Part shown: positions 1 to 64,000 of the stretch, one piece after another
Numbering within the stretch: position 1 is the stretch's first letter
How the letters are laid out: each line of letters opens with the position of its first letter
Assembly: GCA_903840015.1 (NCBI GenBank)
Contig: CAIMEL010000024.1
Location: forward strand, 1,057 to 65,056
Source: an uncultured bacterium
Lineage (GTDB): Bacteria; Patescibacteriota; Dojkabacteria; SC72
DNA: 64,000 nucleotides
Direction of reading: 5' to 3'
The notes under the pieces: model-generated
The model's database searches: none
What the model saw: only the letters and a program-made list of their open reading frames with translations
What the model was told of the DNA's origin: nothing
Position numbers and translations under genes: made by a program

Positions 1-1520
1 GTGCCCCAGATAATTATGAAAACAAGTCACTTCTTCTTAGGGTTGGAGATAATATTAAGCTGTCTGACTTAGCATCACAGTTAATCTCCATGCGATATAC
101 AAGAGATACATACGATTTTACAGCAGGGGTATTTAGAATATCAGGAGATATTGTAGAGATTTTTCCACCATATGAAGAATCTTCATTCAGAATCGAAATG
201 TGGGGTAACAGCATAGAAAATATCACTAAGGTACACCCCCTTACCAAACAAAGCATTTCAAAACAGAATGAAGTCATAATCTTCCCTGCAACTTCATTAG
301 TATATTCCAAAGATATAATAGAGGGTGCTGTTGAGAGAATTCAACACGATCTTGATAGTCGAGTAAGTTTTCTAAAAAATATTGGTAAGGAAATGGAGGC
401 ATACAGGTTACAACAAAAAACAAACTATGATATAGAGATGCTGAGAGAAGTTGGATATTGTAAAAGTATGGAAAACTACTCAATATATTTTGATGGTAGA
501 AAACCTGGTGAACCTCCATATACCCTACTCGACTACTTTCCGAAGGATTATTTACTCTTTGTAGATGAGTCACATATTACAATACCCCAAGTTGGGGGAA
601 TGTATAACGGGGACAAGGTAAGAAAAGATAATTTGATTGAATACGGATTCCGATTGCCAACTGCAAGAGATAACAGACCTTTGAAATTCGAAGAATTTAG
701 GAAAAAGCAGGGAACTACAATATATCTCTCGGCAACACCATCTGAATGGGAATTGCAAGACAGCAATATGAATATAGTTGAGCTATTAACAAGACCAACA
801 GGACTCTTAGATCCAGTTCTAACAGTACGCCCAACACAAAACCAAATAGATGATGTAATTAAGGAAATTAGAATCAATACAGAAAAAGGACAGAGGGTTT
901 TGGTTACAACCTTAACAAAAAAGATGGCAGAGGATCTCACCTCATATCTTAAAGAAATTGATATTAAAGTACAGTACCTTCATTCTGATATAGATACAGT
1001 AGAGAGAGTCGATATTCTAAGAGATTTAAGACTCGGAGAATATGATGTCCTAGTAGGAATAAATCTTCTAAGGGAGGGAATTGATTTACCAGAGGTGTCT
1101 CTTGTAATAATTCTTGATGCTGACAAAGAAGGTTTCTTAAGGTCAAAAACAAGCCTTGTTCAAACAATTGGAAGAGCAGCAAGACATGTCGAGGGAAGAG
1201 TAATCATGTATGCAGATAAAATTACGGAAAGTATGCAATACGCAATTGATGAAACCAAACGAAGAAGAGAATATCAAGAACAATACAATTTAGAAAACAA
1301 TATTGTTCCAACAAGTATCAAAAAGGATATTCGAGAAAGATTGGTCGAAGAGGATAACAAAGAAGAAACAGAACTGGAGATTGAAAAATTAGATATTAAA
1401 CAGAAGAAACTTTTGATAAAAGAGCTAGAAAAAGATATGCTCCTAGAGGCAGATCTGCTACATTTTGAAAAAGCTGCAGAAATAAGAGATCAAATTAAAG
1501 ATATACAAAGCTCATTATGA
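1..1520 (+). CDS. uvrB: Excinuclease ABC subunit B, 5'-truncated by the window edge; the reading frame is open from position 3
   Basis: Helicase motifs DESHITIPQ, GREGIDLPEVSLVIILDADKEGFLRS and GRAARH, and a C-terminal UVR domain (LLEADLLHFEKAAEIRDQIKDI). The frame runs upstream of the first Met to the window start. Confidence 0.9.
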   Translation, partial: APDNYENKSLLLRVGDNIKLSDLASQLISMRYTRDTYDFTAGVFRISGDIVEIFPPYEESSFRIEMWGNSIENITKVHPLTKQSISKQNEVIIFPATSLVYSKDIIEGAVERIQHDLDSRVSFLKNIGKEMEAYRLQQKTNYDIEMLREVGYCKSMENYSIYFDGRKPGEPPYTLLDYFPKDYLLFVDESHITIPQVGGMYNGDKVRKDNLIEYGFRLPTARDNRPLKFEEFRKKQGTTIYLSATPSEWELQDSNMNIVELLTRPTGLLDPVLTVRPTQNQIDDVIKEIRINTEKGQRVLVTTLTKKMAEDLTSYLKEIDIKVQYLHSDIDTVERVDILRDLRLGEYDVLVGINLLREGIDLPEVSLVIILDADKEGFLRSKTSLVQTIGRAARHVEGRVIMYADKITESMQYAIDETKRRREYQEQYNLENNIVPTSIKKDIRERLVEEDNKEETELEIEKLDIKQKKLLIKELEKDMLLEADLLHFEKAAEIRDQIKDIQSSL

Positions 1521-2269
1521 GAATAAAATACTTAGAAAACAAAATAGATCCTAGAGTTCAGAATTTTAATCAATTAATTCAAGAAAAATTTCCGAAATTG
1601 TTAAGAGAGAAAAATCCAGAACTATTCCTAGTCGCAGGAGGAGATGGTGCTATGCTTCATGCAATTCATCAGAATATTAACGAAGGGATACCTTTCCTTG
1701 GCAAAGCTATGGGTACATTAAATTTCTTGATGAACCAATTTGAAAATGATACTGAAACTATACAAAAGCTACTCAACGACAAACAGGAAATCTCTTGCTT
1801 TTCCTCGAATGCAATTGAAGTATCAATGAACGGGAAGAAGCTTGGAGAAGCAGTAAATGATGTCATCCTTGGAGATAAATTAACCAACTATTTCTCATAT
1901 ACCATATCAACAGAATTAGGTGATTTTGATAACTTTGAAATAAAAGGTTCCGGTATCTGTATTAGTACAGTAATTGGTTCAACAGCATTTAACTACAACA
2001 ACAATGGTCAAATACTACCTTTAAACTCCGGTCTACTATCGATAACAGGTGTTGTTTCCAACAGATATTTGAACGATATTATCCCTATACAAGAAATAAC
2101 AATCCAATGTAGTGGCGGTAACATTTACCTTTCCAATATTAACTCCGCTAAATTCAAAAAAGATGATATATTAACTCTAAGAAAAGGATCTGAAATTCAA
2201 TTAGCTTTTTTGGATAAGGGAGAATTTCTAAAGAGAAGAATAGACATTGCAAATAGGTATAGAAAATAA
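1517..2269 (+). CDS. nadK: NAD(+) kinase
   Basis: GGDGAMLHA (GGDG motif), NDVIL, and a C-terminal beta-sandwich region typical of ATP-NAD kinases. ATGA start/stop overlap with uvrB. Confidence 0.7.
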   Translation: MRIKYLENKIDPRVQNFNQLIQEKFPKLLREKNPELFLVAGGDGAMLHAIHQNINEGIPFLGKAMGTLNFLMNQFENDTETIQKLLNDKQEISCFSSNAIEVSMNGKKLGEAVNDVILGDKLTNYFSYTISTELGDFDNFEIKGSGICISTVIGSTAFNYNNNGQILPLNSGLLSITGVVSNRYLNDIIPIQEITIQCSGGNIYLSNINSAKFKKDDILTLRKGSEIQLAFLDKGEFLKRRIDIANRYRK

Positions 2270-2286
2270 ATTGTTAAGAAATAGCT

Positions 2287-2562
2287 ATGCATAGAGGAGA
2301 ATTACATCTTAACGGGGAGGAGTTGACCTCTCTTGTTAGCAATATAAGGTTTGATAACAACCCATTCCTTGGAGAAAAATTCCATAGTGCTGTAGAAAAT
2401 ATTCAGTTAGAATCAAATCAAATTTTTGTATCAGAGGAAGAACTAGAGTACTTGCTAGACGAAATCGGTGGAAGATCGGAAGAGGATCTAGTGTTACTTA
2501 GAAAAAAGCTATCTGAAACACTGATAAAGATAAGAGGCCAAATGGAAAGTTGCGGGACATAG
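2287..2562 (+). CDS. hypothetical acidic protein (91 aa); its 3' end overlaps tRNA-Gln on the opposite strand
   Basis: ORF only; no recognisable motif. Confidence 0.3.
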   Translation: MHRGELHLNGEELTSLVSNIRFDNNPFLGEKFHSAVENIQLESNQIFVSEEELEYLLDEIGGRSEEDLVLLRKKLSETLIKIRGQMESCGT

Positions 2563-2620
2563 ACTCGAACTATGATTCACGGCTTCAAAGGCCGGTGTCC
2601 TACCATTAGACGATCCCGCA
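2550..2620 (-). tRNA. tRNA-Gln (anticodon UUG)
   Basis: Reverse complement reads TGCGGGA-TC-GTCT..GGAC-A-CCGGC CTTTGAA GCCGT..CATAG TTCGAGT CTATG-TCCCGCA-A. U1-A72 pair typical of bacterial tRNA-Gln, TTCGAGT T-loop, anticodon TTG. Confidence 0.75.
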
Positions 2621-2688
2621 TTAAAACTTAAGAATTATACTATACATGTATAATAAATAGGAAGAATAATATATATTAGACCAAACTA

Positions 2689-3777
2689 ATGCCATTCTTC
2701 AATAAAAAGAAAACAGTACGAACATCACGTATAATAATGCCCTTGAAGAAACAAAACTATATACCCAAAAGAAGTAAGAAAGGTATACAGTTTTTTAAGA
2801 AAAAAGAGCACCACGGAAATAGACAACAAAAATCCCTGTCTCCGGTTTTCAAAATTTTATTCCTATTCCTAATATTTGGCGCAATCATATATGCAGCAGT
2901 ACTAATCGTTGAAAAGATGAGAAATAACGATCCCCTTGCAAACTACGAAACCCAATATGTTATTGGACTTAACAATATCCCAACCTATCCTTTCTCACAA
3001 TTCATCTTCCAGAAAACACTCGAGGAACCATCTGTTGCCAACTTTATTAGCAATGGGAACTCTGCTTACCGATTACCGTTAAACAAAACCGTTGACGATG
3101 CTTACCTGTTCTACTCAGAAGAATTACCTCTCTTAAATTGGCAACATGTGCTCTCTGTTCCTGTTGGGTCCGAAGAAATGAAATCAGGGGAATACTGGGT
3201 AAAAGACAATGAGGCACTAAGAATATATTCCAAATTTAACGATATTTGGTATGAGATGATTACCGTCGAGGAGGCTTACAACGGCCTCAGCGAAAGAGTA
3301 AAGAAAGAGGTAGAAAGAGATCTGCTCTTGGCGAACAAGGAACTGCAGGATCTACTTCCAGACTTCCCGTGGATTCTCAAAATACCAAAGGAATATGTGA
3401 TTTCATACAGATCTGCAAATTACAAAGACAATCGTACAGTAGAATTAAAGAAACTAGGCTCTGAAGAGAAAATAACTCTCACACCAATAACAGCCAACAA
3501 TGGAAGCCCTTTAGATACATATTTGGATAACTATATAAAACTTCTGAATAAAGATTCCAAACAAAATTGGGGAATAACAAAAACGGTTCTAACCTATACT
3601 GAATATGGTAGAGCACTGAAAGGTGACATAAATTCCGGTGAAGAAAGACACGAGGTTGCCGTCCTAATAAACCCAAAAGACAACTTAGTGTACGTACTAG
3701 ATTGCAACATCACGGGGAATCCGTTTTTTGAATTTGTTTTAGCCAATTTAAAACCACAAGACTCATTCAAGTATTAA
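2689..3777 (+). CDS. hypothetical membrane-anchored protein (basic N-terminus, one TM helix, large extracytoplasmic domain)
   Basis: KKKT-rich N-terminus, then hydrophobic ILFLFLIFGAIIYAAVLIV. No catalytic motifs recognised. Confidence 0.45.
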   Translation: MPFFNKKKTVRTSRIIMPLKKQNYIPKRSKKGIQFFKKKEHHGNRQQKSLSPVFKILFLFLIFGAIIYAAVLIVEKMRNNDPLANYETQYVIGLNNIPTYPFSQFIFQKTLEEPSVANFISNGNSAYRLPLNKTVDDAYLFYSEELPLLNWQHVLSVPVGSEEMKSGEYWVKDNEALRIYSKFNDIWYEMITVEEAYNGLSERVKKEVERDLLLANKELQDLLPDFPWILKIPKEYVISYRSANYKDNRTVELKKLGSEEKITLTPITANNGSPLDTYLDNYIKLLNKDSKQNWGITKTVLTYTEYGRALKGDINSGEERHEVAVLINPKDNLVYVLDCNITGNPFFEFVLANLKPQDSFKY

Positions 3778-5227
3778 GGGCTTCTTTCAAATCAATTGAT
3801 ATCTTGCGATTTTTTACTACAGTATTAATATCATCGACAGATGCTTTCTTTAGACCCTCAATATCTTTGAATGTTTTAATAAGTTCTTTACGACGGACAG
3901 AACCAATACCCGGAACTTTCTCTAGTTGCGAATTGATCATTGATCTAGAACGAGCTTTTCGATGATGCAAAATTGCAAATCTATGAGCTTCATCACGAAG
4001 TTCAATCAAAATCTGATTGTTTTCTATCTTTGCTTCAAGAATTGAATTATCCTTTACAAGCCAAAACTCATCCACTAACCTACCACCCTTTCTCTTAAAT
4101 CGTTTACCCTTAGAAATACCAAGCAATGAAATCCCTTTTGGGATACTACTCTTCAATGTTGATAGCTGAGTTTTCCCTCCATCTACAAGCAGTAACTCTG
4201 GCAGACTAGCATATTTTTTCAAATTTTCTTTTGCAAACCTTCTCTGAAAAACCTCAGCAAGCATTTCAGGATCATTTGGTGTTTGTAGTTTCTTAATTTT
4301 GAAAATTCTATATTCCGAAGAAAGTATCTCTCCATCTACAGCAACGACCATGGAACCGTATGCATGTTGTCCTTGAATATTTGAGATATCGTAACATTCT
4401 ATTCGATTTAGTTTTGTAAGACCTAATTCTATTTTAAGTAATTCAAATTTGCTTTTTAACAAAGCTTTTCGCCTAGAGGCATAACTTTCTTCTGTATCTT
4501 CCCTTTCAAAATCAATCTTTTCCGAGAGATACTTCATATCCGTAATTCTATCTCTCAAAAGAGCAGCCTTTTCATACTGCTTAGATTTGGAATACATTCG
4601 CATATCCTTTTCTAATTTAGAGATATGGCCCATTTTCTTACCTTGAAGAAATTTAATTATCTCATTTATATTTCTTCTGTATTCTGCCTTTGATATATGG
4701 CCCTGGTATGGACCGGGACAAAGTCCAAGGTGGAAATAAAGACACTCCCTGTTTTGTTTCTTGGTACAGGTACAAAAAGGATACATTTTTCGTAGATAGG
4801 AAAACATTCTCTTGATTGTATATCCACTTGGGTATGGTCCAAATAATCTACCTCGAGCTACCTCTCCATTCGTTATTTTCTTTACAATTTTAACAGTTGG
4901 GAAGACCTCTTTAGTAGATATATATATCCAAGAATACGATTTATCATCTTTTAGGTCCGTATTATATTTAGGCTGATACTTTTTGATTAAGAGAGACTCC
5001 AAAACTAGAGATTCAATCTCGTTATTCGTTTCTTGAATCTCCACATTATTAATGAATGGCAACATTAAACGAATCCTCGGTCTGTCGTACAAATCGTTTA
5101 GGAAGTATGACTTTACCCTACTGCGGAGATTTATTGCTTTCCCAACATAGAGTATGACACCATCCTTATCTAAGAATTTATAGATACCTGGCTTTTCTGG
5201 GAGTAATTCTAATTTGTCTAATTTCAT
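3767..5227 (-). CDS. uvrC: Excinuclease ABC subunit C (short, 486 aa)
   Basis: N-terminal GIY-YIG (KPGIYKFLDKDGVILYVGKAINLRSRVKSYF), UvrB-interaction region, C-terminal HhH (IGSVRRKELIKTFKDIEGLKKASVDDI). Confidence 0.85.
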   Translation of the reverse strand: MKLDKLELLPEKPGIYKFLDKDGVILYVGKAINLRSRVKSYFLNDLYDRPRIRLMLPFINNVEIQETNNEIESLVLESLLIKKYQPKYNTDLKDDKSYSWIYISTKEVFPTVKIVKKITNGEVARGRLFGPYPSGYTIKRMFSYLRKMYPFCTCTKKQNRECLYFHLGLCPGPYQGHISKAEYRRNINEIIKFLQGKKMGHISKLEKDMRMYSKSKQYEKAALLRDRITDMKYLSEKIDFEREDTEESYASRRKALLKSKFELLKIELGLTKLNRIECYDISNIQGQHAYGSMVVAVDGEILSSEYRIFKIKKLQTPNDPEMLAEVFQRRFAKENLKKYASLPELLLVDGGKTQLSTLKSSIPKGISLLGISKGKRFKRKGGRLVDEFWLVKDNSILEAKIENNQILIELRDEAHRFAILHHRKARSRSMINSQLEKVPGIGSVRRKELIKTFKDIEGLKKASVDDINTVVKNRKISIDLKEALNT

Positions 5228-5238
5228 ACCCTATTATA

Positions 5239-8200
5239 TCAGGCGGGAAAGCGTCTCATCCATTTTTGACACTCTTCATCATTCATAATTTTCTTGTTCA
5301 AAACCACCTTCTTACTTTCAATTCCATCGTTCACAATTATTCTGACAGTGGTATCTCCTTGAGAGTTTTCGATAAAGGCTTTAAGTTCAGCTATTTCTTC
5401 CTCCCCGTGCATAGCTGTAATTTTGAATGTTACACCCTCGAATTTTGATGTGTGTTTTGTTTCGTCAATATATTTTGCTTTCTCCACAACAACACTTTTC
5501 TCACCATCTCGAACATTTAATCTCCCTGCTATTAAAATTGGCTTGTTTGCTTCCAAAGAGTCTTTAAGTTCTTGGTATACCCTTGGGAAAATTATTGCAT
5601 CGGTAGTTGCAGTTTTGTCTTCAATTGTTAAGAAAGCCATAACATCACCTTTTTTTGTTGTAATTTTTCTAATCTTTGAAACCATAACTCCGAGGATGAC
5701 TACTGCATTGTTCTTTTTGTTTTCTAATACATCAGCCAGAGGTGTAACATTTCTACTTTCAAAAAATTCTTGAAGATTATCCAGGGGATGACTTGAAAAA
5801 TACATACCAAGGAGTTCTTTCTCCCATTGTAATATCTTTCCCGTATCAACCTTGTCTTTTAGAGGCAATGGTGTCTCATCAACTGTTTGAGTAGAGTGTC
5901 CACCATCCATAGAGAATATATCTATCTGTCCGATTTCTTGGCTTTTTCTTCTGGCTTTTTCCTTTTCATATACCTCTGGAAACACCTCTATCAAAGCCTC
6001 TCTTTCACCAAAAGAATCCATAGTACCAGACATAATTAGATATTCTATTCCTTTCTTACTTACAGACTCGAATACTCGGTGAACGAAATCATCTAGGTGG
6101 GCATATACTCCATTCTCATCTCTTTCTTCAACAATTCTTTGGACTAAATCATCTCCAACATTTTTAATTCCTCCCAAACCGAATCGAATGCTCCTATCAC
6201 CTTCGGTAGTAAAGTAATATCGACTTTGATTAATATCTGGAGGTAGAACATCTATACCTAATCTTTCACACTCCTTCAAATCTATTATCACCCTATCAAA
6301 TTTTTCTAAATCTCCCTCTAAGAGAGCAGCCATAAATTCGAGTGGGTAATATGCTTTGAGATATGCAGTCCAGTATGCAATCGTTGCATAGGAAGCACTG
6401 TGGGCTTTGTTAAAACCGTAGTTAGCGAATTGAAGTAACTTGTCCCAGAGTTTTTCGACTTTCTCTCCCTCAAAGCCTCTACTTTTTGCACCTTCCACAA
6501 ACACAGGCTTTTCAGCTTCCATTACCTCTACCTTCTTTTTACCCATAGCTCTTCTTAGAATGTCTGCTTTACCTAGTGAGTATCCAGCAATAATCTGTGC
6601 AATTTTCATAACTTGCTCCTGATATGTGATGACTCCTTTTGTGATTGAGAGCACTGGTTCTAGTTCAGGGAAGATATAGTCAGGGTCCTGCTTACCTTCT
6701 TTAACAGCAACGTATTCAGAGATGTACTGCATTGGGCCTGGTCTGTAGGCGGAGAGGATATAGCAGATGTCCTCCTGAGATTCTGGTTTCAATGCTCTGA
6801 TGGTTCTCTTCATTCCCTCACTTTCAAGTTGAAAGAGACCAACTGTATGACCAGAGCGAAGCAATTCGAAAGCTTTAGCATCTTTTGGATCTATATCTCG
6901 CAAAACTATTTTTTCACCTCTCTGTTTTTCTATCTTCTTTAATGCAGCTCCAATTATATTAAGATTTCTAAGACCCAAGAAATCATATTTCATCAATCCT
7001 AAGGGCTCTATATCAAACATCTCGTACTGGGTCATACCCATACCACCTCCATGTGAGTCTCGTTGTATTGGACAATATTCAACGACAGGTTCTGGGGTTA
7101 TCAAAATACCACAGGCATGCGTAGATACTCCTCTACAAAGGCCCGAAACTTTTCTAACTATGTTCGCAAGTTCTTTAGTTTTCTCAGAAGAGTTAATTAT
7201 TTCAGCAAATTCTGGATTATGCTCTATCATATAGTCAATTGGCTTTGATTTGCCGAAAACTATCTCAACCATCTTTGACAAAGAATCTGCTGTTTGTAGA
7301 TCTACCCCTATTACCCTGGCGACATCACGGATAGCCTGACGAGTTTGTAATTTACTGAATGTACCAATCTGTTTAACATTCTCCGCACCATACTTCTTTA
7401 TGGTATATTCAATCACTTCACCTCTTCGTTTATCTGCAATATCAATATCAAAATCAGGAGGACTTGGTCTTTCTGGATTGAGGAAACGCTCAAAGTAAAG
7501 TTCCCACGACACTGGCTCTATATCCGTAATATCACAAGAGTATGCTACTACAGAACCACAACCAGAACCTCTCATACCGACTACAATGTCATTGTTTCTA
7601 CAGAATGCTATGAAATCACGCACGACTAAGAAATAGTCATCGTAGCCTTTACTATGGATAATTTCTAATTCATATTCAATTCTAGATTCCAATTCTTTTG
7701 TGATATCTCCATACTTCTTCTTAGCTCCTTCATATGTTATTTCTTTCAGATATGACTTAGCTGTCATTCCTTTCGGAAGATCTAAGTATGGAGTTTCGAC
7801 TCTTTGGAAGGTAATATCGAAAACTTCAATTTCATCTGCGATCTTCGCTGTGTTAGCTATAGCTTCGGGAATATCTTTAAATAGTAGCTCCATCTCTTCG
7901 GGAGTTTTTACATAGAATTCATTTGTAGGCATTCGCCTTCTTTTTGGGTCCTCCATTGTATATCCATCACTGATACACCAAAGGATCTCCTGAATTTGAG
8001 CATCTTCCTTGTTAAGATAGTGAGCGTCACAGGTTGCCACCAATGGTAGATTTAATTCCTTTGCTATCCTAATCAATTCAACATTAGTAGTATCCTGTTC
8101 TTCCATACCGTTTTTCTGTATTTCGATATAGAAGTTGTCTTTAAAAAGCCTTGCATATCTCCCAGCATTCTCCTTGGCTAATTTGACATTATTTTGCATT

Positions 8201-8634
8201 ATCGGTCGTGCAACAGGACCTGCCAAACAGGCAGAAAGAGCTATTAGACCATCTGAATATTTTGACAGTGTTTCAAAATCTATCCTGGGTCTGTAGTAAA
8301 AACCATCCATATTCGACACTGAAACTATCTTCATTAAATTCTTGTAACCTTGATAGTTCTTAGCTAAAACGACCAAATGGAAATAGTTATTATCTATACC
8401 GTACTCCTTCTCCTGCATACTACGCGGAGCTATATATATCTCACAGCCAATAATGGGTTTGAGACCGGCGCTCTTCATCGCATCTTGAAATTTGAAAATA
8501 CCGTACATATTACCGTGATCTGTCACCGCACAAGCATTCATCCCACTGGATTGAAGTTTTCCGACTAAATCTGAAATTCTAATTGTAGCATCGAGTAACG
8601 AATACTCTGTGTGCAAGTGTAGATGAGTGAACAT
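5239..8634 (-). CDS. dnaE: DNA polymerase III alpha subunit
   Basis: PHP domain MFTHLHLHTEYSLLDA, polymerase core (GLLKMDFLGLRNL-like DFLGLRNLNII), OB-fold tail; 1131 aa. Confidence 0.95.
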   Translation of the reverse strand: MFTHLHLHTEYSLLDATIRISDLVGKLQSSGMNACAVTDHGNMYGIFKFQDAMKSAGLKPIIGCEIYIAPRSMQEKEYGIDNNYFHLVVLAKNYQGYKNLMKIVSVSNMDGFYYRPRIDFETLSKYSDGLIALSACLAGPVARPIMQNNVKLAKENAGRYARLFKDNFYIEIQKNGMEEQDTTNVELIRIAKELNLPLVATCDAHYLNKEDAQIQEILWCISDGYTMEDPKRRRMPTNEFYVKTPEEMELLFKDIPEAIANTAKIADEIEVFDITFQRVETPYLDLPKGMTAKSYLKEITYEGAKKKYGDITKELESRIEYELEIIHSKGYDDYFLVVRDFIAFCRNNDIVVGMRGSGCGSVVAYSCDITDIEPVSWELYFERFLNPERPSPPDFDIDIADKRRGEVIEYTIKKYGAENVKQIGTFSKLQTRQAIRDVARVIGVDLQTADSLSKMVEIVFGKSKPIDYMIEHNPEFAEIINSSEKTKELANIVRKVSGLCRGVSTHACGILITPEPVVEYCPIQRDSHGGGMGMTQYEMFDIEPLGLMKYDFLGLRNLNIIGAALKKIEKQRGEKIVLRDIDPKDAKAFELLRSGHTVGLFQLESEGMKRTIRALKPESQEDICYILSAYRPGPMQYISEYVAVKEGKQDPDYIFPELEPVLSITKGVITYQEQVMKIAQIIAGYSLGKADILRRAMGKKKVEVMEAEKPVFVEGAKSRGFEGEKVEKLWDKLLQFANYGFNKAHSASYATIAYWTAYLKAYYPLEFMAALLEGDLEKFDRVIIDLKECERLGIDVLPPDINQSRYYFTTEGDRSIRFGLGGIKNVGDDLVQRIVEERDENGVYAHLDDFVHRVFESVSKKGIEYLIMSGTMDSFGEREALIEVFPEVYEKEKARRKSQEIGQIDIFSMDGGHSTQTVDETPLPLKDKVDTGKILQWEKELLGMYFSSHPLDNLQEFFESRNVTPLADVLENKKNNAVVILGVMVSKIRKITTKKGDVMAFLTIEDKTATTDAIIFPRVYQELKDSLEANKPILIAGRLNVRDGEKSVVVEKAKYIDETKHTSKFEGVTFKITAMHGEEEIAELKAFIENSQGDTTVRIIVNDGIESKKVVLNKKIMNDEECQKWMRRFPA

Positions 8635-8670
8635 AACAAATATTGCCCCAATTTGATATACTAAATTATT

Positions 8671-9390
8671 ATGACAGAGCCAGTATCTCAGAACAAAAAC
8701 ATATCTCTGAAAGAGAAGATAGGTAGCTCTAATATTCTTAGAATTGTAGCATTTCTCTTACTTCTTGTATCTTACTATCTTACAATCTCTCCAAATATTG
8801 AGAAATATCTCTCAGAGAAGATATCTTCTGTTGCAAGGAATTCAAGCGAGGTGAATATCAATGTACTTTCACCGGTATTCGATATACATGTATATGCAGG
8901 AGAGTACAATCTCGAATCAAATCTTCAATCTAACAACAGTATTAGCAGAACAAAATTCTTTACTCTGGATCCTAGAATTCTTGCAATGAGCAAGTTTCTA
9001 ACAGACTATCACTCTCCAATGGCGAAATATGCAAATGTCTTCGTGGAAGAAGCAGACAAACATGGATTAGACTGGCGTTTAGTGGCATCCATATCTGGTG
9101 TAGAATCCGCTTTTGGGAATCTAATCCCAAGGGACTCAAACAATGCATGGGGTTGGAGAGGTATCAATGGAAATGAAAGAGGATGGAGTATGTTTGCAAC
9201 TTGGGAAGATGCAATTGTACATATTACTGAAAGATTGGCTCAGGGTTACGGTACTGATTTGACACCATTTGATATCGAAGCCACATACTGTCCTCCATGT
9301 GGAAGAAATCCTGAACATTTATGGGCAAATGGTGTTAATCGGTTCATGATTCAGTTACAATATTACGTAGATAATTTAGAAAATTTGTAG
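8671..9390 (+). CDS. membrane-anchored glucosaminidase-like protein (putative peptidoglycan hydrolase)
   Basis: N-terminal TM helix. LVASISGVESAFGNLIPRDSNNAWGWRG resembles the glucosaminidase/FlgJ-C family core (ESgwG...NNlFG). Confidence 0.45.
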   Translation: MTEPVSQNKNISLKEKIGSSNILRIVAFLLLLVSYYLTISPNIEKYLSEKISSVARNSSEVNINVLSPVFDIHVYAGEYNLESNLQSNNSISRTKFFTLDPRILAMSKFLTDYHSPMAKYANVFVEEADKHGLDWRLVASISGVESAFGNLIPRDSNNAWGWRGINGNERGWSMFATWEDAIVHITERLAQGYGTDLTPFDIEATYCPPCGRNPEHLWANGVNRFMIQLQYYVDNLENL

Positions 9391-9392
9391 AA

Positions 9393-9680
9393 ATGCTTAA
9401 GTTATTAATAAGATTGGCATATTTTGCTGCTATTTCCATAGAGGGGCTCATAATCTTAAGAATTGTTTTAACAATAATTAAAGCAAACTTGGAGAATTTA
9501 TTCGCAAGTTGGGTTATACATATAAGTAGTATGTTTGTGGAACCATTTGAAGGAATTGTTTCATCATCTTTGCGCATTAATGGTATGGAGATATCTCTCA
9601 CTGCATTTGTTGCACTTCTTTTTTACATAGTAGCTGCATTTGTACTTTCAGAATTACTAAAGTCCTTTGCTAGGGAATAA
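9393..9680 (+). CDS. small two-TM membrane protein, YggT-like
   Basis: 95 aa with two hydrophobic helices; size and topology like the YggT family. Confidence 0.3.
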   Translation: MLKLLIRLAYFAAISIEGLIILRIVLTIIKANLENLFASWVIHISSMFVEPFEGIVSSSLRINGMEISLTAFVALLFYIVAAFVLSELLKSFARE

Positions 9681-9704
9681 GGATTGATGTGATATAATAG
9701 CGAT

Positions 9705-10439
9705 ATGGCAAAAATAGACTTGAAACCAGTCTCTGGTCTTCCGATATCATACGAAAACGACCAGATTGTAACAAAAGATATGTCTTTCAAAGAGAAGAAA
9801 GTTGTAACTATCGATACTATTCGCCCACAGTTACTCAATAAAGAACTAGATTGCCCAGACATCTTCTATATCAAATACAAAATGCTTGATCAAAATGATA
9901 TATACCGAGAGAAGGGAGTACGCATTAATGTATATACTATGAAACCAAACCTAGCAGGTATTGAATTTGTGAAGACCAAAGTAACCAGATCCCGAAATTA
10001 TACGAGAATAATAGAAATTCTTTACGGTGGAGCAATAGTATTACTTCAAAGATACAGAACACCTAAAGACAACAAGATATACAAGCTTGTTGCTAAAAAA
10101 GGGCAAAAAATAATAGTACCTTCTGGGTATGATTTGGTTATTGTGAATACTCGTCAAAATTCAACCTTAATTTTTGCTGAATTCTCATGTACCAAAGCTA
10201 TTTCAAGAGTTGTGCTTGATGACAATAGCGGTATGGCATATTATGTTATTAGGAAGAATGCAAAACAGGAGGTTGTTAGGAATCCAAATTACAAGATTGT
10301 TAATGAACCTGACAAGATAGATATGGAGAAACTCATTCAATCACTTGGTATGACACCAAAGACCCCTGTAATAAAACAAATAATAAGAAAATATGAGAGG
10401 TTTGATTGGTTATTTAAAGAAAATACTGTTTCTTTCTAG
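9705..10439 (+). CDS. hypothetical protein with a possible cupin-like beta-barrel
   Basis: The beta-strand-rich stretch GIEFVKTKVTRSRNYTRIIEILYGGAIVLLQRY...KGQKIIVPSGYDLVIVN has cupin topology but lacks the usual His metal ligands. It overlaps the next gene by 47 nt. Confidence 0.3.
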   Translation: MAKIDLKPVSGLPISYENDQIVTKDMSFKEKKVVTIDTIRPQLLNKELDCPDIFYIKYKMLDQNDIYREKGVRINVYTMKPNLAGIEFVKTKVTRSRNYTRIIEILYGGAIVLLQRYRTPKDNKIYKLVAKKGQKIIVPSGYDLVIVNTRQNSTLIFAEFSCTKAISRVVLDDNSGMAYYVIRKNAKQEVVRNPNYKIVNEPDKIDMEKLIQSLGMTPKTPVIKQIIRKYERFDWLFKENTVSF

Positions 10440-12273
10440 CATATTAGCTCTTACTCTCTCACTCGCTCAAAAAACATCTGCTGCAGAACCATTTCAAATA
10501 TATACCTCTTTTGAACATAAAATAGAGAGCAAAAATATCTCTACGGAGACAATACTTCAAATAAGGTCTGACTCCCCAAGAGTCATCTCATACTACACAG
10601 CATCAATCCCCCAGAAGAATCTTGATATTCTCTGTTACCTTGTCAAAACTAACAAAAGAATCAACTGTACAACATTCCACAGAGGCTCCAATACAGATGT
10701 ATTACTGGAATTAAATAATGCGGTTGTAAAAAAAGATGCTCCATTGGAAGTAATGCTAAGATATAAGATAAGTAATGACAGTAGCAATGCTTTCAATATA
10801 TCCTCGAAAATATTGGATACAACAACAAGCTCTGTTTTAATCCAGTATCCGAAAACAATTGGAGAACCGTTATGGACATCCGATCCACTAAGTAGCATCA
10901 AAGCTGTTAAAGATAGTTATCAAATATTAATTAACAAACCAATCCATCCAACAATATCAATACTCTTTGGAGAGAAAGTAAGTTACAAATTCTCCATATC
11001 TAGAAATTTACAAAATACAACTGAAGAAAATCAAACATTTGAATTAATAGTTCTACCTGACACTAAAGATCAAACAGTCATATGGACAGACATATCTCCT
11101 CTCCCAAACAGTGCAGTATTAGATGAAAATGGTAATTATGTTTTCAAATATATAGTCCCTCCAAGCCAAAGTATGGAATGCAAGATTGATGGGTATATAG
11201 AAAAGATCATTTCGGAGGAGAAAGAGAAAGGAGCTGACCATTTAACCAAACCAACAGGTTACTGGAAAATTGTTAACTCTTCGGAATGGATTAGGGTTCA
11301 AACATATATGAAGAGACATAATCTTAATATCTTGAAAGATTTTGATGATATCGAGAGTTTAAAAACTGAAGAAAAAGAAATATTCTACAAAGCACTCTAC
11401 AAATATGTTGTAGAGAAACTTAATTTCAACAAGAACCTTACCCTCGGTATAGAAACAACTGCTCGATTGGGAGCCAATATTCTTACCGAGTCGGCTTTAG
11501 AATCCGCACCAATCGATTATGCAGATTTCTACATTGCCCTACTCCGTCATTACAAAATCCCAAGTCGAATGGTCATCGGATATGTCTCTGAAATATCAGG
11601 ATATACTGCTGATGGCTTCTACCACTACTGGGTAGAGTATTACGATTCAACTTTGTCAAAATGGATTATAGCTGATCCTTTTCTTTCTGACTATTTGAAT
11701 AAAGATCTATTCAAATCAGATTTCTTCGATCATATAACTGTACTTAAAAGAGGGAAATCAAGTGTATCACCAAATATAACCTTCTACAGTGAAAATGATT
11801 TCAAGGTTGAATTCTCACCAAGTGAAAAAGAGGAAATCTCCTTCTCCCCTACTGCAGAGCTAACATTTGAGAAGCTAAAAAGTACCGATCAATATCTAAA
11901 AGGATATCTTTACATACTAAATAGCGGAAATATTGCAATCAATAGACATTCTTTGGAGAAATCGAACATTGAAAATGTTCGTAAATATATAGACCCAGTT
12001 AATAATATATATTCCAAAATCATTCTTCCAAAACAAAGCGCAACAATACAGTTAAACATACCGTACAACAGTATCCATACATCAAATATTTTCTTAAACA
12101 TAACCCTAGCAAACAACTCCTCTAATCAGAAGAATTTCTTACTAGAACAGAATGTTACAGAAATTTTACCCATATATATTTTAATCATTAGTAAGATTAT
12201 ATCTATTTCCGTTTTTCTAGTTGGTTTCTTTCTGATATACTTCGGTATAAAGAAAATTCGAAAACATGGATAA
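10393..12273 (+). CDS. secreted, C-terminally membrane-anchored protein with a transglutaminase-like core whose catalytic Cys is replaced
   Basis: Signal peptide (LALTLSLAQKTSAAEP). TGase-like core IDYADFYIALLRHYKIPSRMVIGY...HYWVEYYD...IIADPF: the His and Asp are present, and Tyr sits where the nucleophilic Cys of the G-x-C-x-DFA motif should be. C-terminal TM helix ISISVFLVGFFLIYFGI. Confidence 0.5.
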   Translation: MRGLIGYLKKILFLSSILALTLSLAQKTSAAEPFQIYTSFEHKIESKNISTETILQIRSDSPRVISYYTASIPQKNLDILCYLVKTNKRINCTTFHRGSNTDVLLELNNAVVKKDAPLEVMLRYKISNDSSNAFNISSKILDTTTSSVLIQYPKTIGEPLWTSDPLSSIKAVKDSYQILINKPIHPTISILFGEKVSYKFSISRNLQNTTEENQTFELIVLPDTKDQTVIWTDISPLPNSAVLDENGNYVFKYIVPPSQSMECKIDGYIEKIISEEKEKGADHLTKPTGYWKIVNSSEWIRVQTYMKRHNLNILKDFDDIESLKTEEKEIFYKALYKYVVEKLNFNKNLTLGIETTARLGANILTESALESAPIDYADFYIALLRHYKIPSRMVIGYVSEISGYTADGFYHYWVEYYDSTLSKWIIADPFLSDYLNKDLFKSDFFDHITVLKRGKSSVSPNITFYSENDFKVEFSPSEKEEISFSPTAELTFEKLKSTDQYLKGYLYILNSGNIAINRHSLEKSNIENVRKYIDPVNNIYSKIILPKQSATIQLNIPYNSIHTSNIFLNITLANNSSNQKNFLLEQNVTEILPIYILIISKIISISVFLVGFFLIYFGIKKIRKHG

Positions 12274-12682
12274 CTCAGTAATCTTTACAATCATAATCCT
12301 TCTCCTTTTAATAATACTCTTTGTGGCTGTTTCTCTAGGTAACAAGAGGGTTAGTATTACGAAGAAAAAACATATCCTTACAAAACTAGAAGAACTACGA
12401 CTTACATCTTCCAGCCAAGAATCATCTGTTCGAAGAGATTCCATCATAAAATTGGACAATCTACTATCCAAATCTTTACAATACTACTTCAAAAACAGTA
12501 ATCTCTGTGGAGAGAACCTTAAAATTGCATCAAAAATATTCAAGAAGAAAGAATACAACGATCTCTGGGATGTACATAAGATTAGGAACAGGATAGTGCA
12601 TGATGATTACGATATTACTCAGCAAGAGGCTGAAAATGTATACGGTATATATAAGATGAGTATATTAAAAATATTAAAATGA
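12266..12682 (+). CDS. small N-terminally anchored protein with a HEPN-like R-x4-H motif
   Basis: TM helix IFTIIILLLLIILFVAVSL; C-terminal KIRNRIVHDD fits the HEPN R-x(4-6)-H signature. Confidence 0.3.
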   Translation: MDNSVIFTIIILLLLIILFVAVSLGNKRVSITKKKHILTKLEELRLTSSSQESSVRRDSIIKLDNLLSKSLQYYFKNSNLCGENLKIASKIFKKKEYNDLWDVHKIRNRIVHDDYDITQQEAENVYGIYKMSILKILK

Positions 12683-13323
12683 TTAAGAAAATACTTTTTC
12701 TCCTTCTAATACTCTCTCTACAAGCATCTGCAGTATTTGCCACTGGAACAGATCAAGTAGAAGAAGAAAACCCGTTGCCTGTAACAGCCCCTGTTGAAGA
12801 AGAGGAGAAGCAGGTTGTAACTGTTGTGAATGAAAATACTACAACTGTAACAAACAAATATTTTGATTTAACTCTTGTTAAAAAAAGTCAATCTGCTTTT
12901 GGGAAATACGTTCCATACGAACTAAGAATTACACCACATCTAGATTCTCCTAAAACTCAAATTCTCTGGAACAGTCCAAGTACACTGTCCATAACACCAA
13001 GACACAGAGAGTTTCTAGCTATGCGGACAGGGCAAACATATACTGTAAAGGCAAATGTAAAACCGTTGAGACACGGGACATATGACATAACTGTATCTGT
13101 TATTTCCTGGCAATATAATACTAATTATACAAATGCAGCATCAGACACCCTTACATTTGATAAATCCTTGGTATCACAACCTGTTAGTGCAGAATATCAA
13201 ATCGTAAACATACTGAAATATCTTGGAATTTTAATACTGTTTGGGATTCTCTGTTTTGTAGTGATCAAACTTTCTCAGAAGTATTCCAAGAGAATTAAAC
13301 AGTGGTTAACACCACCATTTTAA
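12679..13323 (+). CDS. secreted protein with a C-terminal membrane anchor, hypothetical
   Basis: Signal peptide LLLILSLQASAVFA, acidic linker, beta-rich domain, C-terminal TM helix LGILILFGILCFVVI. Confidence 0.4.
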   Translation: MIKKILFLLLILSLQASAVFATGTDQVEEENPLPVTAPVEEEEKQVVTVVNENTTTVTNKYFDLTLVKKSQSAFGKYVPYELRITPHLDSPKTQILWNSPSTLSITPRHREFLAMRTGQTYTVKANVKPLRHGTYDITVSVISWQYNTNYTNAASDTLTFDKSLVSQPVSAEYQIVNILKYLGILILFGILCFVVIKLSQKYSKRIKQWLTPPF

Positions 13324-13523
13324 TCTTCCAGAAAATACCCTATTGATTTACCAAGCTCTTTTGCAATTTTTAAAAGGTTGCAAACGGGAGGGTAAACATT
13401 ACCTTTCTCATAAATACTAATAGATTTGTCAGAGAGACCAACCCTTAGGCCTAAATCTTTTTGAGAATATCCTTTCTCTTCTCGGGCAGTTCTTAATCTT
13501 TTTGCAAATATTTTACTATTCAT
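13320..13523 (-). CDS. XRE-family helix-turn-helix transcriptional regulator (67 aa)
   Basis: Cro/C1-type HTH: YSQKDLGLRVGLSDKSISIYEKG. Confidence 0.75.
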   Translation of the reverse strand: MNSKIFAKRLRTAREEKGYSQKDLGLRVGLSDKSISIYEKGNVYPPVCNLLKIAKELGKSIGYFLED

Positions 13524-14098
13524 AAAGTATTACCAAAAAATAATTTAAGAACCTTGTCTAAAAACGACTCCTTCTTCTCAGGAAAAGATCTGTTTCCTAC
13601 CATATAGTATTGATTCTCAGATACTGCATAGCTCTTCCTGGAATCCTCTAATATCTCTTTGTTTGTAAGATATGGTTGATCTTTTCTTGCTCTTAAGAAC
13701 TCAATAGCTGAATTTTTTTCATTAAGTAATCTCTTTAGTTCTAGATATTCATCACTTTTATCCTTAATATACCCTTTAAGTTTCAAAATACTATTTTCGG
13801 AAAGCTTGTTTCTTTCAAGCAAACTAGGATATTCCAAAGCTTTCTCAATAATCCTCTTATGTTCATCACTCTCAAGAAGTTTCATTACAATCTTACTTTT
13901 ATCTCCTACAGAGTATCTATGGAAAGAAAGCTCTCTAGAGCTTGGTTCTCGACCTAATACTGATAGATAAATCTTTTTAATCTCTTCACTCTTCTCAGAT
14001 GCAGAATCAACAGGAAAGAAGCTTTTGTAAGAACCACCTTTCATATAGTTATCTGTACTATCTCCCTTATCCCATATTGGAACATCAACGTTTTTCAT
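13520..14098 (-). CDS. hypothetical protein with a DUF4214-like segment; its stop overlaps the start of the HTH gene
   Basis: IKKIYLSVLGREPSSRELSFH resembles the DUF4214 consensus (Y..LGR.PD..GL..W). ATGA-type overlap with the downstream XRE gene suggests co-translation. Confidence 0.35.
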   Translation of the reverse strand: MKNVDVPIWDKGDSTDNYMKGGSYKSFFPVDSASEKSEEIKKIYLSVLGREPSSRELSFHRYSVGDKSKIVMKLLESDEHKRIIEKALEYPSLLERNKLSENSILKLKGYIKDKSDEYLELKRLLNEKNSAIEFLRARKDQPYLTNKEILEDSRKSYAVSENQYYMVGNRSFPEKKESFLDKVLKLFFGNTL

Positions 14099-14156
14099 AT
14101 CAACGATTATATTACAAATTGTGGATAATTTACAGCAGGGGAACCATTACACAAAA

Positions 14157-14233
14157 TGGAGCGGGAGACGGGGCTCGAACCCGCAACCCTCTGTTTGGAA
14201 AACAGATATTCTAACCAATTGAACTACTCCCGC
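14157..14233 (-). tRNA. tRNA-Gly (anticodon UCC), CCA encoded
   Basis: Reverse complement GCGGGAG-TA-GTTC AATTGGTTA GAAT-A-TCTGT TTTCCAA ACAGA-GGGTT-GCGGG TTCGAGC CCCGT-CTCCCGC-T-CCA. Confidence 0.85.
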
Positions 14234-14258
14234 AAGAGTATATATAAATATACAAAGA

Positions 14259-14699
14259 TTACTTACTTTCTTCAACCACTTCTTCTGCCGACTCTTCAAC
14301 TACCTCTTCTTCTCCTGTTACTGGTACTTCAACTTCATCAGTCAAATACACATCTTTAACATTTCCAATCTTAAGAGCTCTTCTACCAACCCTATCTCTT
14401 AAATAGAAAAGTTTTGATTTAGAAACAGTACCTCTCTTAACAACCTCAATCTTGTCTAAAATTGGAGAATGCAATGGAACAATCTTCTCAACACCTACAC
14501 CGTAAGAAATCTTTCTTACAACTAAGTTTGTATTAATACCACTTCCCTTAATAGAGATAACAACTCCTTGAAAAACCTGTATTCTTTCCTTGTTACCTTC
14601 TTTGATTTTGAGATACAATTTTACATTGTCCCCTACCTTAACTTCAGGTCTTTTCTTTAAAAAACCATCCTCTATTGTTTTAAATATACTTTTCTCCAT
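14259..14699 (-). CDS. rplS: 50S ribosomal protein L19 with an acidic C-terminal extension
   Basis: MEKSIFKTIEDGFLKKRPEVKVGDNVKLYLKIKEGNKERIQVFQGVVISIKG...; the start is taken at the internal Met of the longer ORF; C-terminal EEEVVEESAEEVVEESK tail. Confidence 0.9.
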   Translation of the reverse strand: MEKSIFKTIEDGFLKKRPEVKVGDNVKLYLKIKEGNKERIQVFQGVVISIKGSGINTNLVVRKISYGVGVEKIVPLHSPILDKIEVVKRGTVSKSKLFYLRDRVGRRALKIGNVKDVYLTDEVEVPVTGEEEVVEESAEEVVEESK

Positions 14700-14785
14700 G
14701 ACATTAATATTTAATATAATTTGATTAGCAGTTGTGATTATAGAATAAATTTCGAAAATATGCCACAATATACCATCAACTGCCT

Positions 14786-16315
14786 ATGAGACTAAAACAA
14801 AGTGTACTCTTAATAATACTAGATGGACTTGGTACTGCACCAAAGAACGCTGGAAATGCTGTAGTTCTAGCAGATCCAAAGAACCTCTCTAGCTTCTGGA
14901 GTATATTTCCCAAAACATATTTACTGGCCTCGGGTGAATCCGTAGGTTTGCCCAAAAATGTCAAAGGAAATAGCGAAGTTGGCCATCTAAATATTGGAGC
15001 GGGAAGAACGGTAAGTCAAAACCTTCCTAGAATAAACAATGCAATAGCAAAGGGTATGCTTCTCAAAAACAACACTCTCGGAGAAGCATACATTCATGCT
15101 CAGAAATTTGGTAGTAATATTCATTTGATAGGATTACTAAGTGATGGTTCCGTACATTCACATATAGATCATTTTAAAGCCATAATTGATTACCTTTCAA
15201 AAACAAATTTCCCAAACAATGTATACATTCATGCAATCACCGATGGTAGAGATTCTCCTCCCAACAAATCACTTGAATATATTACAGAGATAGATAGATA
15301 TTGTCTTGAACATGGTGTTGGCACCATCGGTACAATCATTGGAAGATACTATGCAATGGACAGGAATAAGAAATGGGATAGAACTCAAAGAGCCTACTAT
15401 CTTTTCGAACAGAACTTCGGAGAGAAATTCCCTTCATATACTACCGCTATAGAAGCACAATACAGTCGTGGTCTTACCGATGAATTCATAGAACCGATTG
15501 TTGTGAATGCCAGCAGAGTACAGGCAAATGATGTTGTTTTGTTCTTAAACTACAGACCAGATCGTTCAATTCAAATCACAGAAACATTCTTAGATCCAAA
15601 TTTCTCCGGTTTTAACAGAAAACCAATTCCCAACCTCTTTGTAGCAAGTATGGTTGAATACAAAAAGAATTTTCCTCAAAAAGTCATATTCCCAAAACAG
15701 TACATGAACTTAACACTTGGAAAAATCATAGAAGCTGCAGGTGGAAGACAATTAAGGATAGCAGAAACAGAGAAATTCCCACATGTAACATACTTTTTCA
15801 ATGGGGGAGTATCAGTTGTTTACAAAAATGAAGACAGAATACTCATACCTTCTCCAAGAGTAGCTACATATGACCTAAAACCAGAAATGAGTGCTTTGGA
15901 AATAACAACAACATTACAAAGAAGAATATCTGCTCAGATATATGACTTCATACTTCTAAATTTTGCAAATATGGATATGGTAGGACATACAGGGAACTTA
16001 GAGGCAGGTATAAAAGCTGTCCAGGTCATAGACAACTGTGTACATGAGCTAGTAAGGTCATTTACAAGCTATGGTGGTGCAGTAATCATAACCTCTGATC
16101 ATGGAAATGTTGAAGAAATGATCAACCTCGATACGAACCAAATAGACACTGAACACTCACTAAACCCTGTACCTTTCATCCTTGCTGGGACTCAAGTACA
16201 ACAGAAAACTCTCCCATACGGATCATTAAAAGATATTGCACCGACAATATTGGAAATAATGGGTATACCAAAACCAAGTGAAATGACAGGGAACTCCCTA
16301 ATTAGACTTGCGTAA
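14786..16315 (+). CDS. gpmI: 2,3-bisphosphoglycerate-independent phosphoglycerate mutase (copy 1)
   Basis: LIILDGLG...GNSEVGHLNIGAGR...; full-length iPGM architecture, 509 aa. Confidence 0.9.
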   Translation: MRLKQSVLLIILDGLGTAPKNAGNAVVLADPKNLSSFWSIFPKTYLLASGESVGLPKNVKGNSEVGHLNIGAGRTVSQNLPRINNAIAKGMLLKNNTLGEAYIHAQKFGSNIHLIGLLSDGSVHSHIDHFKAIIDYLSKTNFPNNVYIHAITDGRDSPPNKSLEYITEIDRYCLEHGVGTIGTIIGRYYAMDRNKKWDRTQRAYYLFEQNFGEKFPSYTTAIEAQYSRGLTDEFIEPIVVNASRVQANDVVLFLNYRPDRSIQITETFLDPNFSGFNRKPIPNLFVASMVEYKKNFPQKVIFPKQYMNLTLGKIIEAAGGRQLRIAETEKFPHVTYFFNGGVSVVYKNEDRILIPSPRVATYDLKPEMSALEITTTLQRRISAQIYDFILLNFANMDMVGHTGNLEAGIKAVQVIDNCVHELVRSFTSYGGAVIITSDHGNVEEMINLDTNQIDTEHSLNPVPFILAGTQVQQKTLPYGSLKDIAPTILEIMGIPKPSEMTGNSLIRLA

Positions 16316-16921
16316 AACTTTTCGACTATTCCAACCGATATACACAGCGACAACAACAAGAAGCAATATCAATATCACATTCTCATATCTCTCTACATAT
16401 ACCGAAACCATATCCCACCTATCTCCGAGAAAGAAACCTGCACTTGCAAGAATACTAGACCATATACCAGCACCAACAAGAGTATAGATTGAGAATTGAG
16501 CAAAGTTCATTCTTGCAACACCCGCAGGGAAAGATATGACTGTGCGAACAATTGGAATCAACCTTCCAAAGAAAACAATCCCTCCACCATACTTCTCAAA
16601 CGCATCAAACCCTTTCTGTAGATCATCTTGGGATATAAAAAGATATTTTCCATATTTCTTTAGAAATTCCATAACAAATTCATTTCCCCACCTTCCAATA
16701 AAATAGAAAGGAAGTGTACCCAAATATGCAGCTACTGTTGCCACAACAATAACAATATATATATTCAAACTGCCTCCAAATGCTACAAATCCAGAGAATG
16801 GCAATATTATCTCACTTGGTATCGGTGCAAAAAAACTCTCAATAAACATAGCTATGGCAACACCAGGATAACCAATAACCTCAATCAAATTTACTAACCA
16901 ATCAATAACAGAAGAAATCAT
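16298..16921 (-). CDS. DedA/SNARE-associated family membrane protein
   Basis: GYPGVAIAMFIESFFAPIPSEIILPFSGF matches the DedA signature; multi-TM. Confidence 0.7.
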   Translation of the reverse strand: MISSVIDWLVNLIEVIGYPGVAIAMFIESFFAPIPSEIILPFSGFVAFGGSLNIYIVIVVATVAAYLGTLPFYFIGRWGNEFVMEFLKKYGKYLFISQDDLQKGFDAFEKYGGGIVFFGRLIPIVRTVISFPAGVARMNFAQFSIYTLVGAGIWSSILASAGFFLGDRWDMVSVYVERYENVILILLLVVVAVYIGWNSRKVLRKSN

Positions 16922-16938
16922 AATCCATATCTTTCATA

Positions 16939-17490
16939 TTAAATAGATGAGTCAAGATGCAAAACCAAACTATTACCCACCTCTACACCATTCGTCTGAC
17001 AAAAATTTGCATTAACCTCTAACACATACTTAAACATACTCTTAGAATTAATACCTGGACAGTAATTAGCAGTACATGGTTCTTGAGCTTCCTTAATATC
17101 AACAATATACCCATCAGTATCAACAAAAAGAATATCCAATGGAATATACATATCCTTCATCCAAAAAGCAGAGTTTACCTTCTCATCAAATATGAACAAC
17201 ATACCATCATAATCACCCAAATACTTTCTGTTTGACAAACCCATTCTCCTTGAAACATCATCATCTGCAACCTCTACATTAACCTTAATACTCTCCCCTC
17301 CCTTTTTGTAAATCTCAACATAACTCACAAGCTCTTCCTCATCTTCATTCTCCTCAACCTCTTGCTCAGTCTTCTCTTCTGCATTCTTGTCAACCAAAGC
17401 AATATCAAAAAGCTTGAATCTGTCCTGCAAAAACAGAAAGATACCTGCCATCATTCCAAGATATATCAATAATTTCAATTGATTATTCAT
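16939..17490 (-). CDS. DUF192-family protein with an N-terminal signal/anchor and acidic linker
   Basis: MKDMYIPLDILFVDTDGYIVDIKE matches the DUF192 core. Confidence 0.55.
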   Translation of the reverse strand: MNNQLKLLIYLGMMAGIFLFLQDRFKLFDIALVDKNAEEKTEQEVEENEDEEELVSYVEIYKKGGESIKVNVEVADDDVSRRMGLSNRKYLGDYDGMLFIFDEKVNSAFWMKDMYIPLDILFVDTDGYIVDIKEAQEPCTANYCPGINSKSMFKYVLEVNANFCQTNGVEVGNSLVLHLDSSI

Positions 17491-17599
17491 ACCTACATAA
17501 TATATGTATACAGCAATAGTATCAATACTAAAAAGTATTGACTACTCTACACATTTCATATATCCTTACTCTTTGTAACATCACGCCTCAAAACAAATT

Positions 17600-19828
17600 A
17601 TGCAAAGCTTCAAAAAGTATTTAAATCCTTTGTACAAGGATCTGGAGCAAATTGCAGACTTTTCAAATATTACCAATGAAAATACACTCATAGGGGATGA
17701 ATATCCACATCTCGAGAAAGTAACTAAGATCAATTTAAAGAAATTACACTTTCTACTTCCCAAATTAGACAAACTAGAAAAAGAACTTGAAGAACAAATA
17801 TTTCTCATTGATACTGAAAGTGATCTTGATGCAAAAAAGGAAGCCAAATCAATCTACAACAAAATATTGGTTGAAATTGAAATACTCGTGCAAAGAATAA
17901 ATAATGAACTAATAGCTCTTGACTCTCCATACTTTGGAAAAATCATATTCAATCCATCAGATTCAAGAACAGGCAAACCAATAATCATGTATATTGGGAA
18001 ATTTGCATTACTAGATAATGATACACACATTCCACTAATAACAGACTGGAGATCCCCGATAGCAAATCTCTACTACCAAAACTCTGGACCTAAGAAAAAT
18101 GTTTCCTTTGAAGCTCCTGTTGGAATTAGACAAGGAGACTTAGAACAGAAAAGACAGTTTCAGATATCCAGAGCACGAATAAATGGAATATATGATGCAA
18201 AATCAGGAAATGTAGCAGCAGATGAATTTCTTCTCTCGCAACTTAATCAAAGACTTGGTAAAAAACTTCAAGATATTGTTTCTACAATACAAACTCAACA
18301 AAACGATATCATTAGAGAGCAGCTTTACAAACCAGTACTAATACAGGGTGTTGCGGGTAGTGGTAAAACAACAATTCTTCTACATAGATTGGCATACCTC
18401 TTCTACACCTACAAAAATGAAATACGTGCAGAGAATTCCCTAATCATAGCTCCAAATCAAATGTTCATAGACTATGTCTCTGACGTATTACCAAGTTTAG
18501 GAATACATTCTGTTGATACTCAAACATATCTGTTCTGGGGCAAGAAGATTTTAGGTTGGGATAGATACTACACAGTATCTGCAGAAAAAGAAGATTTGGA
18601 TATCAAGCAGTTTAAAGGTTCCATAAAGTTCTTGAAAATTTTAGACACCTACTTCAATGATTTTGAAGCTACGCTTTTAGCAAATATACCCTACTCCAGA
18701 AAAGACATAATTGAGAAAAGATATCTAGAACTAAAAGCACAGTTTTCGAATATTGACATGTACGAGAGAGTTGATTTAGCCATAGAGTATGCATTTGCAC
18801 AGAAACAGTTTAAACAGGTTAGGACTGGAACATTAGATAGGAACTATGAGTATGACCAAAACAAGAAGAGGGAAATACTTACTTACTTCAAGAACAGTTG
18901 TAATATATATTCTCTCTACAAAAATCTCTTTAAAACAGATCTTGTATCAAAAGATACAGCTAAATATACACTGAGTGGATTAACACAAAAAGGTAGACTA
19001 CATACATACAGGGTGGAAGATCTTGCCCCTATGGTATATCTACATCAGAAAATGTTTGGAACAAAGAATATTGAAAGAGAGTATGTGATGATTGATGAAG
19101 CCCAAGATATGAGTTATGTGCAATTGAATACACTTCTGAAGATAGCTAAGAATGGGAATATGACGATAGCGGGAGATTTAGCACAATCCATAATTCCTCC
19201 ATTCTACATAGATGATTGGGATGTTTTGATTAAGATGATTAAGAATGTTTTGCAGAAAGATACCCAATACTATCAATTGAACAGATGTTACAGAACTACT
19301 ATTGAGATTGTTGATTTTGCAAACAATATTTTTAAAGAAAGATTTCCTAAATCATACAAATTACCAGAGGCAGTTCTTAGACATGGAGATGATGTTAAGG
19401 TTTTGGAATATGATACGGATGTTGTTAATTTGAAAAAAGAGGATATTAAGGAATTGGTATTGATTATGAAAGAGCAGTTTACAAAGGGTGCAGTTACATG
19501 TGCATTGCTTTGTAGAGATCGTAATCATGCAGATAGGTTGTTTACACTGTTTAAAGAGTATGAGGATGTTATAGATAGGAGAGTTATTAGTTATGATGAG
19601 AATGATTATCATAGTGGATTGCTTGTATTACCTATTGAGAATGCAAAAGGATTGGAATTTGATACAGTTATTTTTGCAGATTTGAATTCTAAATATTATG
19701 GAGAGGATTTACTTAGTATTAAACTTTTGTATGTAGGTATTACAAGAGCTTTACATAGGGTATTTGTTGTTAGTAAGAAGGGGGATAAACAGACCATGCT
19801 TCTAAAAGATTTGACAAGAACAAATTAG
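17600..19828 (+). CDS. UvrD/Rep-superfamily helicase with a long N-terminal extension (HelD-like)
   Basis: Motif I VLIQGVAGSGKTTILLHR, motif II MIDEAQDMS, motif III AGDLAQSI, motif VI YVGITRALHRVFVV. About 340 aa of N-terminal coiled-coil region, as in HelD (helicase IV). Confidence 0.7.
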   Translation: MQSFKKYLNPLYKDLEQIADFSNITNENTLIGDEYPHLEKVTKINLKKLHFLLPKLDKLEKELEEQIFLIDTESDLDAKKEAKSIYNKILVEIEILVQRINNELIALDSPYFGKIIFNPSDSRTGKPIIMYIGKFALLDNDTHIPLITDWRSPIANLYYQNSGPKKNVSFEAPVGIRQGDLEQKRQFQISRARINGIYDAKSGNVAADEFLLSQLNQRLGKKLQDIVSTIQTQQNDIIREQLYKPVLIQGVAGSGKTTILLHRLAYLFYTYKNEIRAENSLIIAPNQMFIDYVSDVLPSLGIHSVDTQTYLFWGKKILGWDRYYTVSAEKEDLDIKQFKGSIKFLKILDTYFNDFEATLLANIPYSRKDIIEKRYLELKAQFSNIDMYERVDLAIEYAFAQKQFKQVRTGTLDRNYEYDQNKKREILTYFKNSCNIYSLYKNLFKTDLVSKDTAKYTLSGLTQKGRLHTYRVEDLAPMVYLHQKMFGTKNIEREYVMIDEAQDMSYVQLNTLLKIAKNGNMTIAGDLAQSIIPPFYIDDWDVLIKMIKNVLQKDTQYYQLNRCYRTTIEIVDFANNIFKERFPKSYKLPEAVLRHGDDVKVLEYDTDVVNLKKEDIKELVLIMKEQFTKGAVTCALLCRDRNHADRLFTLFKEYEDVIDRRVISYDENDYHSGLLVLPIENAKGLEFDTVIFADLNSKYYGEDLLSIKLLYVGITRALHRVFVVSKKGDKQTMLLKDLTRTN

Positions 19829-20006
19829 AAAATATACATTAATAAAAATGTAGGAGATCTTTAACACATATCCTACATGGCCATTTATTACGAATATGTG
19901 TTGTCCGGAACGAACCTGTACAAAAGTTCTTTTGCTTTCCGGATTGGATAATTTTTTCCAATTCATAATTATATAAATTATTATAATTATCTAAGATGAG
20001 AAAATC

Positions 20007-20738
20007 TTGCTCAGCTTAGTGATTATTGCCGTAGTTGCAGGGGCAACGATTGCTGCTACACGAGCTTTCTTCACTAGCCAAGATGTGTTAGGTACTAACA
20101 CATTATCATCCGGCACCCTTTCCTTGGATCTAAATGGTGCTGAGACAAAAATAATTGGGCTTGGAAATGTCACTGGACTTGTTCCAGGAATGTCTACTCC
20201 AGAGGGCACAATTATTGTAAATAATGTTGGTACAGAGAACTTTGCTTGGGTTGGCAAATTCCTCCTAAGTGGTGACTCTCAATTGCCGAAAATCATTTAC
20301 ATCAAAGATATGAAGATGGAATTCCTGAAACCAGATACTACAACTTGGGAACCATCAGATCATTTCATTAAAGATGGTAAAGGATACGGATCATGGCCAA
20401 CTTACTATAACAGTTTAGCAGCATCCGATCCACTTGGGGTAATATCATTAAAAACCTGGAATGAAAATTACTCTGGTATGATACCTCCTTATCCATTCTT
20501 TGAAGGAGCTTTAAAACCAGGGTACCAGTACAAGCTAACCTTCACTTTGGCAATGCATACTTCTGCAACAAACACCTATATGGGCAGAACAATGGGACTT
20601 GGTTTCCAAGCCAATGCAACACAAATAAATGCTGAGGCAGTAGCAGATATGATATCCGGACTAATAGGGGCAACTTACCCTGCAAGTTCTGTTGATATGA
20701 CTTGGTTGAACGCTCAAATCGCAAAACAAGTTCTTTAA
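20007..20738 (+). CDS. TasA/camelysin-like secreted protein with a SipW-cognate-class signal peptide (TTG start)
   Basis: N-terminus MLSLVIIAVVAGATIAATRAFFTSQDVLGTNTLSSGTLSLDL parallels Bacillus TasA (..AFNDIKSKDATFASGTLDL). Beta-rich body with no Cys. Lies immediately upstream of a SipW homolog. Confidence 0.55.
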   Translation: MLSLVIIAVVAGATIAATRAFFTSQDVLGTNTLSSGTLSLDLNGAETKIIGLGNVTGLVPGMSTPEGTIIVNNVGTENFAWVGKFLLSGDSQLPKIIYIKDMKMEFLKPDTTTWEPSDHFIKDGKGYGSWPTYYNSLAASDPLGVISLKTWNENYSGMIPPYPFFEGALKPGYQYKLTFTLAMHTSATNTYMGRTMGLGFQANATQINAEAVADMISGLIGATYPASSVDMTWLNAQIAKQVL

Positions 20739-20786
20739 TTCGTTATACATTCTCAACCCTGGTTAACCAAGTAACCAGGGTTCGAG

Positions 20787-21359
20787 GTGAATCTTATTAA
20801 AAACACTATGGCACAGAAAAAGAAAAATTTGATGAATTTACTAAAAAATTTTTTATTTTTCATTGTTATAGTCTTCTTAATAGCTTTCATAGCTATAATT
20901 TTACTGATGAAGTTCAATACAAACAGCAACCTAAATTTCTTCACAGTTCTCTCTGGTTCAATGGAACCACAAATTCCTTCTGGTAGCCTAATTCTCACAA
21001 GAGTGGAAAATGAGTACAATATAAATGATGTGATTACATTCGTACCAACTCCAGAAACTCAGGTTCCGATAACACACAGAATTATTAACATCGAAAGAAA
21101 GAATGACGAAGTAATATACTACTCAAAAGGAGATGCAAATAACGCTCCAGATAATATTCCTGTGACAAAAAATCAGATTTTGGGAAAGATCATATTTACT
21201 ATACCTTTTCTTGGAAAACTTTTCGCTTATGCAAAGACCCAAACCGGATTTATTTTGCTTGTGATTCTACCGGCTTGTGTAATAATCATTTCCGAAATTG
21301 TCTCTATGAAGAAGGAAATAACTATTTTAAAAAAGAATAATGAAAAAACTCTTTCTTAA
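20787..21359 (+). CDS. sipW: Signal peptidase I, archaeal/SipW type (S26B)
   Basis: N-terminal TM helix, catalytic-Ser box FFTVLSGSMEPQIPSGSLIL, catalytic His in ITHRIINI, and KGDANNAPD box. Architecture and size match SipW/Sec11-type enzymes. Confidence 0.75.
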   Translation: MNLIKNTMAQKKKNLMNLLKNFLFFIVIVFLIAFIAIILLMKFNTNSNLNFFTVLSGSMEPQIPSGSLILTRVENEYNINDVITFVPTPETQVPITHRIINIERKNDEVIYYSKGDANNAPDNIPVTKNQILGKIIFTIPFLGKLFAYAKTQTGFILLVILPACVIIISEIVSMKKEITILKKNNEKTLS

Positions 21360-21984
21360 AATTCTCGCTATCTATACCCTAATCTTGTTACCACAGGTAC
21401 CATTCAGTATTGCCTTTCTGTTAGATGAAGAAATTTTGGATACCAGTTTAATTACCACAGGAACGTGGGCTCAAGAATCAGTGATAATTAACGAAGTTAT
21501 GTGGATGGGATCTTCCGTATCTGATCGCGACGAATGGATAGAATTAAGAAATCTTTCGAATCAAGAGGTTGATATATCCCACTGGAAGCTGTACGGGGCA
21601 GTTGCAGTATATAATGGTCATCTCGAAATCCCAGCAAAGCAGTCAATTGCTCCTAATGGCCTTTATTTAATTGCTAACAAATACGAAACTGACAAAACTA
21701 GCAACCTTAACACACAAGTCAATCTACGATCAACAAGCATTAATCTAGATGACAACTACTTCATAAATGGCCCTCTAATACTCAAAAATCGAAATAATAT
21801 GGAAATTGATCGCACTCCAGTTCAAACAACATGGCCAGCAGGATTAAATGCGGAAACAAAACATTCAATGCAACGAGACCCTGAACTCAATTGGTACTCT
21901 TGTACCAATCTATTATGTGCGTCTGTAACATTCTGGGATATCGTCAGCCAGGACTATGGAACTCCAGGGGCTGAGAACCTCTAA
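21340..21984 (+). CDS. secreted lamin-tail-domain (LTD) protein with a SipW-cognate-like signal peptide
   Basis: Signal region ..SIAFLLDEEILDTSLITTGTWAQ (AF..D.E....TGT motif as in the TasA-like neighbour). The LTD core VIINEVMWMGSSVSDRDEWIELRNLSNQEVDISHWKL..GLYLIAN matches PF00932. Confidence 0.55.
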   Translation: MKKLFLKILAIYTLILLPQVPFSIAFLLDEEILDTSLITTGTWAQESVIINEVMWMGSSVSDRDEWIELRNLSNQEVDISHWKLYGAVAVYNGHLEIPAKQSIAPNGLYLIANKYETDKTSNLNTQVNLRSTSINLDDNYFINGPLILKNRNNMEIDRTPVQTTWPAGLNAETKHSMQRDPELNWYSCTNLLCASVTFWDIVSQDYGTPGAENL

Positions 21985-22022
21985 TCCTTGTCCCAAAGCC
22001 ATTTCTGTGATATAATAGTAGT

Positions 22023-22169
22023 ATGAAAATATTAATACTGCTTTTAGCAATAACCAATCTACTCATATCTCCTCTCTTACTTAAAGAGAATGAAATAGAA
22101 GTAGATACATCTGAAGATATCCTCTCTGAAGGTATTTCTGATCCTTCATATATAACAGAGGTCAAATAA
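22023..22169 (+). CDS. possible small secreted peptide (48 aa), not in the ORF track
   Basis: ATG..TAA reading MKILILLLAITNLLISPLLLKENEIEVDTSEDILSEGISDPSYITEVK: hydrophobic N-terminus plus acidic tail. No homology evidence. Confidence 0.2.
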   Translation: MKILILLLAITNLLISPLLLKENEIEVDTSEDILSEGISDPSYITEVK

Positions 22170-22215
22170 TCCAAAAAGTTTTTGTCATACTCTCTTTTTT
22201 AAGCTAGAATAAACA

Positions 22216-22782
22216 ATGCTTAAAAAGAAAATTGCAAGAACAATATCCGAAATATCAAATGGATTCCTAACCATGATACTAACTCCACTCATTGGAGTCA
22301 TATCATCTACACTAACTACAAAAGACAAACTCATATACTCCCTAACATACCTCCTCATACCCATCCTACCCTACCTACTACTAAAAAAACTTGGAAAGAT
22401 TACAGATTACGAATTCACAAAAAGAGAAGAAAGACCCCCATACTTCATAACAGTAACACTACTCTTCGGTATAACATACCTAGTACTGAAAGAAACAGGT
22501 ATACAAATTTTAACCAACATATCACTCAATGTGTTCCTGGTATCAGGAATCATAACTCTCATAACCTTCTTCTGGAAAATATCTGGTCATATGACCTACT
22601 CAACCATCCTCTTCGCAACACTAATCTACATATTCAATCAACCATTACTCCTTCTACTCTTCCTCTTCTCCCCTTTCATTGCTTGGTCTAGAATAGTGTT
22701 AGAAAAACACACACTTTCTCAAGTAACTTGGGGAACATTACTTCCTCTCACTATTTCCATTCTCATTTATTGGGGTTTTTGA
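22216..22782 (+). CDS. PAP2-family membrane phosphatase
   Basis: Multi-TM. SGH (WKISGHMTYS) and SRIVLEKHTLSQV fit PAP2 motifs 2 and 3 (PSGH ... SR-x5-H-x3-D). Confidence 0.5.
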   Translation: MLKKKIARTISEISNGFLTMILTPLIGVISSTLTTKDKLIYSLTYLLIPILPYLLLKKLGKITDYEFTKREERPPYFITVTLLFGITYLVLKETGIQILTNISLNVFLVSGIITLITFFWKISGHMTYSTILFATLIYIFNQPLLLLLFLFSPFIAWSRIVLEKHTLSQVTWGTLLPLTISILIYWGF

Positions 22783-22796
22783 TAGAATACAGAAAT

Positions 22797-24245
22797 ATGA
22801 ACCTTACAATAACAGAATTAAGAGAAAAACTACTCAAAAAAGAAATATCTGCAACAGAAATAGTAAATTACTACCTAAAACGGATTTCAGAACTTGATTC
22901 CAAACTAAACTCCTACATAACTGTAAACAGTGAAGAATCACTAGAAAAAGCAAAACTCTTCGACAACAACTTCAACAAATACAAAGACAGAAAACTAGCA
23001 GGAATCCCTGTATCAGCCAAAGACGTCTTCTCAACAAAAAACATACTAACAACCTGTGCTTCACACATACTAGATGGATACAAACCTGTATACAATGCAA
23101 CAGTAATACAAAAGATACTCAACCAAGAAGCAATACTCCTTGGAAAAACAAATCTAGATCAATTCTGTCATGGATCTGGTACTGCAACATCCTACTACGG
23201 ACCCTCTAGAAACCCCTGGAACACACAAATGCTTCCTGGAGGATCAAGTGGTGGTTCTGCCGCTGCATTAGCTGCAGATCTCTGTACAGCAACCCTGGGG
23301 ACCGAAACAGCAGGCTCCCTAAGACTACCTGCTTCCTGGTGTGGACTAGTTGGCCTGAAACCAACATATGGAAGAGTATCTAGATATGGTGTACTTGCCA
23401 TGGGTTCATCCTTGGATTGTCCGGGTCCAATATCAAAATCAGTCGAAGACAGTGCATATATGTTAGAGATCATAGCTGGACATGACATCAATGATTTCAC
23501 TTCATCTGAATCAAAAGTTCCTGAATACAGTAAGAATTTAGATATTTCAAAAATCAAATCTCTCAAACTAGCACTTCCAAAAGAATATCTTGAACTAGAA
23601 CTTGAAGGTGGAGTTAGAAAAAACTTTCTAAACAGCATCCAAATCCTCAAAGATATGGGAGTAAATATAGAGGAAGTAAGCATACTAGATCCTGCATTCG
23701 CAATTGCGGTATATACCATAACTTGTAGAAGTGAAGTCTCTTCCAATCTTGCAAGATATGATGGAACAAGGTTTGGATTAGAGGGTAGTAAAAATGGAAA
23801 CATCAAAGAGTACTATGAATCTACAAGAGGTGAAGGTTTTGGACCAGAACCAAAAAGAAGAGTAATGACAGGAACATTCTCCCTCTCTGCTGGGTATGCA
23901 GATGAATACTTTAGGAAATCAGAACAGGTTAGACAGCTCATCAAAGAAGATTTAGACAAAGTACTTTCGAAGTACGACGCTATCGTAGCACCCACCACTC
24001 CATCTGTAGCATTAACAGACAAAGATGCAGAAAATCCTCTCTTCGGAGAACTAGCAGATGTCCTTGCAGAAGGAAGTTCTGAAGCTGGTTTACCTGGTAT
24101 AACGATACCTTCTGGTTTAAGTAACAACATGCCTACAGGAATACAGTTCATTGGTAGATATTTTGATGAACAAACAATTCTCAATCTTGCATATGCATTA
24201 GAGAAACAGGTAGGCAGATTGATATTAGATACAGGTAAGATATAA
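22797..24245 (+). CDS. gatA: Glu-tRNA(Gln) amidotransferase subunit A
   Basis: MNLTITELREKLLKKEISATEI.., amidase signature GGSSGGSAAALAA; the start is taken at the internal Met of the longer ORF. Confidence 0.9.
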   Translation: MNLTITELREKLLKKEISATEIVNYYLKRISELDSKLNSYITVNSEESLEKAKLFDNNFNKYKDRKLAGIPVSAKDVFSTKNILTTCASHILDGYKPVYNATVIQKILNQEAILLGKTNLDQFCHGSGTATSYYGPSRNPWNTQMLPGGSSGGSAAALAADLCTATLGTETAGSLRLPASWCGLVGLKPTYGRVSRYGVLAMGSSLDCPGPISKSVEDSAYMLEIIAGHDINDFTSSESKVPEYSKNLDISKIKSLKLALPKEYLELELEGGVRKNFLNSIQILKDMGVNIEEVSILDPAFAIAVYTITCRSEVSSNLARYDGTRFGLEGSKNGNIKEYYESTRGEGFGPEPKRRVMTGTFSLSAGYADEYFRKSEQVRQLIKEDLDKVLSKYDAIVAPTTPSVALTDKDAENPLFGELADVLAEGSSEAGLPGITIPSGLSNNMPTGIQFIGRYFDEQTILNLAYALEKQVGRLILDTGKI

Positions 24246-24252
24246 TTGGGGA

Positions 24253-25383
24253 ATGAATGTAACTAAAATACTCTCCATCATCGGCATTATCATCGGTATC
24301 TCATTACTCTCTCTGTATTTCTTTCTCCTTCAAACAAAACCATCTGATATCCCAAACAGTGGAAACACTATTATTCAAAACACAGATACAGAAGAAAAGG
24401 TTGATGAATCAGTACAGGAGAAAGAAGAAGAAATAGTTCCAGAATATATTCTTCTTGAATCTGGTTGGATACCAAATTGGGCTTTTGATCTTGGTTTTGA
24501 AAGCCTAAAACAAAACAAAGAAATCGTCTCTACTGTTAATCCAGTACTCTACACCATCAACAAAGAAGGTAAACTTGAATCAAGAGGTATACCTAAAAGT
24601 AAAATACAGGAACTAATAACATACTCCAAAGCAAACAATATCAGAGTAATACCTACCATAGGGTCATACAATGAAGGAAGTATAGATGCTTTGTTGAAAG
24701 ATTCTACAAATATACAGAGAAATATTTCAGATATATTGAAAGAGATAGAGATATATAATTTCGATGGTATTGATTTAGACTTTGAAATAATCAATGAAAA
24801 CAGCAAAGAGAAATATATTGGATATATTACTTTACTCAAAACCAACCTATCTGAGAAAAACAAACTACTCTCATTAACACTCTTTGCCCAATGGAATGAT
24901 GCTAAATATACAGATCATGAATCAACTAGAAAAGTTCAAGATTATGAATATCTTGGGAATATAGCTGATGAAGTAAGAATAATGGCATACGACTACACAA
25001 GAGCAACATCAAAAAAACCAGGGCCCATTGGTCCACTTGATTGGATAGAGGATATTCTTGAATATGCAACTTCGAAAATTCCTAAAGAGAAAATATGGCT
25101 AGGAGTCCATCTGTATAGTTATGAATGGGTAGGTACAAGAACAGAGGCATTAACAAATGTTAGTGTACAAAAGCTAATTTCCAAAGAAAACATAGCCTCA
25201 ACATACAAGAAAGATATTGGAGAGGGATATGCTAAATTTTCCTGTGTAAACAGTACAACAACATGCCAAATATATTTTCAAACAAAACAGGGGATACAGG
25301 ATAGAAGAGAAATTGCTAAAAGATTTCAGATAGCAGGGATATCCTACTGGAGATTAGGCGGAGAGTTAGATTTACTTAGATAG
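24253..25383 (+). CDS. Glycoside hydrolase family 18 (chitinase-like, YdhD/YaaH-like) with an N-terminal membrane anchor
   Basis: GH18 catalytic motif FDGIDLDFE (DxxDxDxE); N-terminal TM helix. Confidence 0.7.
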   Translation: MNVTKILSIIGIIIGISLLSLYFFLLQTKPSDIPNSGNTIIQNTDTEEKVDESVQEKEEEIVPEYILLESGWIPNWAFDLGFESLKQNKEIVSTVNPVLYTINKEGKLESRGIPKSKIQELITYSKANNIRVIPTIGSYNEGSIDALLKDSTNIQRNISDILKEIEIYNFDGIDLDFEIINENSKEKYIGYITLLKTNLSEKNKLLSLTLFAQWNDAKYTDHESTRKVQDYEYLGNIADEVRIMAYDYTRATSKKPGPIGPLDWIEDILEYATSKIPKEKIWLGVHLYSYEWVGTRTEALTNVSVQKLISKENIASTYKKDIGEGYAKFSCVNSTTTCQIYFQTKQGIQDRREIAKRFQIAGISYWRLGGELDLLR

Positions 25384-25385
25384 TA

Positions 25386-26225
25386 CTAAGGTTGTAATAC
25401 TCCTTCAGTACTACCATTCACAGATATCACTACACTTTTAACAGTATCAAACTGTTTTAATGTATTTTCAATCTGAGATCTTACTCTAGAAACAAGACAT
25501 GAACCACCAGCAACTTCATTCAGTTTCTCATTTAAATCAACATATGCTACCCCTTCAGAAATTTTCAAAGAGTTAATACTTACACCCTCAGGAAGAGAGG
25601 TAAAATACCCTGCTGTTTTTTCATCTGCTATTGGACCAAGAAAAAGCTGTTCTAGTGAAGCCCTACCTACTCCCAATGTTTCAGGAATACTTCTTGTAAC
25701 AGAGTATGTATCTTCACAATTTAAAGCTGAGGGATCACTCTTGCTATTTCCAAAATATACTTTAACAGAGATATCCTCCGTTATGACAGCACAGGTCTTG
25801 CTAAATGTAACAGGGATTGAGAAAGAATCATCGTTCTCTGGTAAATCAGAAGGATTATCTTTTTTCAATACAATATTTCCACTACCTACGCATCCAGAAT
25901 CACACTTTATCTTTGAGTAAAAAGAAATATCTCCCTCCTTCGTCCATTCTTCTTCTGTTAAAGCTTGAGTCTCTAAAACGGTCTTTCCATCTACAACAAT
26001 ACTTACAGGGAAAGAACCTTCAAAGAACCATTGATTTGATATCTTTCCAGAAAGTTCAAATTCACAACCAACTTCAGTATTAGGTTGAGGATATGTTAAT
26101 TCCAAGGGTATACCTTTTTCGGTTTTCAATGAGGTATCTTCAGGAAATTTTTCTCGAAGAAAGTAATATCCTACTCCAAGAGTAAGGATGAAGAGAAGAA
26201 GGATTACTAAGAGCTTTTGACTCAT
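25386..26225 (-). CDS. secreted protein with a GerMN-like C-terminal domain
   Basis: Signal/TM at the N-terminus. C-terminal LNEVAGGSCLVSRVRSQIENTLKQFDTVKSVVISVNG resembles the GerMN (germane) domain. Confidence 0.35.
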   Translation of the reverse strand: MSQKLLVILLLFILTLGVGYYFLREKFPEDTSLKTEKGIPLELTYPQPNTEVGCEFELSGKISNQWFFEGSFPVSIVVDGKTVLETQALTEEEWTKEGDISFYSKIKCDSGCVGSGNIVLKKDNPSDLPENDDSFSIPVTFSKTCAVITEDISVKVYFGNSKSDPSALNCEDTYSVTRSIPETLGVGRASLEQLFLGPIADEKTAGYFTSLPEGVSINSLKISEGVAYVDLNEKLNEVAGGSCLVSRVRSQIENTLKQFDTVKSVVISVNGSTEGVLQP

Positions 26226-26299
26226 ATGTATATATATTCTAAGTTATTAGGATATTATACAACTTTTTTATACTAGTTTCCTTTCAAATCAATTAACTC

Positions 26300-27091
26300 C
26301 TAATCTTGGAAATCCAGATAATTAAAAATCTTCAAGGCGGTCTCTCGAACAAATGAATCTTCTGTCTCCTGGAGGATTCTTACCTCGTAGAGATACTCCG
26401 GCGTTGCAAAAATTGTGTAAGAGTATTCTGACAGACCTTCTTTAACCGTCAAATCAATTACTTCTTTACTCCACCTAGAAGTTTTTTCAAAAGACACTAG
26501 GAAATATTCTGCAGCTTCCAAGCTCATTTCCTTTGACACATCATCATACGCATTGTATTTGGCAATTCCATTCTTTAAATTCTCTAAAAGAGTATCATTA
26601 TTAAGCTTCGCTATATTAGGGATACAGGTAACAGAAATTGCAGCTGGTATATATCCACTCCCCCCCTCCTCTGCAGGGGCAAACATCATAGTCTCTTGCT
26701 CATGAGAATCACTATTCCAAGTTTCTAACTTTGACAACATATGGGGATATACGCCCCCATGAGGGAATTGCCAAAAACTTCCATCGGTTGGGTCAACATA
26801 TGGATTTGAACGAGGAGGCACAGGAAAACTAACTGAACATTCCTCCGCCAACTTGTATTCCCAGCCGGAGGGAAGAGATTCTTTCTTTTCTTCGGTATCA
26901 ATTGGTAGATCTATTTCATTTTCATCTACATCTGAATTCTGTATTGATTGCTTCCCAAGGTAAAAGCCAACAGCACCAGACACAAAAATAGCAATAATTA
27001 ATAACAGGAGAACAATTAAATTGAAACGTTTGGATTCGGTCTTAGTGAGATTTGGTAATGGTTCAGAATTGGGAATTTGTTGATCCAGCAT
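26300..27091 (-). CDS. hypothetical membrane-anchored extracytoplasmic protein
   Basis: TM helix LIVLLLLIIAIFVSGAVGFYL; no recognised motifs. Confidence 0.4.
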   Translation of the reverse strand: MLDQQIPNSEPLPNLTKTESKRFNLIVLLLLIIAIFVSGAVGFYLGKQSIQNSDVDENEIDLPIDTEEKKESLPSGWEYKLAEECSVSFPVPPRSNPYVDPTDGSFWQFPHGGVYPHMLSKLETWNSDSHEQETMMFAPAEEGGSGYIPAAISVTCIPNIAKLNNDTLLENLKNGIAKYNAYDDVSKEMSLEAAEYFLVSFEKTSRWSKEVIDLTVKEGLSEYSYTIFATPEYLYEVRILQETEDSFVRETALKIFNYLDFQD

Positions 27092-27122
27092 GGCATCGGC
27101 AGTATAACAAATTATTCGAATA

Positions 27123-27196
27123 TGAGGCGCCTGGGACTCGGACCCAGCACCTACTGCTTAAAAGGCAGTTGCTCTAACCGGATGAGCTAGCGCCCC
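27123..27196 (-). tRNA. tRNA-Lys (anticodon UUU)
   Basis: Reverse complement GGGGCGC-TA-GCTC ATCCGGTTA GAGC-A-ACTGC CTTTTAA GCAGT-AGGTG-CTGGG TCCGAGT CCCAG-GCGCCTC-A. Confidence 0.85.
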
Positions 27197-27221
27197 ACAT
27201 ATATAACTTGCGATTATACCT

Positions 27222-27737
27222 TTAGGAGAATTTGTTTTCAAGGATATTCCAATCAATCTTCTCAATCCAAAACCTTGTAATATCACCAACATTCTCATTC
27301 AACATCCTCAATTCATCGAAATTCATCCACCACTCTTTTTCTGATTCGTTCCTGTCAGGATGAAGTTCTTCACCCTTCCAAAGAGCAATATAGAATTTCG
27401 TGTATTCGGTTTGACTCTCAAATCTGAAAATATGGGTATCCAACTCATGGAACTCTTCTCCTTCAAAACCTAACTCCTCTTGAAAGCCCCGAGCAACTGC
27501 ATCGGTTAGAGACTCTCCTGACAAAACATGCTCCCCAAGAAAACAACTCTTTCCCCCATCAAACTTCTTAGTAGTAGATCTCTTCGTCATCAAAACTCTC
27601 TTCGTCTTAGCATCATACAAAGTAAAATGCACGGCTGGGTGGATTAAACTTTTGTTCCTGTGACATTCAGAGCGTACCCTGTTACCAATCACATTGCCTT
27701 GCTCATCAACAATATCGACAATCTCTGTATCACTCAT
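27222..27737 (-). CDS. NUDIX hydrolase
   Basis: Nudix box GEHVLSGESLTDAVARGFQEELGF (G-x5-E-x7-REU-x-EE-x-GU). Confidence 0.75.
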   Translation of the reverse strand: MSDTEIVDIVDEQGNVIGNRVRSECHRNKSLIHPAVHFTLYDAKTKRVLMTKRSTTKKFDGGKSCFLGEHVLSGESLTDAVARGFQEELGFEGEEFHELDTHIFRFESQTEYTKFYIALWKGEELHPDRNESEKEWWMNFDELRMLNENVGDITRFWIEKIDWNILENKFS

Positions 27738-28429
27738 AGCTTTTTTCTTAAAAATTTAGGAACAGGATTAAAACTCCTCCTATGTATCTCACAAGCCCCA
27801 TACTCCTTCAAAGCTTCAATATGTTTCTTAGTACCATATCCAACATGTGACTCAAAACCATATTCAGGATATTTTTTAGCATAATCATACATAATCCTGT
27901 CTCTTGTAACCTTTGCCAAAACTGATGCAGCAGAAATACTGTAATGTTGTAAATCTCCTGCTTTAATCTTCACCATCTTGTATTTAGGAATAGTAAGGAT
28001 ATTCTCCCCATCCGCTATAATGTAGTCAACCTTCGAATCCAATTTTCTTTCAACAATATCCAAAGCTATACTCATAGCTTCTAAAACTGCCTTCTGTATA
28101 CCCATACGATCAATATCTTTCGCACTAACAATACCCACCCCAAAGGCTGTAGAAAGTTCTTGAATCTTTTCAAAAGATAACTCTCTCTGTTTCTCTGTCA
28201 TCTTCTTACTATCTCTAACCTCGGGAACAACCTGATTCCCATTCAATATCACAACTGCACCAGCTACAACAGGCCCTGCCAAGGGACCCCTTCCTGCTTC
28301 ATCCAGCCCTACAACATAATGGAAACCTTCACTCCATAATTTCTTCTCTAGTTCTGTATCTGGATATATCATATGTATATATGTTAGCATATATGATATG
28401 AAAAAGATTTTTCTAACCCTTCTCTGCAT
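27734..28429 (-). CDS. rnhB: Ribonuclease HII (the true start is probably the internal Met at MIYPD.., about 19 codons in)
   Basis: VVGLDEAGRGPLAGPVVAGAV and RNase HII catalytic residues; ATGA overlap with the downstream NUDIX gene. Confidence 0.85.
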   Translation of the reverse strand: MQRRVRKIFFISYMLTYIHMIYPDTELEKKLWSEGFHYVVGLDEAGRGPLAGPVVAGAVVILNGNQVVPEVRDSKKMTEKQRELSFEKIQELSTAFGVGIVSAKDIDRMGIQKAVLEAMSIALDIVERKLDSKVDYIIADGENILTIPKYKMVKIKAGDLQHYSISAASVLAKVTRDRIMYDYAKKYPEYGFESHVGYGTKKHIEALKEYGACEIHRRSFNPVPKFLRKKL

Positions 28430-28670
28430 CTTCTGTCTTTACCTTCCAACATCTACTGTTCTTGCTCAAACAGAAACCAAAGAACCAACTTCTGTTACAA
28501 TTGAGGAAAGCACAGAGACACAGCAGAATGAAACAGAAGAGAATCAACCTCAAGTTACTGAGACTAATACCGAATCCAAATATTCTTTCTCAACAATTCT
28601 TCTAGCTATACTTGCACCCTGTCTGTTAATAGTGATTACATATTTTCTTCTTCGCTTTTTTAAATTCTAA
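28398..28670 (+). CDS. small secreted, C-terminally anchored Thr/Glu-rich protein
   Basis: Signal peptide LLCIFCLYLPTSTVLAQT, low-complexity T/E/Q linker, C-terminal TM helix ILLAILAPCLLIVITYFLL. Confidence 0.4.
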   Translation: MKKIFLTLLCIFCLYLPTSTVLAQTETKEPTSVTIEESTETQQNETEENQPQVTETNTESKYSFSTILLAILAPCLLIVITYFLLRFFKF

Positions 28671-28697
28671 ATATTTAATTTTACTTTTACAAAACAT

Positions 28698-29066
28698 ATG
28701 AGAAATGAAGACCCTATGGCCTTTTTCAAAGGAATGCTCTTCGGGGCAGTCGCAGGAGCCGTTGCTGGCTTACTTCTAGCTCCCAAATCAGGGAGGGAGA
28801 CTAGAGAGGATATCAAGAAGCTTGCCGTTGATATGCAGGAAAAAGCAGTCGATATATATGAGGATGCGAAAAAAGAATTAAGAAAGAAGATTGCTGCAGT
28901 TAAGACAGCAGGAGAATTAGTTGATGAGACAAAGTACAGAGTATTGGTCAGACAGGTTGTAAATGAATACAAGAAAGATGCTAAAGTAACAGCTTCTGTT
29001 GCAGAGAAACTAGGAGAACAGCTTAAAGCTGATTGGGTACTAGTAAAAAAGGAATTGATGAAGTAG
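28698..29066 (+). CDS. YtxH-like (DUF948) general stress protein
   Basis: GMLFGAVAGAVAGLLLAPKSGRETREDIKK matches the YtxH N-terminal motif; coiled-coil remainder. Confidence 0.55.
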   Translation: MRNEDPMAFFKGMLFGAVAGAVAGLLLAPKSGRETREDIKKLAVDMQEKAVDIYEDAKKELRKKIAAVKTAGELVDETKYRVLVRQVVNEYKKDAKVTASVAEKLGEQLKADWVLVKKELMK

Positions 29067-29156
29067 TAAAGGATTAAGAGAGGTGCCAAGAAGCATAGTG
29101 GTTAGACCACATATCAAGGCACCCCCCTGTCCTTTTTCCAAGAGAGAGAGTGAAAC

Positions 29157-30125
29157 TTACTCGGTGGGCATTTCAAACTTACCGAGTTCGAGACCACTAC
29201 AGGATGTGAATTTACTCACAAGAACTCCTGCGTCCCGAATTCGGACTAAATCAGGCCATTCTGCCCATGAAAATGGACCTGAGTGGATACCAGCAATGAT
29301 GATGAAGTCTCCAGTCGGCGGGGCCGAGAGGAAGTACTGACCATCAACCATGGTAGCTGGTATATACACATCCCGATAGATTACAGAGAATTCCTCTGGG
29401 CTAAACATATACACCCTTTGGATTTCCCACCACGGGAAGAGCCAACCGTCGATTTCGCAACTCCACGTCCAGGAGCACTTGTCCACAAGTGTCCACATGA
29501 TATGAAGGTTCCCAGCATCTGGATGAGTCATGAACTCGACTGTGAAGTCGGAGCCACAAGCTTCATCGCAGGCAGGGGTGTACGGAATGGCGGGAGGTAC
29601 GTACGGTGGTTTTGGAGGTTTAGGTGTTTCTGGTTCAACACACAAAGGGTCATCGGCCAACAATGTTGGATCCTACTCACAGACCTCAGGGTCTGGTTCA
29701 ACACACAAAGGGTCATCGGCCAACAATGTTGGATCCCATTCACAAACCTCTGGATCTGGAGGTACGGTGACTAACCTAAACGATGCGTGGGAGAGATCTT
29801 GAATCTTCCCATTCTGATTGGTGACACTGCTCGTTACCGTAGCGCTTCCTGTCGGTGGATTTACATTCCCATACACGACAGTCGTGGATGCCTTGTAGCA
29901 TGTTTCAGCCACCAAGTATCCAGCGGGAGCGTTGAAGGTATACGACGTACCAGACAAACCGTCCACTTTAGTCCAATCACCTCCTGAAGGACAAGTATCT
30001 TGCCCACCTCCATTGGCAAGAACGGTTGATGTGCCGACTGCCGCAAGGGCGAACAGAAAAACCAGAAATACTGCAAGAACTTTCTTCATTTTTCCCATCC
30101 TTTTCTCTCTCTTGTTAAAGAACAC
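29157..30125 (-). pseudogene. secreted Cys-rich repeat protein interrupted by a single in-frame TAG; both pieces are in one frame, so this is a pseudogene, a stop-codon readthrough or a sequencing error
   Basis: Signal peptide MKKVLAVFLVFLFALAAVGTSTVLA. ORF 29673..30125 and ORF 29157..29663 share a frame, separated by TAG at complement(29673..29675). Tandem 21-aa repeat CEWDPTLLADDPLCVEPDPEV / CE*DPTLLADDPLCVEP. About 50% GC against about 33% around it. Confidence 0.5.
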
Positions 30126-30226
30126 CGTATTATACTAATTTTTGAGAAGCACCTCAATAACTATGGGATTAAATATTGTTTTTACAATCTGGCAAAAATA
30201 CCATATTCCTAGTAAAATATTCATAT

Positions 30227-30302
30227 GCGAGAGTAGTTCAGTTGGTAGAATGTCTGCTTCCCAAGTAGAAGGTCGCGGGTTCGAATCCCGTCTCTCGCTC
30301 CA
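30227..30302 (+). tRNA. tRNA-Gly (anticodon CCC), CCA encoded
   Basis: GCGAGAG-TA-GTTC AGTTGGTA GAAT-G-TCTGC TTCCCAA GTAGA-AGGTC-GCGGG TTCGAAT CCCGT-CTCTCGC-T-CCA. Confidence 0.85.
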
Positions 30303-30322
30303 TAATATATAGTTAAAGCAAA

Positions 30323-31045
30323 ATGACAGACCCTATTCTAGATCCATCAGAAAATCCTTTCAAAGAAACCTTAATTGTAAGAACAGAGGATACAGAATAT
30401 CCATGTTTAGAGTATGACCCAACAAAGAAAACCTTGATTGTATTGATTGGTGGATCTGGTTCTGGTAAAGATACAATTATGGACGCCATCCTTGAACAAG
30501 GTAATGCTATCCATGTACAAACAGCAACATCAAGAAACATTCGTAAAGGGGAAGATCCAAACAAATATCTTTGGATGAGAAAGCAGAGAGAGGGAGAAGA
30601 CTTTGAAGAATACAAAAAGAATCTCTTACGAGAGTATGACCTAGTAGAACAAGACCCCCATGATGGAAGTGTTTACGGTTTACCAAGATTAAATATTGAA
30701 AAAGCTCTAGCAAATATTGAAGATACCAGATTCCCAATATTGAGGATGGAGATAAAGGGAGCGAAACGTGTACAAGAAATCTTTGGTGAAGATTACAATG
30801 TTGTGGTGATTGGTATAAAGCCAGAGGATGAAAAAGAATTCGAAACCGCTATTAGAACAAGACAACAGGACGATCCATTACCGGAAGAAGAAATCCGAAC
30901 TCGTGTAATTGAGGCTTCACAGAAACAGAAACTTAACGATTCCTTTGCACATTTCACAATAGTGAATAGTAGAAAACCAGGAGGTTTGGAGAGATCAGTA
31001 AATTCTCTAGCATATTTACTTAGAACACTTGCTGGTACAAATTAA
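30323..31045 (+). CDS. gmk: divergent guanylate kinase-like P-loop kinase
   Basis: P-loop LIGGSGSGKDT; ATSRNIRKGE (compare TTRPPRPGE), YGLP (YGT), ILRMEIKGAK (lid/NMP-binding region), FAHFTIVN (YDYVIVND). Confidence 0.45.
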   Translation: MTDPILDPSENPFKETLIVRTEDTEYPCLEYDPTKKTLIVLIGGSGSGKDTIMDAILEQGNAIHVQTATSRNIRKGEDPNKYLWMRKQREGEDFEEYKKNLLREYDLVEQDPHDGSVYGLPRLNIEKALANIEDTRFPILRMEIKGAKRVQEIFGEDYNVVVIGIKPEDEKEFETAIRTRQQDDPLPEEEIRTRVIEASQKQKLNDSFAHFTIVNSRKPGGLERSVNSLAYLLRTLAGTN

Positions 31046-31090
31046 TATTCTTGTTAAAAAAGCGACTCTTTGTTACAATAACGTTACAAT

Positions 31091-31163
31091 GCTGATGTAG
31101 CTCAGTCGGTAGAGCATTCCCTTCGTAAGGGACAGGTCGATGGTTCGAGGCCATCCATCAGCT
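31091..31163 (+). tRNA. tRNA-Thr (anticodon CGU)
   Basis: GCTGATG-TA-GCTC AGTCGGTA GAGC-A-TTCCC TTCGTAA GGGAC-AGGTC-GATGG TTCGAGG CCATC-CATCAGC-T. Confidence 0.85.
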
Positions 31164-31174
31164 TACCTTGATAT

Positions 31175-32260
31175 ATGAAAACACCAAAATACAAATTAAC
31201 AAATCTAATACTCAACTACATAGTTAGATATGAATTAGCTATTAATGAGATTAAATATCACCCTCTTCCTGAAAAATATCAAACAACATTAAGCGAGAAA
31301 CTTGGAGCAGAGGACACAGAACATCTCGCAGAACTCATATCCTACCCTCTTGGATACAACAAAGCACTCCTCATAGAGAGAGGACAAGAAATGCCATCTC
31401 AAAAGAAGGCTTTTAAGATATTTACAAATTTCCGTAATGCTAAAGATTTCGTCAAATCATATGACAACAGCAATGCCTTAAAACCCTCAATGGATTTAGC
31501 AACCCACCTAAACAAGTTAGTTATGAAAGGGCTGGTTGATGATTGGGATATTGGAAAACTCAGATCCTTTTCAGAAAAACCAAATGAAATATATGATACC
31601 TGGTACAAAAAAAGAGACTTCTATCCAAACCTAGAACCTGTAGCACATTTCAACGAGATATTCGAATGGATACAAAATGGAAAAGATAGTAATCACAGGC
31701 TAATAAAAATTGGAGTATTGCTTTACGAATTCATAGACAAAGCACCATTTGCTTGTGGTAATCAAATTACAACCATTCTAATACTAGAAATGTTAACTAA
31801 GAAATATGGATACAATCCTGACAATATCCTTCCTCTTTTTAAGGCCATAGATAATATATCCGAGGATATACTTGCAGCATTTAAAATCTCTAAGAGTAAT
31901 CTAGATTTAACAACTTTCCTTGAGGCATTTCTGTACACACTCTCACTGTGTGCGATAGATGTATCTAGAGAAATAACCATCACACATAAAAACAAGGTAA
32001 AAAAACAAGGCTCACTTGAGCTTCAACTAAATCCCAGACAGATTAAACTCCTCGACTATCTTGCAATTAATCAAAAAGTTACCAGAAACAAAGTTACAAG
32101 AATGATGGGTGTCTCATTCATGACCTCATACAGAGACTTACAAGATATGTTAGAGAAAAACTATTTGAAACAGAAAGGGAAAGGAAGAGGAACATACTAT
32201 GTACTTAGTAAGGAAATGGTACCAGATACTGATGAAATCTTGGTGGAAGAAATTGAATAA
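31175..32260 (+). CDS. Fic-fold protein with a degenerate active-site motif and a C-terminal winged-HTH
   Basis: LLYEFIDKAPFACGNQITTILILEMLTKKYGY aligns to the Fic core (..IHPFxDGNGRxxRll..) with H to A, D to C, G to Q and R to I. The C-terminal ~80 aa (LDYLAINQKVTRNKVTRMMGVSFMTSYRDLQDMLEKNYL) looks like a wHTH. Confidence 0.4.
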   Translation: MKTPKYKLTNLILNYIVRYELAINEIKYHPLPEKYQTTLSEKLGAEDTEHLAELISYPLGYNKALLIERGQEMPSQKKAFKIFTNFRNAKDFVKSYDNSNALKPSMDLATHLNKLVMKGLVDDWDIGKLRSFSEKPNEIYDTWYKKRDFYPNLEPVAHFNEIFEWIQNGKDSNHRLIKIGVLLYEFIDKAPFACGNQITTILILEMLTKKYGYNPDNILPLFKAIDNISEDILAAFKISKSNLDLTTFLEAFLYTLSLCAIDVSREITITHKNKVKKQGSLELQLNPRQIKLLDYLAINQKVTRNKVTRMMGVSFMTSYRDLQDMLEKNYLKQKGKGRGTYYVLSKEMVPDTDEILVEEIE

Positions 32261-32287
32261 CGTAGTTAAAATTGATAATATATCCTC

Positions 32288-33790
32288 ATGTCTGAAAGCG
32301 AAAAATATGATGTAATAATTGGATTAGAGATACATATTCAAACTAACACCAAATCCAAGATGTTCTGTTCCTGCCCTACTGGATATTTTCAGAAAGAACC
32401 AAACACCCATGTTTGTCCTGTATGTTTAGGACTCCCTGGAGCTCTTCCTGTACCAAACAAGAGAGCTATTGAGTTATGTATTTTAATGGGATTAGCAACC
32501 AATTGTGATATCGACAAGGAGATATACTTTGACAGAAAACACTATTTCTACCCAGATCTTCCAAAAGGATATCAGATAAGTCAGTACAAACGAGCTATTT
32601 GTACAGATGGATATATAGATTTAAAGAATGGGAACAGAGTAGAGATAGAGAGAATACATCAGGAGGAAGATGTCGCAAAATCAACACACCATTCCGAGAA
32701 CAACAAAGAATACTCACTAATTGATTACAACAAATCGGGAGTCCCATTAATCGAGATTGTAACCAAACCTTGTATTAAGAGTGCACAGGAAGCAAAAGAA
32801 TTTGCAACGAAGATAAGGCAGATAAGTAGATATTTGAATATATCCTTCGCAGATATGGAAAAAGGACAAATGCGATGTGAACCAAATATCTCAGTCCAAG
32901 AGAAAGGAAAATGGGAATACAAAGATGGAAAAATTTTGCCAATTGGTGATTACAAATTAAACAGTAAAGTCGAGGTTAAGAACATTGGCTCAATAACCGC
33001 AGTGGAGAAAGCAATTGAGTATGAAGTTAAGAGATTGGTTGATGATATTGAGAATGGAAAAGAGATAATTCAACAAACACGAGGATGGAATGCTGAGAAA
33101 GGTGTTACAGAATTTCAGAGAAGTAAAGAAACTGCAGACGATTACAGATATATGCCGGAACCAGACATCTTAGTCATAGATGTTACTGAAGAGGATATTG
33201 AAAGAATATCTTCTGAAATAGTAGAACTTCCAGATGAAAAAACTGAAAGATATATATCCTCTTGGGGAATATCAGAATATTCAGCAGAAGTTATCTCATC
33301 TACAAAGGAGAATGCAACATATTTTGAAAATTTACAAAAAGTCCTAAGTCCAAAACTCGGAGAGAAAGATGCTGCAATAGAAGCATCAAATTGGTTAATG
33401 GGAACTCTCTACTCCATATCAAATGAGAAAGGTATCACTGTCTCTGAAATGGATATAGATATTACAGAGCTTGCCCTTCTCATACTTTCCTTCAAGGAAG
33501 GTATCTTTACAAAGAATAAAGCAGAAGAACTTCTTAGAGAGTGTATTGAGAATGGAAAAGATATAACTGCAGAGATAGAGAATTTGAAACAAGCAAAGAA
33601 CGATACCTCTGGAGATATAGATAATATTGTAGAGGAATGTATTGTGCAAAATCCAAAAGCTGTCGAAGATTACAAATCTGGGAAAGATGCATCAATAGGA
33701 TTTCTAGTTGGTAAGATTATGCAAGCTACAAAGGGAACAGCAAATCCAAATGAAGTAAGAAATATATTAATAGAGAAATTAAAAAGATGA
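32288..33790 (+). CDS. gatB: Asp/Glu-tRNA amidotransferase subunit B
   Basis: N-terminal IGLEIHIQTNTKSKMFC..CPVCLGLPGALP and a C-terminal GatB/YqeY domain; 500 aa. Confidence 0.9.
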   Translation: MSESEKYDVIIGLEIHIQTNTKSKMFCSCPTGYFQKEPNTHVCPVCLGLPGALPVPNKRAIELCILMGLATNCDIDKEIYFDRKHYFYPDLPKGYQISQYKRAICTDGYIDLKNGNRVEIERIHQEEDVAKSTHHSENNKEYSLIDYNKSGVPLIEIVTKPCIKSAQEAKEFATKIRQISRYLNISFADMEKGQMRCEPNISVQEKGKWEYKDGKILPIGDYKLNSKVEVKNIGSITAVEKAIEYEVKRLVDDIENGKEIIQQTRGWNAEKGVTEFQRSKETADDYRYMPEPDILVIDVTEEDIERISSEIVELPDEKTERYISSWGISEYSAEVISSTKENATYFENLQKVLSPKLGEKDAAIEASNWLMGTLYSISNEKGITVSEMDIDITELALLILSFKEGIFTKNKAEELLRECIENGKDITAEIENLKQAKNDTSGDIDNIVEECIVQNPKAVEDYKSGKDASIGFLVGKIMQATKGTANPNEVRNILIEKLKR

Positions 33791-34080
33791 AAATAGATGT
33801 AAAACACATAGCTGATCTATCAAGAATTACTCTCTCAGAGGAAGAATTGAAACAGTTCACTCCACAAATGGAAACAATACTTGAGTCAGTAGAGATATTA
33901 ACAACCGTTAATACGGATTCTGTTCAACCAATGAAGAAACACATACCTCTTGAGAAATTAAGAGATGATGTTTCCAGGGAAGGGCTTACACAGGAAGAAG
34001 TTCTAAAAAATGCAAAATATACAGAACAAGGTTATGTAAAAATCTATGGTAAGATTTTTGGAGATATCGAAGAGAGTTAA
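33787..34080 (+). CDS. gatC: Asp/Glu-tRNA amidotransferase subunit C
   Basis: 97 aa, ATGA overlap with gatB; LSRITLSEEELKQFTPQMETILESVEIL is typical of GatC. Confidence 0.8.
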   Translation: MKIDVKHIADLSRITLSEEELKQFTPQMETILESVEILTTVNTDSVQPMKKHIPLEKLRDDVSREGLTQEEVLKNAKYTEQGYVKIYGKIFGDIEES

Positions 34081-34132
34081 TCAAAGTCTATCCAAATTCA
34101 TCATAATTTAGTAGAATGTATAGCTATTTTAT

Positions 34133-34218
34133 GCCGAGATGGTGAAATTGGCAGACACGCTTGCCTTAGGAGCAAGTGGGAGTAATTTCCCTTGGAGGTT
34201 CGAGTCCTCTTCTCGGCA
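34133..34218 (+). tRNA. tRNA-Leu (anticodon UAG), long variable arm
   Basis: GCCGAGA-TG-GTG AAATTGGCAGACAC-GCTTG CCTTAGG AGCAAG-long variable arm-GGAGG TTCGAGT CCTCT-TCTCGGC-A. Confidence 0.8.
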
Positions 34219-34239
34219 TATATATTTAAACAGAAGAAC

Positions 34240-34476
34240 ATGATTAAAAACCTAATTAGACCTTTTCAAGAAGTACTATTAGAAAGAAAGCTATGTGTTG
34301 GGTGTACAAATCCACTTGATCAGGCAAAAAAGATGGGAAATCTCTCTGATAACAGATTCATAGTACAGTGTAGATGTAAAAGGAGATATGTTTTTGACAA
34401 AGAAATCGGTCTGTTCCAAAGAGCATCCCTTGCAGAAGAACAACAGATACTGAGAGAGATTGCAAAGAGAAAGTAA
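34240..34476 (+). CDS. small basic Cys-containing protein (possible zinc ribbon); the ORF-track start at 34192 lies inside tRNA-Leu, so the start is moved to the internal Met
   Basis: MIKNLIRPFQEVLLERKLCVGCTNPLD...VQCRCKRRYVF: CxxC ... CxC spacing. Confidence 0.3.
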   Translation: MIKNLIRPFQEVLLERKLCVGCTNPLDQAKKMGNLSDNRFIVQCRCKRRYVFDKEIGLFQRASLAEEQQILREIAKRK

Positions 34477-34517
34477 CTTCACAAAATACTCCAATTATAG
34501 TAGAATCTTTCAGTTAT

Positions 34518-34590
34518 GCCGCTATCGTCTAGTGGTCTAGGACAACAGGTTTTCATCCTGTAAACCGGGGTTCGATTCCCCGTAGCGGTA
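34518..34590 (+). tRNA. tRNA-Glu (anticodon UUC)
   Basis: GCCGCTA-T-CGTC TAGTGGTCTA GGAC-A-ACAGG TTTTCAT CCTGT-AAAC-CGGGG TTCGATT CCCCG-TAGCGGT-A. Confidence 0.8.
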
Positions 34591-34668
34591 ATTGTGTCAA
34601 AGAATTGCATATTCCCCAAATTTCGATTAGTATTATTAAGTGTATATTTACTTTAACTGCCAATCATA

Positions 34669-35283
34669 ATGTACGAACAAGAACAAACTGTAAAAACTAC
34701 TCAGACAGAGAAAATCTCCTCCATTTTCTCTTCCATAAGTCAGTTCATTCTCTCTTTTCTTGAAACGGTTGTAGTAGCATTAGTAATCTCCGTTGTCCTC
34801 TACCTCTTCATAATGACCCCTCACGAGGTTGTGGGGAACTCAATGCATCCTACATACAAGAATGGGGAGTATTTAATGGCCAACAAAATATCATATCGAA
34901 TTGGAGAGCCACAGAGAGGTGATGTGATCATATTTAAATATTCTGAAACTCAAGACTTCATCAAACGCGTAATTGGATTACCAGGAGACACAGTAATGTT
35001 GAAAGATGGACATATATATATAAATGATAAAATCCTTGACGAATCTGGATATCTTAGTGATTCTGTATATACAAATGGTGGTAATTTCCTAAAAGAAGGA
35101 GAAAGTAAAACAGTTCCTGATGGTCAATATTTTGTTTGTGGAGATAACAGACCACATAGTTCAGATTCAAGAGAATTCGGTCCAATTAAGACAGAAGATA
35201 TCAAAGGAAAGGCCTGGATTGTGTATTTTCCTTTCTCTGAGTTCCGAATTGTACAACATGAGACATATACAAATACAGAGTAG
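34669..35283 (+). CDS. lepB: Signal peptidase I
   Basis: Box B VVGNSMHPTY, box C GDVIIFKY, box D RVIGLPGDTV, box E FVCGDNRPHSSDSR. Confidence 0.85.
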   Translation: MYEQEQTVKTTQTEKISSIFSSISQFILSFLETVVVALVISVVLYLFIMTPHEVVGNSMHPTYKNGEYLMANKISYRIGEPQRGDVIIFKYSETQDFIKRVIGLPGDTVMLKDGHIYINDKILDESGYLSDSVYTNGGNFLKEGESKTVPDGQYFVCGDNRPHSSDSREFGPIKTEDIKGKAWIVYFPFSEFRIVQHETYTNTE

Positions 35284-35315
35284 ATATGTTGTGTGAAACA
35301 TGCTAAAGTAGAAAT

Positions 35316-36110
35316 ATGGAAATATTTGTCATTGCAAATCAAAAAGGAGGCGTAGGCAAAACTACTACAGTTATGAATTTAGGTGCGAGCTTAGCACTTA
35401 AGAGAAAAAAGGTCCTACTAATCGATTTAGATCCACAATCAAATCTTTCCTCTGGTTTAGGATTTACACAGCAATTTGACAAACAAAGTTGGAATTCCCA
35501 AGACGAAGCACCTTACAAAAGCATATACAATGTTCTGGTTGATGGGGAGAAAATCTCCTCTGTTTTTGTTTCCACCAGCACCCCTAACCTATTCTTAGTA
35601 CCATCCCATCTCTCATTAGCTGGAGCAGAGATTGAAATGGTAAATATGCTAAGCCGTGAGTCTCTGCTGAAGAAAGCCATAGCTGAGTTCAAAGAAGATT
35701 TTGACTACGTCATAATAGATTGCCCACCATCACTTGGACTTTTAACAATTAATGCACTTTGTGCTGCTAACAAACTACTCATACCTATACAGTGTGAATA
35801 CTTTGCTCTTGAAGGTCTTGGACAGCTCATAGAGACAACAAAACTCGTAAAAGGTATAAATCCAAACTTAGTCATAGGTGGTGTAATTTTAACAATGTAT
35901 GATAGTAGAACGAAGCTTTCCGAAAGTGTTGTGAATGATGTGAAGGATTTTTTCCAAGATCTTGCATTTAATTCCATTGTACCTAGAAATGTCCGCCTTT
36001 CTGAAGCACCATCATACGGGAAGACAATCTTCCAATATGATGAGAAATCTACAGGTGCTTTAGCATACAAACAGTTAGCAAAGGAATTTATTCAAAGATT
36101 TAAAGTTTAA
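35316..36110 (+). CDS. parA: Chromosome partitioning ATPase ParA/Soj
   Basis: Deviant Walker A IANQKGGVGKTTT. Confidence 0.9.
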   Translation: MEIFVIANQKGGVGKTTTVMNLGASLALKRKKVLLIDLDPQSNLSSGLGFTQQFDKQSWNSQDEAPYKSIYNVLVDGEKISSVFVSTSTPNLFLVPSHLSLAGAEIEMVNMLSRESLLKKAIAEFKEDFDYVIIDCPPSLGLLTINALCAANKLLIPIQCEYFALEGLGQLIETTKLVKGINPNLVIGGVILTMYDSRTKLSESVVNDVKDFFQDLAFNSIVPRNVRLSEAPSYGKTIFQYDEKSTGALAYKQLAKEFIQRFKV

Positions 36111-36127
36111 ATTTAATACAAATAAAT

Positions 36128-36982
36128 ATGGCAGAGCAAGCAAGATTGGGAAAAGGTTTAGCAGCATTAATCAATTCTAATGAGATAGATAACTCAAGTA
36201 GTGCATTCGTTGAGAATTTTGACATAAACAGTATAGATGCAAATCCATACCAACCAAGAATGCATATAGATCCTGAAGAATTGATACAGATTGCAGATAC
36301 AATTAGAGAGCATGGAATAATACAACCTCTCATCATTACAAAAGACAAAAATTCTGATCGATACTTCTTAATAGCTGGTGAAAGGAGACTTAGGGCAGCA
36401 CAACTTGCAGGTCTAAGAAGTGTCCCTGTTGTACTGAAAGATAGCTCTCCTCAAGAGATGCTTGAGATAGCAATTATTGAAAATGTACAAAGAAAAGATT
36501 TAAACCCTCTTGAAGAAGCATATGCCTACAAACAGATGCAGGATGAGTTTGGTATCTCACAAGATGATATAGCTAGAAAAGTTGGATACAGTAGAGTTGC
36601 AATAACAAACAAGATTAGGCTATTAGCAATTCCAGAGGAGATTAAAGAAGATATTTTGAATGAAAACCTTAGTGAAGGCCATGCTAGAGCATTACTTGGA
36701 ATCAAAGATACTACCTCCATGATTGCAGCTGCAGACCTCATAATCAAAAGAGGTATGAGTGTGAGAGAGACAGAAGCACTCGTAAGAAAAATAAACTATG
36801 GAAAGGGATCTACCACACGTTCCTGGAAGAAAACAGATAATGAAACAGAGAAATATTCAACAGAATTAAGCAAGAAACTAGGTTACACAGCACATATTAC
36901 AAAGATGACCAAGGGAGGGAAAGTCGTAATTAGATACAATACAAGAGCTGAATTACAAGAATTAATGCAAAAGCTTCTTTAG
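36128..36982 (+). CDS. parB: Chromosome partitioning protein ParB/Spo0J
   Basis: ParB box GERRLRAAQLAG; HTH region. Confidence 0.9.
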   Translation: MAEQARLGKGLAALINSNEIDNSSSAFVENFDINSIDANPYQPRMHIDPEELIQIADTIREHGIIQPLIITKDKNSDRYFLIAGERRLRAAQLAGLRSVPVVLKDSSPQEMLEIAIIENVQRKDLNPLEEAYAYKQMQDEFGISQDDIARKVGYSRVAITNKIRLLAIPEEIKEDILNENLSEGHARALLGIKDTTSMIAAADLIIKRGMSVRETEALVRKINYGKGSTTRSWKKTDNETEKYSTELSKKLGYTAHITKMTKGGKVVIRYNTRAELQELMQKLL

Positions 36983-37728
36983 AAACCTTTTACTTCTTGT
37001 CTTAATTTCTCATATACCAATACAGAAGCAGTAGCGCTTACATTAAGAGAGCCTATACCTTCACGCATTGGTAAGGAAATATTGGCATCTACCCTTTCAA
37101 GCATACCTGGAGAGATTCCAACATCTTCAGCTCCTAAAACAAATGCCACAGGACCTCTCAAATCAACATCGTAATAGTTCTGACCCTCCATATGTACTGC
37201 ATACACCTTAATATCATTCTCTTTGAGAGTTTTAAGGGCATTAAAAAGATTCATCTCCACTAAAGGAACTCTTTCAGCTGCTCCCATTGAAATACGAATA
37301 GTCTCATCTGAAATTAAACCTTTATCTTGAGGATTGATTATTATGCCATTAACACCAGAAGCAAAAGCTGTTCTCATAACCGCAGCAATATTCTGGGAAT
37401 ATTTAAGATTATCCAAAATCAAAAAGAATGGAATCTTTCTCTCTTCATAAATCTTGTCTAGAAGTTCTTTTAAATTCCAATCATTATTTGAAACCATATA
37501 TCCTATTAGACTCTCTGAAGAGGAAGTTCGTAATTTCCTATTTAAAGCACGTCTTGAAACTTTGAGGATTGGAACCCTATTCTTAGAAGCTAATTCAAAA
37601 ATCTCTCTACTCTTCTCATCTTTAAAAGCATTACTAGCGGCATATATCTTGTCAAACTCTCTGCCTTCTTTAAGAAGCTCTAAAAGAGCATTCTTACTCT
37701 CAATCTGTATGAATTTGGATTTAGACAT
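36979..37728 (-). CDS. SpoU/TrmH-family RNA 2'-O-methyltransferase (RlmB-like)
   Basis: SPOUT motifs VAFVLGAEDVGIS and LPMREGIGSLNVSATASVLVYE. Confidence 0.75.
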   Translation of the reverse strand: MSKSKFIQIESKNALLELLKEGREFDKIYAASNAFKDEKSREIFELASKNRVPILKVSRRALNRKLRTSSSESLIGYMVSNNDWNLKELLDKIYEERKIPFFLILDNLKYSQNIAAVMRTAFASGVNGIIINPQDKGLISDETIRISMGAAERVPLVEMNLFNALKTLKENDIKVYAVHMEGQNYYDVDLRGPVAFVLGAEDVGISPGMLERVDANISLPMREGIGSLNVSATASVLVYEKLRQEVKGF

Positions 37729-37732
37729 AATA

Positions 37733-37999
37733 CTACTTTGATTCTACCACATCTACATAGTATTGATTTCTCTTGAATGAAGTCATTCTTCGAAATTTCA
37801 CAACACCATCTTTCTTAGCGTGTATAGCAAAGGTTTTACCCATATATGTGTTTACTCCTGGGTGATATACAGATCCATTCTGTTTAATAATAATATTCCC
37901 AGCAGTTACCATTTCACCTGCATATTTCTTTACACCTAATCTCTTACCAGCAACATTACCATGATTTGATGTTGTGCCAGCTGCTGCAACATGTGACAT
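37733..37999 (-). CDS. rpmA: 50S ribosomal protein L27
   Basis: MSHVAAAGTTSNHGNVAGKRLGVKKYAGEMVTAGNIIIKQNGSVYHPGVN. Confidence 0.9.
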   Translation of the reverse strand: MSHVAAAGTTSNHGNVAGKRLGVKKYAGEMVTAGNIIIKQNGSVYHPGVNTYMGKTFAIHAKKDGVVKFRRMTSFKRNQYYVDVVESK

Positions 38000-38029
38000 T
38001 TCATTATTAAATCAACTTAAATCTAGAAC

Positions 38030-39211
38030 TTACGTTCTGTTTAGAATAAAAATATTCCTTGTGATGATACTATTTTTACGACTCCACTTCAAGTCCCTTC
38101 CTCCTGAGTAGTATGTATTTAAAACCTCCCACCTATTTGTTAATAATTCTCTAACACCGAAAGTCTTCCATCCACTCTTAGTTTTGTATGAAGGGATAAT
38201 TATGACCACCTTTATACCTCTCTTCTCTATCTTCTCGTCTATGAGTTTGAAGAGTGCTTTGTAAAGAGACTTAACTTCATTTAAGAGCTTTTCTGCATTA
38301 ATATCTGCCAATTCTCGCTTCTGAGCAGCTCCCATAAATGGTTCACACACAATTCCTGAGATATCCGTATTCTTTAATCTCTTTACAATCTCATGGTCTG
38401 GCTGTTTTACATCCAATCTAAAAGCTTCATAGAAGATATCATCAATCAACCCCTCCTTATCAAGCCATTTGATATTCTCCTCAGTATGATGTACAGCATT
38501 GCTATCTATATCTGATGCCAAGAAGTTAAACCCTAAGACAGCCGCTTCCATAGGTATTGTTCCAGAACCACAAAACGGATCCCATAATATTCCGCCATTT
38601 AAACCCGTAAAATTAACCATCATACGAGCCAACTTAGGGGGTAGAACTCCCATTTCAATATCAGTATATGGCCTGTCTAAATCTCTCTGGGCAAATTCCT
38701 CTACATTCTGAATTAATACTGTATTTCCATAGATCTCTTCCTTACCATTATTCAAAATACATAGTTCAAAACCCTTCCTTAATATATGGTTGTACTGAAT
38801 TTGGCCATAATTCAATGATTTCTCATTTTTATTTGGAGCTATGAATCTCGACGATATCCCATACTCTTTTAAACCCTCTTTTATACTATTTCCAAGCTTC
38901 TTCTGAGAAAGATTACTCTCTATACCCAATACAGTAATACCAAAAACAACTTTTCCTTCGTGAGTTGTAAAACCTGTCAAAAATGAATCTAAATCATCAA
39001 TGATTTCACCATATCTAATGAAGCCACCCAATCTTTTAAAAATCTTCTCAAGAATTTCAGGGTTTACATCATTACTCTTAACTAAGAAAATCTCTGGCGA
39101 GAATCTATGAACTATATCTTTCTTTAGATGAAAAGATTCGAACGTAGTAAGTAGTTCAGTATACGAAAGGTCTGGAAAAGATCCAGCCTCAAAGAAATAT
39201 TGCTTAGACAT
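38030..39211 (-). CDS. THUMP-domain RNA methyltransferase (RlmL/Trm14-like N2-guanine or N6-adenine methyltransferase)
   Basis: SAM-binding/catalytic LWDPFCGSGTIPMEAAVLG and DIDSNAV. Sits between rplU and rpmA, where many bacteria carry a small ysxB-type gene. Confidence 0.65.
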   Translation of the reverse strand: MSKQYFFEAGSFPDLSYTELLTTFESFHLKKDIVHRFSPEIFLVKSNDVNPEILEKIFKRLGGFIRYGEIIDDLDSFLTGFTTHEGKVVFGITVLGIESNLSQKKLGNSIKEGLKEYGISSRFIAPNKNEKSLNYGQIQYNHILRKGFELCILNNGKEEIYGNTVLIQNVEEFAQRDLDRPYTDIEMGVLPPKLARMMVNFTGLNGGILWDPFCGSGTIPMEAAVLGFNFLASDIDSNAVHHTEENIKWLDKEGLIDDIFYEAFRLDVKQPDHEIVKRLKNTDISGIVCEPFMGAAQKRELADINAEKLLNEVKSLYKALFKLIDEKIEKRGIKVVIIIPSYKTKSGWKTFGVRELLTNRWEVLNTYYSGGRDLKWSRKNSIITRNIFILNRT

Positions 39212-39594
39212 TATGATATTTTCTTAACAAGTACTTTTGTTAAATCAGCTCTATACCCATACCTTCGTCTACTTCGAGATTTTGCTTTGTATATCAATCC
39301 CTTAATCTTGTCACCTTTAAATTGTGAAGTAATCTCTAATTTAACAACTGCACCATCTACCAAAGGTTTTCCGATTTGAATTTTCTCACCATCAGCAACA
39401 AGTAATACATCCTTGATCTCAAGTTTGTCACCCTTGTTACCTGAAAGTTTGTTAACTTCATACTCTTTACCTTCAGAAACTTTTAATTGAACACCAGCAA
39501 GCTTAATAACGGCAAATTTTGAACCTGATTCAACTACCTCTTTGGTTTCAATCTTCTTTTCTACTTTTTTAGTTGTCTTTTTCTCTGTAGCCAT
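39211..39594 (-). CDS. rplU: 50S ribosomal protein L21 with a Lys-rich N-terminal extension
   Basis: FAVIKLAGVQLKVSEGKEYEVNKL; N-terminal TTKKVEKKIETKE tail. Confidence 0.85.
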   Translation of the reverse strand: MATEKKTTKKVEKKIETKEVVESGSKFAVIKLAGVQLKVSEGKEYEVNKLSGNKGDKLEIKDVLLVADGEKIQIGKPLVDGAVVKLEITSQFKGDKIKGLIYKAKSRSRRRYGYRADLTKVLVKKIS

Positions 39595-39638
39595 AGGTAA
39601 GGATTTTAAGTTAATAACGGTAAAAAGTCAATGAGATA

Positions 39639-40958
39639 TTACTCATATATATTTAAAATCTCTGTTGTCTTTACATTTAGTTTTCTTTCAACAACATTAT
39701 GAACATTCTGTACCAATCCCAAAGCAACCAAGGACATTATTGTAGAGCTTCCTCCAACACTCATAAACGGTAACGGTATACCTGTTGCCGGTATTGTACC
39801 AAGGTTTGTTCCAATATTTATGAAAATCTGTAAGAGAAATGCTAAACCTACACCTAGAGACAGAAGCGAAAGTAAAGGATTAGTTACTGTACGAATAGAT
39901 TTAAAAAGACAAATGACAATGATAACACCATACACCATAATGAGGAAAAGACTCCCGACCAGACCAAACTCCTCAGCGTACGAGGCAAAGATGAAGTCTG
40001 TTTCGTGTTCTGGTAAGAAATTCCGTTTACTTTGAGTTCCATTGCCAAACCCTTTACCAAAGATCTGTCCAGAACCAATGGCAATACGAGACTGATTAAC
40101 ATTAAAACCGATATCACTTTCAGTACCTGTTGGATCCAAGAATGCCTCTATACGATCTTTTTGATAGTCCTTTAGAACATGTTGCCAGATATTTGAAAAC
40201 ACAACCCCTATTAAAAGCCCTGAAAGGAGCGTAGAGATGAGCAATATTCTCCAGCTATCTCTGGCATAGTATATGAAAATGGAAAGTATTGATGCAGGAA
40301 TTAATAACAGATACCACAGAGGATTTAGTAGGACAGCCGAAAGCAAGAATGATCCTGCAATCAACGACAGTATTATTAAAAGAAGAATGTTTCGAAAAGG
40401 ATTACTTAATCCCATGAAAGAGATTAATCCCCATATCGAAAGAAGTAGTATGGCAATACTTCCATTTGGTTGAAGATATACCAATATTGCCATTGGTAAA
40501 ACCAGTATGAAGGAAAGAAGCAAGAGTAACCATTGATTATACTTGTCTTTAAAGGAAACAATGGCTGCAGTAATTAGGATAACTGTAACTTTTGCAACTT
40601 CCGAAGCCTGTAATTGAAAGCCTCCAATTACTAACCACCTTTTTACATTATTTATAGTTGGAGCAAAGAGTAAGGTCGCAACAAGTAAAGCTACAGTTAC
40701 GATGTATATAATTAATAATACTTGCCAATATTTCAAATAATTTAGTTCTAATTTTGATATTAGAAAATACAAAATAAAACCTATCAAGAGAAAAAGTAAC
40801 TGCTTGTATACTGTTTGCAAATCACCTAAACCTCCTGTTGGTAATATCTTCGTGGAGACGAGATTAACAATCCCTATTATAGAAATGATTATCGTGGAAG
40901 AAAGTAGAAACCAATCAATATGGTACACACTAGATTCTTTCTTCGAGAATATATTCAT
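39639..40958 (-). CDS. ftsW: SEDS-family cell division/elongation transglycosylase FtsW/RodA
   Basis: 10-TM protein; C-terminal IPATGIPLPFMSVGGSSTIMSLVALGLVQNV matches the FtsW/RodA signature. Confidence 0.8.
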   Translation of the reverse strand: MNIFSKKESSVYHIDWFLLSSTIIISIIGIVNLVSTKILPTGGLGDLQTVYKQLLFLLIGFILYFLISKLELNYLKYWQVLLIIYIVTVALLVATLLFAPTINNVKRWLVIGGFQLQASEVAKVTVILITAAIVSFKDKYNQWLLLLLSFILVLPMAILVYLQPNGSIAILLLSIWGLISFMGLSNPFRNILLLIILSLIAGSFLLSAVLLNPLWYLLLIPASILSIFIYYARDSWRILLISTLLSGLLIGVVFSNIWQHVLKDYQKDRIEAFLDPTGTESDIGFNVNQSRIAIGSGQIFGKGFGNGTQSKRNFLPEHETDFIFASYAEEFGLVGSLFLIMVYGVIIVICLFKSIRTVTNPLLSLLSLGVGLAFLLQIFINIGTNLGTIPATGIPLPFMSVGGSSTIMSLVALGLVQNVHNVVERKLNVKTTEILNIYE

Positions 40959-40982
40959 AACTGATTATACCAATTAACGGTA

Positions 40983-42200
40983 TTAGTTTTGGTTAGGTTT
41001 CCTCATAAATGCTGGGACATCCAAAGGATCCTCTGCGAGAATATCCTTTTTAGGAGTAAGATCAATTATATCTTCCTCATGATCCAATTCAGAATCATCT
41101 TCGAAAGAATCTAACTCCTTAGGTTCTCTAGCAATAACAGGTTCTTCTACTGGTTGTCTTTCTGCTCTATCTTGGATATCGAATCCAAATGTTCTTACAT
41201 TTGTAGGAGCATCACTTTTTTGCTGTTTTGTATATATTTGCCTATTTTCATCAAAACCGGTAGCAACTATCGTTATTGTAATCTCATCACCTGCATTTGG
41301 ATCAATCTGTGCACCGAATTTAATGTTCGCTGAAGGATCTACTGCTTCCTTAATTAACTCTGATACAAGACTAATTTCAGGCAATGTTAAGTTTGAACCA
41401 ACAACATTGTAGAGTACACCTGTTGCTCCCTCTATGGACATATCCAAAAGAGGACTGGTAGTTGCTGCTCTTGCCGCTTCTTCAGCTCTGTTCTCACCTG
41501 TTGCTCTACCTATACCCATAAGTGCTGTACCTGCATTTTGCATAACGGATTTAGCGTCATTAAAGTCAGCATTGATATATCCCGTCTGACTAATGAGGTT
41601 AGAAATACTTTTAACTCCCTCAGCCAGTACAGAATCTACTTTCTTCATAGCATCTATAAAGGAAAGTTTCTCATTCTCACTTACAATCTCTAACAATCTT
41701 TGATTTGGGACTACAATTAATGTGTCAACCTTGTCTCTCAATGCTGCAATTCCTTCTTCTGCAACTTCTCTTCTTTTGTTTCCTTCAAAGTCAAAAGGTT
41801 TTGTAACAACTGCTACTGTCAAAGCACCCATATTTCTTGCAACTCCAGCTATTATTGGAGCAGCTCCTGTACCAGTACCACCACCCATACCAGCAGTTAT
41901 GAAGACCATATTCGCACCTTCCAAAAGCTCCTGAATCTGATCTAAACTCTCCTCTGCAGCCTGAGCTCCCATCTCAAAATTTCCACCAACTCCCAATCCA
42001 TGAGTTAACTCCTCTCCCAACTGCAAAGTTACTGCAGCTTGAGACATCTTAAGTGCTTGAGCATCTGTATTAAAAGCCATGAAATCAACGCCAGGGATAT
42101 CATAATCCGTGATCATTGTATTAATTGCATTACACCCACCACCACCAACTCCTACCACCTTTATTTTTGCCACGGGATCGACATTTGTAGTAACTAACAT
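40983..42200 (-). CDS. ftsZ: Cell division GTPase FtsZ
   Basis: Tubulin signature GGGTGTGAAP, T7 loop NADFNDAK-like; acidic C-terminal linker plus conserved C-terminal peptide DVPAFMRK. Confidence 0.95.
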   Translation of the reverse strand: MLVTTNVDPVAKIKVVGVGGGGCNAINTMITDYDIPGVDFMAFNTDAQALKMSQAAVTLQLGEELTHGLGVGGNFEMGAQAAEESLDQIQELLEGANMVFITAGMGGGTGTGAAPIIAGVARNMGALTVAVVTKPFDFEGNKRREVAEEGIAALRDKVDTLIVVPNQRLLEIVSENEKLSFIDAMKKVDSVLAEGVKSISNLISQTGYINADFNDAKSVMQNAGTALMGIGRATGENRAEEAARAATTSPLLDMSIEGATGVLYNVVGSNLTLPEISLVSELIKEAVDPSANIKFGAQIDPNAGDEITITIVATGFDENRQIYTKQQKSDAPTNVRTFGFDIQDRAERQPVEEPVIAREPKELDSFEDDSELDHEEDIIDLTPKKDILAEDPLDVPAFMRKPNQN

Positions 42201-42227
42201 AGGAACAAACGACTTAAATTAATTTAT

Positions 42228-43526
42228 TTAAGGCAGTAAGGATTTAAACCAATCTTTAATCTTTCCAAAAGCTCCACCAATCTCCATCTTGTTCTTCTCA
42301 GAACCTTTAGGAATATCACCATCATCATCCATCGCATGTTTAATCAAACCTTGAACACAAGCGTAAGCAGGATCTGAAATCTCCTCCGTCATACCTGTAA
42401 GGCCTGAAGGGTAACCTACTCTTGCCGCAACACCAAATACACACTGCGTAAATTTCGTAATATCTTGAAGAAGACTTGTACCACCAGTAAGAACAACCCC
42501 TGCTGGCATAGCTATATCATATCCAGCTTTTGAAACATTCTGCTTTGCCATCTCCAAAATTTCCTCACATCTGGCTTCTACAATCTTCTTTAACATATCT
42601 TTTGAAACCTTCTTGTCTATTCCAATTACACTCAAATCCAACTCTTCTGTTTTCACTTTCTTCTCCTTAGGTTCATCTTTCTTTCTCAGTAATGCAGGTG
42701 TCGAATCCAAATCTTTCCCTTTTGTTGGAGTACACTTGTTATCTAAAATATCTGCCATATTCACCTTTATCTTCTCTGCATCCTCAAGTGAAACTTGCAG
42801 TCCAATAGCTATATCACTGGTCAAGTTATATCCACCCAAAGGAATTGAACCACTGTAAACGATAGAGCCCTCTTGGAAAATCGCGATACCTGTTGTCCCA
42901 GCACCAATATCTAACAAAGTCACACCTAATTCTTTTTCTGTATCTGTTAAAACTGCAAGAGATGAAGCCCAAGCAGTGAAAATAACATCGTAAACATTAG
43001 ACCCTATCTGTTCTACACATTTACGAATATTCTGCCAGTAAGAATTTGGTGCTGTAATTATGTGAGTCTCAACTTCCAATCTTCCTCCACTCATCCCTAT
43101 TGGATACTTAATTCCTCCCTGATTATCTACTACAAATTCTCTTGGAATTATATGTATTGGATTAAGATTATCTGGCAAAGACAGTGTCCTTGCATTTTCT
43201 ATTGCCCTGTACGTGTCGTCTATTGTTATCTCTGAACCCGCAACTGCCACAACCCCTTTGTTATTTAAGCTGGTAACCTGCTCTCCATTTATTGAAACAT
43301 ACACATCGGAAACAGTAACACCAGCCATTCTCTCTGCGGCAGTAACACTCTCAGAAATAGCATTAGTCGCATCATCAATATTCACCACAACACCTTTTTT
43401 GATACCCTTGCTGGGATGAGAACAAACACCTATAACCATGGGGGCTTTATTATCTTCTACAGATGATATTACAGTCGTAATTTTCGAGGAACCTACATCA
43501 ATTGCTGTTATTATTTTTCTTGCCAT
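42228..43526 (-). CDS. ftsA: Cell division protein FtsA
   Basis: Actin-like ATPase IITAIDVGSSKITTVI, ..LDIGAGTTGIAIF..; located upstream of ftsZ. Confidence 0.9.
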   Translation of the reverse strand: MARKIITAIDVGSSKITTVISSVEDNKAPMVIGVCSHPSKGIKKGVVVNIDDATNAISESVTAAERMAGVTVSDVYVSINGEQVTSLNNKGVVAVAGSEITIDDTYRAIENARTLSLPDNLNPIHIIPREFVVDNQGGIKYPIGMSGGRLEVETHIITAPNSYWQNIRKCVEQIGSNVYDVIFTAWASSLAVLTDTEKELGVTLLDIGAGTTGIAIFQEGSIVYSGSIPLGGYNLTSDIAIGLQVSLEDAEKIKVNMADILDNKCTPTKGKDLDSTPALLRKKDEPKEKKVKTEELDLSVIGIDKKVSKDMLKKIVEARCEEILEMAKQNVSKAGYDIAMPAGVVLTGGTSLLQDITKFTQCVFGVAARVGYPSGLTGMTEEISDPAYACVQGLIKHAMDDDGDIPKGSEKNKMEIGGAFGKIKDWFKSLLP

Positions 43527-43635
43527 AGTATTTTAGGGCAGTAATTTTACTTAAAATTATTATATACAAAAATTCTAATCTCTCAAGCTTCTAAGAATAA
43601 TATAATCAAAATTATATATATTATCAAGCATGTTA

Positions 43636-44454
43636 TCAATTCTTCATCACTGGTCTCTCGAATCTCAAATCTAATGACTTAAAATCAAGATCATCACCTC
43701 TAATTTTACCCATCACAACAACTAATCTCTCTAACTGAACATCCAAGTCCGAAGAGAAAGTAAACACGAAAAGCTTACCCTCCTCTGTACCTACCTTAAG
43801 AATATTCTCTCTAAAAGATATATTCTTCAAAACATAATTGTACATCTCTAGCGATTTCACAACTTTGTATATATCTTCCATAACCAATAATTTCTTTTTA
43901 CTGTTATCAAGTTCCGAGATATCAACATCTGAGGAAAGAAAATATGCTAAAGATAATTCTTCCGATCTACTTTTACAGCAACTTGACTCATCCTCTTTGC
44001 ACAGCTCTTCTAAAACATAACCTCTATCTGAAAGTAAGAAACAATTTCCCCCTTTTAATTCAGCAATCATTTTAGGAGAGAAAAGCTTTACAAAGAAAAC
44101 CAACCTATTAGGGACAACCTTCTCCACCCTAACAGAATTAACATATGGAATTTCATTTGCCATATCCCTTGCAAGCTTCGTAGAATCAAATTTAAAGAAA
44201 TTCAATCCTAAGACATTCTTCTCAATATAGCTTGTAATCATTACAGAAATCTTTTCTTCAATCTCAGATCCTTGACTGTCATACACTTCATAGTTCTTGA
44301 TATTCCAGAGACCAATTAGCAAAGATAGAAATAGTAGCAATAAGAAGGAAAACAGAAGAACATATCTCCGAATAAAAACAATTATTCTAAACCTAGATAT
44401 TTTCTCAAATAGATGAGTATTCTTTTTTTTCGTAACAACAGCATCTACATCCAT
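43636..44454 (-). CDS. FtsQ/DivIB-like membrane protein (the ORF-track start at 44541 runs into tRNA-Gly; start moved to the internal Met MDVDAVV)
   Basis: Single TM helix VLLFSFLLLLFLSLLIGLW, then a POTRA-like region; position upstream of ftsA. Confidence 0.45.
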   Translation of the reverse strand: MDVDAVVTKKKNTHLFEKISRFRIIVFIRRYVLLFSFLLLLFLSLLIGLWNIKNYEVYDSQGSEIEEKISVMITSYIEKNVLGLNFFKFDSTKLARDMANEIPYVNSVRVEKVVPNRLVFFVKLFSPKMIAELKGGNCFLLSDRGYVLEELCKEDESSCCKSRSEELSLAYFLSSDVDISELDNSKKKLLVMEDIYKVVKSLEMYNYVLKNISFRENILKVGTEEGKLFVFTFSSDLDVQLERLVVVMGKIRGDDLDFKSLDLRFERPVMKN

Positions 44455-44496
44455 AGAATAGATATTAACATTGAGAACAGGAAAAAGAAACAAACA

Positions 44497-44573
44497 TGGA
44501 GCGAGAGACGGGGGTCGAACCCGCGACCTACACATTGGCAATGTGTCGTTCTAGCCAACTGAACTACTCTCGC
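44497..44573 (-). tRNA. tRNA-Gly (anticodon GCC), CCA encoded
   Basis: Reverse complement GCGAGAG-TA-GTTC AGTTGGCTA GAAC-G-ACACA TTGCCAA TGTGT-AGGTC-GCGGG TTCGACC CCCGT-CTCTCGC-T-CCA. Confidence 0.85.
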
Positions 44574-44576
44574 ATA

Positions 44577-44649
44577 TGCCGAGACCCAGGCTCGAACTGG
44601 GGACCCTCTGTTCTTCAGACAGATGCTCTACCAACTGAGCTATCTCGGC
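44577..44649 (-). tRNA. tRNA-Phe (anticodon GAA)
   Basis: Reverse complement GCCGAGA-TA-GCTC AGTTGGTA GAGC-A-TCTGT CTGAAGA ACAGA-GGGTC-CCCAG TTCGAGC CTGGG-TCTCGGC-A; 3 nt from tRNA-Gly. Confidence 0.85.
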
Positions 44650-44680
44650 ATTCCAAGTACTGAAAATGATATCAAATATA

Positions 44681-45799
44681 TTATTTGTTATCAACCAATT
44701 GTTTAAGGATACTCTTTTTGAAGCTATCAAAATCATTAATATATCGTGTGTCCTCTGAGATTTTTTTGTAATTCCACTTCTTTCCCTCAAAATTTTTCAT
44801 ACACTCTCTAAAATCAGATATATTCCAATTATCAAAAAACATACCATTCTTTCCCTCTTTCACTATTTCTAAACTTCCACCACCACGAAAAGCAATAACT
44901 GGTGTTCCCGCAGATATAGCTTCACAAGGAAAGATACCATACTCCTCAATTCCGGGAACAATATACCCTTTTGCTTTTGCCATAATTTTCCATTTCTCTT
45001 CATCAGTAATCCAACCCAAAAATTCGATGTTCTTAAAACGAGAATATTTTTTCTCCAATCTTTTACGCAGAGATCCATTCCCCAAAACTTTCAGTTTACA
45101 TCCCAATTCTGCAGCACAAGACAGAAGAAACTCTCCTTCTTTGTTAGGTTCAAAAGGAGCACCAGAGATATAATAGTCATTTCTCTTCAGATATATTTTT
45201 CCTTTGTATTTCTCTACAGGAGGATGTATTACTGCATCAACTTTCCTATCCCAGTATTTCTCAATTCTTTCCTTTGAAATATTTGAATTCGCAATAATAT
45301 GATCTGGTCGCGAAGATGCTACAACATCCCAGACTCGCATACCAACTAAACAGAAATCAACAAATGCTTGTTTCAGTCTAGAAAAGCCAACAACTCTCGA
45401 ATATCTCGATCTTAAATCCCAAGCATATCTCATTGGGGAATGAATATATGCAACATGCAAACAGTTAAGCGGAGAAATTATCCCATGAGTAACAGAGGAG
45501 CTAGAAGATATTACTAAGTCATACTGGGGAAAATCAAATTTCTCAACAAAGAAAGGCCACAGGTTAAAAGTATATCTGTATACTTTTTTGATGAAAGGGA
45601 TACCATTTAAACGAGAAAAAAATATCCTATGTGAATTCAGGTTATCGGATAGAGACTTCTTCTCTCCAAACAAAGCGAATATATCAGCATCTGGGAAAAT
45701 CTTAGCGAAAGAATCAAGAACTCTATTTGCCCCCGCCATACTCCAAAGAGATTCTGTGACCAATGCTACTCTGTATCTGTTCTTACTTTTCACCATCAT
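44681..45799 (-). CDS. Glycosyltransferase family 4 (GT-B, retaining)
   Basis: C-terminal EX7E-like region EEYGIFPCEAISAGTPVIAFRGGGSLEIVKEGKNGMFF. Confidence 0.75.
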   Translation of the reverse strand: MMVKSKNRYRVALVTESLWSMAGANRVLDSFAKIFPDADIFALFGEKKSLSDNLNSHRIFFSRLNGIPFIKKVYRYTFNLWPFFVEKFDFPQYDLVISSSSSVTHGIISPLNCLHVAYIHSPMRYAWDLRSRYSRVVGFSRLKQAFVDFCLVGMRVWDVVASSRPDHIIANSNISKERIEKYWDRKVDAVIHPPVEKYKGKIYLKRNDYYISGAPFEPNKEGEFLLSCAAELGCKLKVLGNGSLRKRLEKKYSRFKNIEFLGWITDEEKWKIMAKAKGYIVPGIEEYGIFPCEAISAGTPVIAFRGGGSLEIVKEGKNGMFFDNWNISDFRECMKNFEGKKWNYKKISEDTRYINDFDSFKKSILKQLVDNK

Positions 45800-46490
45800 A
45801 TACTATTACAGTTCCATTCTTTTTTCTGAAAATACCAGGTCTAGTGAAAACCATAAAGACACCGAAAAGGACAAGAACAAGTCCAGTAAATACTATATAT
45901 CTATCTATTGGTATTGCAGTATCTATATTGCTTGGATCTAAAATATTCTTCCCTATAACGAAAGTTACTGCCTGTGGTTTAGTTTTTAATATATTCGTAG
46001 GAGGACTACCATCCTTCATCATCAATGTATCAAAGACTCCATTATCTCCACCATACTCCCAATCAAATACTGTGCTACCCTCCTTTAAGACTTTAAATGT
46101 AAGCCTAGCTAAAATATCGGGTTTCACTCCTGTTTTGTACAGAGTACCGCTTCCAGATTGTGTAAAACCTGAAAGCATAATCACACCATTCTCATTATCT
46201 AAAGTAGATTCATCATTTGGCCATTGTGTGAACAAAGTATTATTTCTTTCTGCCTTAGTAAGTTGCAATACCTTTGGGTCAAAAAGTATGACAAATTTCG
46301 CAGAGGTAATCTCCTGGCCTGCAGTATCTATTAATACATCCACAATGAAACCCTGACTCTGATTTATGACCTGTCCTCCTTTTGGATAGAAGGAGAAAGT
46401 TGGTTCTGCTGCAAAAATATTCGAAGGATTTGATACTAAAATCATCAAGAACAGAAATAGTAGTGTTGGTAATACTTTTTTAAGATACAC
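45783..46490 (-). CDS. secreted protein with a C-terminal membrane anchor, hypothetical
   Basis: Signal peptide LLFLFLMILVSNPSNIFA, beta-rich body, C-terminal TM helix FTGLVLVLFGVFMVF. Confidence 0.4.
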   Translation of the reverse strand: MYLKKVLPTLLFLFLMILVSNPSNIFAAEPTFSFYPKGGQVINQSQGFIVDVLIDTAGQEITSAKFVILFDPKVLQLTKAERNNTLFTQWPNDESTLDNENGVIMLSGFTQSGSGTLYKTGVKPDILARLTFKVLKEGSTVFDWEYGGDNGVFDTLMMKDGSPPTNILKTKPQAVTFVIGKNILDPSNIDTAIPIDRYIVFTGLVLVLFGVFMVFTRPGIFRKKNGTVIVYDGEK

Positions 46491-46535
46491 CTTGTTTTAT
46501 AGCTAGATATATAATATTTTAGGATAACAAATTAT

Positions 46536-47318
46536 ATGGAATCTTTAAAGCTATTAATAATAGGAATTGTACAAGGAGTTACAGAACTACTCCCAATCTC
46601 TAGTAGTGGCCACATTCTAATCTTTTCAGAGATACTAAATATCTCCTCATCATCGTTAATCCTTACCTTTTTCCATGTAGGAACAACTTTAGCAATATTA
46701 CTTTTTTTTAGAGAGAAGATCTTTAAAGAAATTCTTAAGAAAGAAAGAATTACTTTTCTAATTAAGATAATAATATCTAGTATCCCAGCTGCACTGATTG
46801 GAGCACTATTTGAAGATTTCATTTCTGAGAAATTAAGAGCTATTCCCATTACAGCAATATCGCTCATAGTAGTAGGAATCGCTATGATAATTATTGAAAG
46901 GAAATCGAAGAAGGAAACAGAGATCGAAGAGGTTACTTGGAAACAATCACTATTAATGGGAGTAAGTCAAACATTTGCTCTAATCCCCGGAGTTTCAAGA
47001 TCAGGAATAACAACACTTACAGGAATACTCACAGGATTAAACAAATATATTGCTTTGGAATATTCACTGATTCTTGGAATCCCTATTCTACTTGGAGGAT
47101 TTGTTTGGGAAACACTTAAACTCTTTTTTAAAGATGGCCAAGCTATTGAATTTACAACACAAAATATATTCACTGGATTAATAATACTTTTAGTTCCGTT
47201 CTGCGTTGGATACTTAGCACTTCATTTACTTAAGAAATTCAAAAAGAGTAACTGGTTAACAGCATTTGGTATTTACAGAATTATACTTGGCGTATTTCTT
47301 TTGCTAATCTCACTATAA
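46536..47318 (+). CDS. uppP: Undecaprenyl-diphosphatase
   Basis: GIVQGVTELLPISSSGHILIF and PGVSRSGITT (BacA/UppP motifs). Confidence 0.85.
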   Translation: MESLKLLIIGIVQGVTELLPISSSGHILIFSEILNISSSSLILTFFHVGTTLAILLFFREKIFKEILKKERITFLIKIIISSIPAALIGALFEDFISEKLRAIPITAISLIVVGIAMIIIERKSKKETEIEEVTWKQSLLMGVSQTFALIPGVSRSGITTLTGILTGLNKYIALEYSLILGIPILLGGFVWETLKLFFKDGQAIEFTTQNIFTGLIILLVPFCVGYLALHLLKKFKKSNWLTAFGIYRIILGVFLLLISL

Positions 47319-48971
47319 CAAAGGTCGTAGATCAACACCTGTCATATTTGCAGGGATATCCTCTCCTAACAAACCGATTACTGTTGGCGCAACATCAGCA
47401 AGCAAACCTGTAGCCCTAGCTTTTGGACCTGTACCCACTCTATGTAATGGAACTCCTGCTTTTGTCCCTATCTCATTTATATTAGTCAATATTGTTAACG
47501 GCACTGGATTATTCGTGTGAGCGATATCAACCTCTTTTGTTGTTCTGTTAATCATAGTCTCACAATTTCCATGGTCTGCAGTAATGACCACCGCTCCACC
47601 AGCTGCCAATGTTTCCTTTGCTATCTCCGCAGTACAGGCATCAACAATCTCGTTTGCCCTAACAGTTGCCTTGAAATCTCCAGTATGACCCAACATATCA
47701 GGGTTTGCAAAATTTAGAAGAAGAAAGTGGTATGGATTTTCTTGCATCTTTTTAATCCTTGCAACAGTTTCAGATGTAATTATCTCCGCACTCATAGCAG
47801 GCACTTGAGCATAATCAGCAACCCTTGGAGAAGGTATATTGAAAAAAACCTCTCCTGGATGTGCAAGCTCAATACCACCATTAAAGAAGTATGTAACATG
47901 CATATATTTCTCTGTCTCAGAGATATGTATCTGTCGTTTACCAGTTTCAGAGAGATGCTCTGCAAGAGATTTTTTAACTGGCAAAGGAGGGAACAAGACA
48001 TTAGCAGTAAGGCCTTCCTCATAACCAGTCATTGTTGCAAAGTACAAATCCTTTGGGAAATTCCTTCGGATGAAATGTGGAAAATCCTTTAGAACAAACG
48101 CCTTAGTCAATTGCCTTGAACGGTCTTCTCTAAAATTCCAAAAAAGTACAGCGTCACCATCCTTCACAGGACCTATTGGAACACCTTGCCCAGAGAGAGC
48201 AACCCTAGGTTTAAAATACTGATCATCTTCTCCATTGGCATATGCTCTTTGAAGAACCTCTACAGGATCAATAAAAGTTTCATCAGAGAAACCCAACATT
48301 GCATCATATGCTAGCTTAGTCCTCTCCCACCTGCTATCACGATCCATTCCATAAAATCTACCCATCATTGAAGCTATCTTACCGATACCCAATTCTGCTA
48401 GCTTAGCTTTCAACTTATTCACATACAGATATCCCTCCTTTGGAGTTGTATCTCTACCATCTAACATAATATGTATATATGGATCTATACCGTTTGCCTT
48501 ACACAAGTCCAATATGGAAAAAAGGTGCTTAATATGACCATGAACACCAGCAGGACTTAAGACGCCAGTCAAATGCAATCTTGTACCCCTCTTTCGAATG
48601 AGAGAGAACATCTCCTTTATTACAGGATTGGACCCCAATTCATCACCACTAATAGCATCATTTATCCTTGGCAGTGTTTGATACACAACCTGACCTGCTC
48701 CTAAATTAAGATGTCCTACCTCAGAGTTACCTGATTCCTCATTTGGCAATCCAACATGAGTCCCAGCTGCATGTAACAATGTAGAACGCCCATATGTCCA
48801 AGCAGTATCAAGAAATGGAGTCTTTGCTGCCAAGATAGCATTACCTTCAGTATCTGGATATACACCGAACCCATCTAAGACTATCAAAGTGACAAATTTA
48901 CGAACATCTAATACGTTCTGAAATCCACTCTCTCTGTCAATATTGTCGTCTTTTTTAAAAAGTCTAAACAT
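47313..48971 (-). CDS. gpmI: 2,3-bisphosphoglycerate-independent phosphoglycerate mutase (copy 2, divergent paralog)
   Basis: LIVLDGFG...SGNSEVGHLNLGAGQ...ITADHGNCE; full-length iPGM, 552 aa, clearly diverged from copy 1. Confidence 0.85.
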   Translation of the reverse strand: MFRLFKKDDNIDRESGFQNVLDVRKFVTLIVLDGFGVYPDTEGNAILAAKTPFLDTAWTYGRSTLLHAAGTHVGLPNEESGNSEVGHLNLGAGQVVYQTLPRINDAISGDELGSNPVIKEMFSLIRKRGTRLHLTGVLSPAGVHGHIKHLFSILDLCKANGIDPYIHIMLDGRDTTPKEGYLYVNKLKAKLAELGIGKIASMMGRFYGMDRDSRWERTKLAYDAMLGFSDETFIDPVEVLQRAYANGEDDQYFKPRVALSGQGVPIGPVKDGDAVLFWNFREDRSRQLTKAFVLKDFPHFIRRNFPKDLYFATMTGYEEGLTANVLFPPLPVKKSLAEHLSETGKRQIHISETEKYMHVTYFFNGGIELAHPGEVFFNIPSPRVADYAQVPAMSAEIITSETVARIKKMQENPYHFLLLNFANPDMLGHTGDFKATVRANEIVDACTAEIAKETLAAGGAVVITADHGNCETMINRTTKEVDIAHTNNPVPLTILTNINEIGTKAGVPLHRVGTGPKARATGLLADVAPTVIGLLGEDIPANMTGVDLRPLL

Positions 48972-49014
48972 CTTTTACTAGCTATTATCAATTACCTTAA
49001 CTATAATATACTGT

Positions 49015-50100
49015 ATGAATGATTTACGCAAAAAAGATGTCCTCGATCTTCAAAATGATATTCAAGAGACAGTAAAAAGCCTTGATTTAGGAAACAAGAA
49101 ATCGGAATTAATCCTTCTAGAGAACGAAAGTATACAAGATACTTTTTGGAACAACAGAAACAAAGCACAACAGGTGATGAACCGAATATCATTGCTTAGA
49201 GATGAAATCCTGACAGCAGAGAACCTGGTAAAAGATATAGATTCTTTGCTTGAGCTTTTCAATTCAATTGAAAAAGAAACCGATCAGAATTCCCTCATAA
49301 CAGAATTCCAATCTCTCCGAGAACAGCTAGATAGATTCTCTTTGAGAAAATTTCTCTCTGGGAAATATGATTCTAACAAAGCAATTCTTTCAATACACTC
49401 CGGACAGGGAGGAACCGAATCAAATGACTGGGTAGAAATGCTCTACCGTATGTATACTATGTATTTTGACAAACAGAATTGGAAATATACAGTGCAAGAG
49501 ATAATCAAGGGAAATGAGGCAGGCATTTCCACAGTCACAATATACGTTGATGAACCTATGTCTTTCGGTATGCTGAAGAAAGAGCACGGTGCACATAGAT
49601 TAGTAAGAATTTCACCATTCAATTCCCAAGGTCTAAGGCAAACTACATTCGCAGGTGTAGAAATTCTCCCATACATTGAGGATTCGGATAACGAATTAGA
49701 AATACCTCCCAAAGATATACTTTTTAAAGCAGTTAAAGCAAGTGGACCAGGAGGACAAAATGTAAACAAAACATCATCTGCCGTACAAATCACACACATT
49801 CCTACAGGAATATCAGTGCAGTCATCAGATCAAAGAAGTCAGGCCCAGAACAGAGAAAATGCAATGAAAATATTGAAAGCAAAACTATGGAGAATCAAAG
49901 AGGAGAAACAGTTACAAAATATTGAAGATATTAAGGGGGAGTACAAGGTCGCAGGTTGGGGAAATCAAATCAGGAATTACATATTACATCCATACAAGCT
50001 TGTCAAAGATCTCCGTACAAATATAGAATCAAACAATCCTGAGCACATACTGGATGGTAACATAGAAGAGCTAGTTGAAGCAGAGATTAGAATGAAGTAA
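49015..50100 (+). CDS. prfB: Peptide chain release factor 2, a single uninterrupted ORF
   Basis: SPF tripeptide (RISPFNSQG) and GGQ loop (SGPGGQNVNKTSSAVQITHIPTGI). Confidence 0.85.
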   Translation: MNDLRKKDVLDLQNDIQETVKSLDLGNKKSELILLENESIQDTFWNNRNKAQQVMNRISLLRDEILTAENLVKDIDSLLELFNSIEKETDQNSLITEFQSLREQLDRFSLRKFLSGKYDSNKAILSIHSGQGGTESNDWVEMLYRMYTMYFDKQNWKYTVQEIIKGNEAGISTVTIYVDEPMSFGMLKKEHGAHRLVRISPFNSQGLRQTTFAGVEILPYIEDSDNELEIPPKDILFKAVKASGPGGQNVNKTSSAVQITHIPTGISVQSSDQRSQAQNRENAMKILKAKLWRIKEEKQLQNIEDIKGEYKVAGWGNQIRNYILHPYKLVKDLRTNIESNNPEHILDGNIEELVEAEIRMK

Positions 50101-50133
50101 TATATACAAGTACCTAATATTTCTAAAACTGCC

Positions 50134-51084
50134 ATGTTACTTTTTGATAAAGTTACAAAAAAATACGACCAAGACATTACTGCTTTAGAAGATGTATATT
50201 TCAATATAGATAAGGGTGAATTCTCCTTCTTAGTTGGTCCATCAGGGGCTGGTAAAACAACCTTAATGAGATTACTCATAAGAGAAGAGTTACCCACATC
50301 AGGAGACATATTCTTTGATGAAATAAATGTTCCCAAAATTCCTAGACAATTACTACCACAATATCGTCAAAAACTCGGAATCGTTTTTCAGGATATGAAA
50401 TTGCTTCAATCAAAAAATCTACAAGAGAATATCGCCTTTGCATTAGAGATACTTGGTAAAGAAACAAAGGAAATCAAAGAAACAACAGAGTACCTACTAG
50501 AGCTAGTCAAACTTCAAGATAGAAGATTCCTTTTCCCCCATCAGCTATCTGGAGGGGAACAGCAAAGAGGAGCAATTGCTAGAGCGTTAGCAAATAATCC
50601 AGAGCTATTAGTAGCAGACGAACCTACTGGAAATCTTGATCCTGATAATGCTTTTGATGTTCTTACAATATTAAGAAATATTAACAAGGCAGGTACCACA
50701 GTTATGGTAATTAGTCATGACAAAGATATAGTGAATGAAATGAAAACACGAGTCATACGAATGGAAAAAGGTAAGGTCATATCTGACAACAAGGGAGATT
50801 ATGACACTATTAAAAAACCAAAAGCTCCAACACATATCAAACCAAAGAAAGAGGAGAAGAAAGATACAGAGGATGTAAAAGAGAGTAAGAAGGAACTAGA
50901 GATAGATGAAAGGATTAAAGATCTCGAACCAAGTATATTGAAGAAGTTTGTAGATGCAAAGATAAATACTCTTGAACTGATCTTTAATCTAACAGAAAGC
51001 GATCTTAAGAATTTGAAGATAACGAAAAAGGAACAAGAAATCTTAGAAGCATTTGTAAAAGATTATTTAACTAAATCTAAATAA
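50134..51084 (+). CDS. ftsE: Cell division ABC ATPase FtsE with a roughly 90-aa charged C-terminal extension
   Basis: Walker A GPSGAGKTT, signature LSGGEQQR, Walker B LLVADEPTGNLD; the K/E-rich tail is not present in canonical FtsE. Confidence 0.85.
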   Translation: MLLFDKVTKKYDQDITALEDVYFNIDKGEFSFLVGPSGAGKTTLMRLLIREELPTSGDIFFDEINVPKIPRQLLPQYRQKLGIVFQDMKLLQSKNLQENIAFALEILGKETKEIKETTEYLLELVKLQDRRFLFPHQLSGGEQQRGAIARALANNPELLVADEPTGNLDPDNAFDVLTILRNINKAGTTVMVISHDKDIVNEMKTRVIRMEKGKVISDNKGDYDTIKKPKAPTHIKPKKEEKKDTEDVKESKKELEIDERIKDLEPSILKKFVDAKINTLELIFNLTESDLKNLKITKKEQEILEAFVKDYLTKSK

Positions 51085-51089
51085 CTATT

Positions 51090-52016
51090 ATGGCCACTAC
51101 AGAAAAAATATTTGATACAGCTAAAAAGAATATACAAAGAAATAGATGGCTATCCATCTCAACAGTTTTTGTATCAACCATAGTCATAGCAATATCATCA
51201 TTCTTCATAAGTTTGGCAATAATGGGGCAGAAAGCTGTGAGTTACTATGAAATGAAGGCACAGGTAATTATATTCTTCAAGAAAGATGCACCAGAGGCAG
51301 ATATATTAAGTTTCAGAGACAAGATTTTCAATCCCGAATTAATTGAGAATATAAAATATATATCTAAAGAAGATGCCCTCTTAATATATCAAGAGGATTT
51401 CGCAGATAATCCAGATCTACTCTCAACTGTTACAGCAGATTCCCTACCACCAAGCTTAGAGATAAGAGCAAAGGATGTAGATTCCCTCCTTTCTGTTATA
51501 GAGAATATCAATCAGGAGAAAACAACAAATGCATATATAGATGAGGTTATGTATTTTAAAGATGTTGTAGAGAATTTGAAAACTCTTTCAAGAATCATAG
51601 GAATCGGTTCAGCCCTACTCATCTCTGGGTTACTTTTAATAACTTTCTCTTTAATCAGAATTACTATTGGTTTCAATATCAATTCTCACAAAGAAGAGAT
51701 TCAAATTATGCATTTGGTTGGTAGTTCTGACAAATTCATAAAACTACCCTTCATCCTTGAAGGATGTTTCTACGGAATTGCTGGAGGACTTTTGGCCTCT
51801 TTAATACTCATAATTCCTTGGTACTCTGTATTGTATTACACTCAAAATACTGATTTTGCATACTGGTTTAACCAAGTACTTGCTGATTTTAATTTAGATT
51901 TCCTAAGACCAATAAATATTGCATTCTTACTAATCTACCTCCTGATACATATGTTAATAGGAGGTGTTCTTGGTATGGTTAGTAGTTTAAGTGCAGTAAA
52001 AAGGTATTTAGAATGA
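51090..52016 (+). CDS. ftsX: Cell division permease FtsX
   Basis: One TM helix, periplasmic domain, three C-terminal TM helices; immediately follows ftsE. Confidence 0.75.
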   Translation: MATTEKIFDTAKKNIQRNRWLSISTVFVSTIVIAISSFFISLAIMGQKAVSYYEMKAQVIIFFKKDAPEADILSFRDKIFNPELIENIKYISKEDALLIYQEDFADNPDLLSTVTADSLPPSLEIRAKDVDSLLSVIENINQEKTTNAYIDEVMYFKDVVENLKTLSRIIGIGSALLISGLLLITFSLIRITIGFNINSHKEEIQIMHLVGSSDKFIKLPFILEGCFYGIAGGLLASLILIIPWYSVLYYTQNTDFAYWFNQVLADFNLDFLRPINIAFLLIYLLIHMLIGGVLGMVSSLSAVKRYLE

Positions 52017-53365
52017 AAAGAATAAAGATAGTCTTGACAATCATATTCGTTCTCTTTGCAACTGTAATTGCGTTTGGATATATACATAGAAATAACATTG
52101 CGTATGCAGCCACCGAATGCCCCTCTACTATGGATCCTAATTCACAAGCATGTGTAGACTATCTGTATAACGAATTAGCAAAACTTCAAAAGGAAAGTAA
52201 GAACATACGTAATGAACTTAAAGAAGAAGAGTATCAACAGTTATCTCTAAGTGAAAAAATTTCATACATGCAAAAACAGATAGCAGATACTGAGAAAGTG
52301 ATTAAGTCGCTTGAAGTAGATATCGCAGCACATGATGTAGAGATTAAACTTTTAGAGAAGAGTATTTTAGAAAAAGAAGATAATATATCCCTTCTTCGAC
52401 AAGAGGCAGATGTTTTAGAGAAAACTGTAAGTAAGAGAGTCTCAGAATCTTACAAATACTCTTTCGTCGGACCATTCGAAGTTTTTATGGATGTAACGAA
52501 TCTTTCAACTGTTTTAAGAAAAACCAAATACCTAGCAGTAACCAGAACTCAGGATAGAGAGGCTATTGAATCGTTTGCAAGTACAATGAGTCAACTAAAA
52601 GATGAGGAGGTCATACTCGCCAAAGAAAAGTCTGATCTACAATTAAAAAGGAACTCTATGGAAGAGAACAAAGTTGAATTAGCAGGAGAAAGGACGAAAC
52701 TTAATAGTCAAAAAGCAGAGCAAGATAGCCTTTTAGCCCAATCAAAAAGAAGAGAAGCAGACTACAGAGCTCAGCTTTCGGCAATCAACAGATCTATGGG
52801 TGCCCTTGACGACAAAATATCTGACATAGTCGTCAAACTGTATGCACAAGGTATGTTAAAGAATGGTACAAAGGTAAGCGCTGGACAGTACATAGGTTTT
52901 CAAGGACATACTGGTTGTTCATATGGCTCACATTTACACTTTGATATACGAAACAGATATGATGTGCGACAGAATCCAAGCAACTATTTAAGTGGTGGAA
53001 TTGAATACCAAATGATAAAATCAAAAGTATATATATCCCCTCTACAAGACGCTATTTTAACACAGAGGTATTACACATATCATCGAGCTTGGGATATGCG
53101 TAGTACATCACAAGGGAATCAGGATTGGAGTAAGACATATACTGTTCCTAAAGGCATCTGTACCGATGCTGATCGATTAATATCACAGTACGGCCCAACT
53201 GCATATCTTATGGGAGAGGGAGCCCCTGTAAAGGCCATTGCTAAAGGTACTGTATATTACGGAACAATCATTCCTAACGGAGTTAATGGAAGCAAGTATC
53301 CAGCCAAATACGCTCTACTCATTCATGATGATGGTAACAAATCTTTCTACCTTCATCTAAAGTAA
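52013..53365 (+). CDS. Coiled-coil M23 peptidase (EnvC/FtsEX-associated murein hydrolase activator type)
   Basis: Long coiled-coil N-terminus; M23 motifs GFQGHTGCSYGSHLHFDIR and ..HDDG; ATGA overlap with ftsX. Confidence 0.75.
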   Translation: MKRIKIVLTIIFVLFATVIAFGYIHRNNIAYAATECPSTMDPNSQACVDYLYNELAKLQKESKNIRNELKEEEYQQLSLSEKISYMQKQIADTEKVIKSLEVDIAAHDVEIKLLEKSILEKEDNISLLRQEADVLEKTVSKRVSESYKYSFVGPFEVFMDVTNLSTVLRKTKYLAVTRTQDREAIESFASTMSQLKDEEVILAKEKSDLQLKRNSMEENKVELAGERTKLNSQKAEQDSLLAQSKRREADYRAQLSAINRSMGALDDKISDIVVKLYAQGMLKNGTKVSAGQYIGFQGHTGCSYGSHLHFDIRNRYDVRQNPSNYLSGGIEYQMIKSKVYISPLQDAILTQRYYTYHRAWDMRSTSQGNQDWSKTYTVPKGICTDADRLISQYGPTAYLMGEGAPVKAIAKGTVYYGTIIPNGVNGSKYPAKYALLIHDDGNKSFYLHLK

Positions 53366-53427
53366 CCCACTTTATTCTTCCTTCATATTTTGCTAAACTA
53401 CTCTTAATAATTTAATACCATATATAA

Positions 53428-54258
53428 ATGGCAGTAGCTAAAAAAAGTTCTACAAAAAAGAAACCTGCACCCCAGAAAGTAGAGAAAAAAGCCCCTACTA
53501 AGACAAAGGTCAAGTTTGTAATAAAGAAACCAGATTTTTCTAAATTTAAAACATTCAACTACAAACCTATTCTAAAAATAATAGGGATGATTGTAATAAT
53601 AGTTGGAGCATTTGCGGTTGTAGATCTCACTGTTCAATACCTAAACAATGACTACAGTGTAGCAGTAGTAAATGGATCAAGAATCTCAAAGGCAAAATGG
53701 CATGACAGATTAGAGGCTGCATACGGTGGAGCTGTTGCACAGGAGTTGATAGAGGATCAGATATTGATGATGGAAGCTAGAAAAGCAAAGGTATCTGTAA
53801 ATAAAGATGAGATAGATAAGAAAATCGAAGAAATTAGAGTAAGTATTGGTGGGGAAGAGATGCTTCAATCTGCATTAGTTGCAAATAACATTACAATGGG
53901 AGAACTTAGAGATCAGATTGAATTAGATCTACTCTATACTAAGATCTTAACTCCTACATTGGAGTATACAGATGAGGATGTTAAAGATTTCTTCAATCAA
54001 TATAGTGATGTAATTTTCCCAGATGAAACAGAAGCTTTGGATGAAGGAGAGAAATTAGATTTTGAAGCAAACAAAGAAAAGACTGAAGAAATATATATAC
54101 AACAGCAGGTTCAAACTAAGAAAACATCATGGTTAACTGAGAAGAAAGCTGAGTACAAGATACAAGATAACTCTACAGCAAAGCCTAAGTATGGATTCTT
54201 AACAACAACCTCAAACATAATTAGTAACTTACTTGAGAGTCTTACAAAGAAAGACTAA
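53428..54258 (+). CDS. membrane-anchored SurA-N/PrsA-like chaperone domain protein
   Basis: Basic N-terminus, TM helix MIVIIVGAFAVV, then VVNGSRISKAKWHDRLEAAYGGAVAQELIEDQILMMEARK, which resembles the SurA N-domain. Confidence 0.4.
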   Translation: MAVAKKSSTKKKPAPQKVEKKAPTKTKVKFVIKKPDFSKFKTFNYKPILKIIGMIVIIVGAFAVVDLTVQYLNNDYSVAVVNGSRISKAKWHDRLEAAYGGAVAQELIEDQILMMEARKAKVSVNKDEIDKKIEEIRVSIGGEEMLQSALVANNITMGELRDQIELDLLYTKILTPTLEYTDEDVKDFFNQYSDVIFPDETEALDEGEKLDFEANKEKTEEIYIQQQVQTKKTSWLTEKKAEYKIQDNSTAKPKYGFLTTTSNIISNLLESLTKKD

Positions 54259-54281
54259 TTAGCTGAATTAGGATGTTAAAA

Positions 54282-54309
54282 AAAAGGAGGTCTTAGACCT
54301 CCTTTTTCA
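54282..54309. terminator. bidirectional rho-independent terminator between convergent genes
   Basis: AAAAAAAGGAGGTC-TTAG-ACCTCCTTTTTC: a perfect 9-bp stem with a 4-nt loop, A-tract on one side and T-tract on the other. Confidence 0.65.
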
Positions 54310-54311
54310 TT

Positions 54312-54905
54312 CTATATACCCTCTTTAGGTTCCACTAATCCATAACCACCATTTTTCCTCCTGTAAAGCATAGAAATCTTACCACTCTTCTTACTTCTAA
54401 AGAGATATTGATCATATCCAGCCATTTCCATTCTCTCGATAGCTTCACCCTCTTCCAAAGGAGACATATCTTCCACTATCTTTCTCTTCCCTATCTTAGG
54501 AGTGTAATCAACATAATCATCTACCTCGTCCTCTTCTACAAATGCTTCTAATTCGGATTCCGCTTCTAAAACCTTCCACGGCTTCTCTCCAATCCAAACT
54601 TCCTTCATATCACTATACCTACTCAACCTACGACCTAAGACCTCTACTGCAGTATCGATATTTACATACATATCAGAACCTGTCTCCTCAACCCTAATCA
54701 AAGTCTCTGGTAATTTAACATTAATATCTACTCTAAAATCATAATCAACTCCTTTTGTGAATCTACTCTGTTTGAAGAAAACTTCTATAGAGGTAGCTTG
54801 ATTCAACAAAGATTCCTTCTTAGATAGCTTCTCAACTACATACTTCTTAAGAGGTTCTGTAGGATCCATACCAACGAACGATATCCTAATATCTTTCTCT
54901 AACAT
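54312..54905 (-). CDS. hpf: Ribosome hibernation promoting factor (long HPF / S30AE family)
   Basis: The N-terminal domain EPLKKYVVEKLSKKESLL fits the YfiA/HPF pattern, plus a C-terminal dimerisation domain; 197 aa. Confidence 0.6.
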   Translation of the reverse strand: MLEKDIRISFVGMDPTEPLKKYVVEKLSKKESLLNQATSIEVFFKQSRFTKGVDYDFRVDINVKLPETLIRVEETGSDMYVNIDTAVEVLGRRLSRYSDMKEVWIGEKPWKVLEAESELEAFVEEDEVDDYVDYTPKIGKRKIVEDMSPLEEGEAIERMEMAGYDQYLFRSKKSGKISMLYRRKNGGYGLVEPKEGI

Positions 54906-54994
54906 AGTGGAATATACTCAATTTATATATATTAATATACCATATGATTTTAGGTTGCAGAATTAAATCAAGGAATATATAATAGGTCTGTTAT

Positions 54995-55066
54995 TCCGCG
55001 ATAGCTCAATGGTAGAGCAAACGGCTGTTAACCGTTCGGTTCCAGGTTCGAGTCCTGGTCGCGGAG
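54995..55066 (+). tRNA. tRNA-Asn (anticodon GUU)
   Basis: TCCGCGA-TA-GCTC AATGGTA GAGC-A-AACGG CTGTTAA CCGTT-CGGTT-CCAGG TTCGAGT CCTGG-TCGCGGA-G. Confidence 0.85.
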
Positions 55067-55090
55067 TTTCTACATCCCCCCACTAAACAC

Positions 55091-55318
55091 ATGCAAACTA
55101 TCACAGGCAAAATATACAAAGAAATATTTACATTACTTGAGAAAAATCCCAATGGTTTACGTTGGTCTGAGTTACTATCTCAAATACAACAATCTGACTC
55201 TACTCTGCATCCCAAAACAATTAATGGATGCGTTTGGAAGTTATTAGAAAAATTCCCAGATCAAGTATACAAACCAGAAAAGGGAATCTTTCGTTTAACA
55301 AAATACAGAAACAATTGA
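55091..55318 (+). CDS. small hypothetical protein (75 aa), possibly winged-helix
   Basis: ORF only. Confidence 0.3.
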   Translation: MQTITGKIYKEIFTLLEKNPNGLRWSELLSQIQQSDSTLHPKTINGCVWKLLEKFPDQVYKPEKGIFRLTKYRNN

Positions 55319-55349
55319 CTCTAATCTTAATCAGAGTTACAATTCAACT

Positions 55350-55661
55350 ATGAGTAAAAATCCCTTCTACAATGCTTTGGCAGCAATCATATACATCTTA
55401 ACAATAGTGTTGGCAATAAATTCAATTTCAGACTTAGAAACAAATGAATATCCGCTATCTCTTGTAACCCCTGTACTCGTCCTCTCTCTCTTCACACTCT
55501 CAGCAGCGGTAATGGGATACCTGTTCTGCTTCCAGCCTCTTAGACTATACCTTGATGGTAAAAAAGAAGAAGCAGTAAAACTATTTCTTAAAACAGTAGC
55601 AATATTTGCAATAATTCCATTAACAATATTCCTGCTGTACTTCTTCAAAATAATACCTTAA
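55350..55661 (+). CDS. small 3-TM membrane protein, hypothetical
   Basis: Hydrophobic helices; no known motif. Confidence 0.35.
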   Translation: MSKNPFYNALAAIIYILTIVLAINSISDLETNEYPLSLVTPVLVLSLFTLSAAVMGYLFCFQPLRLYLDGKKEEAVKLFLKTVAIFAIIPLTIFLLYFFKIIP

Positions 55662-55665
55662 ATTA

Positions 55666-55884
55666 TTACTTCTTTGGAACTTCTTCTTTCTTTCGAAGTA
55701 AAAACTTCACAAAGAGAAATATACTTGTAGAAAGTAACACAGCCATATCATCAATCAAACCGATACCAGAGGCCAAATCCCCTGGAATCAAATCAATCGG
55801 AGATATGATATATATGAAAGAGAATAGTAAAATCCAATTCTCCTTAAAAAATTCTTTAAGTTTTTCCATGTTTGATAATACCAC
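55666..55884 (-). CDS. DUF1232 (YkvA-like) small membrane protein
   Basis: ISPIDLIPGDLASGIGLIDDMAV matches the DUF1232 core. Confidence 0.5.
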   Translation of the reverse strand: MVLSNMEKLKEFFKENWILLFSFIYIISPIDLIPGDLASGIGLIDDMAVLLSTSIFLFVKFLLRKKEEVPKK

Positions 55885-55930
55885 AAAAAACCTGCTTTAA
55901 ATAAAACATATATTAAGGTAAGATAACAAT

Positions 55931-56431
55931 ATGGAAATACCAGGTGGCGCATTAATAGGACAAAGTGAATTCGGAAATTCAGAGTTAAAAGATATTCAAC
56001 GACATCTTCTTACACTCACCAATGCACCCCCATATGAAGTACCATATCTTTACGATGAAGAATTCCTCACAGAACTAAAGCAAGTACCCAATTATGAAAC
56101 ACTTGTCACAGAGAGTGTAAAACATACAAGGGGAGAACAAAGTGATCCCAATTCTGTTTTGGTTTTTAGAAGAACTCTTCCACAAACAACAGGTATTAAA
56201 CCTGAAAAACATTGGTGTTTTGAATATCTACAAGTTCGAAATGGTCTAAGACAAGAAATACAAGGCCAACACAGAGAGAACACAAGAATCTATGTCTCAA
56301 CAATTGGTATTTTAGAAGATATCACCAAGCAACCAGTAGCTATTGGAGGACTCACTGATGGAGAACTACAGATTTCTGATGGGCCGTTAGATTTAGAAAA
56401 GGCTTCTCTTTTTAGTATTAAGATAGAATGA
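55931..56431 (+). CDS. hypothetical protein (166 aa)
   Basis: ORF only; ATGA overlap with the next gene. Confidence 0.35.
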   Translation: MEIPGGALIGQSEFGNSELKDIQRHLLTLTNAPPYEVPYLYDEEFLTELKQVPNYETLVTESVKHTRGEQSDPNSVLVFRRTLPQTTGIKPEKHWCFEYLQVRNGLRQEIQGQHRENTRIYVSTIGILEDITKQPVAIGGLTDGELQISDGPLDLEKASLFSIKIE

Positions 56432-57414
56432 AAGAGATAAAAAATACAAAACCAAAATCTTCACTACTACTTCTCTGTCTTGTAATTGGTTTCATACTAG
56501 GTATTCTTGTCTCCAGATATATACTATTTGCACCAAGCCAAACCAACGAAGAATCTCCTTACAAATATATAAACCCAATACTAACTTCAGGACAAAATAA
56601 GGCCCTTCCTTTGACAACATTGGATACACTACAAGGAGAACTTCAAGGCTATGCGGATAAGGAAAAAACAAGAGCCAGAATCTCAATATATTTTAAATAC
56701 TTAAATAGTGGTGCTTGGTTTGGAATCAATGAGAACTATGAATATGCACCCGCTAGCCTTTTCAAAGTTCCCATAATGATTGTAAATTACAAATTGGAGG
56801 AGCTACATCCTGGACACCTAGCAAAAAAAGCTGTTTACAAAGATGAAGGATATCATGGACTAGTTCAGGATATTCCTCCTGCCAACAGGCTAGCAGAAGA
56901 TAAAGAGTACACCCTTGATGAATTAATCAATCAGCTAATAAAGTACTCTGACAACTCTGTCATACCCTACCTTGAAGAAGAAGCTCAATATTATGAACTT
57001 GAAGATATATATCTAGAATTAGGATTACCAAATCCATATGTTCTAGGTGATGTCAAAGATATCATGACACCAAGAGAGTATTCTACATTTTTTAGGATTT
57101 TGTATAACGCTTCCTACCTAAACAATGAGCTCTCCGAAAAAGCATTGCAATTGTTAAGCAGTACACATTACGACGAAGGACTTGCAGCTGGAATTCCATC
57201 ATCAGTTGAGATAGCAAACAAATTTGGCGAGAGAGAAAAGATCGTAGATGGTACAACTGTTCAACAACTACATGATTGTGGCATCATATACAATCCAAAA
57301 TCACCATATCTTCTCTGTGTAATGACGGAAGGACAGGATATTAATACCCTGAAGGAGATCATTTCTGAGATTTCGAGTATTACGTATTTGAGATTAAAGG
57401 AACATAATAGGTAA
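56428..57414 (+). CDS. class A beta-lactamase-like / penicillin-binding serine hydrolase, membrane-anchored
   Basis: N-terminal TM helix; SxxK (ASLFK), SDN (YSDNSV), KTG-like (NKFGE). Confidence 0.6.
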   Translation: MKEIKNTKPKSSLLLLCLVIGFILGILVSRYILFAPSQTNEESPYKYINPILTSGQNKALPLTTLDTLQGELQGYADKEKTRARISIYFKYLNSGAWFGINENYEYAPASLFKVPIMIVNYKLEELHPGHLAKKAVYKDEGYHGLVQDIPPANRLAEDKEYTLDELINQLIKYSDNSVIPYLEEEAQYYELEDIYLELGLPNPYVLGDVKDIMTPREYSTFFRILYNASYLNNELSEKALQLLSSTHYDEGLAAGIPSSVEIANKFGEREKIVDGTTVQQLHDCGIIYNPKSPYLLCVMTEGQDINTLKEIISEISSITYLRLKEHNR

Positions 57415-57459
57415 AAGAGTTGTGGTATACTAATCACGATAATCTAATCCAGTCATACT

Positions 57460-58107
57460 ATGAAGAACGATTTACTAACCAGATTGAACAAAATCAGAGA
57501 AGAAGTAGCCAAGAACTACAAAGTTATGCCCAAATTAGTCGAATTACAAGCAGAGGCAAAGAAAGCCTTTGATGAACAGATTAATCATTTGCTCCAAGAA
57601 AACAAATTAATCAGGAAGATAAAAGTTCCTAAATTTAATCTCCCTATATGGGTACACAAAGGGAAAAAGATCAGAATTCCAATTAACTGGAGGTATCTAA
57701 TTAGTACCCCCTTTATATACGGAATGATCATTCCTTCTTTAATCTGGCACAGTGCCATTGAGCTCTACCATCAAATCTGTTTTAGATTGTATGGAATCCC
57801 TTTGGTAGATTTCAGAGAGTATTTCATATATGACAGAAAATTACTCTCTATGCTAAATATTTTTGAAAAGATTAATTGTATTTACTGTAGTTATGTAAAC
57901 AATCTCATACGATACAGTGCAGAGATTGGAGGGAGAACTGAAAGATACTGGTGTCCCATTAAATATTACAGAAGAATTAACAATGCACACTCTCAGTATT
58001 CCAAGTTTGTTGATGGAGAGAATATCGAAGAAATGAGAGAACAGTGGGAAGAGCTTAGAGATTTCTCTGATTTAACAACAGATCAACCATCAAAATCTAA
58101 CTCTTAG
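57460..58107 (+). CDS. hypothetical protein with a coiled-coil N-terminus and a Cys/aromatic-rich core
   Basis: ORF only (CIYCSYVNNL...YWCPIKYY). Confidence 0.35.
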   Translation: MKNDLLTRLNKIREEVAKNYKVMPKLVELQAEAKKAFDEQINHLLQENKLIRKIKVPKFNLPIWVHKGKKIRIPINWRYLISTPFIYGMIIPSLIWHSAIELYHQICFRLYGIPLVDFREYFIYDRKLLSMLNIFEKINCIYCSYVNNLIRYSAEIGGRTERYWCPIKYYRRINNAHSQYSKFVDGENIEEMREQWEELRDFSDLTTDQPSKSNS

Positions 58108-58414
58108 GCTTCTTCCCTTTGGAGAATATTTTTACAAGGAAGAGAACAAAGGCAATCAGAAGTAGAGCTACGAAAATCATCCCTCCGATTGTTAAAACCT
58201 TTTTTATGAGAATTGTATAGGGTGTATACTCACCACGTAACTCTGGAAGTATAATTGATTGAAATATATTAGGAATAAACCCTTCAGCGAAAACAATCGT
58301 TCTGTTAAAAAGCAGCAAGACATATGAAATTAAGAATATTAATACAGTCCTCATACTAAAGTTTTTTTCCCAACTCTTTACCCCATTCAATGGCCCTCTC
58401 CATTTCTCCATCAA
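58097..58414 (-). CDS. small 2-TM membrane protein, hypothetical
   Basis: Hydrophobic helices; overlaps the flavodoxin gene start. Confidence 0.3.
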   Translation of the reverse strand: MMEKWRGPLNGVKSWEKNFSMRTVLIFLISYVLLLFNRTIVFAEGFIPNIFQSIILPELRGEYTPYTILIKKVLTIGGMIFVALLLIAFVLFLVKIFSKGKKPKS

Positions 58415-58802
58415 ACAAAGGACCCTCTTTGCCTTTTACAAAGAAAACTTTTGGATCTACAAGTTTACTCCCCCCTTTGTCTACCAACCTTCCAAGAATC
58501 TTCAAAGCAGCATCTCCATGGAAAAAAACCTTCATTCTAGTATCAAAAGAGGTCACTTTAATATTTTTCAATTGACTTCCACTAAATGCATCTAACCATT
58601 GATTCATACCCTCTAAAGGACGCCACCCCTGAATTGGGCTTCCTACCACAAGAAGCTTCATACTCTTCAAATATTCTTTCTTGAATTTTGATATATGCAA
58701 TGCCTTTGTTCCCAAACCTTCTGCAATAGCTTCTGCTATCTTAGCTGTATTACCATATGCAGAATCATATACTACTAATGTTTTCATATCATATTTTAAC
58801 AC
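58356..58802 (-). CDS. Flavodoxin-like protein (short-chain flavodoxin / WrbA-like)
   Basis: MKTLVVYDSAYGNTAKIAEAIAEGL is a typical flavodoxin FMN-binding N-terminus. Confidence 0.65.
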   Translation of the reverse strand: MLKYDMKTLVVYDSAYGNTAKIAEAIAEGLGTKALHISKFKKEYLKSMKLLVVGSPIQGWRPLEGMNQWLDAFSGSQLKNIKVTSFDTRMKVFFHGDAALKILGRLVDKGGSKLVDPKVFFVKGKEGPLFDGEMERAIEWGKELGKKL

Positions 58803-58865
58803 ATCCGAAAATTCATTATCAATTATATATAGTAATCACTCTCAACTAGCGATATACTGTAATGT

Positions 58866-59195
58866 ATGAAAGAAAATCTTCTCAAATTCCTCGGTGGAGT
58901 TATTGGAATAATACTAGTTTTTCTTCTAATTAAGTGGGGTATGAGTATCCAGAAGAGACATGAAGAGAAGTACCCTTGGAGAGCCTCTATATATACAGAA
59001 ACAACTGTGTTAGATTCAAAAGATTTTAAAGATATTGACTCCTGCAGAGAGTGGGTAGAGCAGAAAAGGAAAGATTTGGATTCTGCATACGAAGATTGGG
59101 ATTACGATTGTGGATACAAATGTAAGATTACAGATCAAAAGATTGAATCCGGAAAAAGAATAAATGAATATGAGTGTGAAGAATTAACAAAATAG
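58866..59195 (+). CDS. small N-terminally anchored protein, hypothetical
   Basis: TM helix FLGGVIGIILVFLLI; Cys pairs in the C-terminal part. Confidence 0.3.
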   Translation: MKENLLKFLGGVIGIILVFLLIKWGMSIQKRHEEKYPWRASIYTETTVLDSKDFKDIDSCREWVEQKRKDLDSAYEDWDYDCGYKCKITDQKIESGKRINEYECEELTK

Positions 59196-59241
59196 ATAGA
59201 ACTGGTACAAAACAGAAGATATATCTGATATCATAAAATCA

Positions 59242-61356
59242 ATGGAAAAAAGTATCCCATTAAAAAAGTTGCTCCCATATATACTTGCAGCATTAATCAT
59301 TCTCCCTATTCTAATCACCATTTTCTTTCAGAACTTCAAAATTGTTACAATCTTAAAAGAGAAACCATCTGAAACCATAGTGGCAAATATCTCAAGTACC
59401 TCAGCTCAGATATATACCAAAACTGTGGATCCAAATATATATCGCCTCTACTACAAAAAGACATCAGATACCGGTTTGTTCAGAAATGCTGATGATATTA
59501 AGATATATAGAGATAATCTTTCTGACAAAAAACTCTATGTTCTTACCTTAGACAATCTTGAACCCGGATCGGAGTATCAATTTAAAATAGAATCGCAAAA
59601 TAATACTTGGGAAGAAGGTTTTCTCTTTACTACAAAAAATATTGCAAATGAGATAGCACTCCCTAATATTGAAACTGGGAATGGTACTGAGCAATCCTTT
59701 GTGCTTCTTACAAATTCCAACAATGAAAAAATTATGCTCGATACCCAATATCATGGGACTTGGGCTTTTGATAATAAAAATGAAGCATATACTTCAACAG
59801 AATATGCAAACTATACTTCTAAAAATGACCTACAGGTAAAATTGAACAATTTAATAGCCAAGCCTGCCTACGCTGAATCTGGAGCAAATTGTAAAATGGG
59901 AATTAATGTTAGCAATTTTCCTTTAGCTCCATCTAAAGCAAAAGTGGTAGATATAATTGGGAGATGGGTTGGATCCTGTCCAAAAGGAGGATATGGAAAT
60001 GAATGCTATGAGGATGTGTACTGCAAAGCTATGGCTGCAGGAGTCAAACCTGGCTTTGTATTTGCAATATGGTCTAATGAATCAGGAGGAAGTAACTATG
60101 CATATTCTCCAAATGTAGAGGACTTCGGTATCCACGCGAGTACTTTCCCAAAGAGAGATTTTACAGCACAGATAGAGCGTTTCCTTTCAGTGCAAGCTGC
60201 AGGAGGAGGTAGCTCTTACATATCAGCTTGTAACAAAAGTGCTGGATATAATGAATTAAGTCAATGGGGTGCACGATTCTGGCAAGGAGATTGTCAAACC
60301 CCACAAGGCTTGGAGAAAGGTTTAGAATATATTACTCAGATAGGAACTATATACAATTGGTATACAAATTCAACTCTTACATTTCCTTTCTCAGCTTCAG
60401 GTGGAGCTAGCTGTAGCTATTCCTCTGCATATACCAACACTGCATACAACAGCTGTACTGCACAAGGAACTCCTACGAATCCAACAAATCCGACTGATCC
60501 TACAAATCCAACCGAACCCATTCCCCCTGGAGGAGATGGTGTCAAGAAATGGCTCCCTGTAACAGGAACTATGGGGGGCAAAAAGATATCTCCAGAAGTT
60601 GATAGATATTGTACAGACCCTGATGGCTGTATATGTATTTGGAAATACAATATTAAGCCTGGAGAAACAACCAAGAACGCTAGCAATGGATACACCTGTA
60701 CACCGGATATGAAAGTTATCAAAACAGTCAAAAGCTGTTGTCAGACCAAAGATGGTCTTTCTTTCATCTGGCCATATGAGTGTAAAGGAGAAATTCTAAA
60801 AGATATTCCTGAAAGTAGTTGTAAAGCAACAGAATCAGAGATCAAGTTTACCAAAGGTATAAATTTCCTTGAAGCATTAACCATTCTTAACAAAGAAGAA
60901 TCTCCCATAGATACAGCAAAAGGTTTAATTCAGCACACAAACAACAGAATAATTGCCGTTGGCCTTCTAAGAAATGATGTATGGGGAAAGATTCTCAAAG
61001 TAGAGAAAGGAGAAATAAAAGGTGAGGACTTTAACTTAGATCCAGGGGAAACATACCTCGTTATAGCAAAAGAGGATGTAGTCATTCCAATTCAAGGTTT
61101 TAAGTCTGAAACAACCTTAGATATGAAAACATTAAAAGGATGGAATTTGGTACCTGTTTCGTTGTTAAAATCTGCTTCTAACAGTACAAAAAGTATTCTC
61201 CAAAATACAACATATACATATATTAATCAGATTGCACAATGGCAAGAGAAACAGAGTCTTTTCAAATACACTTTAAGAGATAAAAGTAATCAGATATATG
61301 GTGATGATTTAAGAATTTCAGATAGTAAAGGCATCTTCGTAAGAATACCCCAATAG
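59242..61356 (+). CDS. large membrane-anchored surface protein with a PT(N/D/E)PT proline-threonine repeat and a Cys-rich domain
   Basis: N-terminal TM helix; 9-nt tandem DNA repeat near 60466..60520 encoding PTNPTNPTDPTNPTEP; the segment AIWSNESGGSNYAYS faintly recalls the lytic transglycosylase E-S motif. Confidence 0.45.
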   Translation: MEKSIPLKKLLPYILAALIILPILITIFFQNFKIVTILKEKPSETIVANISSTSAQIYTKTVDPNIYRLYYKKTSDTGLFRNADDIKIYRDNLSDKKLYVLTLDNLEPGSEYQFKIESQNNTWEEGFLFTTKNIANEIALPNIETGNGTEQSFVLLTNSNNEKIMLDTQYHGTWAFDNKNEAYTSTEYANYTSKNDLQVKLNNLIAKPAYAESGANCKMGINVSNFPLAPSKAKVVDIIGRWVGSCPKGGYGNECYEDVYCKAMAAGVKPGFVFAIWSNESGGSNYAYSPNVEDFGIHASTFPKRDFTAQIERFLSVQAAGGGSSYISACNKSAGYNELSQWGARFWQGDCQTPQGLEKGLEYITQIGTIYNWYTNSTLTFPFSASGGASCSYSSAYTNTAYNSCTAQGTPTNPTNPTDPTNPTEPIPPGGDGVKKWLPVTGTMGGKKISPEVDRYCTDPDGCICIWKYNIKPGETTKNASNGYTCTPDMKVIKTVKSCCQTKDGLSFIWPYECKGEILKDIPESSCKATESEIKFTKGINFLEALTILNKEESPIDTAKGLIQHTNNRIIAVGLLRNDVWGKILKVEKGEIKGEDFNLDPGETYLVIAKEDVVIPIQGFKSETTLDMKTLKGWNLVPVSLLKSASNSTKSILQNTTYTYINQIAQWQEKQSLFKYTLRDKSNQIYGDDLRISDSKGIFVRIPQ

Positions 61357-61372
61357 AAATAACTATACAATA

Positions 61373-61409
61373 TTGACAGCCCTAGCACTCAGTGTTATCA
61401 TTTGCTAAC
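61373..61409 (+). promoter_or_regulatory. sigma70-type promoter (TTGACA-17-TATCAT) with an embedded CIRCE-like inverted repeat upstream of hsp20
   Basis: TTGACA at 61373..61378, 17-nt spacer, TATCAT at 61396..61401. cTAGCACTC-N9-atTTGCTAA compared with CIRCE TTAGCACTC-N9-GAGTGCTAA (8/9 and 6/9 matches). Confidence 0.4.
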
Positions 61410-61434
61410 TATCTAAATTATTATTTTTACACAT

Positions 61435-61884
61435 ATGAAAATAATTAAAAGAGATGAAAACAGAAGGTCATATCCTTCAATCTATTCTCCTTTTAGATCT
61501 GTATTTGATGATTTCTTCACCCCAACAATCTGGGATGATACATTTGTAACTCAACCTACTCTCTCATCAATAGCTGCAGACATCTGGGAAGAGAAGGAGA
61601 ATATCTTTGTGAAGATGGCTCTACCAGGAGTTAAAAAAGAAGATATTAAAATAACTATTAACGAGGACAATATAACGATATCAGGGCAGACAAAGAAAGA
61701 GGAAGAAAAAGATAAAGAGAAGAAATACTACTTCAGAAGTATGGAGAGCTCATTTGAGCAATCATTTAATCTCCCAACCAAAATAAATCCCGACTCTGTA
61801 GAAGCAGAATTTAAGGATGGAGTTCTAGAGGTAAAACTTCCAAAGGCTGATGAGGTCAAGCCAAGAGAGATAGAGATAAAATAA
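61435..61884 (+). CDS. Hsp20/alpha-crystallin family small heat-shock protein
   Basis: Alpha-crystallin domain (..DIWEEKENIFVKMALPGVKKEDIKITI...EFKDGVLEVKLPK). Confidence 0.85.
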   Translation: MKIIKRDENRRSYPSIYSPFRSVFDDFFTPTIWDDTFVTQPTLSSIAADIWEEKENIFVKMALPGVKKEDIKITINEDNITISGQTKKEEEKDKEKKYYFRSMESSFEQSFNLPTKINPDSVEAEFKDGVLEVKLPKADEVKPREIEIK

Positions 61885-61909
61885 GTGAATGACCTGTAAT
61901 ATTACTAAA

Positions 61910-61936
61910 GGGGTTCATTATTTGAGCCCCTTTTTG
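61910..61936 (+). terminator. rho-independent terminator downstream of hsp20
   Basis: GGGGTTCA-ttatt-TGAGCCCC (8-bp stem including one G-U pair) followed by TTTTT. Confidence 0.6.
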
Positions 61937-61947
61937 TATAATGCAAC

Positions 61948-62652
61948 ATGCTTGAAACAGAAACATATACAACAGAGATCGAACAAAGGGAGATGCACCC
62001 TCTTGTTTCTACATCTTTGGGAATAATTGGATATAGACTTTCCACTCTCCCACAAACTCCAATGTATGATGAATATCGTGCAAGCATGTTAACAAACATA
62101 GCAATACTTGAACAAGCAGAGCCCTCTACGTTAGCAAGAAAAATGATTGGTCCATTGAGTGAAGCTCTCTTCTTTACGGCTTGTAGAGAGAATCTCCAGG
62201 CCGAAATATCCATATCCACTGCACAAGAAGATATGCAAGGTGTTGATTTCTTCCTTGGGTCAGCAAAAAGGAGAATTGATGTAACAACCAATCCTGGGAA
62301 ATACTCTTCTAAAATGTTTAAGACAGACAAAACAACAATAATACTTCCTCCGAGGAGAGATTTAATAAAGGGTATCCTTTTAGAAGGCGAAGACTTCGAT
62401 ACTCGACAATATTTACGAGACATCTTCGAACTCAACATGGAGATTCTCAACAACAGATATCCCCAGTACCAAATATTAATAGCAACAAGAGCGAAAAAGA
62501 GGAACAGTTTCAATGAAGTAGCTTCCAGAGGTTACAAGAGAAGAAACCTTCATAGCAATCCAACAGGACACAGAGACAAGGTATATATGAAAGAGGCACA
62601 ATACAGAGAAGTGATTAATGTCCTCTCCATCCTAAGGAATTTCCCTACCTAG
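61948..62652 (+). CDS. hypothetical protein (234 aa); preferred over the overlapping antisense ORF 61905..62513
   Basis: Balanced, protein-like composition; starts just after the hsp20 terminator with a TATAAT box immediately upstream. The antisense ORF is Cys/Ser-rich and spans the terminator. Confidence 0.4.
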   Translation: MLETETYTTEIEQREMHPLVSTSLGIIGYRLSTLPQTPMYDEYRASMLTNIAILEQAEPSTLARKMIGPLSEALFFTACRENLQAEISISTAQEDMQGVDFFLGSAKRRIDVTTNPGKYSSKMFKTDKTTIILPPRRDLIKGILLEGEDFDTRQYLRDIFELNMEILNNRYPQYQILIATRAKKRNSFNEVASRGYKRRNLHSNPTGHRDKVYMKEAQYREVINVLSILRNFPT

Positions 62653-63991
62653 CATTCCGTAATAGTTTCATTAGCAAATCACCCTGAGATTCAGTTGCTA
62701 ACCTAACCTTCAGATCCTTTTCCATATATATTGGTACAACTTGTGTTTGAATATGCTTACCCTCATAGAAATAATGAGATAGTACCAACCCTTGCCTCGT
62801 CCCTATCCATATATTCTGATCAAAGAAAAGATTCCCCAATCCATAGAAAATAACTCCATCCTTGTATAATTCGAATGTCTGTGGTTGATGAGCCTGAGTC
62901 CCAACAACAATATCTGCACCCATATCGATAGCTTTCTTGAAAACACCCTTCTGATCAGGAGAGCTCAATGGTTTGTAACATATTGGAAAGATAACATCAG
63001 AAGATGGATAACTGTAACACTCCTGAAATTGGAAATCCACTATCACAATATCTGCATTCTTTCTCGCTGTTTCAATATCACTCTGCATTTTTTCTTCAGA
63101 AAAAGAATTTGCCCCAGATCTTTCATCTCCTGCCAAGGCCAAAGTCTTTAGCATAGTATCGTAATAGTTATACCCCATGAATGCTATCTTCGTACCTTTA
63201 ACCTCTTCATAAAGGATTTTAGAAGCATCTACATCGTTTAGACCACCACCAAAATAGCGCATACCTAAATCAGTATAGATCTTAATACTCTCTTTGCTAT
63301 ATTTACTACCAAAATCATTATTATGATTTCCAGTCAGTTCAACAATATCAACACCACTCTTCTTCAACACATCAATATATTCCGGTCTAGAACAAAATCG
63401 CATACCTGAATACACCTTACACCCTGGTACAAAAGAAACCTCGTTAGAAACATGAGTCAAATCAGCATTAGCTAAAAACTCCCCTATCTCATCAGCAGGA
63501 TATGTAGTACTTTTTAGAGAATCCATTTTCAATGCTAATCCACGAGAGATTGCAACAACACCACTCATGTTTACCTTAACTAATTTCTCTCTATTAAATT
63601 TTGAATCTGTAGAACCAACATTCTTCTTAACAACATCTACTATGAATAGATCTTCTGAATTCTTCAGCTTAGCAAAAAAAGAAATAGGAATACTTCCATT
63701 TTCATCATCTAAGAAATTTCTTGAATCAACATCTAAAATCTTCATATCAACATCCAGATCATCAAATTCCACCAACGCTATATTCTTGTCACTCTCAGCA
63801 AGTTTTTCTACCAACTGCTCCTTAGATTCTAAAATCTCAATATTAACAGAATACTGACCCTCCAAATATTTCTCATACTTTGAATCTAGCATAAAAAGAT
63901 TGAACTTTTTAAGAGAATCTTTAGACACATCACCCTCCAAAGAGTACAGATGTGCTACTGGAATGAAATTCTTACTAAAGAGTTCAATCAT
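62645..63991 (-). CDS. CapA/PGA_cap-family metallophosphatase-like protein with an N-terminal extension; may continue past the window end
   Basis: VELTGNHNNDFG (the NHxxDxG motif) and VVGTQAHQPQTFELYKDGVIFYGLGNLFFDQ (GxHxH ... SLGNFxF) match CapA-type calcineurin-like phosphoesterases. Confidence 0.6.
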   Translation of the reverse strand: MIELFSKNFIPVAHLYSLEGDVSKDSLKKFNLFMLDSKYEKYLEGQYSVNIEILESKEQLVEKLAESDKNIALVEFDDLDVDMKILDVDSRNFLDDENGSIPISFFAKLKNSEDLFIVDVVKKNVGSTDSKFNREKLVKVNMSGVVAISRGLALKMDSLKSTTYPADEIGEFLANADLTHVSNEVSFVPGCKVYSGMRFCSRPEYIDVLKKSGVDIVELTGNHNNDFGSKYSKESIKIYTDLGMRYFGGGLNDVDASKILYEEVKGTKIAFMGYNYYDTMLKTLALAGDERSGANSFSEEKMQSDIETARKNADIVIVDFQFQECYSYPSSDVIFPICYKPLSSPDQKGVFKKAIDMGADIVVGTQAHQPQTFELYKDGVIFYGLGNLFFDQNIWIGTRQGLVLSHYFYEGKHIQTQVVPIYMEKDLKVRLATESQGDLLMKLLRNAR

Positions 63992-64000
63992 TCCCTCTTC

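Follow-up and report, generated by a model that had tools for sequence, protein, structure and literature searches.

The locus occupies positions 20007 to 21984 of the window, the 64-kb stretch of DNA that was analysed, and consists of three co-directional genes; these, like all features described below, lie on the forward strand. Gene A (20007..20738) has a TTG start and encodes a secreted TasA/camelysin-superfamily protein of 243 aa that is predicted to be the main subunit of a fibre. Gene B (20787..21359) encodes an ER/archaeal-type signal peptidase I (S26B, SipW-like), which is 190 aa long when read from a GTG codon. Gene C (21340..21984) encodes a secreted lamin-tail-domain (LTD) protein of 214 aa, the predicted second substrate of the peptidase and a putative accessory or tip protein comparable to TapA. 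The 20 nt shared by B and C (21340..21359, ATGAAAAAACTCTTTCTTAA) suggest translational coupling, and a one-base frame change within them would join both into one gene. The initial annotation had described a compact three-gene locus, and an ORF check of the window found every one of its reading frames in place, the overlap included.

A possible secreted peptide had also been proposed just downstream (ORF D, 22023..22169, 48 aa). No homologue of it was found in any related locus except that of the identical genome L001, it is absent from public gene calls, and Pfam and NCBIfam scans gave no family match. Since it is not conserved in related loci, it was rejected as a member of the system and is placed outside the cassette. 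When the surroundings of the cassette were scanned for promoters and terminators, sites were no more numerous than in shuffled sequence, and these scans therefore leave the operon boundaries undefined. An Rfam scan of the window detected tRNAs only. Neither a sortase motif nor a C-terminal LPXTG was found within the 64-kb window. Sortase genes adjoin the cassette in other lineages. The sequence at the start of gene A (19996..20009) recurs unchanged in the independent assembly L001, and the allele as such is known from assemblies of three samples. The best match in the GTDB species representatives, a set without the organism's own genome, is 54% identical and comes from a Dojkabacteria MAG.

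The sole strongly hydrophobic stretch of A is formed by residues 1-24. A signal peptide is predicted at residues 1-20 (20007..20066), with cleavage after ATRA(20) and before FF, a position that was placed by comparison with the TasA site between A27 and A28-F29 (PMC9674648, PMC10269814). The segment that follows (20067..20120, FFTSQDVLGTNTLSSGTL) aligns with TasA in the profile comparison, where it corresponds to TasA residues 28-45, and is predicted to be the donor strand; it is conserved, and in the monomer model of A, residues 19-28 have a pLDDT below 50. Scored with an N-terminal HMM made from 75 other TasA-like proteins, A reaches 56.2 bits (E=4.6e-17). With TIGR04088, the model of the SipW-cognate signal, A reaches 11.2 bits, below the cutoff of 19, and its relatives P0003 and P0004 reach 18.2 and 14.9 bits. 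The N-terminus quoted in the initial annotation is present in the sequence as described. It does not have the usual Met-Lys/Arg start of its homologues, which begin MKRLLFSL, MIKILKSL or MKKILMSL, and because the charged beginning of the signal peptide is missing, export of A may be inefficient. The stretch 19996..20009 contains ATG-AGA-AAA at 19996-20004, one base off the frame of gene A and with an A4 run at 20001-20004; this is an ancestral start that has been lost, or else a site of -1 slippage. With the N-terminus repaired to MRKILLSLV..., the TIGR04088 score remained the same.

The family of A is seen most clearly in its relatives. Taken alone, A does not match PF12389 (Peptidase_M73) of Pfam at its gathering score of 22.5, and neither does P0002. 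P0003 (28.2 bits) and P0004 (38.6 bits) pass this threshold, over profile positions 4-79 only, and 60/79 members of the A family match PF12389 at E<=0.001. The A-family (A2) profile finds TasA itself (8aur_A, E=8.9e-8; 5of1_A, E=2.4e-7) over profile positions 32-224, while AbpX is a weak profile match to the family (E=0.11). The TasA-like jelly-roll expected of the 243-aa protein was recovered in its structure model, with 14% identity to TasA in the structural alignment. When the model was compared with the PDB by Foldseek, most matches were generic beta-sandwiches (TM-scores of about 0.25-0.3), which is weak evidence taken alone. By family profile and fold, A is a member of the TasA/camelysin superfamily that is only remotely related to TasA. 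The earlier identification of A as TasA/camelysin-like thus stands on these two lines of evidence, but not on above-threshold matches of A alone to Peptidase_M73 or TIGR04088.

B scores 110 bits with TIGR02228 (cutoff 51.85), and its L002 orthologue scores 106 bits. It also matches human SEC11A (7p2p_A, E=2.2e-9), and its motifs SGSMEP (Ser58), ITHRI (His97) and KGDANNAPD (Asp116/122) align with SGSMEP, IVHRV and KGDNNAVDD of that protein. Ser58, His97 and Asp116/122 are presumably the catalytic residues of B, by analogy with SEC11A and SipW, so that B would use Ser and His with a conserved Asp in place of Ser-Lys. The proposal that B is an S26B/SipW-type peptidase with SGSMEP and THR boxes is confirmed by the profile score and by the boxes themselves. 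With the Bacillus SipW equivalog NF046067, B scores 114.5 bits, below the cutoff of 190, so that it is SipW-like in type and not an orthologue by that model. Hydrophobic windows place a membrane segment at either end of the protein. Alternative ATG starts lie at 20808 and 20832, of which the one at 20808 is the probable start. Public gene calls give B as 150 aa, without the membrane anchor, and this explains why an exact-sequence search with the 190-aa form returned no match. A LepB-like housekeeping signal peptidase I of the bacterial type (34669..35283; TIGR02227, 170.2 bits, cutoff 47) is encoded in the same window, which makes B an additional, dedicated enzyme.

C matches PF00932 with 44.7 bits (gathering score 34.3), and its structure model has lamin Ig-like tails as its 15 best matches in the PDB; its description as a lamin-tail-domain protein encoded in overlap with sipW was therefore correct. 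The model has a helix at residues 2-19, and a signal peptide is predicted at residues 1-25 (21340..21414), with cleavage after FSIA(25) and before FL. The post-cleavage segment (21415..21468, FLLDEEILDTSLITTGTW) equals that of A in length and hydrophobic register, lies outside the LTD fold and has a pLDDT below 50. Pfam and NCBIfam scans of C gave no TapA family match, and its likeness to TapA is functional only.

The same signal motif had been claimed for A and C. When all six frames of the 64-kb window were translated and searched with a regular expression describing the post-cleavage motif, only these two proteins matched; their genes flank B and so lie next to a SipW-type peptidase gene. 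On the TasA-derived N-terminal HMM, C aligns in register and reaches only 2.6-3.0 bits (E about 2), which is not significant; at 3.0 bits the motif in C is indistinguishable from chance using the window alone. A TIGR04088 scan of C gave no match, and C has the lowest motif score of its family. Its homologues score 14-25 bits in the same register, and 9/17 LTD homologues match the HMM at E<=5e-4. It is only these homologues that make the motif in C credible. Thus, the claim of a shared motif holds for the homologues and in locus-wise matching, but not for the significance of the window copy alone.

From one locus to the next, the N-terminal motif of the LTD protein follows that of its TasA-like neighbour, as in the L038 and L049 pairs. 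The similarity of cognate A/C N-termini exceeds that of permuted pairs (z 5.2 overall). The signal is strongest next to the cleavage site, at P1'-P6' (z 5.9), and extends to P7'-P16' (z 3.3), where the partner signal within subgroups is weak (p 0.11 and 0.03). The pair in the window has 5 of 18 residues in common, agrees in hydrophobic register and takes 6th place among 29. The loci L002 and L010, the latter with a natural peptidase-LTD fusion of 399 aa, have flanks and LTD domain in common. Each has its own version of TasA-like gene, peptidase and LTD N-terminal motif, and the LTD motif fits the TasA-like partner at its own locus. This partner-specific match could be an adaptation to a shared peptidase instead of a shared groove.

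The three-gene set is widespread in the small-genome bacteria of the candidate phyla radiation (CPR), to which the organism belongs. An LTD gene lies directly behind a SipW-type gene in 44/80 related loci and is fused to it in frame in 8/80; a TasA-like gene is also present upstream in 46 of these 52 SipW-LTD loci, and none lies within the flank in the other 6. The LTD protein had been regarded as an unusual second substrate, a view that has to be given up, since TasA-like/SipW/LTD is the standard CPR arrangement (52 of the 80 LTD loci). The order A-B-C with the B/C overlap recurs in L002-L009, in different neighbourhoods. All eight fusions have the same layout, in which the C-terminal membrane segment of the peptidase is followed by a charged linker, a hydrophobic segment, the cleavage motif and the LTD, and the protein database contains at least 40 clusters of peptidase-LTD fusions. 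In many lineages, the third gene encodes a whole TasA-like domain N-terminal to the LTD. The central proposal, that a dedicated SipW-type peptidase has a TasA-like protein and an LTD protein as its cognate secreted substrates, is thus supported by profile, structural and comparative evidence. Patescibacteria have been listed among the phyla that have PF12389 (PMC9245690). Full-text literature searches found no paper describing a TasA-like/SipW/LTD module, and the set has apparently not been described before as a unit.

The closest parallel is the tapA-sipW-tasA operon of Bacillus subtilis. There, as here, a gene for a dedicated ER-type signal peptidase lies between two substrate genes; one substrate has the TasA-fold jelly-roll, and the other is a small accessory protein with an N-terminus like that of the major subunit, whose gene overlaps the peptidase gene (PMC10151520, PMC9674648). 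Residues 28-38 of TasA are the donor strand, which the N-terminus of TapA resembles (PMC9674648, PMC10151520). The two systems differ in gene order (tasA-like, sipW, accessory here; tapA, sipW, tasA in Bacillus subtilis), in the accessory protein, which has a lamin-tail domain here and the TapA fold in Bacillus subtilis, and in the fusion of peptidase and accessory protein in relatives of this cassette. A second parallel is provided by the archaeal bundling pili (AbpA/AbpB) of Pyrobaculum calidifontis. Their donor-strand filament is related to TasA, and the accessory protein encoded next to it has been proposed as first-strand donor and adhesin; unlike the cassette, that locus has no dedicated peptidase gene (PMC9245690). 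AbpA (7ueg_A) is a weak structural match of A, at rank 36. B has the Ser-His-Asp motifs and overall sequence of the SEC11/archaeal signal peptidase I group (MEROPS S26B; TIGR02228), but differs from SEC11 as a stand-alone bacterial enzyme encoded beside specific substrates, with an extra C-terminal membrane segment like that of SipW. Similarly, C has the Ig-like fold and the NEvMW...EWIELrN...TPG..N signature common to bacterial PF00932 surface proteins, whereas its subfamily is set apart by the SipW-type signal and by being encoded behind, or fused to, the peptidase.

Taken together, these observations make it fairly probable that B matures both A and C, that A builds a donor-strand fibre and that C is its TapA-like accessory or tip protein. 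The three genes would then act as one module in secretion and assembly, which in CPR bacteria corresponds to the Bacillus tapA-sipW-tasA operon. B, as a membrane-anchored Ser/His/Asp peptidase, would cut the signal peptides of both neighbours, between TRA and FF in A and between SIA and FL in C, so that the predicted cleavage site of both substrates precedes aromatic residues. The new N-terminus of mature A, FFTSQDVLGTNTLSSGTL, would enter the next jelly-roll subunit as a donor strand, giving rise to an extracellular fibre. Mature C would consist of a matching N-terminal strand and the lamin-tail Ig-like domain, and nothing else. Like TapA with TasA, it may donate this strand to an A subunit and thereby nucleate or cap the fibre, with the LTD of fibre-bound C displayed as a binding module.

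It is tempting to go further, although this extension is tentative, and to regard the TasA-type donor-strand fibres of CPR bacteria as a widespread, exchangeable attachment organelle of these episymbionts, started or tipped by an LTD protein that is often fused to its peptidase and self-processed. Fibre subunit, peptidase and N-terminal strand of the tip protein would then be swapped as one specificity unit, as the L002 and L010 loci may illustrate.

The main alternative to C as a fibre component is that A and C share only the peptidase. C would then be an independent SipW-processed LTD protein, secreted or on the surface, such as an adhesin or a binder of DNA or of the host surface, which neither joins nor nucleates the A fibre. 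Its gene would lie beside B solely on account of its need for that peptidase, and its post-cleavage segment would serve in recognition by the peptidase. This is rather unlikely, though it has points in its favour: the motif belongs to the general SipW-cognate signal class (TIGR04088), the partner-specific signal peaks at P1'-P6', adjoining the cleavage site, the fusions support an enzyme-substrate link and not a fibre link, and 6/52 SipW-LTD loci have no TasA-like gene within the flank. However, P7'-P16' lie far from the active site of the peptidase and are nevertheless conserved and partner-matched (L038, L049). The retention of a TasA-like gene directly upstream in 46/52 loci and the whole TasA-like domain that precedes the LTD in many lineages also favour a fibre link, for which TapA provides a precedent (PMC9674648, PMC10151520).

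Other explanations concern the state of this particular cassette or the nature of single proteins. A module in decay, in which A has lost its start, the motif of C has degenerated and the cassette is a weakly functional or non-functional remnant, would fit the out-of-frame ATG-AGA-AAA and the position of C as the weakest scorer of its family. It is improbable, given that the ORFs of A, B and C are intact and full length, that the same allele recurs in assemblies from three samples, and that the TTG start keeps the full hydrophobic core and the cleavage site of A, which scores 56 bits on the N-terminal HMM. Still less probable is a coincidental likeness of C to A, in which case the LepB-type enzyme encoded in the window would process C at a normal Sec signal. 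The score of the window C (3.0 bits, E about 2) would permit this, but in homologues of C the motif is significant and stands in the same register, both the position beside the peptidase gene and the fusion with it are conserved, and the regular expression matches nothing in the window other than A and C. Finally, the Pfam name Peptidase_M73 invites the view that A is a camelysin-type metalloprotease and not a structural protein. This is scarcely credible, since A contains no HExxH motif and the solved structures most closely related to it are those of TasA, as monomer and as fibre.

CPR bacteria (Patescibacteria) live attached to other microbes, and to our knowledge little is known of their surface structures beyond type IV pili. 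The conserved TasA-like/SipW/LTD module is a concrete candidate for a second type of CPR surface filament. The natural peptidase-substrate fusions support the pairing of enzyme and substrate and suggest a mechanism of self-processing. If C acts with A as proposed, a role would be given to a large group of bacterial LTD proteins annotated just as 'lamin tail domain-containing protein', and to the peptidase-LTD fusions currently annotated as 'signal peptidase I'. The donor-strand principle of TasA and TapA, found in Bacillus and some archaea, would thereby extend to a third large branch of life.

The locus proposed in the initial annotation is present: four open reading frames lie on the forward strand, encoding a TasA-like protein (20007-20738, 243 aa), a SipW-type signal peptidase (20787-21359, 190 aa when counted from a GTG), a lamin-tail-domain (LTD) protein (21340-21984, 214 aa) and a peptide of 48 aa (22023-22169), and the peptidase and LTD genes do overlap by 20 nt. 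A UvrD-like helicase gene is found upstream of this cassette, and a PAP2 gene and a GatA-like amidase gene downstream. The window has a G+C content of about 35% and ten tRNA genes, and the nearest relatives of its genes are from Patescibacteria (candidate phyla radiation, CPR). Among species-representative genomes, the top match for the LTD protein is in Candidatus Dojkabacteria HGW-Dojkabacteria-1 (54% identity). Identical copies of the TasA-like protein occur in assemblies from three samples.

The 48-aa frame had been noted as a possible secreted peptide, but a homologue was found in no related locus, and it is best disregarded. A promoter-like site (21988-22016; TTGTCC, 17 nt, TG-TATAAT) lies directly 5' of this unconserved frame, and promoter-like sites around the cassette are no more numerous than in shuffled sequence. 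Further along the window, the stretch at 28001-30000 has a local G+C of 0.43 (vs about 0.35 elsewhere), with long overlapping frames on both strands (28667-30125) and no match in Rfam; part of it is a YtxH-like gene in public gene calls.

The second gene indeed encodes an S26B/SipW-type peptidase. It scores 110 bits on TIGR02228, the model of archaeal/ER-type signal peptidase I (cutoff 51.85), and has the SGSMEP Ser box and the THR His box; on the equivalog model of Bacillus SipW it remains below the cutoff (114.5 vs 190). The closest solved structures are human SEC11A and SEC11C (E=2e-9), and SGSMEP (Ser58), ITHRI (His97) and KGDANNAPD (Asp116/122) align with the matching motifs of SEC11A. 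Both ends of the protein have a hydrophobic segment. Public gene calls start the protein at ATG 20907, giving 150 aa and losing the N-terminal membrane anchor. Given that the alignment to TIGR02228 begins at residue 19 of the 190-aa form, ATG 20808 is the more likely start, and the public call is probably truncated. The organism encodes both types of signal peptidase, since a LepB-type (canonical bacterial) signal peptidase I is encoded at 34669-35283 (TIGR02227, 170 bits). Like SipW in Bacillus, the SipW-type peptidase is thus a dedicated enzyme, additional to the LepB-type one.

The assignment of the 243-aa protein to TasA/camelysin fails on the single-sequence models by which the initial annotation proposed to judge it: the protein alone matches no Pfam family and scores 11.2 bits on TIGR04088 (cutoff 19). 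The assignment is upheld by family profiles. A word-indexed search returned four relatives, two of which pass PF12389 and one of which is named 'TasA family protein', and an exhaustive profile search returned 1267 cluster representatives at E<=0.001, 50 of them at E<=1e-30. PF12389 is matched by 60 of the 79 aligned members, and the profile of the alignment finds Bacillus subtilis TasA in the PDB (8aur_A, E=8.9e-8; 5of1_A, E=2.4e-7), with almost the entire domain covered. At the level of sequence families, the evidence for a TasA-like protein is clear. A protease role is unlikely because the HExxH motif is absent. The N-termini of the family follow the classical pattern, with a hydrophobic core, G-T-x-A, [WYF]-F-[TS]-[DS], then N-T-F-x-A-G-T-L, and the protein scores 56 bits on an N-terminal HMM built without it and its three closest relatives.

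The gene for the TasA-like protein starts with TTG and is missing the Lys/Arg residues found at the MRK...-type starts of its homologues. ATG-AGA-AAA (19996-20009), spanning an A4 run, is offset from the gene's frame by one base; MRKILLSLV... would result from one extra A in this run or from the Lys tRNA slipping by -1 on A-AAA. The out-of-frame start is identical in an independent assembly (L001) and is therefore not a one-off assembly error.

The third protein is an LTD protein, as first described, both by its score on the Pfam model (44.7 bits vs 34.3) and by its predicted fold, whose 15 best PDB matches are without exception lamin Ig-like tails. In this model, an N-terminal helix (2-19) is followed by a low-confidence segment outside the fold (25-44) and then by a beta-sandwich. 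The identities of the three proteins are well supported. The claim that the LTD protein carries the same signal motif as the TasA-like protein was not borne out by the window copy, for which the TasA-derived N-terminal HMM gives only 3 bits; on window evidence alone, this motif cannot be told from chance. A regular expression run over six frames of the window matches in these two proteins only, and the segments following the predicted signal-peptide cut (FLLDEEILDTSLITTGTW in the LTD protein and FFTSQDVLGTNTLSSGTL in the TasA-like protein) are of equal length and in the same hydrophobic register. The motif is rescued, and the three genes are linked, by comparative evidence from homologues, gene order, fusions and the match between partners. 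Nine of 17 homologues of the LTD protein match the TasA-derived HMM (E<=5e-4) with the register unchanged, and in the reverse test the TasA-like protein is hit by the N-terminal portion of the LTD-family HMM (E=6e-4).

A relative with 65% identity has the same gene order, overlap included, in different surroundings (L002, L003), and so do Woesebacteria-like and other contigs (L004-L009). A scan of species-representative genomes with an LTD alignment yielded 80 loci, nearly all of them from CPR lineages, which were then searched with custom HMMs. A SipW-type gene lies directly upstream of the LTD gene on the same strand in 44 and is fused to it in frame in eight; none was found at the LTD gene in the other 28, which mostly encode large multidomain LTD proteins. 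Where a SipW-type gene is present, a TasA-like frame usually lies upstream (46/52). In all eight fusions, the peptidase's C-terminal membrane segment is followed by a linker of charged residues, a further hydrophobic segment, a cleavage motif (e.g., ..TYA|LFSS..ITG..I..GE) and the LTD. With this topology, the cleavage site is outside the membrane and on the same side as the catalytic domain. The protein database has at least 40 more fusion clusters, which are named only 'signal peptidase I'. The link between the peptidase and its substrates is well supported.

In many lineages, the LTD encoded by the third gene is preceded by a full TasA-like domain (e.g., P0014). Such single chains are found in many CPR proteins (P0014, P0233, P0241, P0242, P0248, P0267, P0285, P0286) and loci (L016, L019, L020, L024, L026, L028, L031, L036, L040, L069), and P0014 has a second motif copy (FYDEERVSNVFATGEWG) between the two domains. 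In Woesebacteria-like and other Microgenomates loci, genes for a sortase and for a large surface protein of fn3 or SdrD_B/SpaA-like type lie directly upstream of the cassette (L004, L005 1353-3174; L006, L007 1-2507; L008 1181-3143); the window has no sortase motif. The cassette also occurs in MAGs labelled 'uncultured Gammaproteobacteria' or 'Bdellovibrionales', though otherwise CPR-typical (L012, L015, L024, L034, L050, L065, L068, L069, L075, L085), and these labels are probably wrong.

Across 29 loci, the LTD post-cleavage segment resembles that of its own TasA-like neighbour more than those of other loci (mean BLOSUM62 per position 2.02 vs 1.59; z 5.2, with 0 of 100,000 permutations as high). 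The distal positions P7'-P16' are also partner-matched (z 3.3), more weakly within subgroups. The plainest example is a natural swap seen in two related, Dojkabacteria-like genomes (L002, 8001-9975; L010, 2700-4549), in which the same genes flank the cassette and the LTD domain is almost identical. Beyond the signal, the two TasA-like genes show no relationship; the peptidases have 37% identity, and peptidase and LTD are separate in one genome but form a fusion in the other. The LTD N-terminal motifs differ, each matching its own TasA-like partner; in L010, the segments of the two partners are GYA|LFSSKVSMTGVVLGTAT and TYA|LFSSTAEITGMVIATGE. The breakpoint of recombination is apparently between motif and LTD domain, and similar segment matches are found in L038 and L049. 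Judged by these comparisons, the motif moves together with the partner genes, and partner-specific N-termini are well supported. In L017 (2097-4501), the two segments are almost identical and atypical (AVFSDQAVLGDNTVTAG vs AVFSDQAVLSDNEVSAG), suggesting either gene conversion or close co-evolution.

In B. subtilis, both TasA and TapA are substrates of SipW, and tapA overlaps sipW (PMC9674648, PMC10151520). Residues 28-38 of TasA act as a donor strand, completing the next subunit's fold (PMC9674648), and the TapA N-terminus, which resembles this strand, is thought to supply the first one (PMC9674648, PMC10151520). At P2', TasA carries an aromatic residue, a type that is poorly handled by LepB (PMC10269814). 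By analogy, the SipW-type peptidase would cut the TasA-like protein after Ala20 and the LTD protein after Ala25, and the mature TasA-like protein may polymerise via donor-strand exchange. Because the LTD protein has a strand but no acceptor domain, we infer that it would donate this strand to a TasA-like subunit and sit at one end of the fibre, displaying its LTD. The main rival reading is that the LTD protein has only the peptidase in common with the TasA-like protein and acts on its own.

One published sentence already mentions TasA homologues in Patescibacteria (PMC9245690), and automated annotation sometimes names separate parts of the cassette. The 496-aa LTD protein P0251 is called 'predicted ribosomally synthesized peptide with SipW-like signal peptide' by JGI; an automated pipeline had thus already picked out this signal in an LTD protein, although the name it gave is misleading. 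In the literature covered, which is incomplete so that absence is not proof, no paper was found linking lamin-tail domains with SipW or TasA, or describing the cassette or the fusions. The finding is of moderate interest at present, and its interest would be higher if the model of a TasA-like fibre with the LTD protein at its tip were confirmed.

Follow-up and report, generated by a model that had tools for sequence, protein, structure and literature searches.

Locus organization

The window analysed here, a stretch of 64,000 nucleotides, belongs to a member of Candidatus Dojkabacteria (Patescibacteria/CPR), its GatB being 64-76% identical to those of Dojkabacteria MAGs. Between the gene for YtxH (28698-29066) and tRNA-Gly(CCC) (30227-30302, + strand) lies a GC-rich segment, here called the island, that carries a single minus-strand reading frame with a TAG interruption. 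Adjacency to the tRNA had been proposed by the first-pass annotation and is confirmed by these positions. The neighbouring protein genes in the window encode YtxH, convergent with the island gene, and a guanylate-kinase-like protein.

The likely start of the island gene is an ATG at 30089 (MKKVLAV... in translation), with the sequence of a ribosome-binding site, AAGGA, 8-9 nt ahead of it, and the translated frame closes with TAA at 29157-29159. A minus-strand TTGAGG-17-TATAAT (30129-30157) matches a sigma-70-like promoter at 10/12 positions, as a consensus match only. Where the earlier reading saw one gene of about 320 aa, an in-frame TAG (29673-29675) splits the frame, as assembled, into ORFs at 29673-30125 and 29157-29663. 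The proximal part of the frame (29676-30089) encodes a signal peptide (30015-30089), a conserved N-terminal domain (about 29769-30011), the first copy of a repeat and the beginning of the second. In translation, the distal part (29157-29672) supplies the remainder of the second copy, a Pro/Lys linker and a C-terminal domain of about 130-140 aa (29160-29582), all on the minus strand. Two plus-strand ORFs of 163 and 90 aa had been dismissed as antisense artefacts, and comparison with the ortholog bears this out: the longer has a dN/dS of 1.83 and the shorter meets a stop in the ortholog.

The spacer between the YtxH and island genes (29067-29156) contains a GC-rich hairpin, GGTGCC...GGCACC (about 29082-29123), that resembles a bidirectional terminator. 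The predicted fold of the spacer reaches -23.8 kcal/mol on the plus strand (z -3.9) and -33.3 kcal/mol on the minus strand (z -4.9), and the spacer is 93% identical to that of L001, a related metagenome contig described below. The hairpin that follows YtxH in other relatives differs, being AT-rich aagggactagaaatagtccc with a T-run, and the island hairpin stands in its place. At the opposite end, a plus-strand promoter-like site of tRNA-Gly(CCC) (30189-30218) has the -10 element TAGTAAAAT, which also occurs in relatives with an empty site and sets the right limit of the insertion. The tRNA itself is unchanged in L001 (100% identity). The ORF lies between the arms of a perfect 11-bp inverted repeat (left arm CAAGAGAGAGA, 29139-29149; right arm TCTCTCTCTTG, 30104-30114); both arms are kept in L001, and a sequence of 2.9 kb should contain about one such pair by chance.

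Composition and codon usage

The composition and codon usage of the island gene are outside the range of its host. GC content across 29154-30125 is 49.3% against a window mean of 35.8% (z 6.5), measured against 970-bp windows outside the region that have a standard deviation of 2.1% and a maximum of 41.3%. The change is abrupt at both edges. An earlier description of a jump from about 33% to about 50% captured the rise correctly but set the flanks too low, since these have about 36-38% GC. The three codon positions have GC fractions of 0.541, 0.478 and 0.471, compared with 0.449, 0.329 and 0.298 in host ORFs (n=52), giving z-scores of 2.1, 3.6 and 4.2. A CAI-like index of the gene (z -5.5 versus host ORFs) and the tetranucleotide distance of the segment (z 11.8) likewise mark an outlier.

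A further GC peak, the second highest (23001-23500, 44%), lies within a GatA-type amidase gene and was for that reason not taken as another island. We also rejected a structured RNA as the cause of the GC-rich block, since an Rfam scan of the whole window returned only ten tRNAs at or above the gathering score.

Protein architecture and relatives

Read from its N-terminus, the encoded protein starts with a signal peptide and a beta-sandwich domain, continues through two Cys-loop repeats and a Pro/Lys linker, and closes with a second beta-sandwich domain; AF2 models both domains confidently as all-beta. The N-terminus, MKKVLAVFLVFLFALAAVGTSTVLA, resembles a signal peptide when judged by eye and hydropathy, with MKK, a 15-residue hydrophobic core and then VLA/N (hydropathy peak 3.3). 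The mature protein of 285 residues contains 11 Cys, 11 Trp and 32 Pro, and the linker reads ETPKPPKPPYVPPAIPYTP; the signal peptide, the abundance of Cys and Trp and the linker are as first described. A tandem 63-nt repeat (29629-29759, minus strand; 2.1 copies, 92% identity) encodes a 21-aa unit with two Cys, DPEVCEWDPTLLADDPLCVEP, and similar units occur in P0002, P0041 and P0044. The N-terminal domain is modelled at pLDDT 94-97 across most of its length, and the all-beta model of the C-terminal domain has pLDDT 85.

The protein had been thought to lack recognizable similarity. This holds for annotated families: Pfam, NCBIfam and PHROG gave nothing meaningful for the protein or its relatives, sequence-profile searches of the PDB returned only a low-complexity PT-linker when run with the N-domain alignment and had no match for the C domain, and a BFVD fold search gave no match at E <= 0.001. 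It does not hold for metagenomic proteins, 45 of which share the N domain and 12 of which share the C domain, the latter found among 1.84 billion representatives. Only one relative, P0001, is full-length, and the search with the protein turned up no full-length counterpart in any genome near 50% GC.

The N domain is 50-69% identical across Chloroflexota, phage contigs and the CPR lineage of the window, with C10, W16, K18, C41, K43 and an S-H-A-S motif invariant. Its relatives either carry the names Anaerolineaceae or Chloroflexota or come from phage contigs. The C-terminus of at least 27 of the 45 consists of an LPxTG-like or PAGG[SM]GPS motif, a hydrophobic helix and a basic tail, in that order. 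The island protein and P0001 instead end in ...SCSGLELGKFEMPTE, without a sorting signal. The C domain occupies a C-terminal position in its 12 homologs, most of the full-length ones beginning with a signal-peptide-like N-terminus (by eye), and these relatives sit in low-GC contigs that are CPR-like by gene content alone. Neither domain has a conserved, catalytic-looking set of residues backed by a known fold, so the role is most likely non-enzymatic, namely extracellular binding of an adhesin- or lectin-like kind.

Site occupancy among relatives

The order RNase HII-YtxH-...-p361-GatB is kept among relatives, and the surroundings of tRNA-Gly and tRNA-Thr are variable. In 16/16 more distant Dojkabacteria loci (14 genome and 2 metagenome), the site is empty, with tRNA-Gly(CCC) following YtxH within 50-100 bp. 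A YtxH probe of the metagenomes recovered relatives of at most 61% identity, every one with an empty site, and the guanylate-kinase-like neighbour, used as a probe for close relatives, found nothing in genome_contigs or metagenome_contigs. Beyond the window, the occupied site was found in L001 only, which is 85% identical in nucleotides and carries the same gene, intact, with identical junctions to YtxH and tRNA-Gly(CCC). Absence from the 16 distant loci and presence in L001 indicate a lineage-specific gain.

The same gene at the same position and GC in a relative, which the first-pass annotation would have counted against acquisition, was thus found once, beside 16 empty distant loci. On the sequence comparison, the match to L001 would show only that the gain predates the split of the two genomes or has spread across it. 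As the gene is common to two genomes that differ by 15% in nucleotides, the gain is not very recent; and since third positions are still far from host usage despite that divergence, either slow amelioration or later spread is needed. Synonymous divergence is lower in the island than in its flanks (76/216 versus 104/177, p = 4e-6), which favours later spread between lineages, if short of proof.

In-frame stop codon

Relative to the intact ortholog P0001, the reading frame is disrupted, as in a pseudogene. At the interruption the window reads GAG TAG GAT and L001 reads GAG TGG GAT; the corresponding codon is TGG (Trp) both in P0001 and in the first repeat copy (29736-29738). The nonsense change lies in the second repeat and leaves a product cut off after the N domain. 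Recoding of TAG was rejected, because the same codon terminates 16/52 host ORFs. Against L001, dN/dS is 0.12 upstream of the stop (N part), 0.11 downstream and 0.07 in the C domain, so that no relaxation of selection is seen downstream. Values of about 0.1 on either side of the TAG indicate that the gene was functional until recently, and strong purifying selection on both halves implies that the change from TGG is recent or an assembly error.

The TAG may instead reflect a sequencing or assembly error, or else a minority variant, with the gene intact in the organism; we give this some weight, though it is the less likely reading. The change is a single G-to-A difference within a 63-nt tandem repeat, a setting prone to errors in consensus calling, and both the intact ortholog and the unrelaxed constraint downstream are in keeping with an error. 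However, the difference is a substitution, whereas a typical assembly error would be an indel, and low dN/dS is equally expected under a very recent nonsense mutation.

Discussion

In our reading, which we consider probable, about 1.1 kb was inserted in this lineage and brought a foreign gene for a secreted protein with a binding role, a gene that has recently been truncated. Horizontal acquisition, suggested originally by composition, gains support beyond composition alone from the 16/16 empty sites and from homologs that match the GC of their own contigs. The insertion spans 29067 to about 30190, from the end of YtxH to the promoter of tRNA-Gly(CCC), in a chromosome region of variable gene content among relatives. 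Its one gene is foreign in composition, is accompanied by a promoter-like site and a hairpin terminator, and presumably came from a donor of about 50% GC; synonymous positions have not yet drifted to the AT-rich usage of the host. An intact form such as P0001 would use the Sec pathway for export. Elsewhere, the N domain forms the distal tip of surface proteins with sorting-signal-like anchors in Chloroflexota and is also found in what are probably phage-encoded proteins. The C domain, which a small secreted-protein family from other low-GC contigs also has, may take the position that the anchor occupies in relatives. The TGG-to-TAG change, if not an assembly error, would recently have reduced the product to its N-terminal portion.

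How the gene arrived admits more than one answer. A phage could have delivered the gene as moron-like accessory cargo that illegitimate or homologous recombination then fixed, which would make it phage-derived rather than taken directly from a cellular donor; this seems to us somewhat unlikely but worth weighing. N-domain proteins lie in 4 IMG/VR contigs and within phage-like replication and nucleotide modules (L087/L088 with RNR, Toprim, MazG and UDG; L090 with DnaB, Mom and dNMP kinase), and the C-domain homolog P0055 is encoded on a contig of 17 co-oriented small ORFs without a known family. However, the window has no phage genes on either side of the insert, a tblastn search of GenBank phages with the protein found no match, and a single-protein search of IMG/VR with the C domain found no close one. 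Low-GC phage contigs (36-38%) also fit poorly with a gene at 49% GC, and the phage nature of one phage-like contig, L093, is unproven, its PHROG search being empty. A classical integrase-mediated island that targeted tRNA-Gly(CCC) and was reduced to its cargo gene appears improbable. It would account for foreign composition beside a tRNA, in a tRNA-Gly/tRNA-Thr neighbourhood that varies among relatives, but the 1.1 kb insert has no integrase or recombinase ORF and no Pfam match. Searches with the 32-nt and 16-nt 3' segments of tRNA-Gly(CCC), allowing up to 3 mismatches, found only tRNA-Gly genes (14157, 30271 and 44497), so that the tRNA 3' end is not repeated nearby, and no direct repeats were found flanking the insert. 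The insert is also upstream (5') of the tRNA, with the tRNA's own promoter in between. The earlier reading of tRNA adjacency as an integration footprint is for these reasons not sustained.

Two further explanations dispense with transfer altogether. A native gene made GC-rich by its Pro, Gly, Ala, Cys and Trp content or by selection on the mRNA is very improbable in our view. About 58% of the GC excess does fall at codon positions 1 and 2, and there is a precedent in the C-domain homolog P0048, at 45% GC in a 34% contig nearly entirely through GC1 and GC2 (GC3 0.29). Against this, GC3 of the island gene is 0.47 where the host has 0.30 +/- 0.04, and the site is empty in 16 relatives. Homologous domains also exist at 35-37% GC in other low-GC contigs (P0002, 37% in a 34% contig; P0053, 35.5% in a 35.6% contig). 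In both domain families, genes elsewhere follow the GC of their own contigs, from 35% to 64%, so amino-acid composition does not force a high value. Scarcely credible is a chimeric assembly or contaminant fragment, which the sharp compositional shift at each edge might have suggested: L001, an independent contig that is 15% different throughout, joins the segment at the same points to YtxH and to tRNA-Gly(CCC) plus the kinase-like gene.

Acquisition of a foreign gene by this lineage is thus our preferred reading, and a bolder extension of it can be imagined, which we hold to be doubtful. The N domain could be a mobile, phage-spread tip module of surface proteins in Chloroflexota (Anaerolineae), captured by the Dojkabacteria lineage and fused to a C module of CPR-like contigs, where it would recognise the same partner on Chloroflexota cells. 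If so, the gene would be an episymbiont-host attachment determinant taken from the host's own gene pool, and transfers of this type, happening more than once, would explain why GC-rich C-domain genes turn up again in other low-GC contigs (L082, L085). CPR bacteria are believed to rely on attaching themselves to other cells (PMC10031880), which makes secreted binding proteins candidates for host contact. The island protein is such a candidate, and without that link it would be an ordinary accessory gene.

As it stands, the island documents gene gain well, but the case is an ordinary one. The acquisition is cleanly bounded, the recipient genome is a reduced CPR one and 16 relatives serve as the empty-site control; the cargo unites two unannotated extracellular domain families, one of them unusually conserved. 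It also illustrates that compositional islands beside tRNAs need not be driven by an integrase.

Among known proteins, the closest likeness is to sortase-type LPXTG adhesins of monoderms (MSCRAMM-like), which have the same signal peptide, distal N-terminal globular domain and Pro/Thr- or Pro/Lys-rich stalk. The resemblance extends to most N-domain homologs, which end in LPLTG, LPVTG, LPATG, LASTG or PAGG[SM]GPS before the hydrophobic helix and basic tail. Unlike sortase-type proteins, the window protein and P0001 have a 130-aa beta-sandwich in place of the C-terminal sorting signal, and the N domain matches no described adhesin family in the Pfam, NCBIfam, PHROG and PDB searches. Carbohydrate-binding beta-sandwich modules, such as the CBM48/E-set N-terminal domains of GH13 branching enzymes and pullulanases and small lectin or CBM32-like domains, would be further candidates for comparison.

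At the level of the locus, the island shares with tRNA-linked islands and hotspots its atypical composition, its absence from relatives and its place in a variable interval at a tRNA, between conserved core genes. It differs from tRNA-linked islands in having no integrase or att duplication, in lying on the 5' side of the tRNA and in comprising one gene. The pattern of chromosomal hotspots for horizontal transfer would fit it better than that of an integrative island. A survey of activated-sludge MAGs described 84 CPR-prokaryote and 24 CPR-phage transfers of 0.5-5.7 kb, encoding mostly hypothetical proteins (PMC10031880), and the island is of the same size class and carries the same kind of cargo. 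Whereas those events were recognised by nucleotide identity to a donor, the present one is recognised by empty-site comparison across 16 relatives together with an analysis of selection.

Results

Between the YtxH gene (28698-29066, plus strand) and tRNA-Gly(CCC) (30227-30302, plus strand), a single minus-strand frame of 324 codons (29154-30125) reaches 49.3% GC, compared with 35.8% window-wide (z = 6.5; 970-bp windows outside the region have a standard deviation of 2.1% and a top value of 41.3%). The excess is present at all three codon positions, with GC1/2/3 of 0.541/0.478/0.471 against 0.449/0.329/0.298 in 52 long host ORFs (z 2.1, 3.6 and 4.2). The GC jump described in the first-pass annotation is thus real, and codon usage and tetranucleotide composition also fall outside the host range: a CAI-like index trained on the window's own genes is 5.5 standard deviations under the mean, and the tetranucleotide distance is 11.8 standard deviations over other 1-kb windows. 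A second GC peak (44%, 23001-23500) was rejected as another island, as it lies inside an ordinary conserved GatA-type amidase gene (22728-24245). The only Rfam families in the window are tRNAs.

The GatB gene product encoded 2 kb away shares 64-76% identity with its counterparts in Candidatus Dojkabacteria MAGs, some of them labelled Saccharibacteria or Patescibacteria, and the order RNase HII (minus), YtxH (plus), ..., p361 (plus), GatB (plus) is kept across the Dojkabacteria loci compared. In 14 genome and 2 metagenome loci, tRNA-Gly(CCC) starts 50-100 bp past the YtxH stop, separated from it by a terminator hairpin rich in AT and a -10 box of the TAGTAGAAT type; no homolog of the island protein is encoded at any of these 16 empty sites. 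The same gene at the same place, with GC raised likewise, does occur in L001, a 2234-bp JGI contig (sample 3300040967) that matches the window at 85% identity along its full length and carries, in order, a kinase-like gene, tRNA-Gly(CCC), the island gene and YtxH. Since L001 is occupied and the 16 loci are empty, this is a real insertion, common to two diverged genomes and missing in all sampled deeper relatives, and the independent junctions in L001 exclude misassembly. Horizontal acquisition, proposed at first from composition and the adjacent tRNA, is therefore upheld by foreign composition together with the empty sites.

Island and flanks have diverged unequally between the window (28575-30796) and L001. 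Synonymous differences affect 76 of 216 sites in the island against 104 of 177 in the flanks (Fisher p = 4e-6). Island dS values of 0.38-0.59 compare with 0.89 in YtxH and 1.48 in the kinase-like gene (pS 0.30-0.41, 0.52 and 0.65), and identity is 93% in the island-YtxH spacer but 76-86% across the flanks. These values suggest a more recent common ancestor for the island copies than for their surroundings, which, for this single genome pair, would be compatible with spread of the island between both lineages after their divergence began.

The single gene of about 320 residues first proposed is indeed one frame, but an in-frame TAG (29673-29675) had been missed, which splits it into ORFs at 29673-30125 and 29157-29663. 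A 63-nt tandem repeat (29629-29759, 92% identity) contains the TAG in its second copy. The first copy has TGG at precisely the corresponding place, 63 nt away, and the intact L001 ortholog likewise reads TGG at the position of the stop. Recoding of TAG is ruled out because it terminates 16 of the 52 host ORFs. As assembled, the exportable product would run to only ~137 residues, covering the signal peptide, the N domain and ~1.3 repeats. The ORF beyond the stop has a TTG start and no signal peptide. The frame is under coding constraint throughout, with dN/dS against L001 of 0.12 before and 0.11 after the stop (N domain 0.08, C domain 0.07). Because these values are low on both sides, the nonsense change is either recent or an error.

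The 163-aa and 90-aa plus-strand ORFs over the island, already regarded as antisense artefacts, were rejected as genes, the former for an antisense-frame dN/dS of 1.83 and the latter for a frame broken in L001. A promoter-like match, TTGAGG-17-TATAAT (minus strand, 30157-30129), and an AAGGA site 8-9 nt ahead of the ATG at 30089 are plausible expression signals, judged by motif. Outside the island, a 90-aa plus-strand ORF (28398-28670) shares 32 nt with the start of the opposite-strand RNase HII gene. Its product begins like a signal peptide, continues through an E/T/Q-rich stretch and has a hydrophobic C-terminal segment, with no Pfam match; the 3' end of the ORF is kept in L001 (97% amino acid identity over the part present).

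From the ATG at 30089, the island protein opens with a signal-peptide-like segment (MKKVLAVFLVFLFALAAVGTSTVLA, followed by NGGG...), and secretion, as first proposed, is probable. Its mature part, 285 residues long, is acidic (40 D+E, 13 K+R) and contains 32 Pro as well as 11 Cys and 11 Trp. Two domains flank a linker of two 21-aa two-Cys units (DPEVCEWDPTLLADDPLCVEP) plus ETPKPPKPPYVPPAIPYTP; similar Cys units occur in the homologs P0002, P0041 and P0044. AlphaFold2 models both domains as confident beta-sandwiches (N domain pLDDT 94-97 over most of its length; C domain alone mean pLDDT 85, pTM 0.79). Both families are unannotated, with no matches in BFVD, Pfam, NCBIfam, PHROGs or PDB sequence profiles. 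The protein's novelty stands in this respect, but the initial impression of no similarity does not, as 45 N-domain and 12 C-domain homologs exist.

The metagenomic relatives of the N domain (~85 aa) are 51-69% identical, with invariant C10, W16, K18, C41, K43 and S-H-A-S. In them the domain always follows the signal peptide, usually ahead of a PT-rich stalk, then a middle domain that varies and a C-terminus resembling a sorting signal; in at least 27 of the 45 this end consists of LPxTG variants or PAGG[SM]GPS, with a hydrophobic helix and basic tail behind. An ending of P-A-G-G-[SMR]-G-P-S, hydrophobic helix and K-rich tail, which looks like a candidate sorting signal, closes most of the N-domain homologs listed (P0013, P0016-P0018, P0020-P0032, P0035, P0037-P0039, P0042; two named Anaerolineaceae or Chloroflexota). 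The C domain (~130 aa) has its 12 relatives in 1.84 billion representative proteins, where it is C-terminal, behind Cys- or PT-rich parts if any; most open with a signal-peptide-like segment, judged by eye. Its conserved positions are mainly Gly, Pro and aromatics with one Arg, a pattern more in keeping with a scaffold or binding module than with an enzyme.

Discussion

The composition of the island is not dictated by its protein. The GC of N-domain genes elsewhere follows that of their contigs (37%/34% in L086, 39%/36% in L090, 65%/64% in L089, 56.5%/54% in L092), and among C-domain genes the lowest value is 35.5%, in a 35.6% contig (L095), and the highest 48%, in a 35% contig (L082). As the domains can be encoded at lower, contig-like GC, the island's GC3 of 0.47 is a foreign signature and not a necessity. 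The 48% gene (L082 1815-2537, GC3 0.50) encodes P0046, the nearest C-domain relative, and this same anomaly in another low-GC genome hints at repeated transfers out of a GC-richer pool. The gene of a further C-domain homolog, P0048 (L085 10001-11287), has 45% GC in a 34% contig, yet a GC3 of only 0.29. Both genes are GC outliers in 34-35% GC contigs that are CPR-like by gene content, and an orthologous Cupin_2 gene lies directly downstream of each.

How the insert arrived is a separate matter. It extends from the YtxH stop to the conserved tRNA promoter element (CCTAGTAAAAT, ~30205), and its GC-rich hairpin (folding energy -23.8 kcal/mol, z -3.9, on the plus strand and -33.3 kcal/mol, z -4.9, on the minus strand) took the place of the ancestral YtxH terminator. 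The first-pass annotation took a compositional outlier beside a tRNA as a footprint of horizontal acquisition. The insert, however, lies on the 5' side of tRNA-Gly(CCC), has no recombinase gene, flanking direct repeat or copy of the tRNA 3' end, and so its position is no sign of tRNA-targeted integration; the tRNA is a neighbor, not a target. The next interval, from tRNA-Gly(CCC) to tRNA-Thr(CGT), varies from ~36 bp to ~2.3 kb among Dojkabacteria loci L003-L022 and holds unrelated ORFs, which points to a general hotspot where gene content changes, set between conserved core genes. The window's version of this interval (30303-31090) encodes a P-loop protein resembling guanylate kinases (30323-31045), which L001 alone shares. 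The island ORF is bracketed by a perfect 11-bp inverted repeat, CAAGAGAGAGA (29139-29149) and TCTCTCTCTTG (30104-30114), which L001 retains. Chance alone would yield roughly one such pair in 2.9 kb; the repeat could pair the mRNA 5' and 3' UTRs or be an insertion relic.

The vehicle may have been a phage or direct transfer. The N domain occurs in four IMG/VR contigs, and in phage-like contigs its genes sit within replication and nucleotide-metabolism modules, beside RNR, Toprim, MazG and UDG in L087 (9130-10161) and L088 (10001-11032), and among DnaB, Mom and dNMP kinase genes in L090 (9941-10552). The L090 protein ends in LPVTG, a hydrophobic helix and a basic tail, and would be phage-encoded with a sortase-type anchor signal. 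The contig of the C-domain homolog P0055 (L093 1-7293) is made up of 17 ORFs in one orientation, most of them small. Pfam gave no hits, nor did PHROGs for the 8 compared, and the contig may represent a novel phage or other mobile element.

The best-supported reading is that an accessory gene was gained horizontally, that it encodes what is probably a secreted, disulfide-containing modular binding protein, and that it was recently truncated here. Its gain, coding constraint and domain architecture are demonstrated by the data; export, binding and the vehicle are inferred. The most interesting loose end is the high conservation of the N domain over Chloroflexota, phage contigs and the present CPR lineage. 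CPR bacteria are reported to have exchanged segments of this size with other bacteria and with phages (PMC10031880), and the event therefore belongs to a known kind.

Follow-up and report, generated by a model that had tools for sequence, protein, structure and literature searches.

A probable young nonsense mutation underlies an in-frame TAG at a conserved tryptophan codon of a Candidatus Dojkabacteria accessory gene

The DNA analysed here is a single stretch of 64 kb, referred to below as the window, which has a GC content of 35.8% and a coding density of 92% under the standard genetic code. The best relatives of its GatB protein stem from MAGs of Candidatus Dojkabacteria (WS6, Patescibacteria/CPR) and reach up to 76% identity. 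The gene under study comprises 313 codons on the minus strand (29157..30098), including one internal TAG codon, and has TAA (29157-29159) as its natural stop; its extent is defined by the translation and by three full-length orthologues. About 30 nt upstream of the ATG lies a promoter-like site of the form TTGAGG-17-TATAAT (30129..30157, minus strand), which is intact, and a terminator-type hairpin (29070..29133, minus strand; −30.8 kcal/mol, z = −3.8) is situated between the convergent ends of the gene and of ytxH. The locus is bordered on one side by ytxH (28698..29066, plus strand) and on the other by a tRNA-Gly(CCC) gene (30227..30302, plus strand), the latter being the sole match of an Rfam scan of the locus.

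In the order of the gene, the encoded parts are a signal peptide, a conserved N-domain and two acidic Cys/Trp modules of the disulfide type, after which a Pro-rich linker leads into the C-terminal domain; the sequence marks the product as a secreted or surface protein. The N-terminal ORF remaining upstream of the internal TAG (29676..30098, minus strand; 141 aa), which is found in the ORF list and is on record as P0037/P0038, consists of a Sec-type signal peptide, the N-domain (about residues 35-112) and 1.3 modules. AlphaFold2 modelled the N-domain as a small beta-sandwich with a pLDDT of 97-98. It is common to 33 homologues with varied C-termini, which often carry LPXTG-like or transmembrane anchors. 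For the C-terminal domain (29160..29582, minus strand; 141 aa, AlphaFold2 pLDDT 85), a search of 1.84 billion representatives yielded 13 matches with E ≤ 0.001, of which about 11 are credible relatives (E ≤ 2e-5); in family members, this domain is always found at the extreme C-terminus of signal-peptide proteins. One may speculate that it anchors the protein at the cell surface in analogy to the anchors of other family members. If it indeed serves surface attachment, truncation would release the N-domain and not abolish it. Neither half of the gene matched any family in Pfam, NCBIfam or PHROGs, and Foldseek searches with both AlphaFold2 models against the PDB gave no significant match (best E-values 0.07-0.1, poor TM-scores). 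By these comparisons, both protein domains appear to fall in no described family. The locus hence flags two uncharacterised extracellular domains together with a Cys/Trp mini-module, which might be of interest for CPR cell-surface biology.

The tandem array encoding the modules (29629..29759, minus strand) was detected by TRF with 2.1 copies of a 63-bp unit (92% matches, score 227) and is by far the strongest tandem repeat of the window. TRF and alignment agree on two in-frame 63-bp units, as claimed by the first-pass annotation, and each unit encodes DPEVCEW-DPTLLADDPLCVEP, with the tryptophan codon of one copy changed to TAG. The unit corresponds to a family mini-module of the pattern C-x-W-[DN]-...-DD-x-x-C, which is present in one to five copies in distant homologues; the Trp occurs in every mini-module copy found in the family, with a search pattern that itself demanded W. 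Aligning the units 29632-29694 and 29695-29757 revealed exactly the five base differences that had been listed for them, namely four synonymous third-position changes (GAT/GAC, CCA/CCT, GTT/GTC and GAA/GAG) and TGG/TAG as the fifth. All five are confined to the first 21 nt of the unit, while the other 42 nt (29632..29673, minus strand, in unit 2, corresponding to 29695-29736 in unit 1) are identical between the copies, or 45 nt if flanking bases are included. The premature TAG (29673..29675, minus strand; 'cta' on the plus strand) replaces Trp144 in the peptide context DPEVCE-X-DPTLLADDPLCVEPETPK. The altered base is the plus-strand T at 29674, where the orthologues have C (TGG). Translation also bears out that the ORFs 29673-30125 and 29157-29663 lie in the same frame and are parted by this single TAG only.

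Whether orthologues carry TGG at this site was a question raised by the first-pass annotation. A search with the joined protein gave one near-identical cluster, and related loci were retrieved via exact-sequence look-up. The members of the cluster, P0001, P0036 and P0035 (on contigs L001, L002 and L003, respectively), are all uninterrupted and full-length, and on their syntenic contigs the gene is flanked by ytxH and, on its other side, by Gmk and tRNA-Gly. DNA identity to the window amounts to 94.5% for L002 and to 85-86% for L001 and L003. The codon at the stop site is TGG in all three of these intact orthologues, which points to TGG as the ancestral state. Protein-based scans of genome contigs and metagenome contigs for orthologues gave no match, nor did a DNA pattern accepting either allele when scanned over metagenome contigs. 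Apart from the TAG, the window gene contains neither a frameshift nor a further stop codon; the only indels are one in-frame gap of 6 nt (2 codons) in the signal-peptide region relative to L001 and L003, and an indel of 9 nt in the linker of L002. The dN/dS values of the window gene against each orthologue range from 0.09 to 0.12 and are alike upstream and downstream of the stop; we attribute the low value downstream of the stop to the young age of the mutation. After polarisation with outgroups, the C-domain shows two synonymous and no nonsynonymous changes on the window branch, too few for a test of relaxed selection. The TGG codons of the orthologues, the otherwise undamaged frame and a dN/dS of about 0.1 on both sides speak for the 'very recent nonsense mutation' put forward in the first-pass annotation, and the TAG is best regarded as a real nonsense mutation, a G-to-A change of young evolutionary age in a codon for a conserved Trp. 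The accompanying statement that this is not an old decayed pseudogene holds for the window copy, which has no other lesion. Additional stops elsewhere in the gene, named in the first-pass annotation as a sign of decay, do exist, albeit in sister strains and not in the window.

The gene differs from its surroundings in base composition. With 49.7% GC compared to 35.8% in the window (z = 5.3), it surpasses every other 942-bp stretch of the window in GC content. In 14 other syntenic Dojkabacteria loci the gene is absent and tRNA-Gly(CCC) follows about 45-105 nt after ytxH. Given this absence, the gene is to be seen as a lineage-specific insertion, a GC-rich segment of about 1.1 kb that appears to have been placed between ytxH and tRNA-Gly(CCC). 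An SD-like leader, in a genome whose genes otherwise look mostly leaderless, likewise marks the gene as accessory or foreign. The accessory gene was probably acquired horizontally.

The truncated products are on record in exactly the predicted form (141 aa and 150 aa). P0037 occurs on five contigs, the longest of which measures 110.8 kb, and P0038 on three. These contigs were obtained from NCBI and from the ENA assemblies ERZ1426837 and ERZ1426820, whose adjacent accession numbers may indicate a single study or site, and they contain the same neighbour genes. Searching the literature for the sample accessions gave no match. An exact look-up of the window's own Gmk protein found it not to be on record, making it probable that the window derives from one more independent assembly. 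Another contig, L084, belongs to ERZ27313369 (k141); it matches the window with 99.96% identity along 5234 nt, differs from it at two bases only and shares the TAG. Judged from these records, the TAG allele is shared by at least three independent assemblies, and the consensus assemblies suggest that it is fixed within each sample.

L084 carries a second nonsense site, Tyr76 TAT → TAG (29871..29871, minus strand), which falls inside the conserved N-domain; the window still has TAT at this codon. A more drastic lesion is found in L085 (ERZ27315056) and L086 (Logan DRR381268), two independent datasets with flanks about 99% identical to the window. Both lack a segment of 923 bp (29252..30174), with the junction at a TAAAT / GGA[C/T]TAAAT microhomology; the promoter is gone, and only the final 95 nt of the gene are left. 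The spacing between YtxH and Gmk is accordingly 334 nt in L085 compared to 1257 nt in the window, and the 95-nt 3' remnant identifies L085 and L086 as deletion derivatives and not as empty sites. The window's exact YtxH was found on 13 contigs, none of which carries an intact copy of the gene. Exact look-ups for a revertant, for an allele contracted to one unit and for the 75- and 84-aa fragments of L084 found none of them on record. According to the compared sequences, the gene has been disabled independently at least three times within one species-level lineage, in which it would be dispensable.

The repeat itself has a history that extends beyond the window. Two units are present in all four orthologous loci, which places the duplication before the split of these lineages. 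The two units of the three orthologues have diverged at several additional positions, three amino acids among them, and their 42-nt parts are unlike (DPTLLADDPLCVPP vs DETLPADDPLCV[PE]P). The window copies, in contrast, share one hybrid sequence with a window-specific ACATTG and the GTTGAACCA ending, which in L003 is limited to unit 2. Copy-specific synonymous differences are retained in the first 21 nt, such as GAG in unit 2 of all loci. We infer that the identical 42-nt tract arose by recent intragenic gene conversion in the window lineage and that purifying selection before the mutation would account for the synonymous differences over the first 21 nt of the unit. The homogenised tract begins directly 3' of the mutated codon, which could be a coincidence or a by-product of repair.

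How TAG is otherwise used in this genome was assessed from crude gene calls, in which TAA ends 35, TAG 20 and TGA 11 genes; TAG thus terminates 20 of 66 genes (about 30%). For comparison of termini, genes of the window up to about 8 kb away from the locus were set against ORFs from 28 related loci. Genes ending in TAG stop within 0-1 residues of their orthologues (up to 22 Dojkabacteria loci), and these orthologues use TAA, TGA and TAG interchangeably. The TAG terminus of ytxH is shared in position with 17 orthologues, seven of which end in TAG and ten in TAA, with offsets of 0 or −1; for the gene at 25386-26243, five orthologues end in TAA, all with an offset of 0. A release factor of the RF2 type is encoded in the window; RF1 and the remainder of the tRNAs fall beyond the 64 kb. 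By the comparison of termini, TAG serves as a regular stop codon in this genome. When all neighbouring open segments in the same frame were surveyed, no other real split gene came to light in the 64 kb. Inspection led to dismissal of the same-frame pairs at 22689, 23813, 28668 and 50098, which are either adjacent genes sharing a frame by chance or reflect an alternative or antisense frame across GatA and the gene next to it.

What else could put a TAG into this frame where a conserved Trp is expected? Both the stop and the identical 42-nt tract might stem from miscalling of a base or from faulty assembly of the repeat. Assemblers are prone to error at tandem repeats, the Logan contig L087 ends within the repeat, and only the window and L084 back the part of unit 2 that lies downstream of the TAG. 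However, the TAG is common to the window, L084 and eight on-record contigs of differing lengths, the assembly of L084 used k = 141 and thus exceeded the 45-nt identical tract, a two-copy tandem gives a unique path in the assembly graph, and the stop is located in the unique 21-nt part of the unit, outside the identical tract. With the allele found in at least three independent assemblies, the 'sequencing error' considered in the first-pass annotation is rejected, and we regard an artefact of either kind as extremely improbable. The same annotation had offered a translated TAG. Under this reading, UAG termination in the population would be unusually leaky or countered by an amber suppressor tRNA, so that the cell could put up with in-frame TAGs in place of aromatic codons and go on making the full-length protein. 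The half of the gene downstream of the stop is fully open at a dN/dS of about 0.1, the promoter-like site and the terminator are intact, and the lesions at W144 and at Y76 of L084 are both TAG and both at aromatic residues, as an amber suppressor would tolerate; two TAGs rather than TGA or TAA are expected by chance in about one of four cases. In E. coli, the ribosomal protein bL9 is tied to translational fidelity. Dojkabacteria ribosomes lack bL9 (PMC9297842), which would suit leaky termination. Published cases of recoding in CPR bacteria concern UGA to Gly in Gracilibacteria and Absconditabacteria only, and Dojkabacteria are treated as standard-code organisms (PMC13293708, PMC9297842). The locus does share with stop-codon reassignment, that is with code 25 and with amber-recoded phages (Ivanova et al. 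2014, as cited in PMC13293708 and PMC9297842), an in-frame stop at a conserved sense position, here in a CPR genome, but the codon is UAG, a single gene is affected and TAG demonstrably terminates genes in the window and in related genomes. Against decoding of the TAG further stand the roughly 30% of genes that end in TAG exactly where their orthologues end, the lack of any other gene in the 64 kb with an in-frame TAG, be it at a conserved position or elsewhere, and the tRNA set of the window, in which none of ten tRNAs has a CUA anticodon. Moreover, the replaced amino acids differ (Trp and Tyr), outright deletion in sister strains points to dispensability, and the youth of the mutation fully accounts for the low dN/dS. 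We consider a translated TAG very improbable.

Two further readings accept termination at the TAG and differ in what would follow. Ribosomes that stop there might reinitiate at a TTG 12 nt downstream and thereby make a separate C-terminal polypeptide, whose putative N-terminus would be MLADDPLCVEPETPK. The string AGGA-N7-TTG, called a plausible restart in the first-pass annotation, is present (29661..29674, minus strand; AGGA at 29674-29671, then 7 nt, TTG at 29663-29661), and many genes of the window overlap or abut, which makes coupling of termination and reinitiation plausible. Yet its AGGA is a by-product of the G-to-A nonsense mutation itself, TTG is a weak start codon, and SD-like motifs precede 5 of 67 genes compared to a background of 11%. 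In 28 of 67 genes the ATG is preceded by a TATAAT-like box whose end lies 4-14 nt upstream of it, while composition-matched shuffles gave 18.5% (p about 9e-6), so that initiation in this organism looks largely leaderless. The product of a restart would be devoid of a signal peptide, although its Cys-rich domain is known only from secreted proteins. The orthologues are all fused and the split arrangement is not conserved, the downstream ORF was left uncalled by gene callers on 13 of 13 contigs, and the stop at codon 76 in L084 would end the coupling. Of the restart proposal, the string itself stood, and its plausibility suffered from the scarcity of SD-like motifs and the fused orthologues; a two-part product, which would have no obvious function, seems very improbable to us. 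Alternatively, slipped-strand loss of one 63-bp unit could remove the TAG and return an OFF allele to ON. The stop lies between two perfect direct repeats of 42-45 nt, loss of 29674-29736 or an equivalent segment would restore an in-frame gene with a single module, the family tolerates one to five modules, making a one-module protein plausible, and the perfect identity of the tract is specific to the window lineage. Against such a switch, exact look-up found no contracted allele on record, all orthologues have kept two units, and the event would be irreversible and hence not true phase variation; the stop of L084 outside the repeat and the deletions elsewhere also point towards loss. A role of the repeat in rescue is therefore very unlikely in our view. 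A phase-variable contingency locus was set aside as well: 63 bp is a multiple of three, any change in copy number would stay in frame, and four of four loci have two units.

The reading we prefer, with a probability of about 0.86, is a population-wide young nonsense mutation in a dispensable accessory gene that is under loss, with neither recoding nor error involved. The locus would accordingly be a young pseudogene or truncated accessory gene. We envisage that a gene for a secreted protein was gained horizontally between ytxH and tRNA-Gly(CCC), and that a change of TGG to TAG at Trp144 then spread throughout one Candidatus Dojkabacteria population. The ribosome would terminate at the TAG, and at most an N-terminal fragment of 141 residues would be exported. 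The C-terminal domain would no longer be made, and a product of chance reinitiation would stay in the cytoplasm for want of a signal peptide. The N-domain, predicted to be complete after truncation, could still function. Loss of the gene would meanwhile proceed, with a second stop in a near-identical strain and a deletion in sister strains.

This kind of event is already well known. Young nonsense pseudogenes of accessory and surface-protein genes have been catalogued in Salmonella Typhi, Shigella and Mycobacterium leprae. The present case resembles them in three respects: (i) a single-base stop interrupts an otherwise intact ORF with intact orthologues, (ii) independent lesions, a second stop and a deletion, are found in the same gene of close relatives, and (iii) the gene appears to be horizontally acquired and is not conserved across the clade. 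It differs in its host, an uncultured small-genome CPR bacterium known from metagenome assemblies only, and in that both domains fall outside described families and a complete, exportable N-domain is predicted to remain.

Why should one lineage shed the same gene repeatedly? The parallel knock-outs, two stops and one deletion, might reflect positive selection to discard a foreign surface protein, a possibility to which we assign a small but appreciable weight. If such selection were at work, phages might use the protein as their receptor, or the host of this presumably episymbiotic bacterium might recognise it as a target. Independent of the cause, the locus offers a small-scale view of gene turnover in a reduced CPR genome, in which a foreign single gene would have entered beside a tRNA gene; purifying selection would have maintained it in some lineages, and in one species-level lineage at least three independent lesions would later have eliminated it. 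Its main value is that of a negative result, since a TAG interrupting the frame of a CPR gene at a conserved Trp resembles recoding; in annotation, the locus should be treated as a pseudogene or truncated gene, and neither as a new code nor as an assembly error.

A second parallel concerns the repeat. Intragenic tandem repeats are known to evolve concertedly in streptococcal M and alpha-C proteins and in staphylococcal repeat regions. As in these Gram-positive surface proteins, the units found here are in frame within a putative secreted or surface protein, their copy number varies from one to five among homologues, and gene conversion would fit the lineage-specific homogenisation seen in part of the unit. 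In contrast to the Gram-positive repeats, only two units are present, there is no copy-number polymorphism among the four orthologous loci, and the repeat appears incidental to the inactivation, save for a conversion tract that ends beside the mutated base.

The G-to-A change (within 29673-29676) that turns TGG into TAG and splits the secreted-protein gene between ytxH and tRNA-Gly(CCC) lies in unit 2 of the two in-frame 63-bp repeat copies, where it directly adjoins the 5' edge of a lineage-specific gene-conversion tract (29632-29673). The nonsense mutation could have arisen as a side effect of conversion or repair, or its placement beside the tract could have come about by chance. Among related sequences, the Logan contig from ERR4194174 corresponds to window positions 27546-29658 with 100% identity, terminating within repeat unit 2, 15 nt short of the TAG. 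The 42-45-nt perfect repeat is a break point for short-k assemblies and the TAG or TGG allele is therefore not readable from contigs of this kind.

The contigs of two closely related strains, ERZ27315056 (L085) and Logan DRR381268 (L086), carry a deletion at this locus. On the ytxH side of the junction, the window and L085 are about 99% identical, whereas just past it, on the tRNA-Gly/Gmk side, identity falls to 83% (window 30166-31090 against L085 3116-4040). This drop suggests a recombination breakpoint or an allele replacement at the locus. Two further gene-sized segments, 26265-27118 and 27243-27761, are missing from both strains, with flanks 96-99% identical to the window. The first corresponds to a hypothetical gene of 263 aa (26300-27091) and the second to a NUDIX gene (27222-27737) adjoining tRNA-Lys; in other Dojkabacteria, RNase HII is located directly beside tRNA-Lys. 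The 5-kb stretch around the two tRNA genes is a hotspot at which genes are gained and lost.

The split gene encodes two undescribed domains. The N-terminal one, a beta-sandwich of about 80 aa (29760-29995, minus strand; homologues P0002-P0033), is marked by the motifs CP.GGDW.K.D.LSG, CYKAS and QDLSHASFRL and is common to proteins of CPR and other phyla, one of them named Nocardioides. The C-terminus of such proteins is frequently an LPXTG-like or transmembrane anchor, and the domain itself may act as a binding head displayed on the surface. The C-terminal domain of about 130 aa (29160-29582, minus strand; homologues P0039-P0049) displays the motifs PFSII..Y.PA, G.Y.LS.P, EG.F.W.DW..LTR.RDAG and SC.G; a search of 1.84 billion representatives gave about 11 relatives that are credible. 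Every protein found to carry it is secreted and has it at the extreme C-terminus, behind N-terminal modules that are unrelated. Its AF2 model is confident and found no match in the PDB.

Many bacteria have a programmed +1 frameshift site in prfB. The RF2-type release factor gene of the window (48982-50100, plus strand; SPF and GGQ motifs) is a single uninterrupted ORF, by which measure there is no sign of such a site.

Shine-Dalgarno motifs precede only 5 of the 67 gene starts in the window, compared to a background of 11%. In 28 of the 67 genes, a TATAAT-like -10 box is present whose end lies 4-14 nt upstream of the ATG (18.5% in shuffles; p about 9e-6). Examples of this window-wide picture are the genes at 3767-5227, 13520-14098 and 39639-40958 (minus strand) and at 9705-10439 and 61948-62652 (plus strand). 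Taken together, both patterns suggest that leaderless mRNAs are the dominant expression mode in this Dojkabacteria genome.
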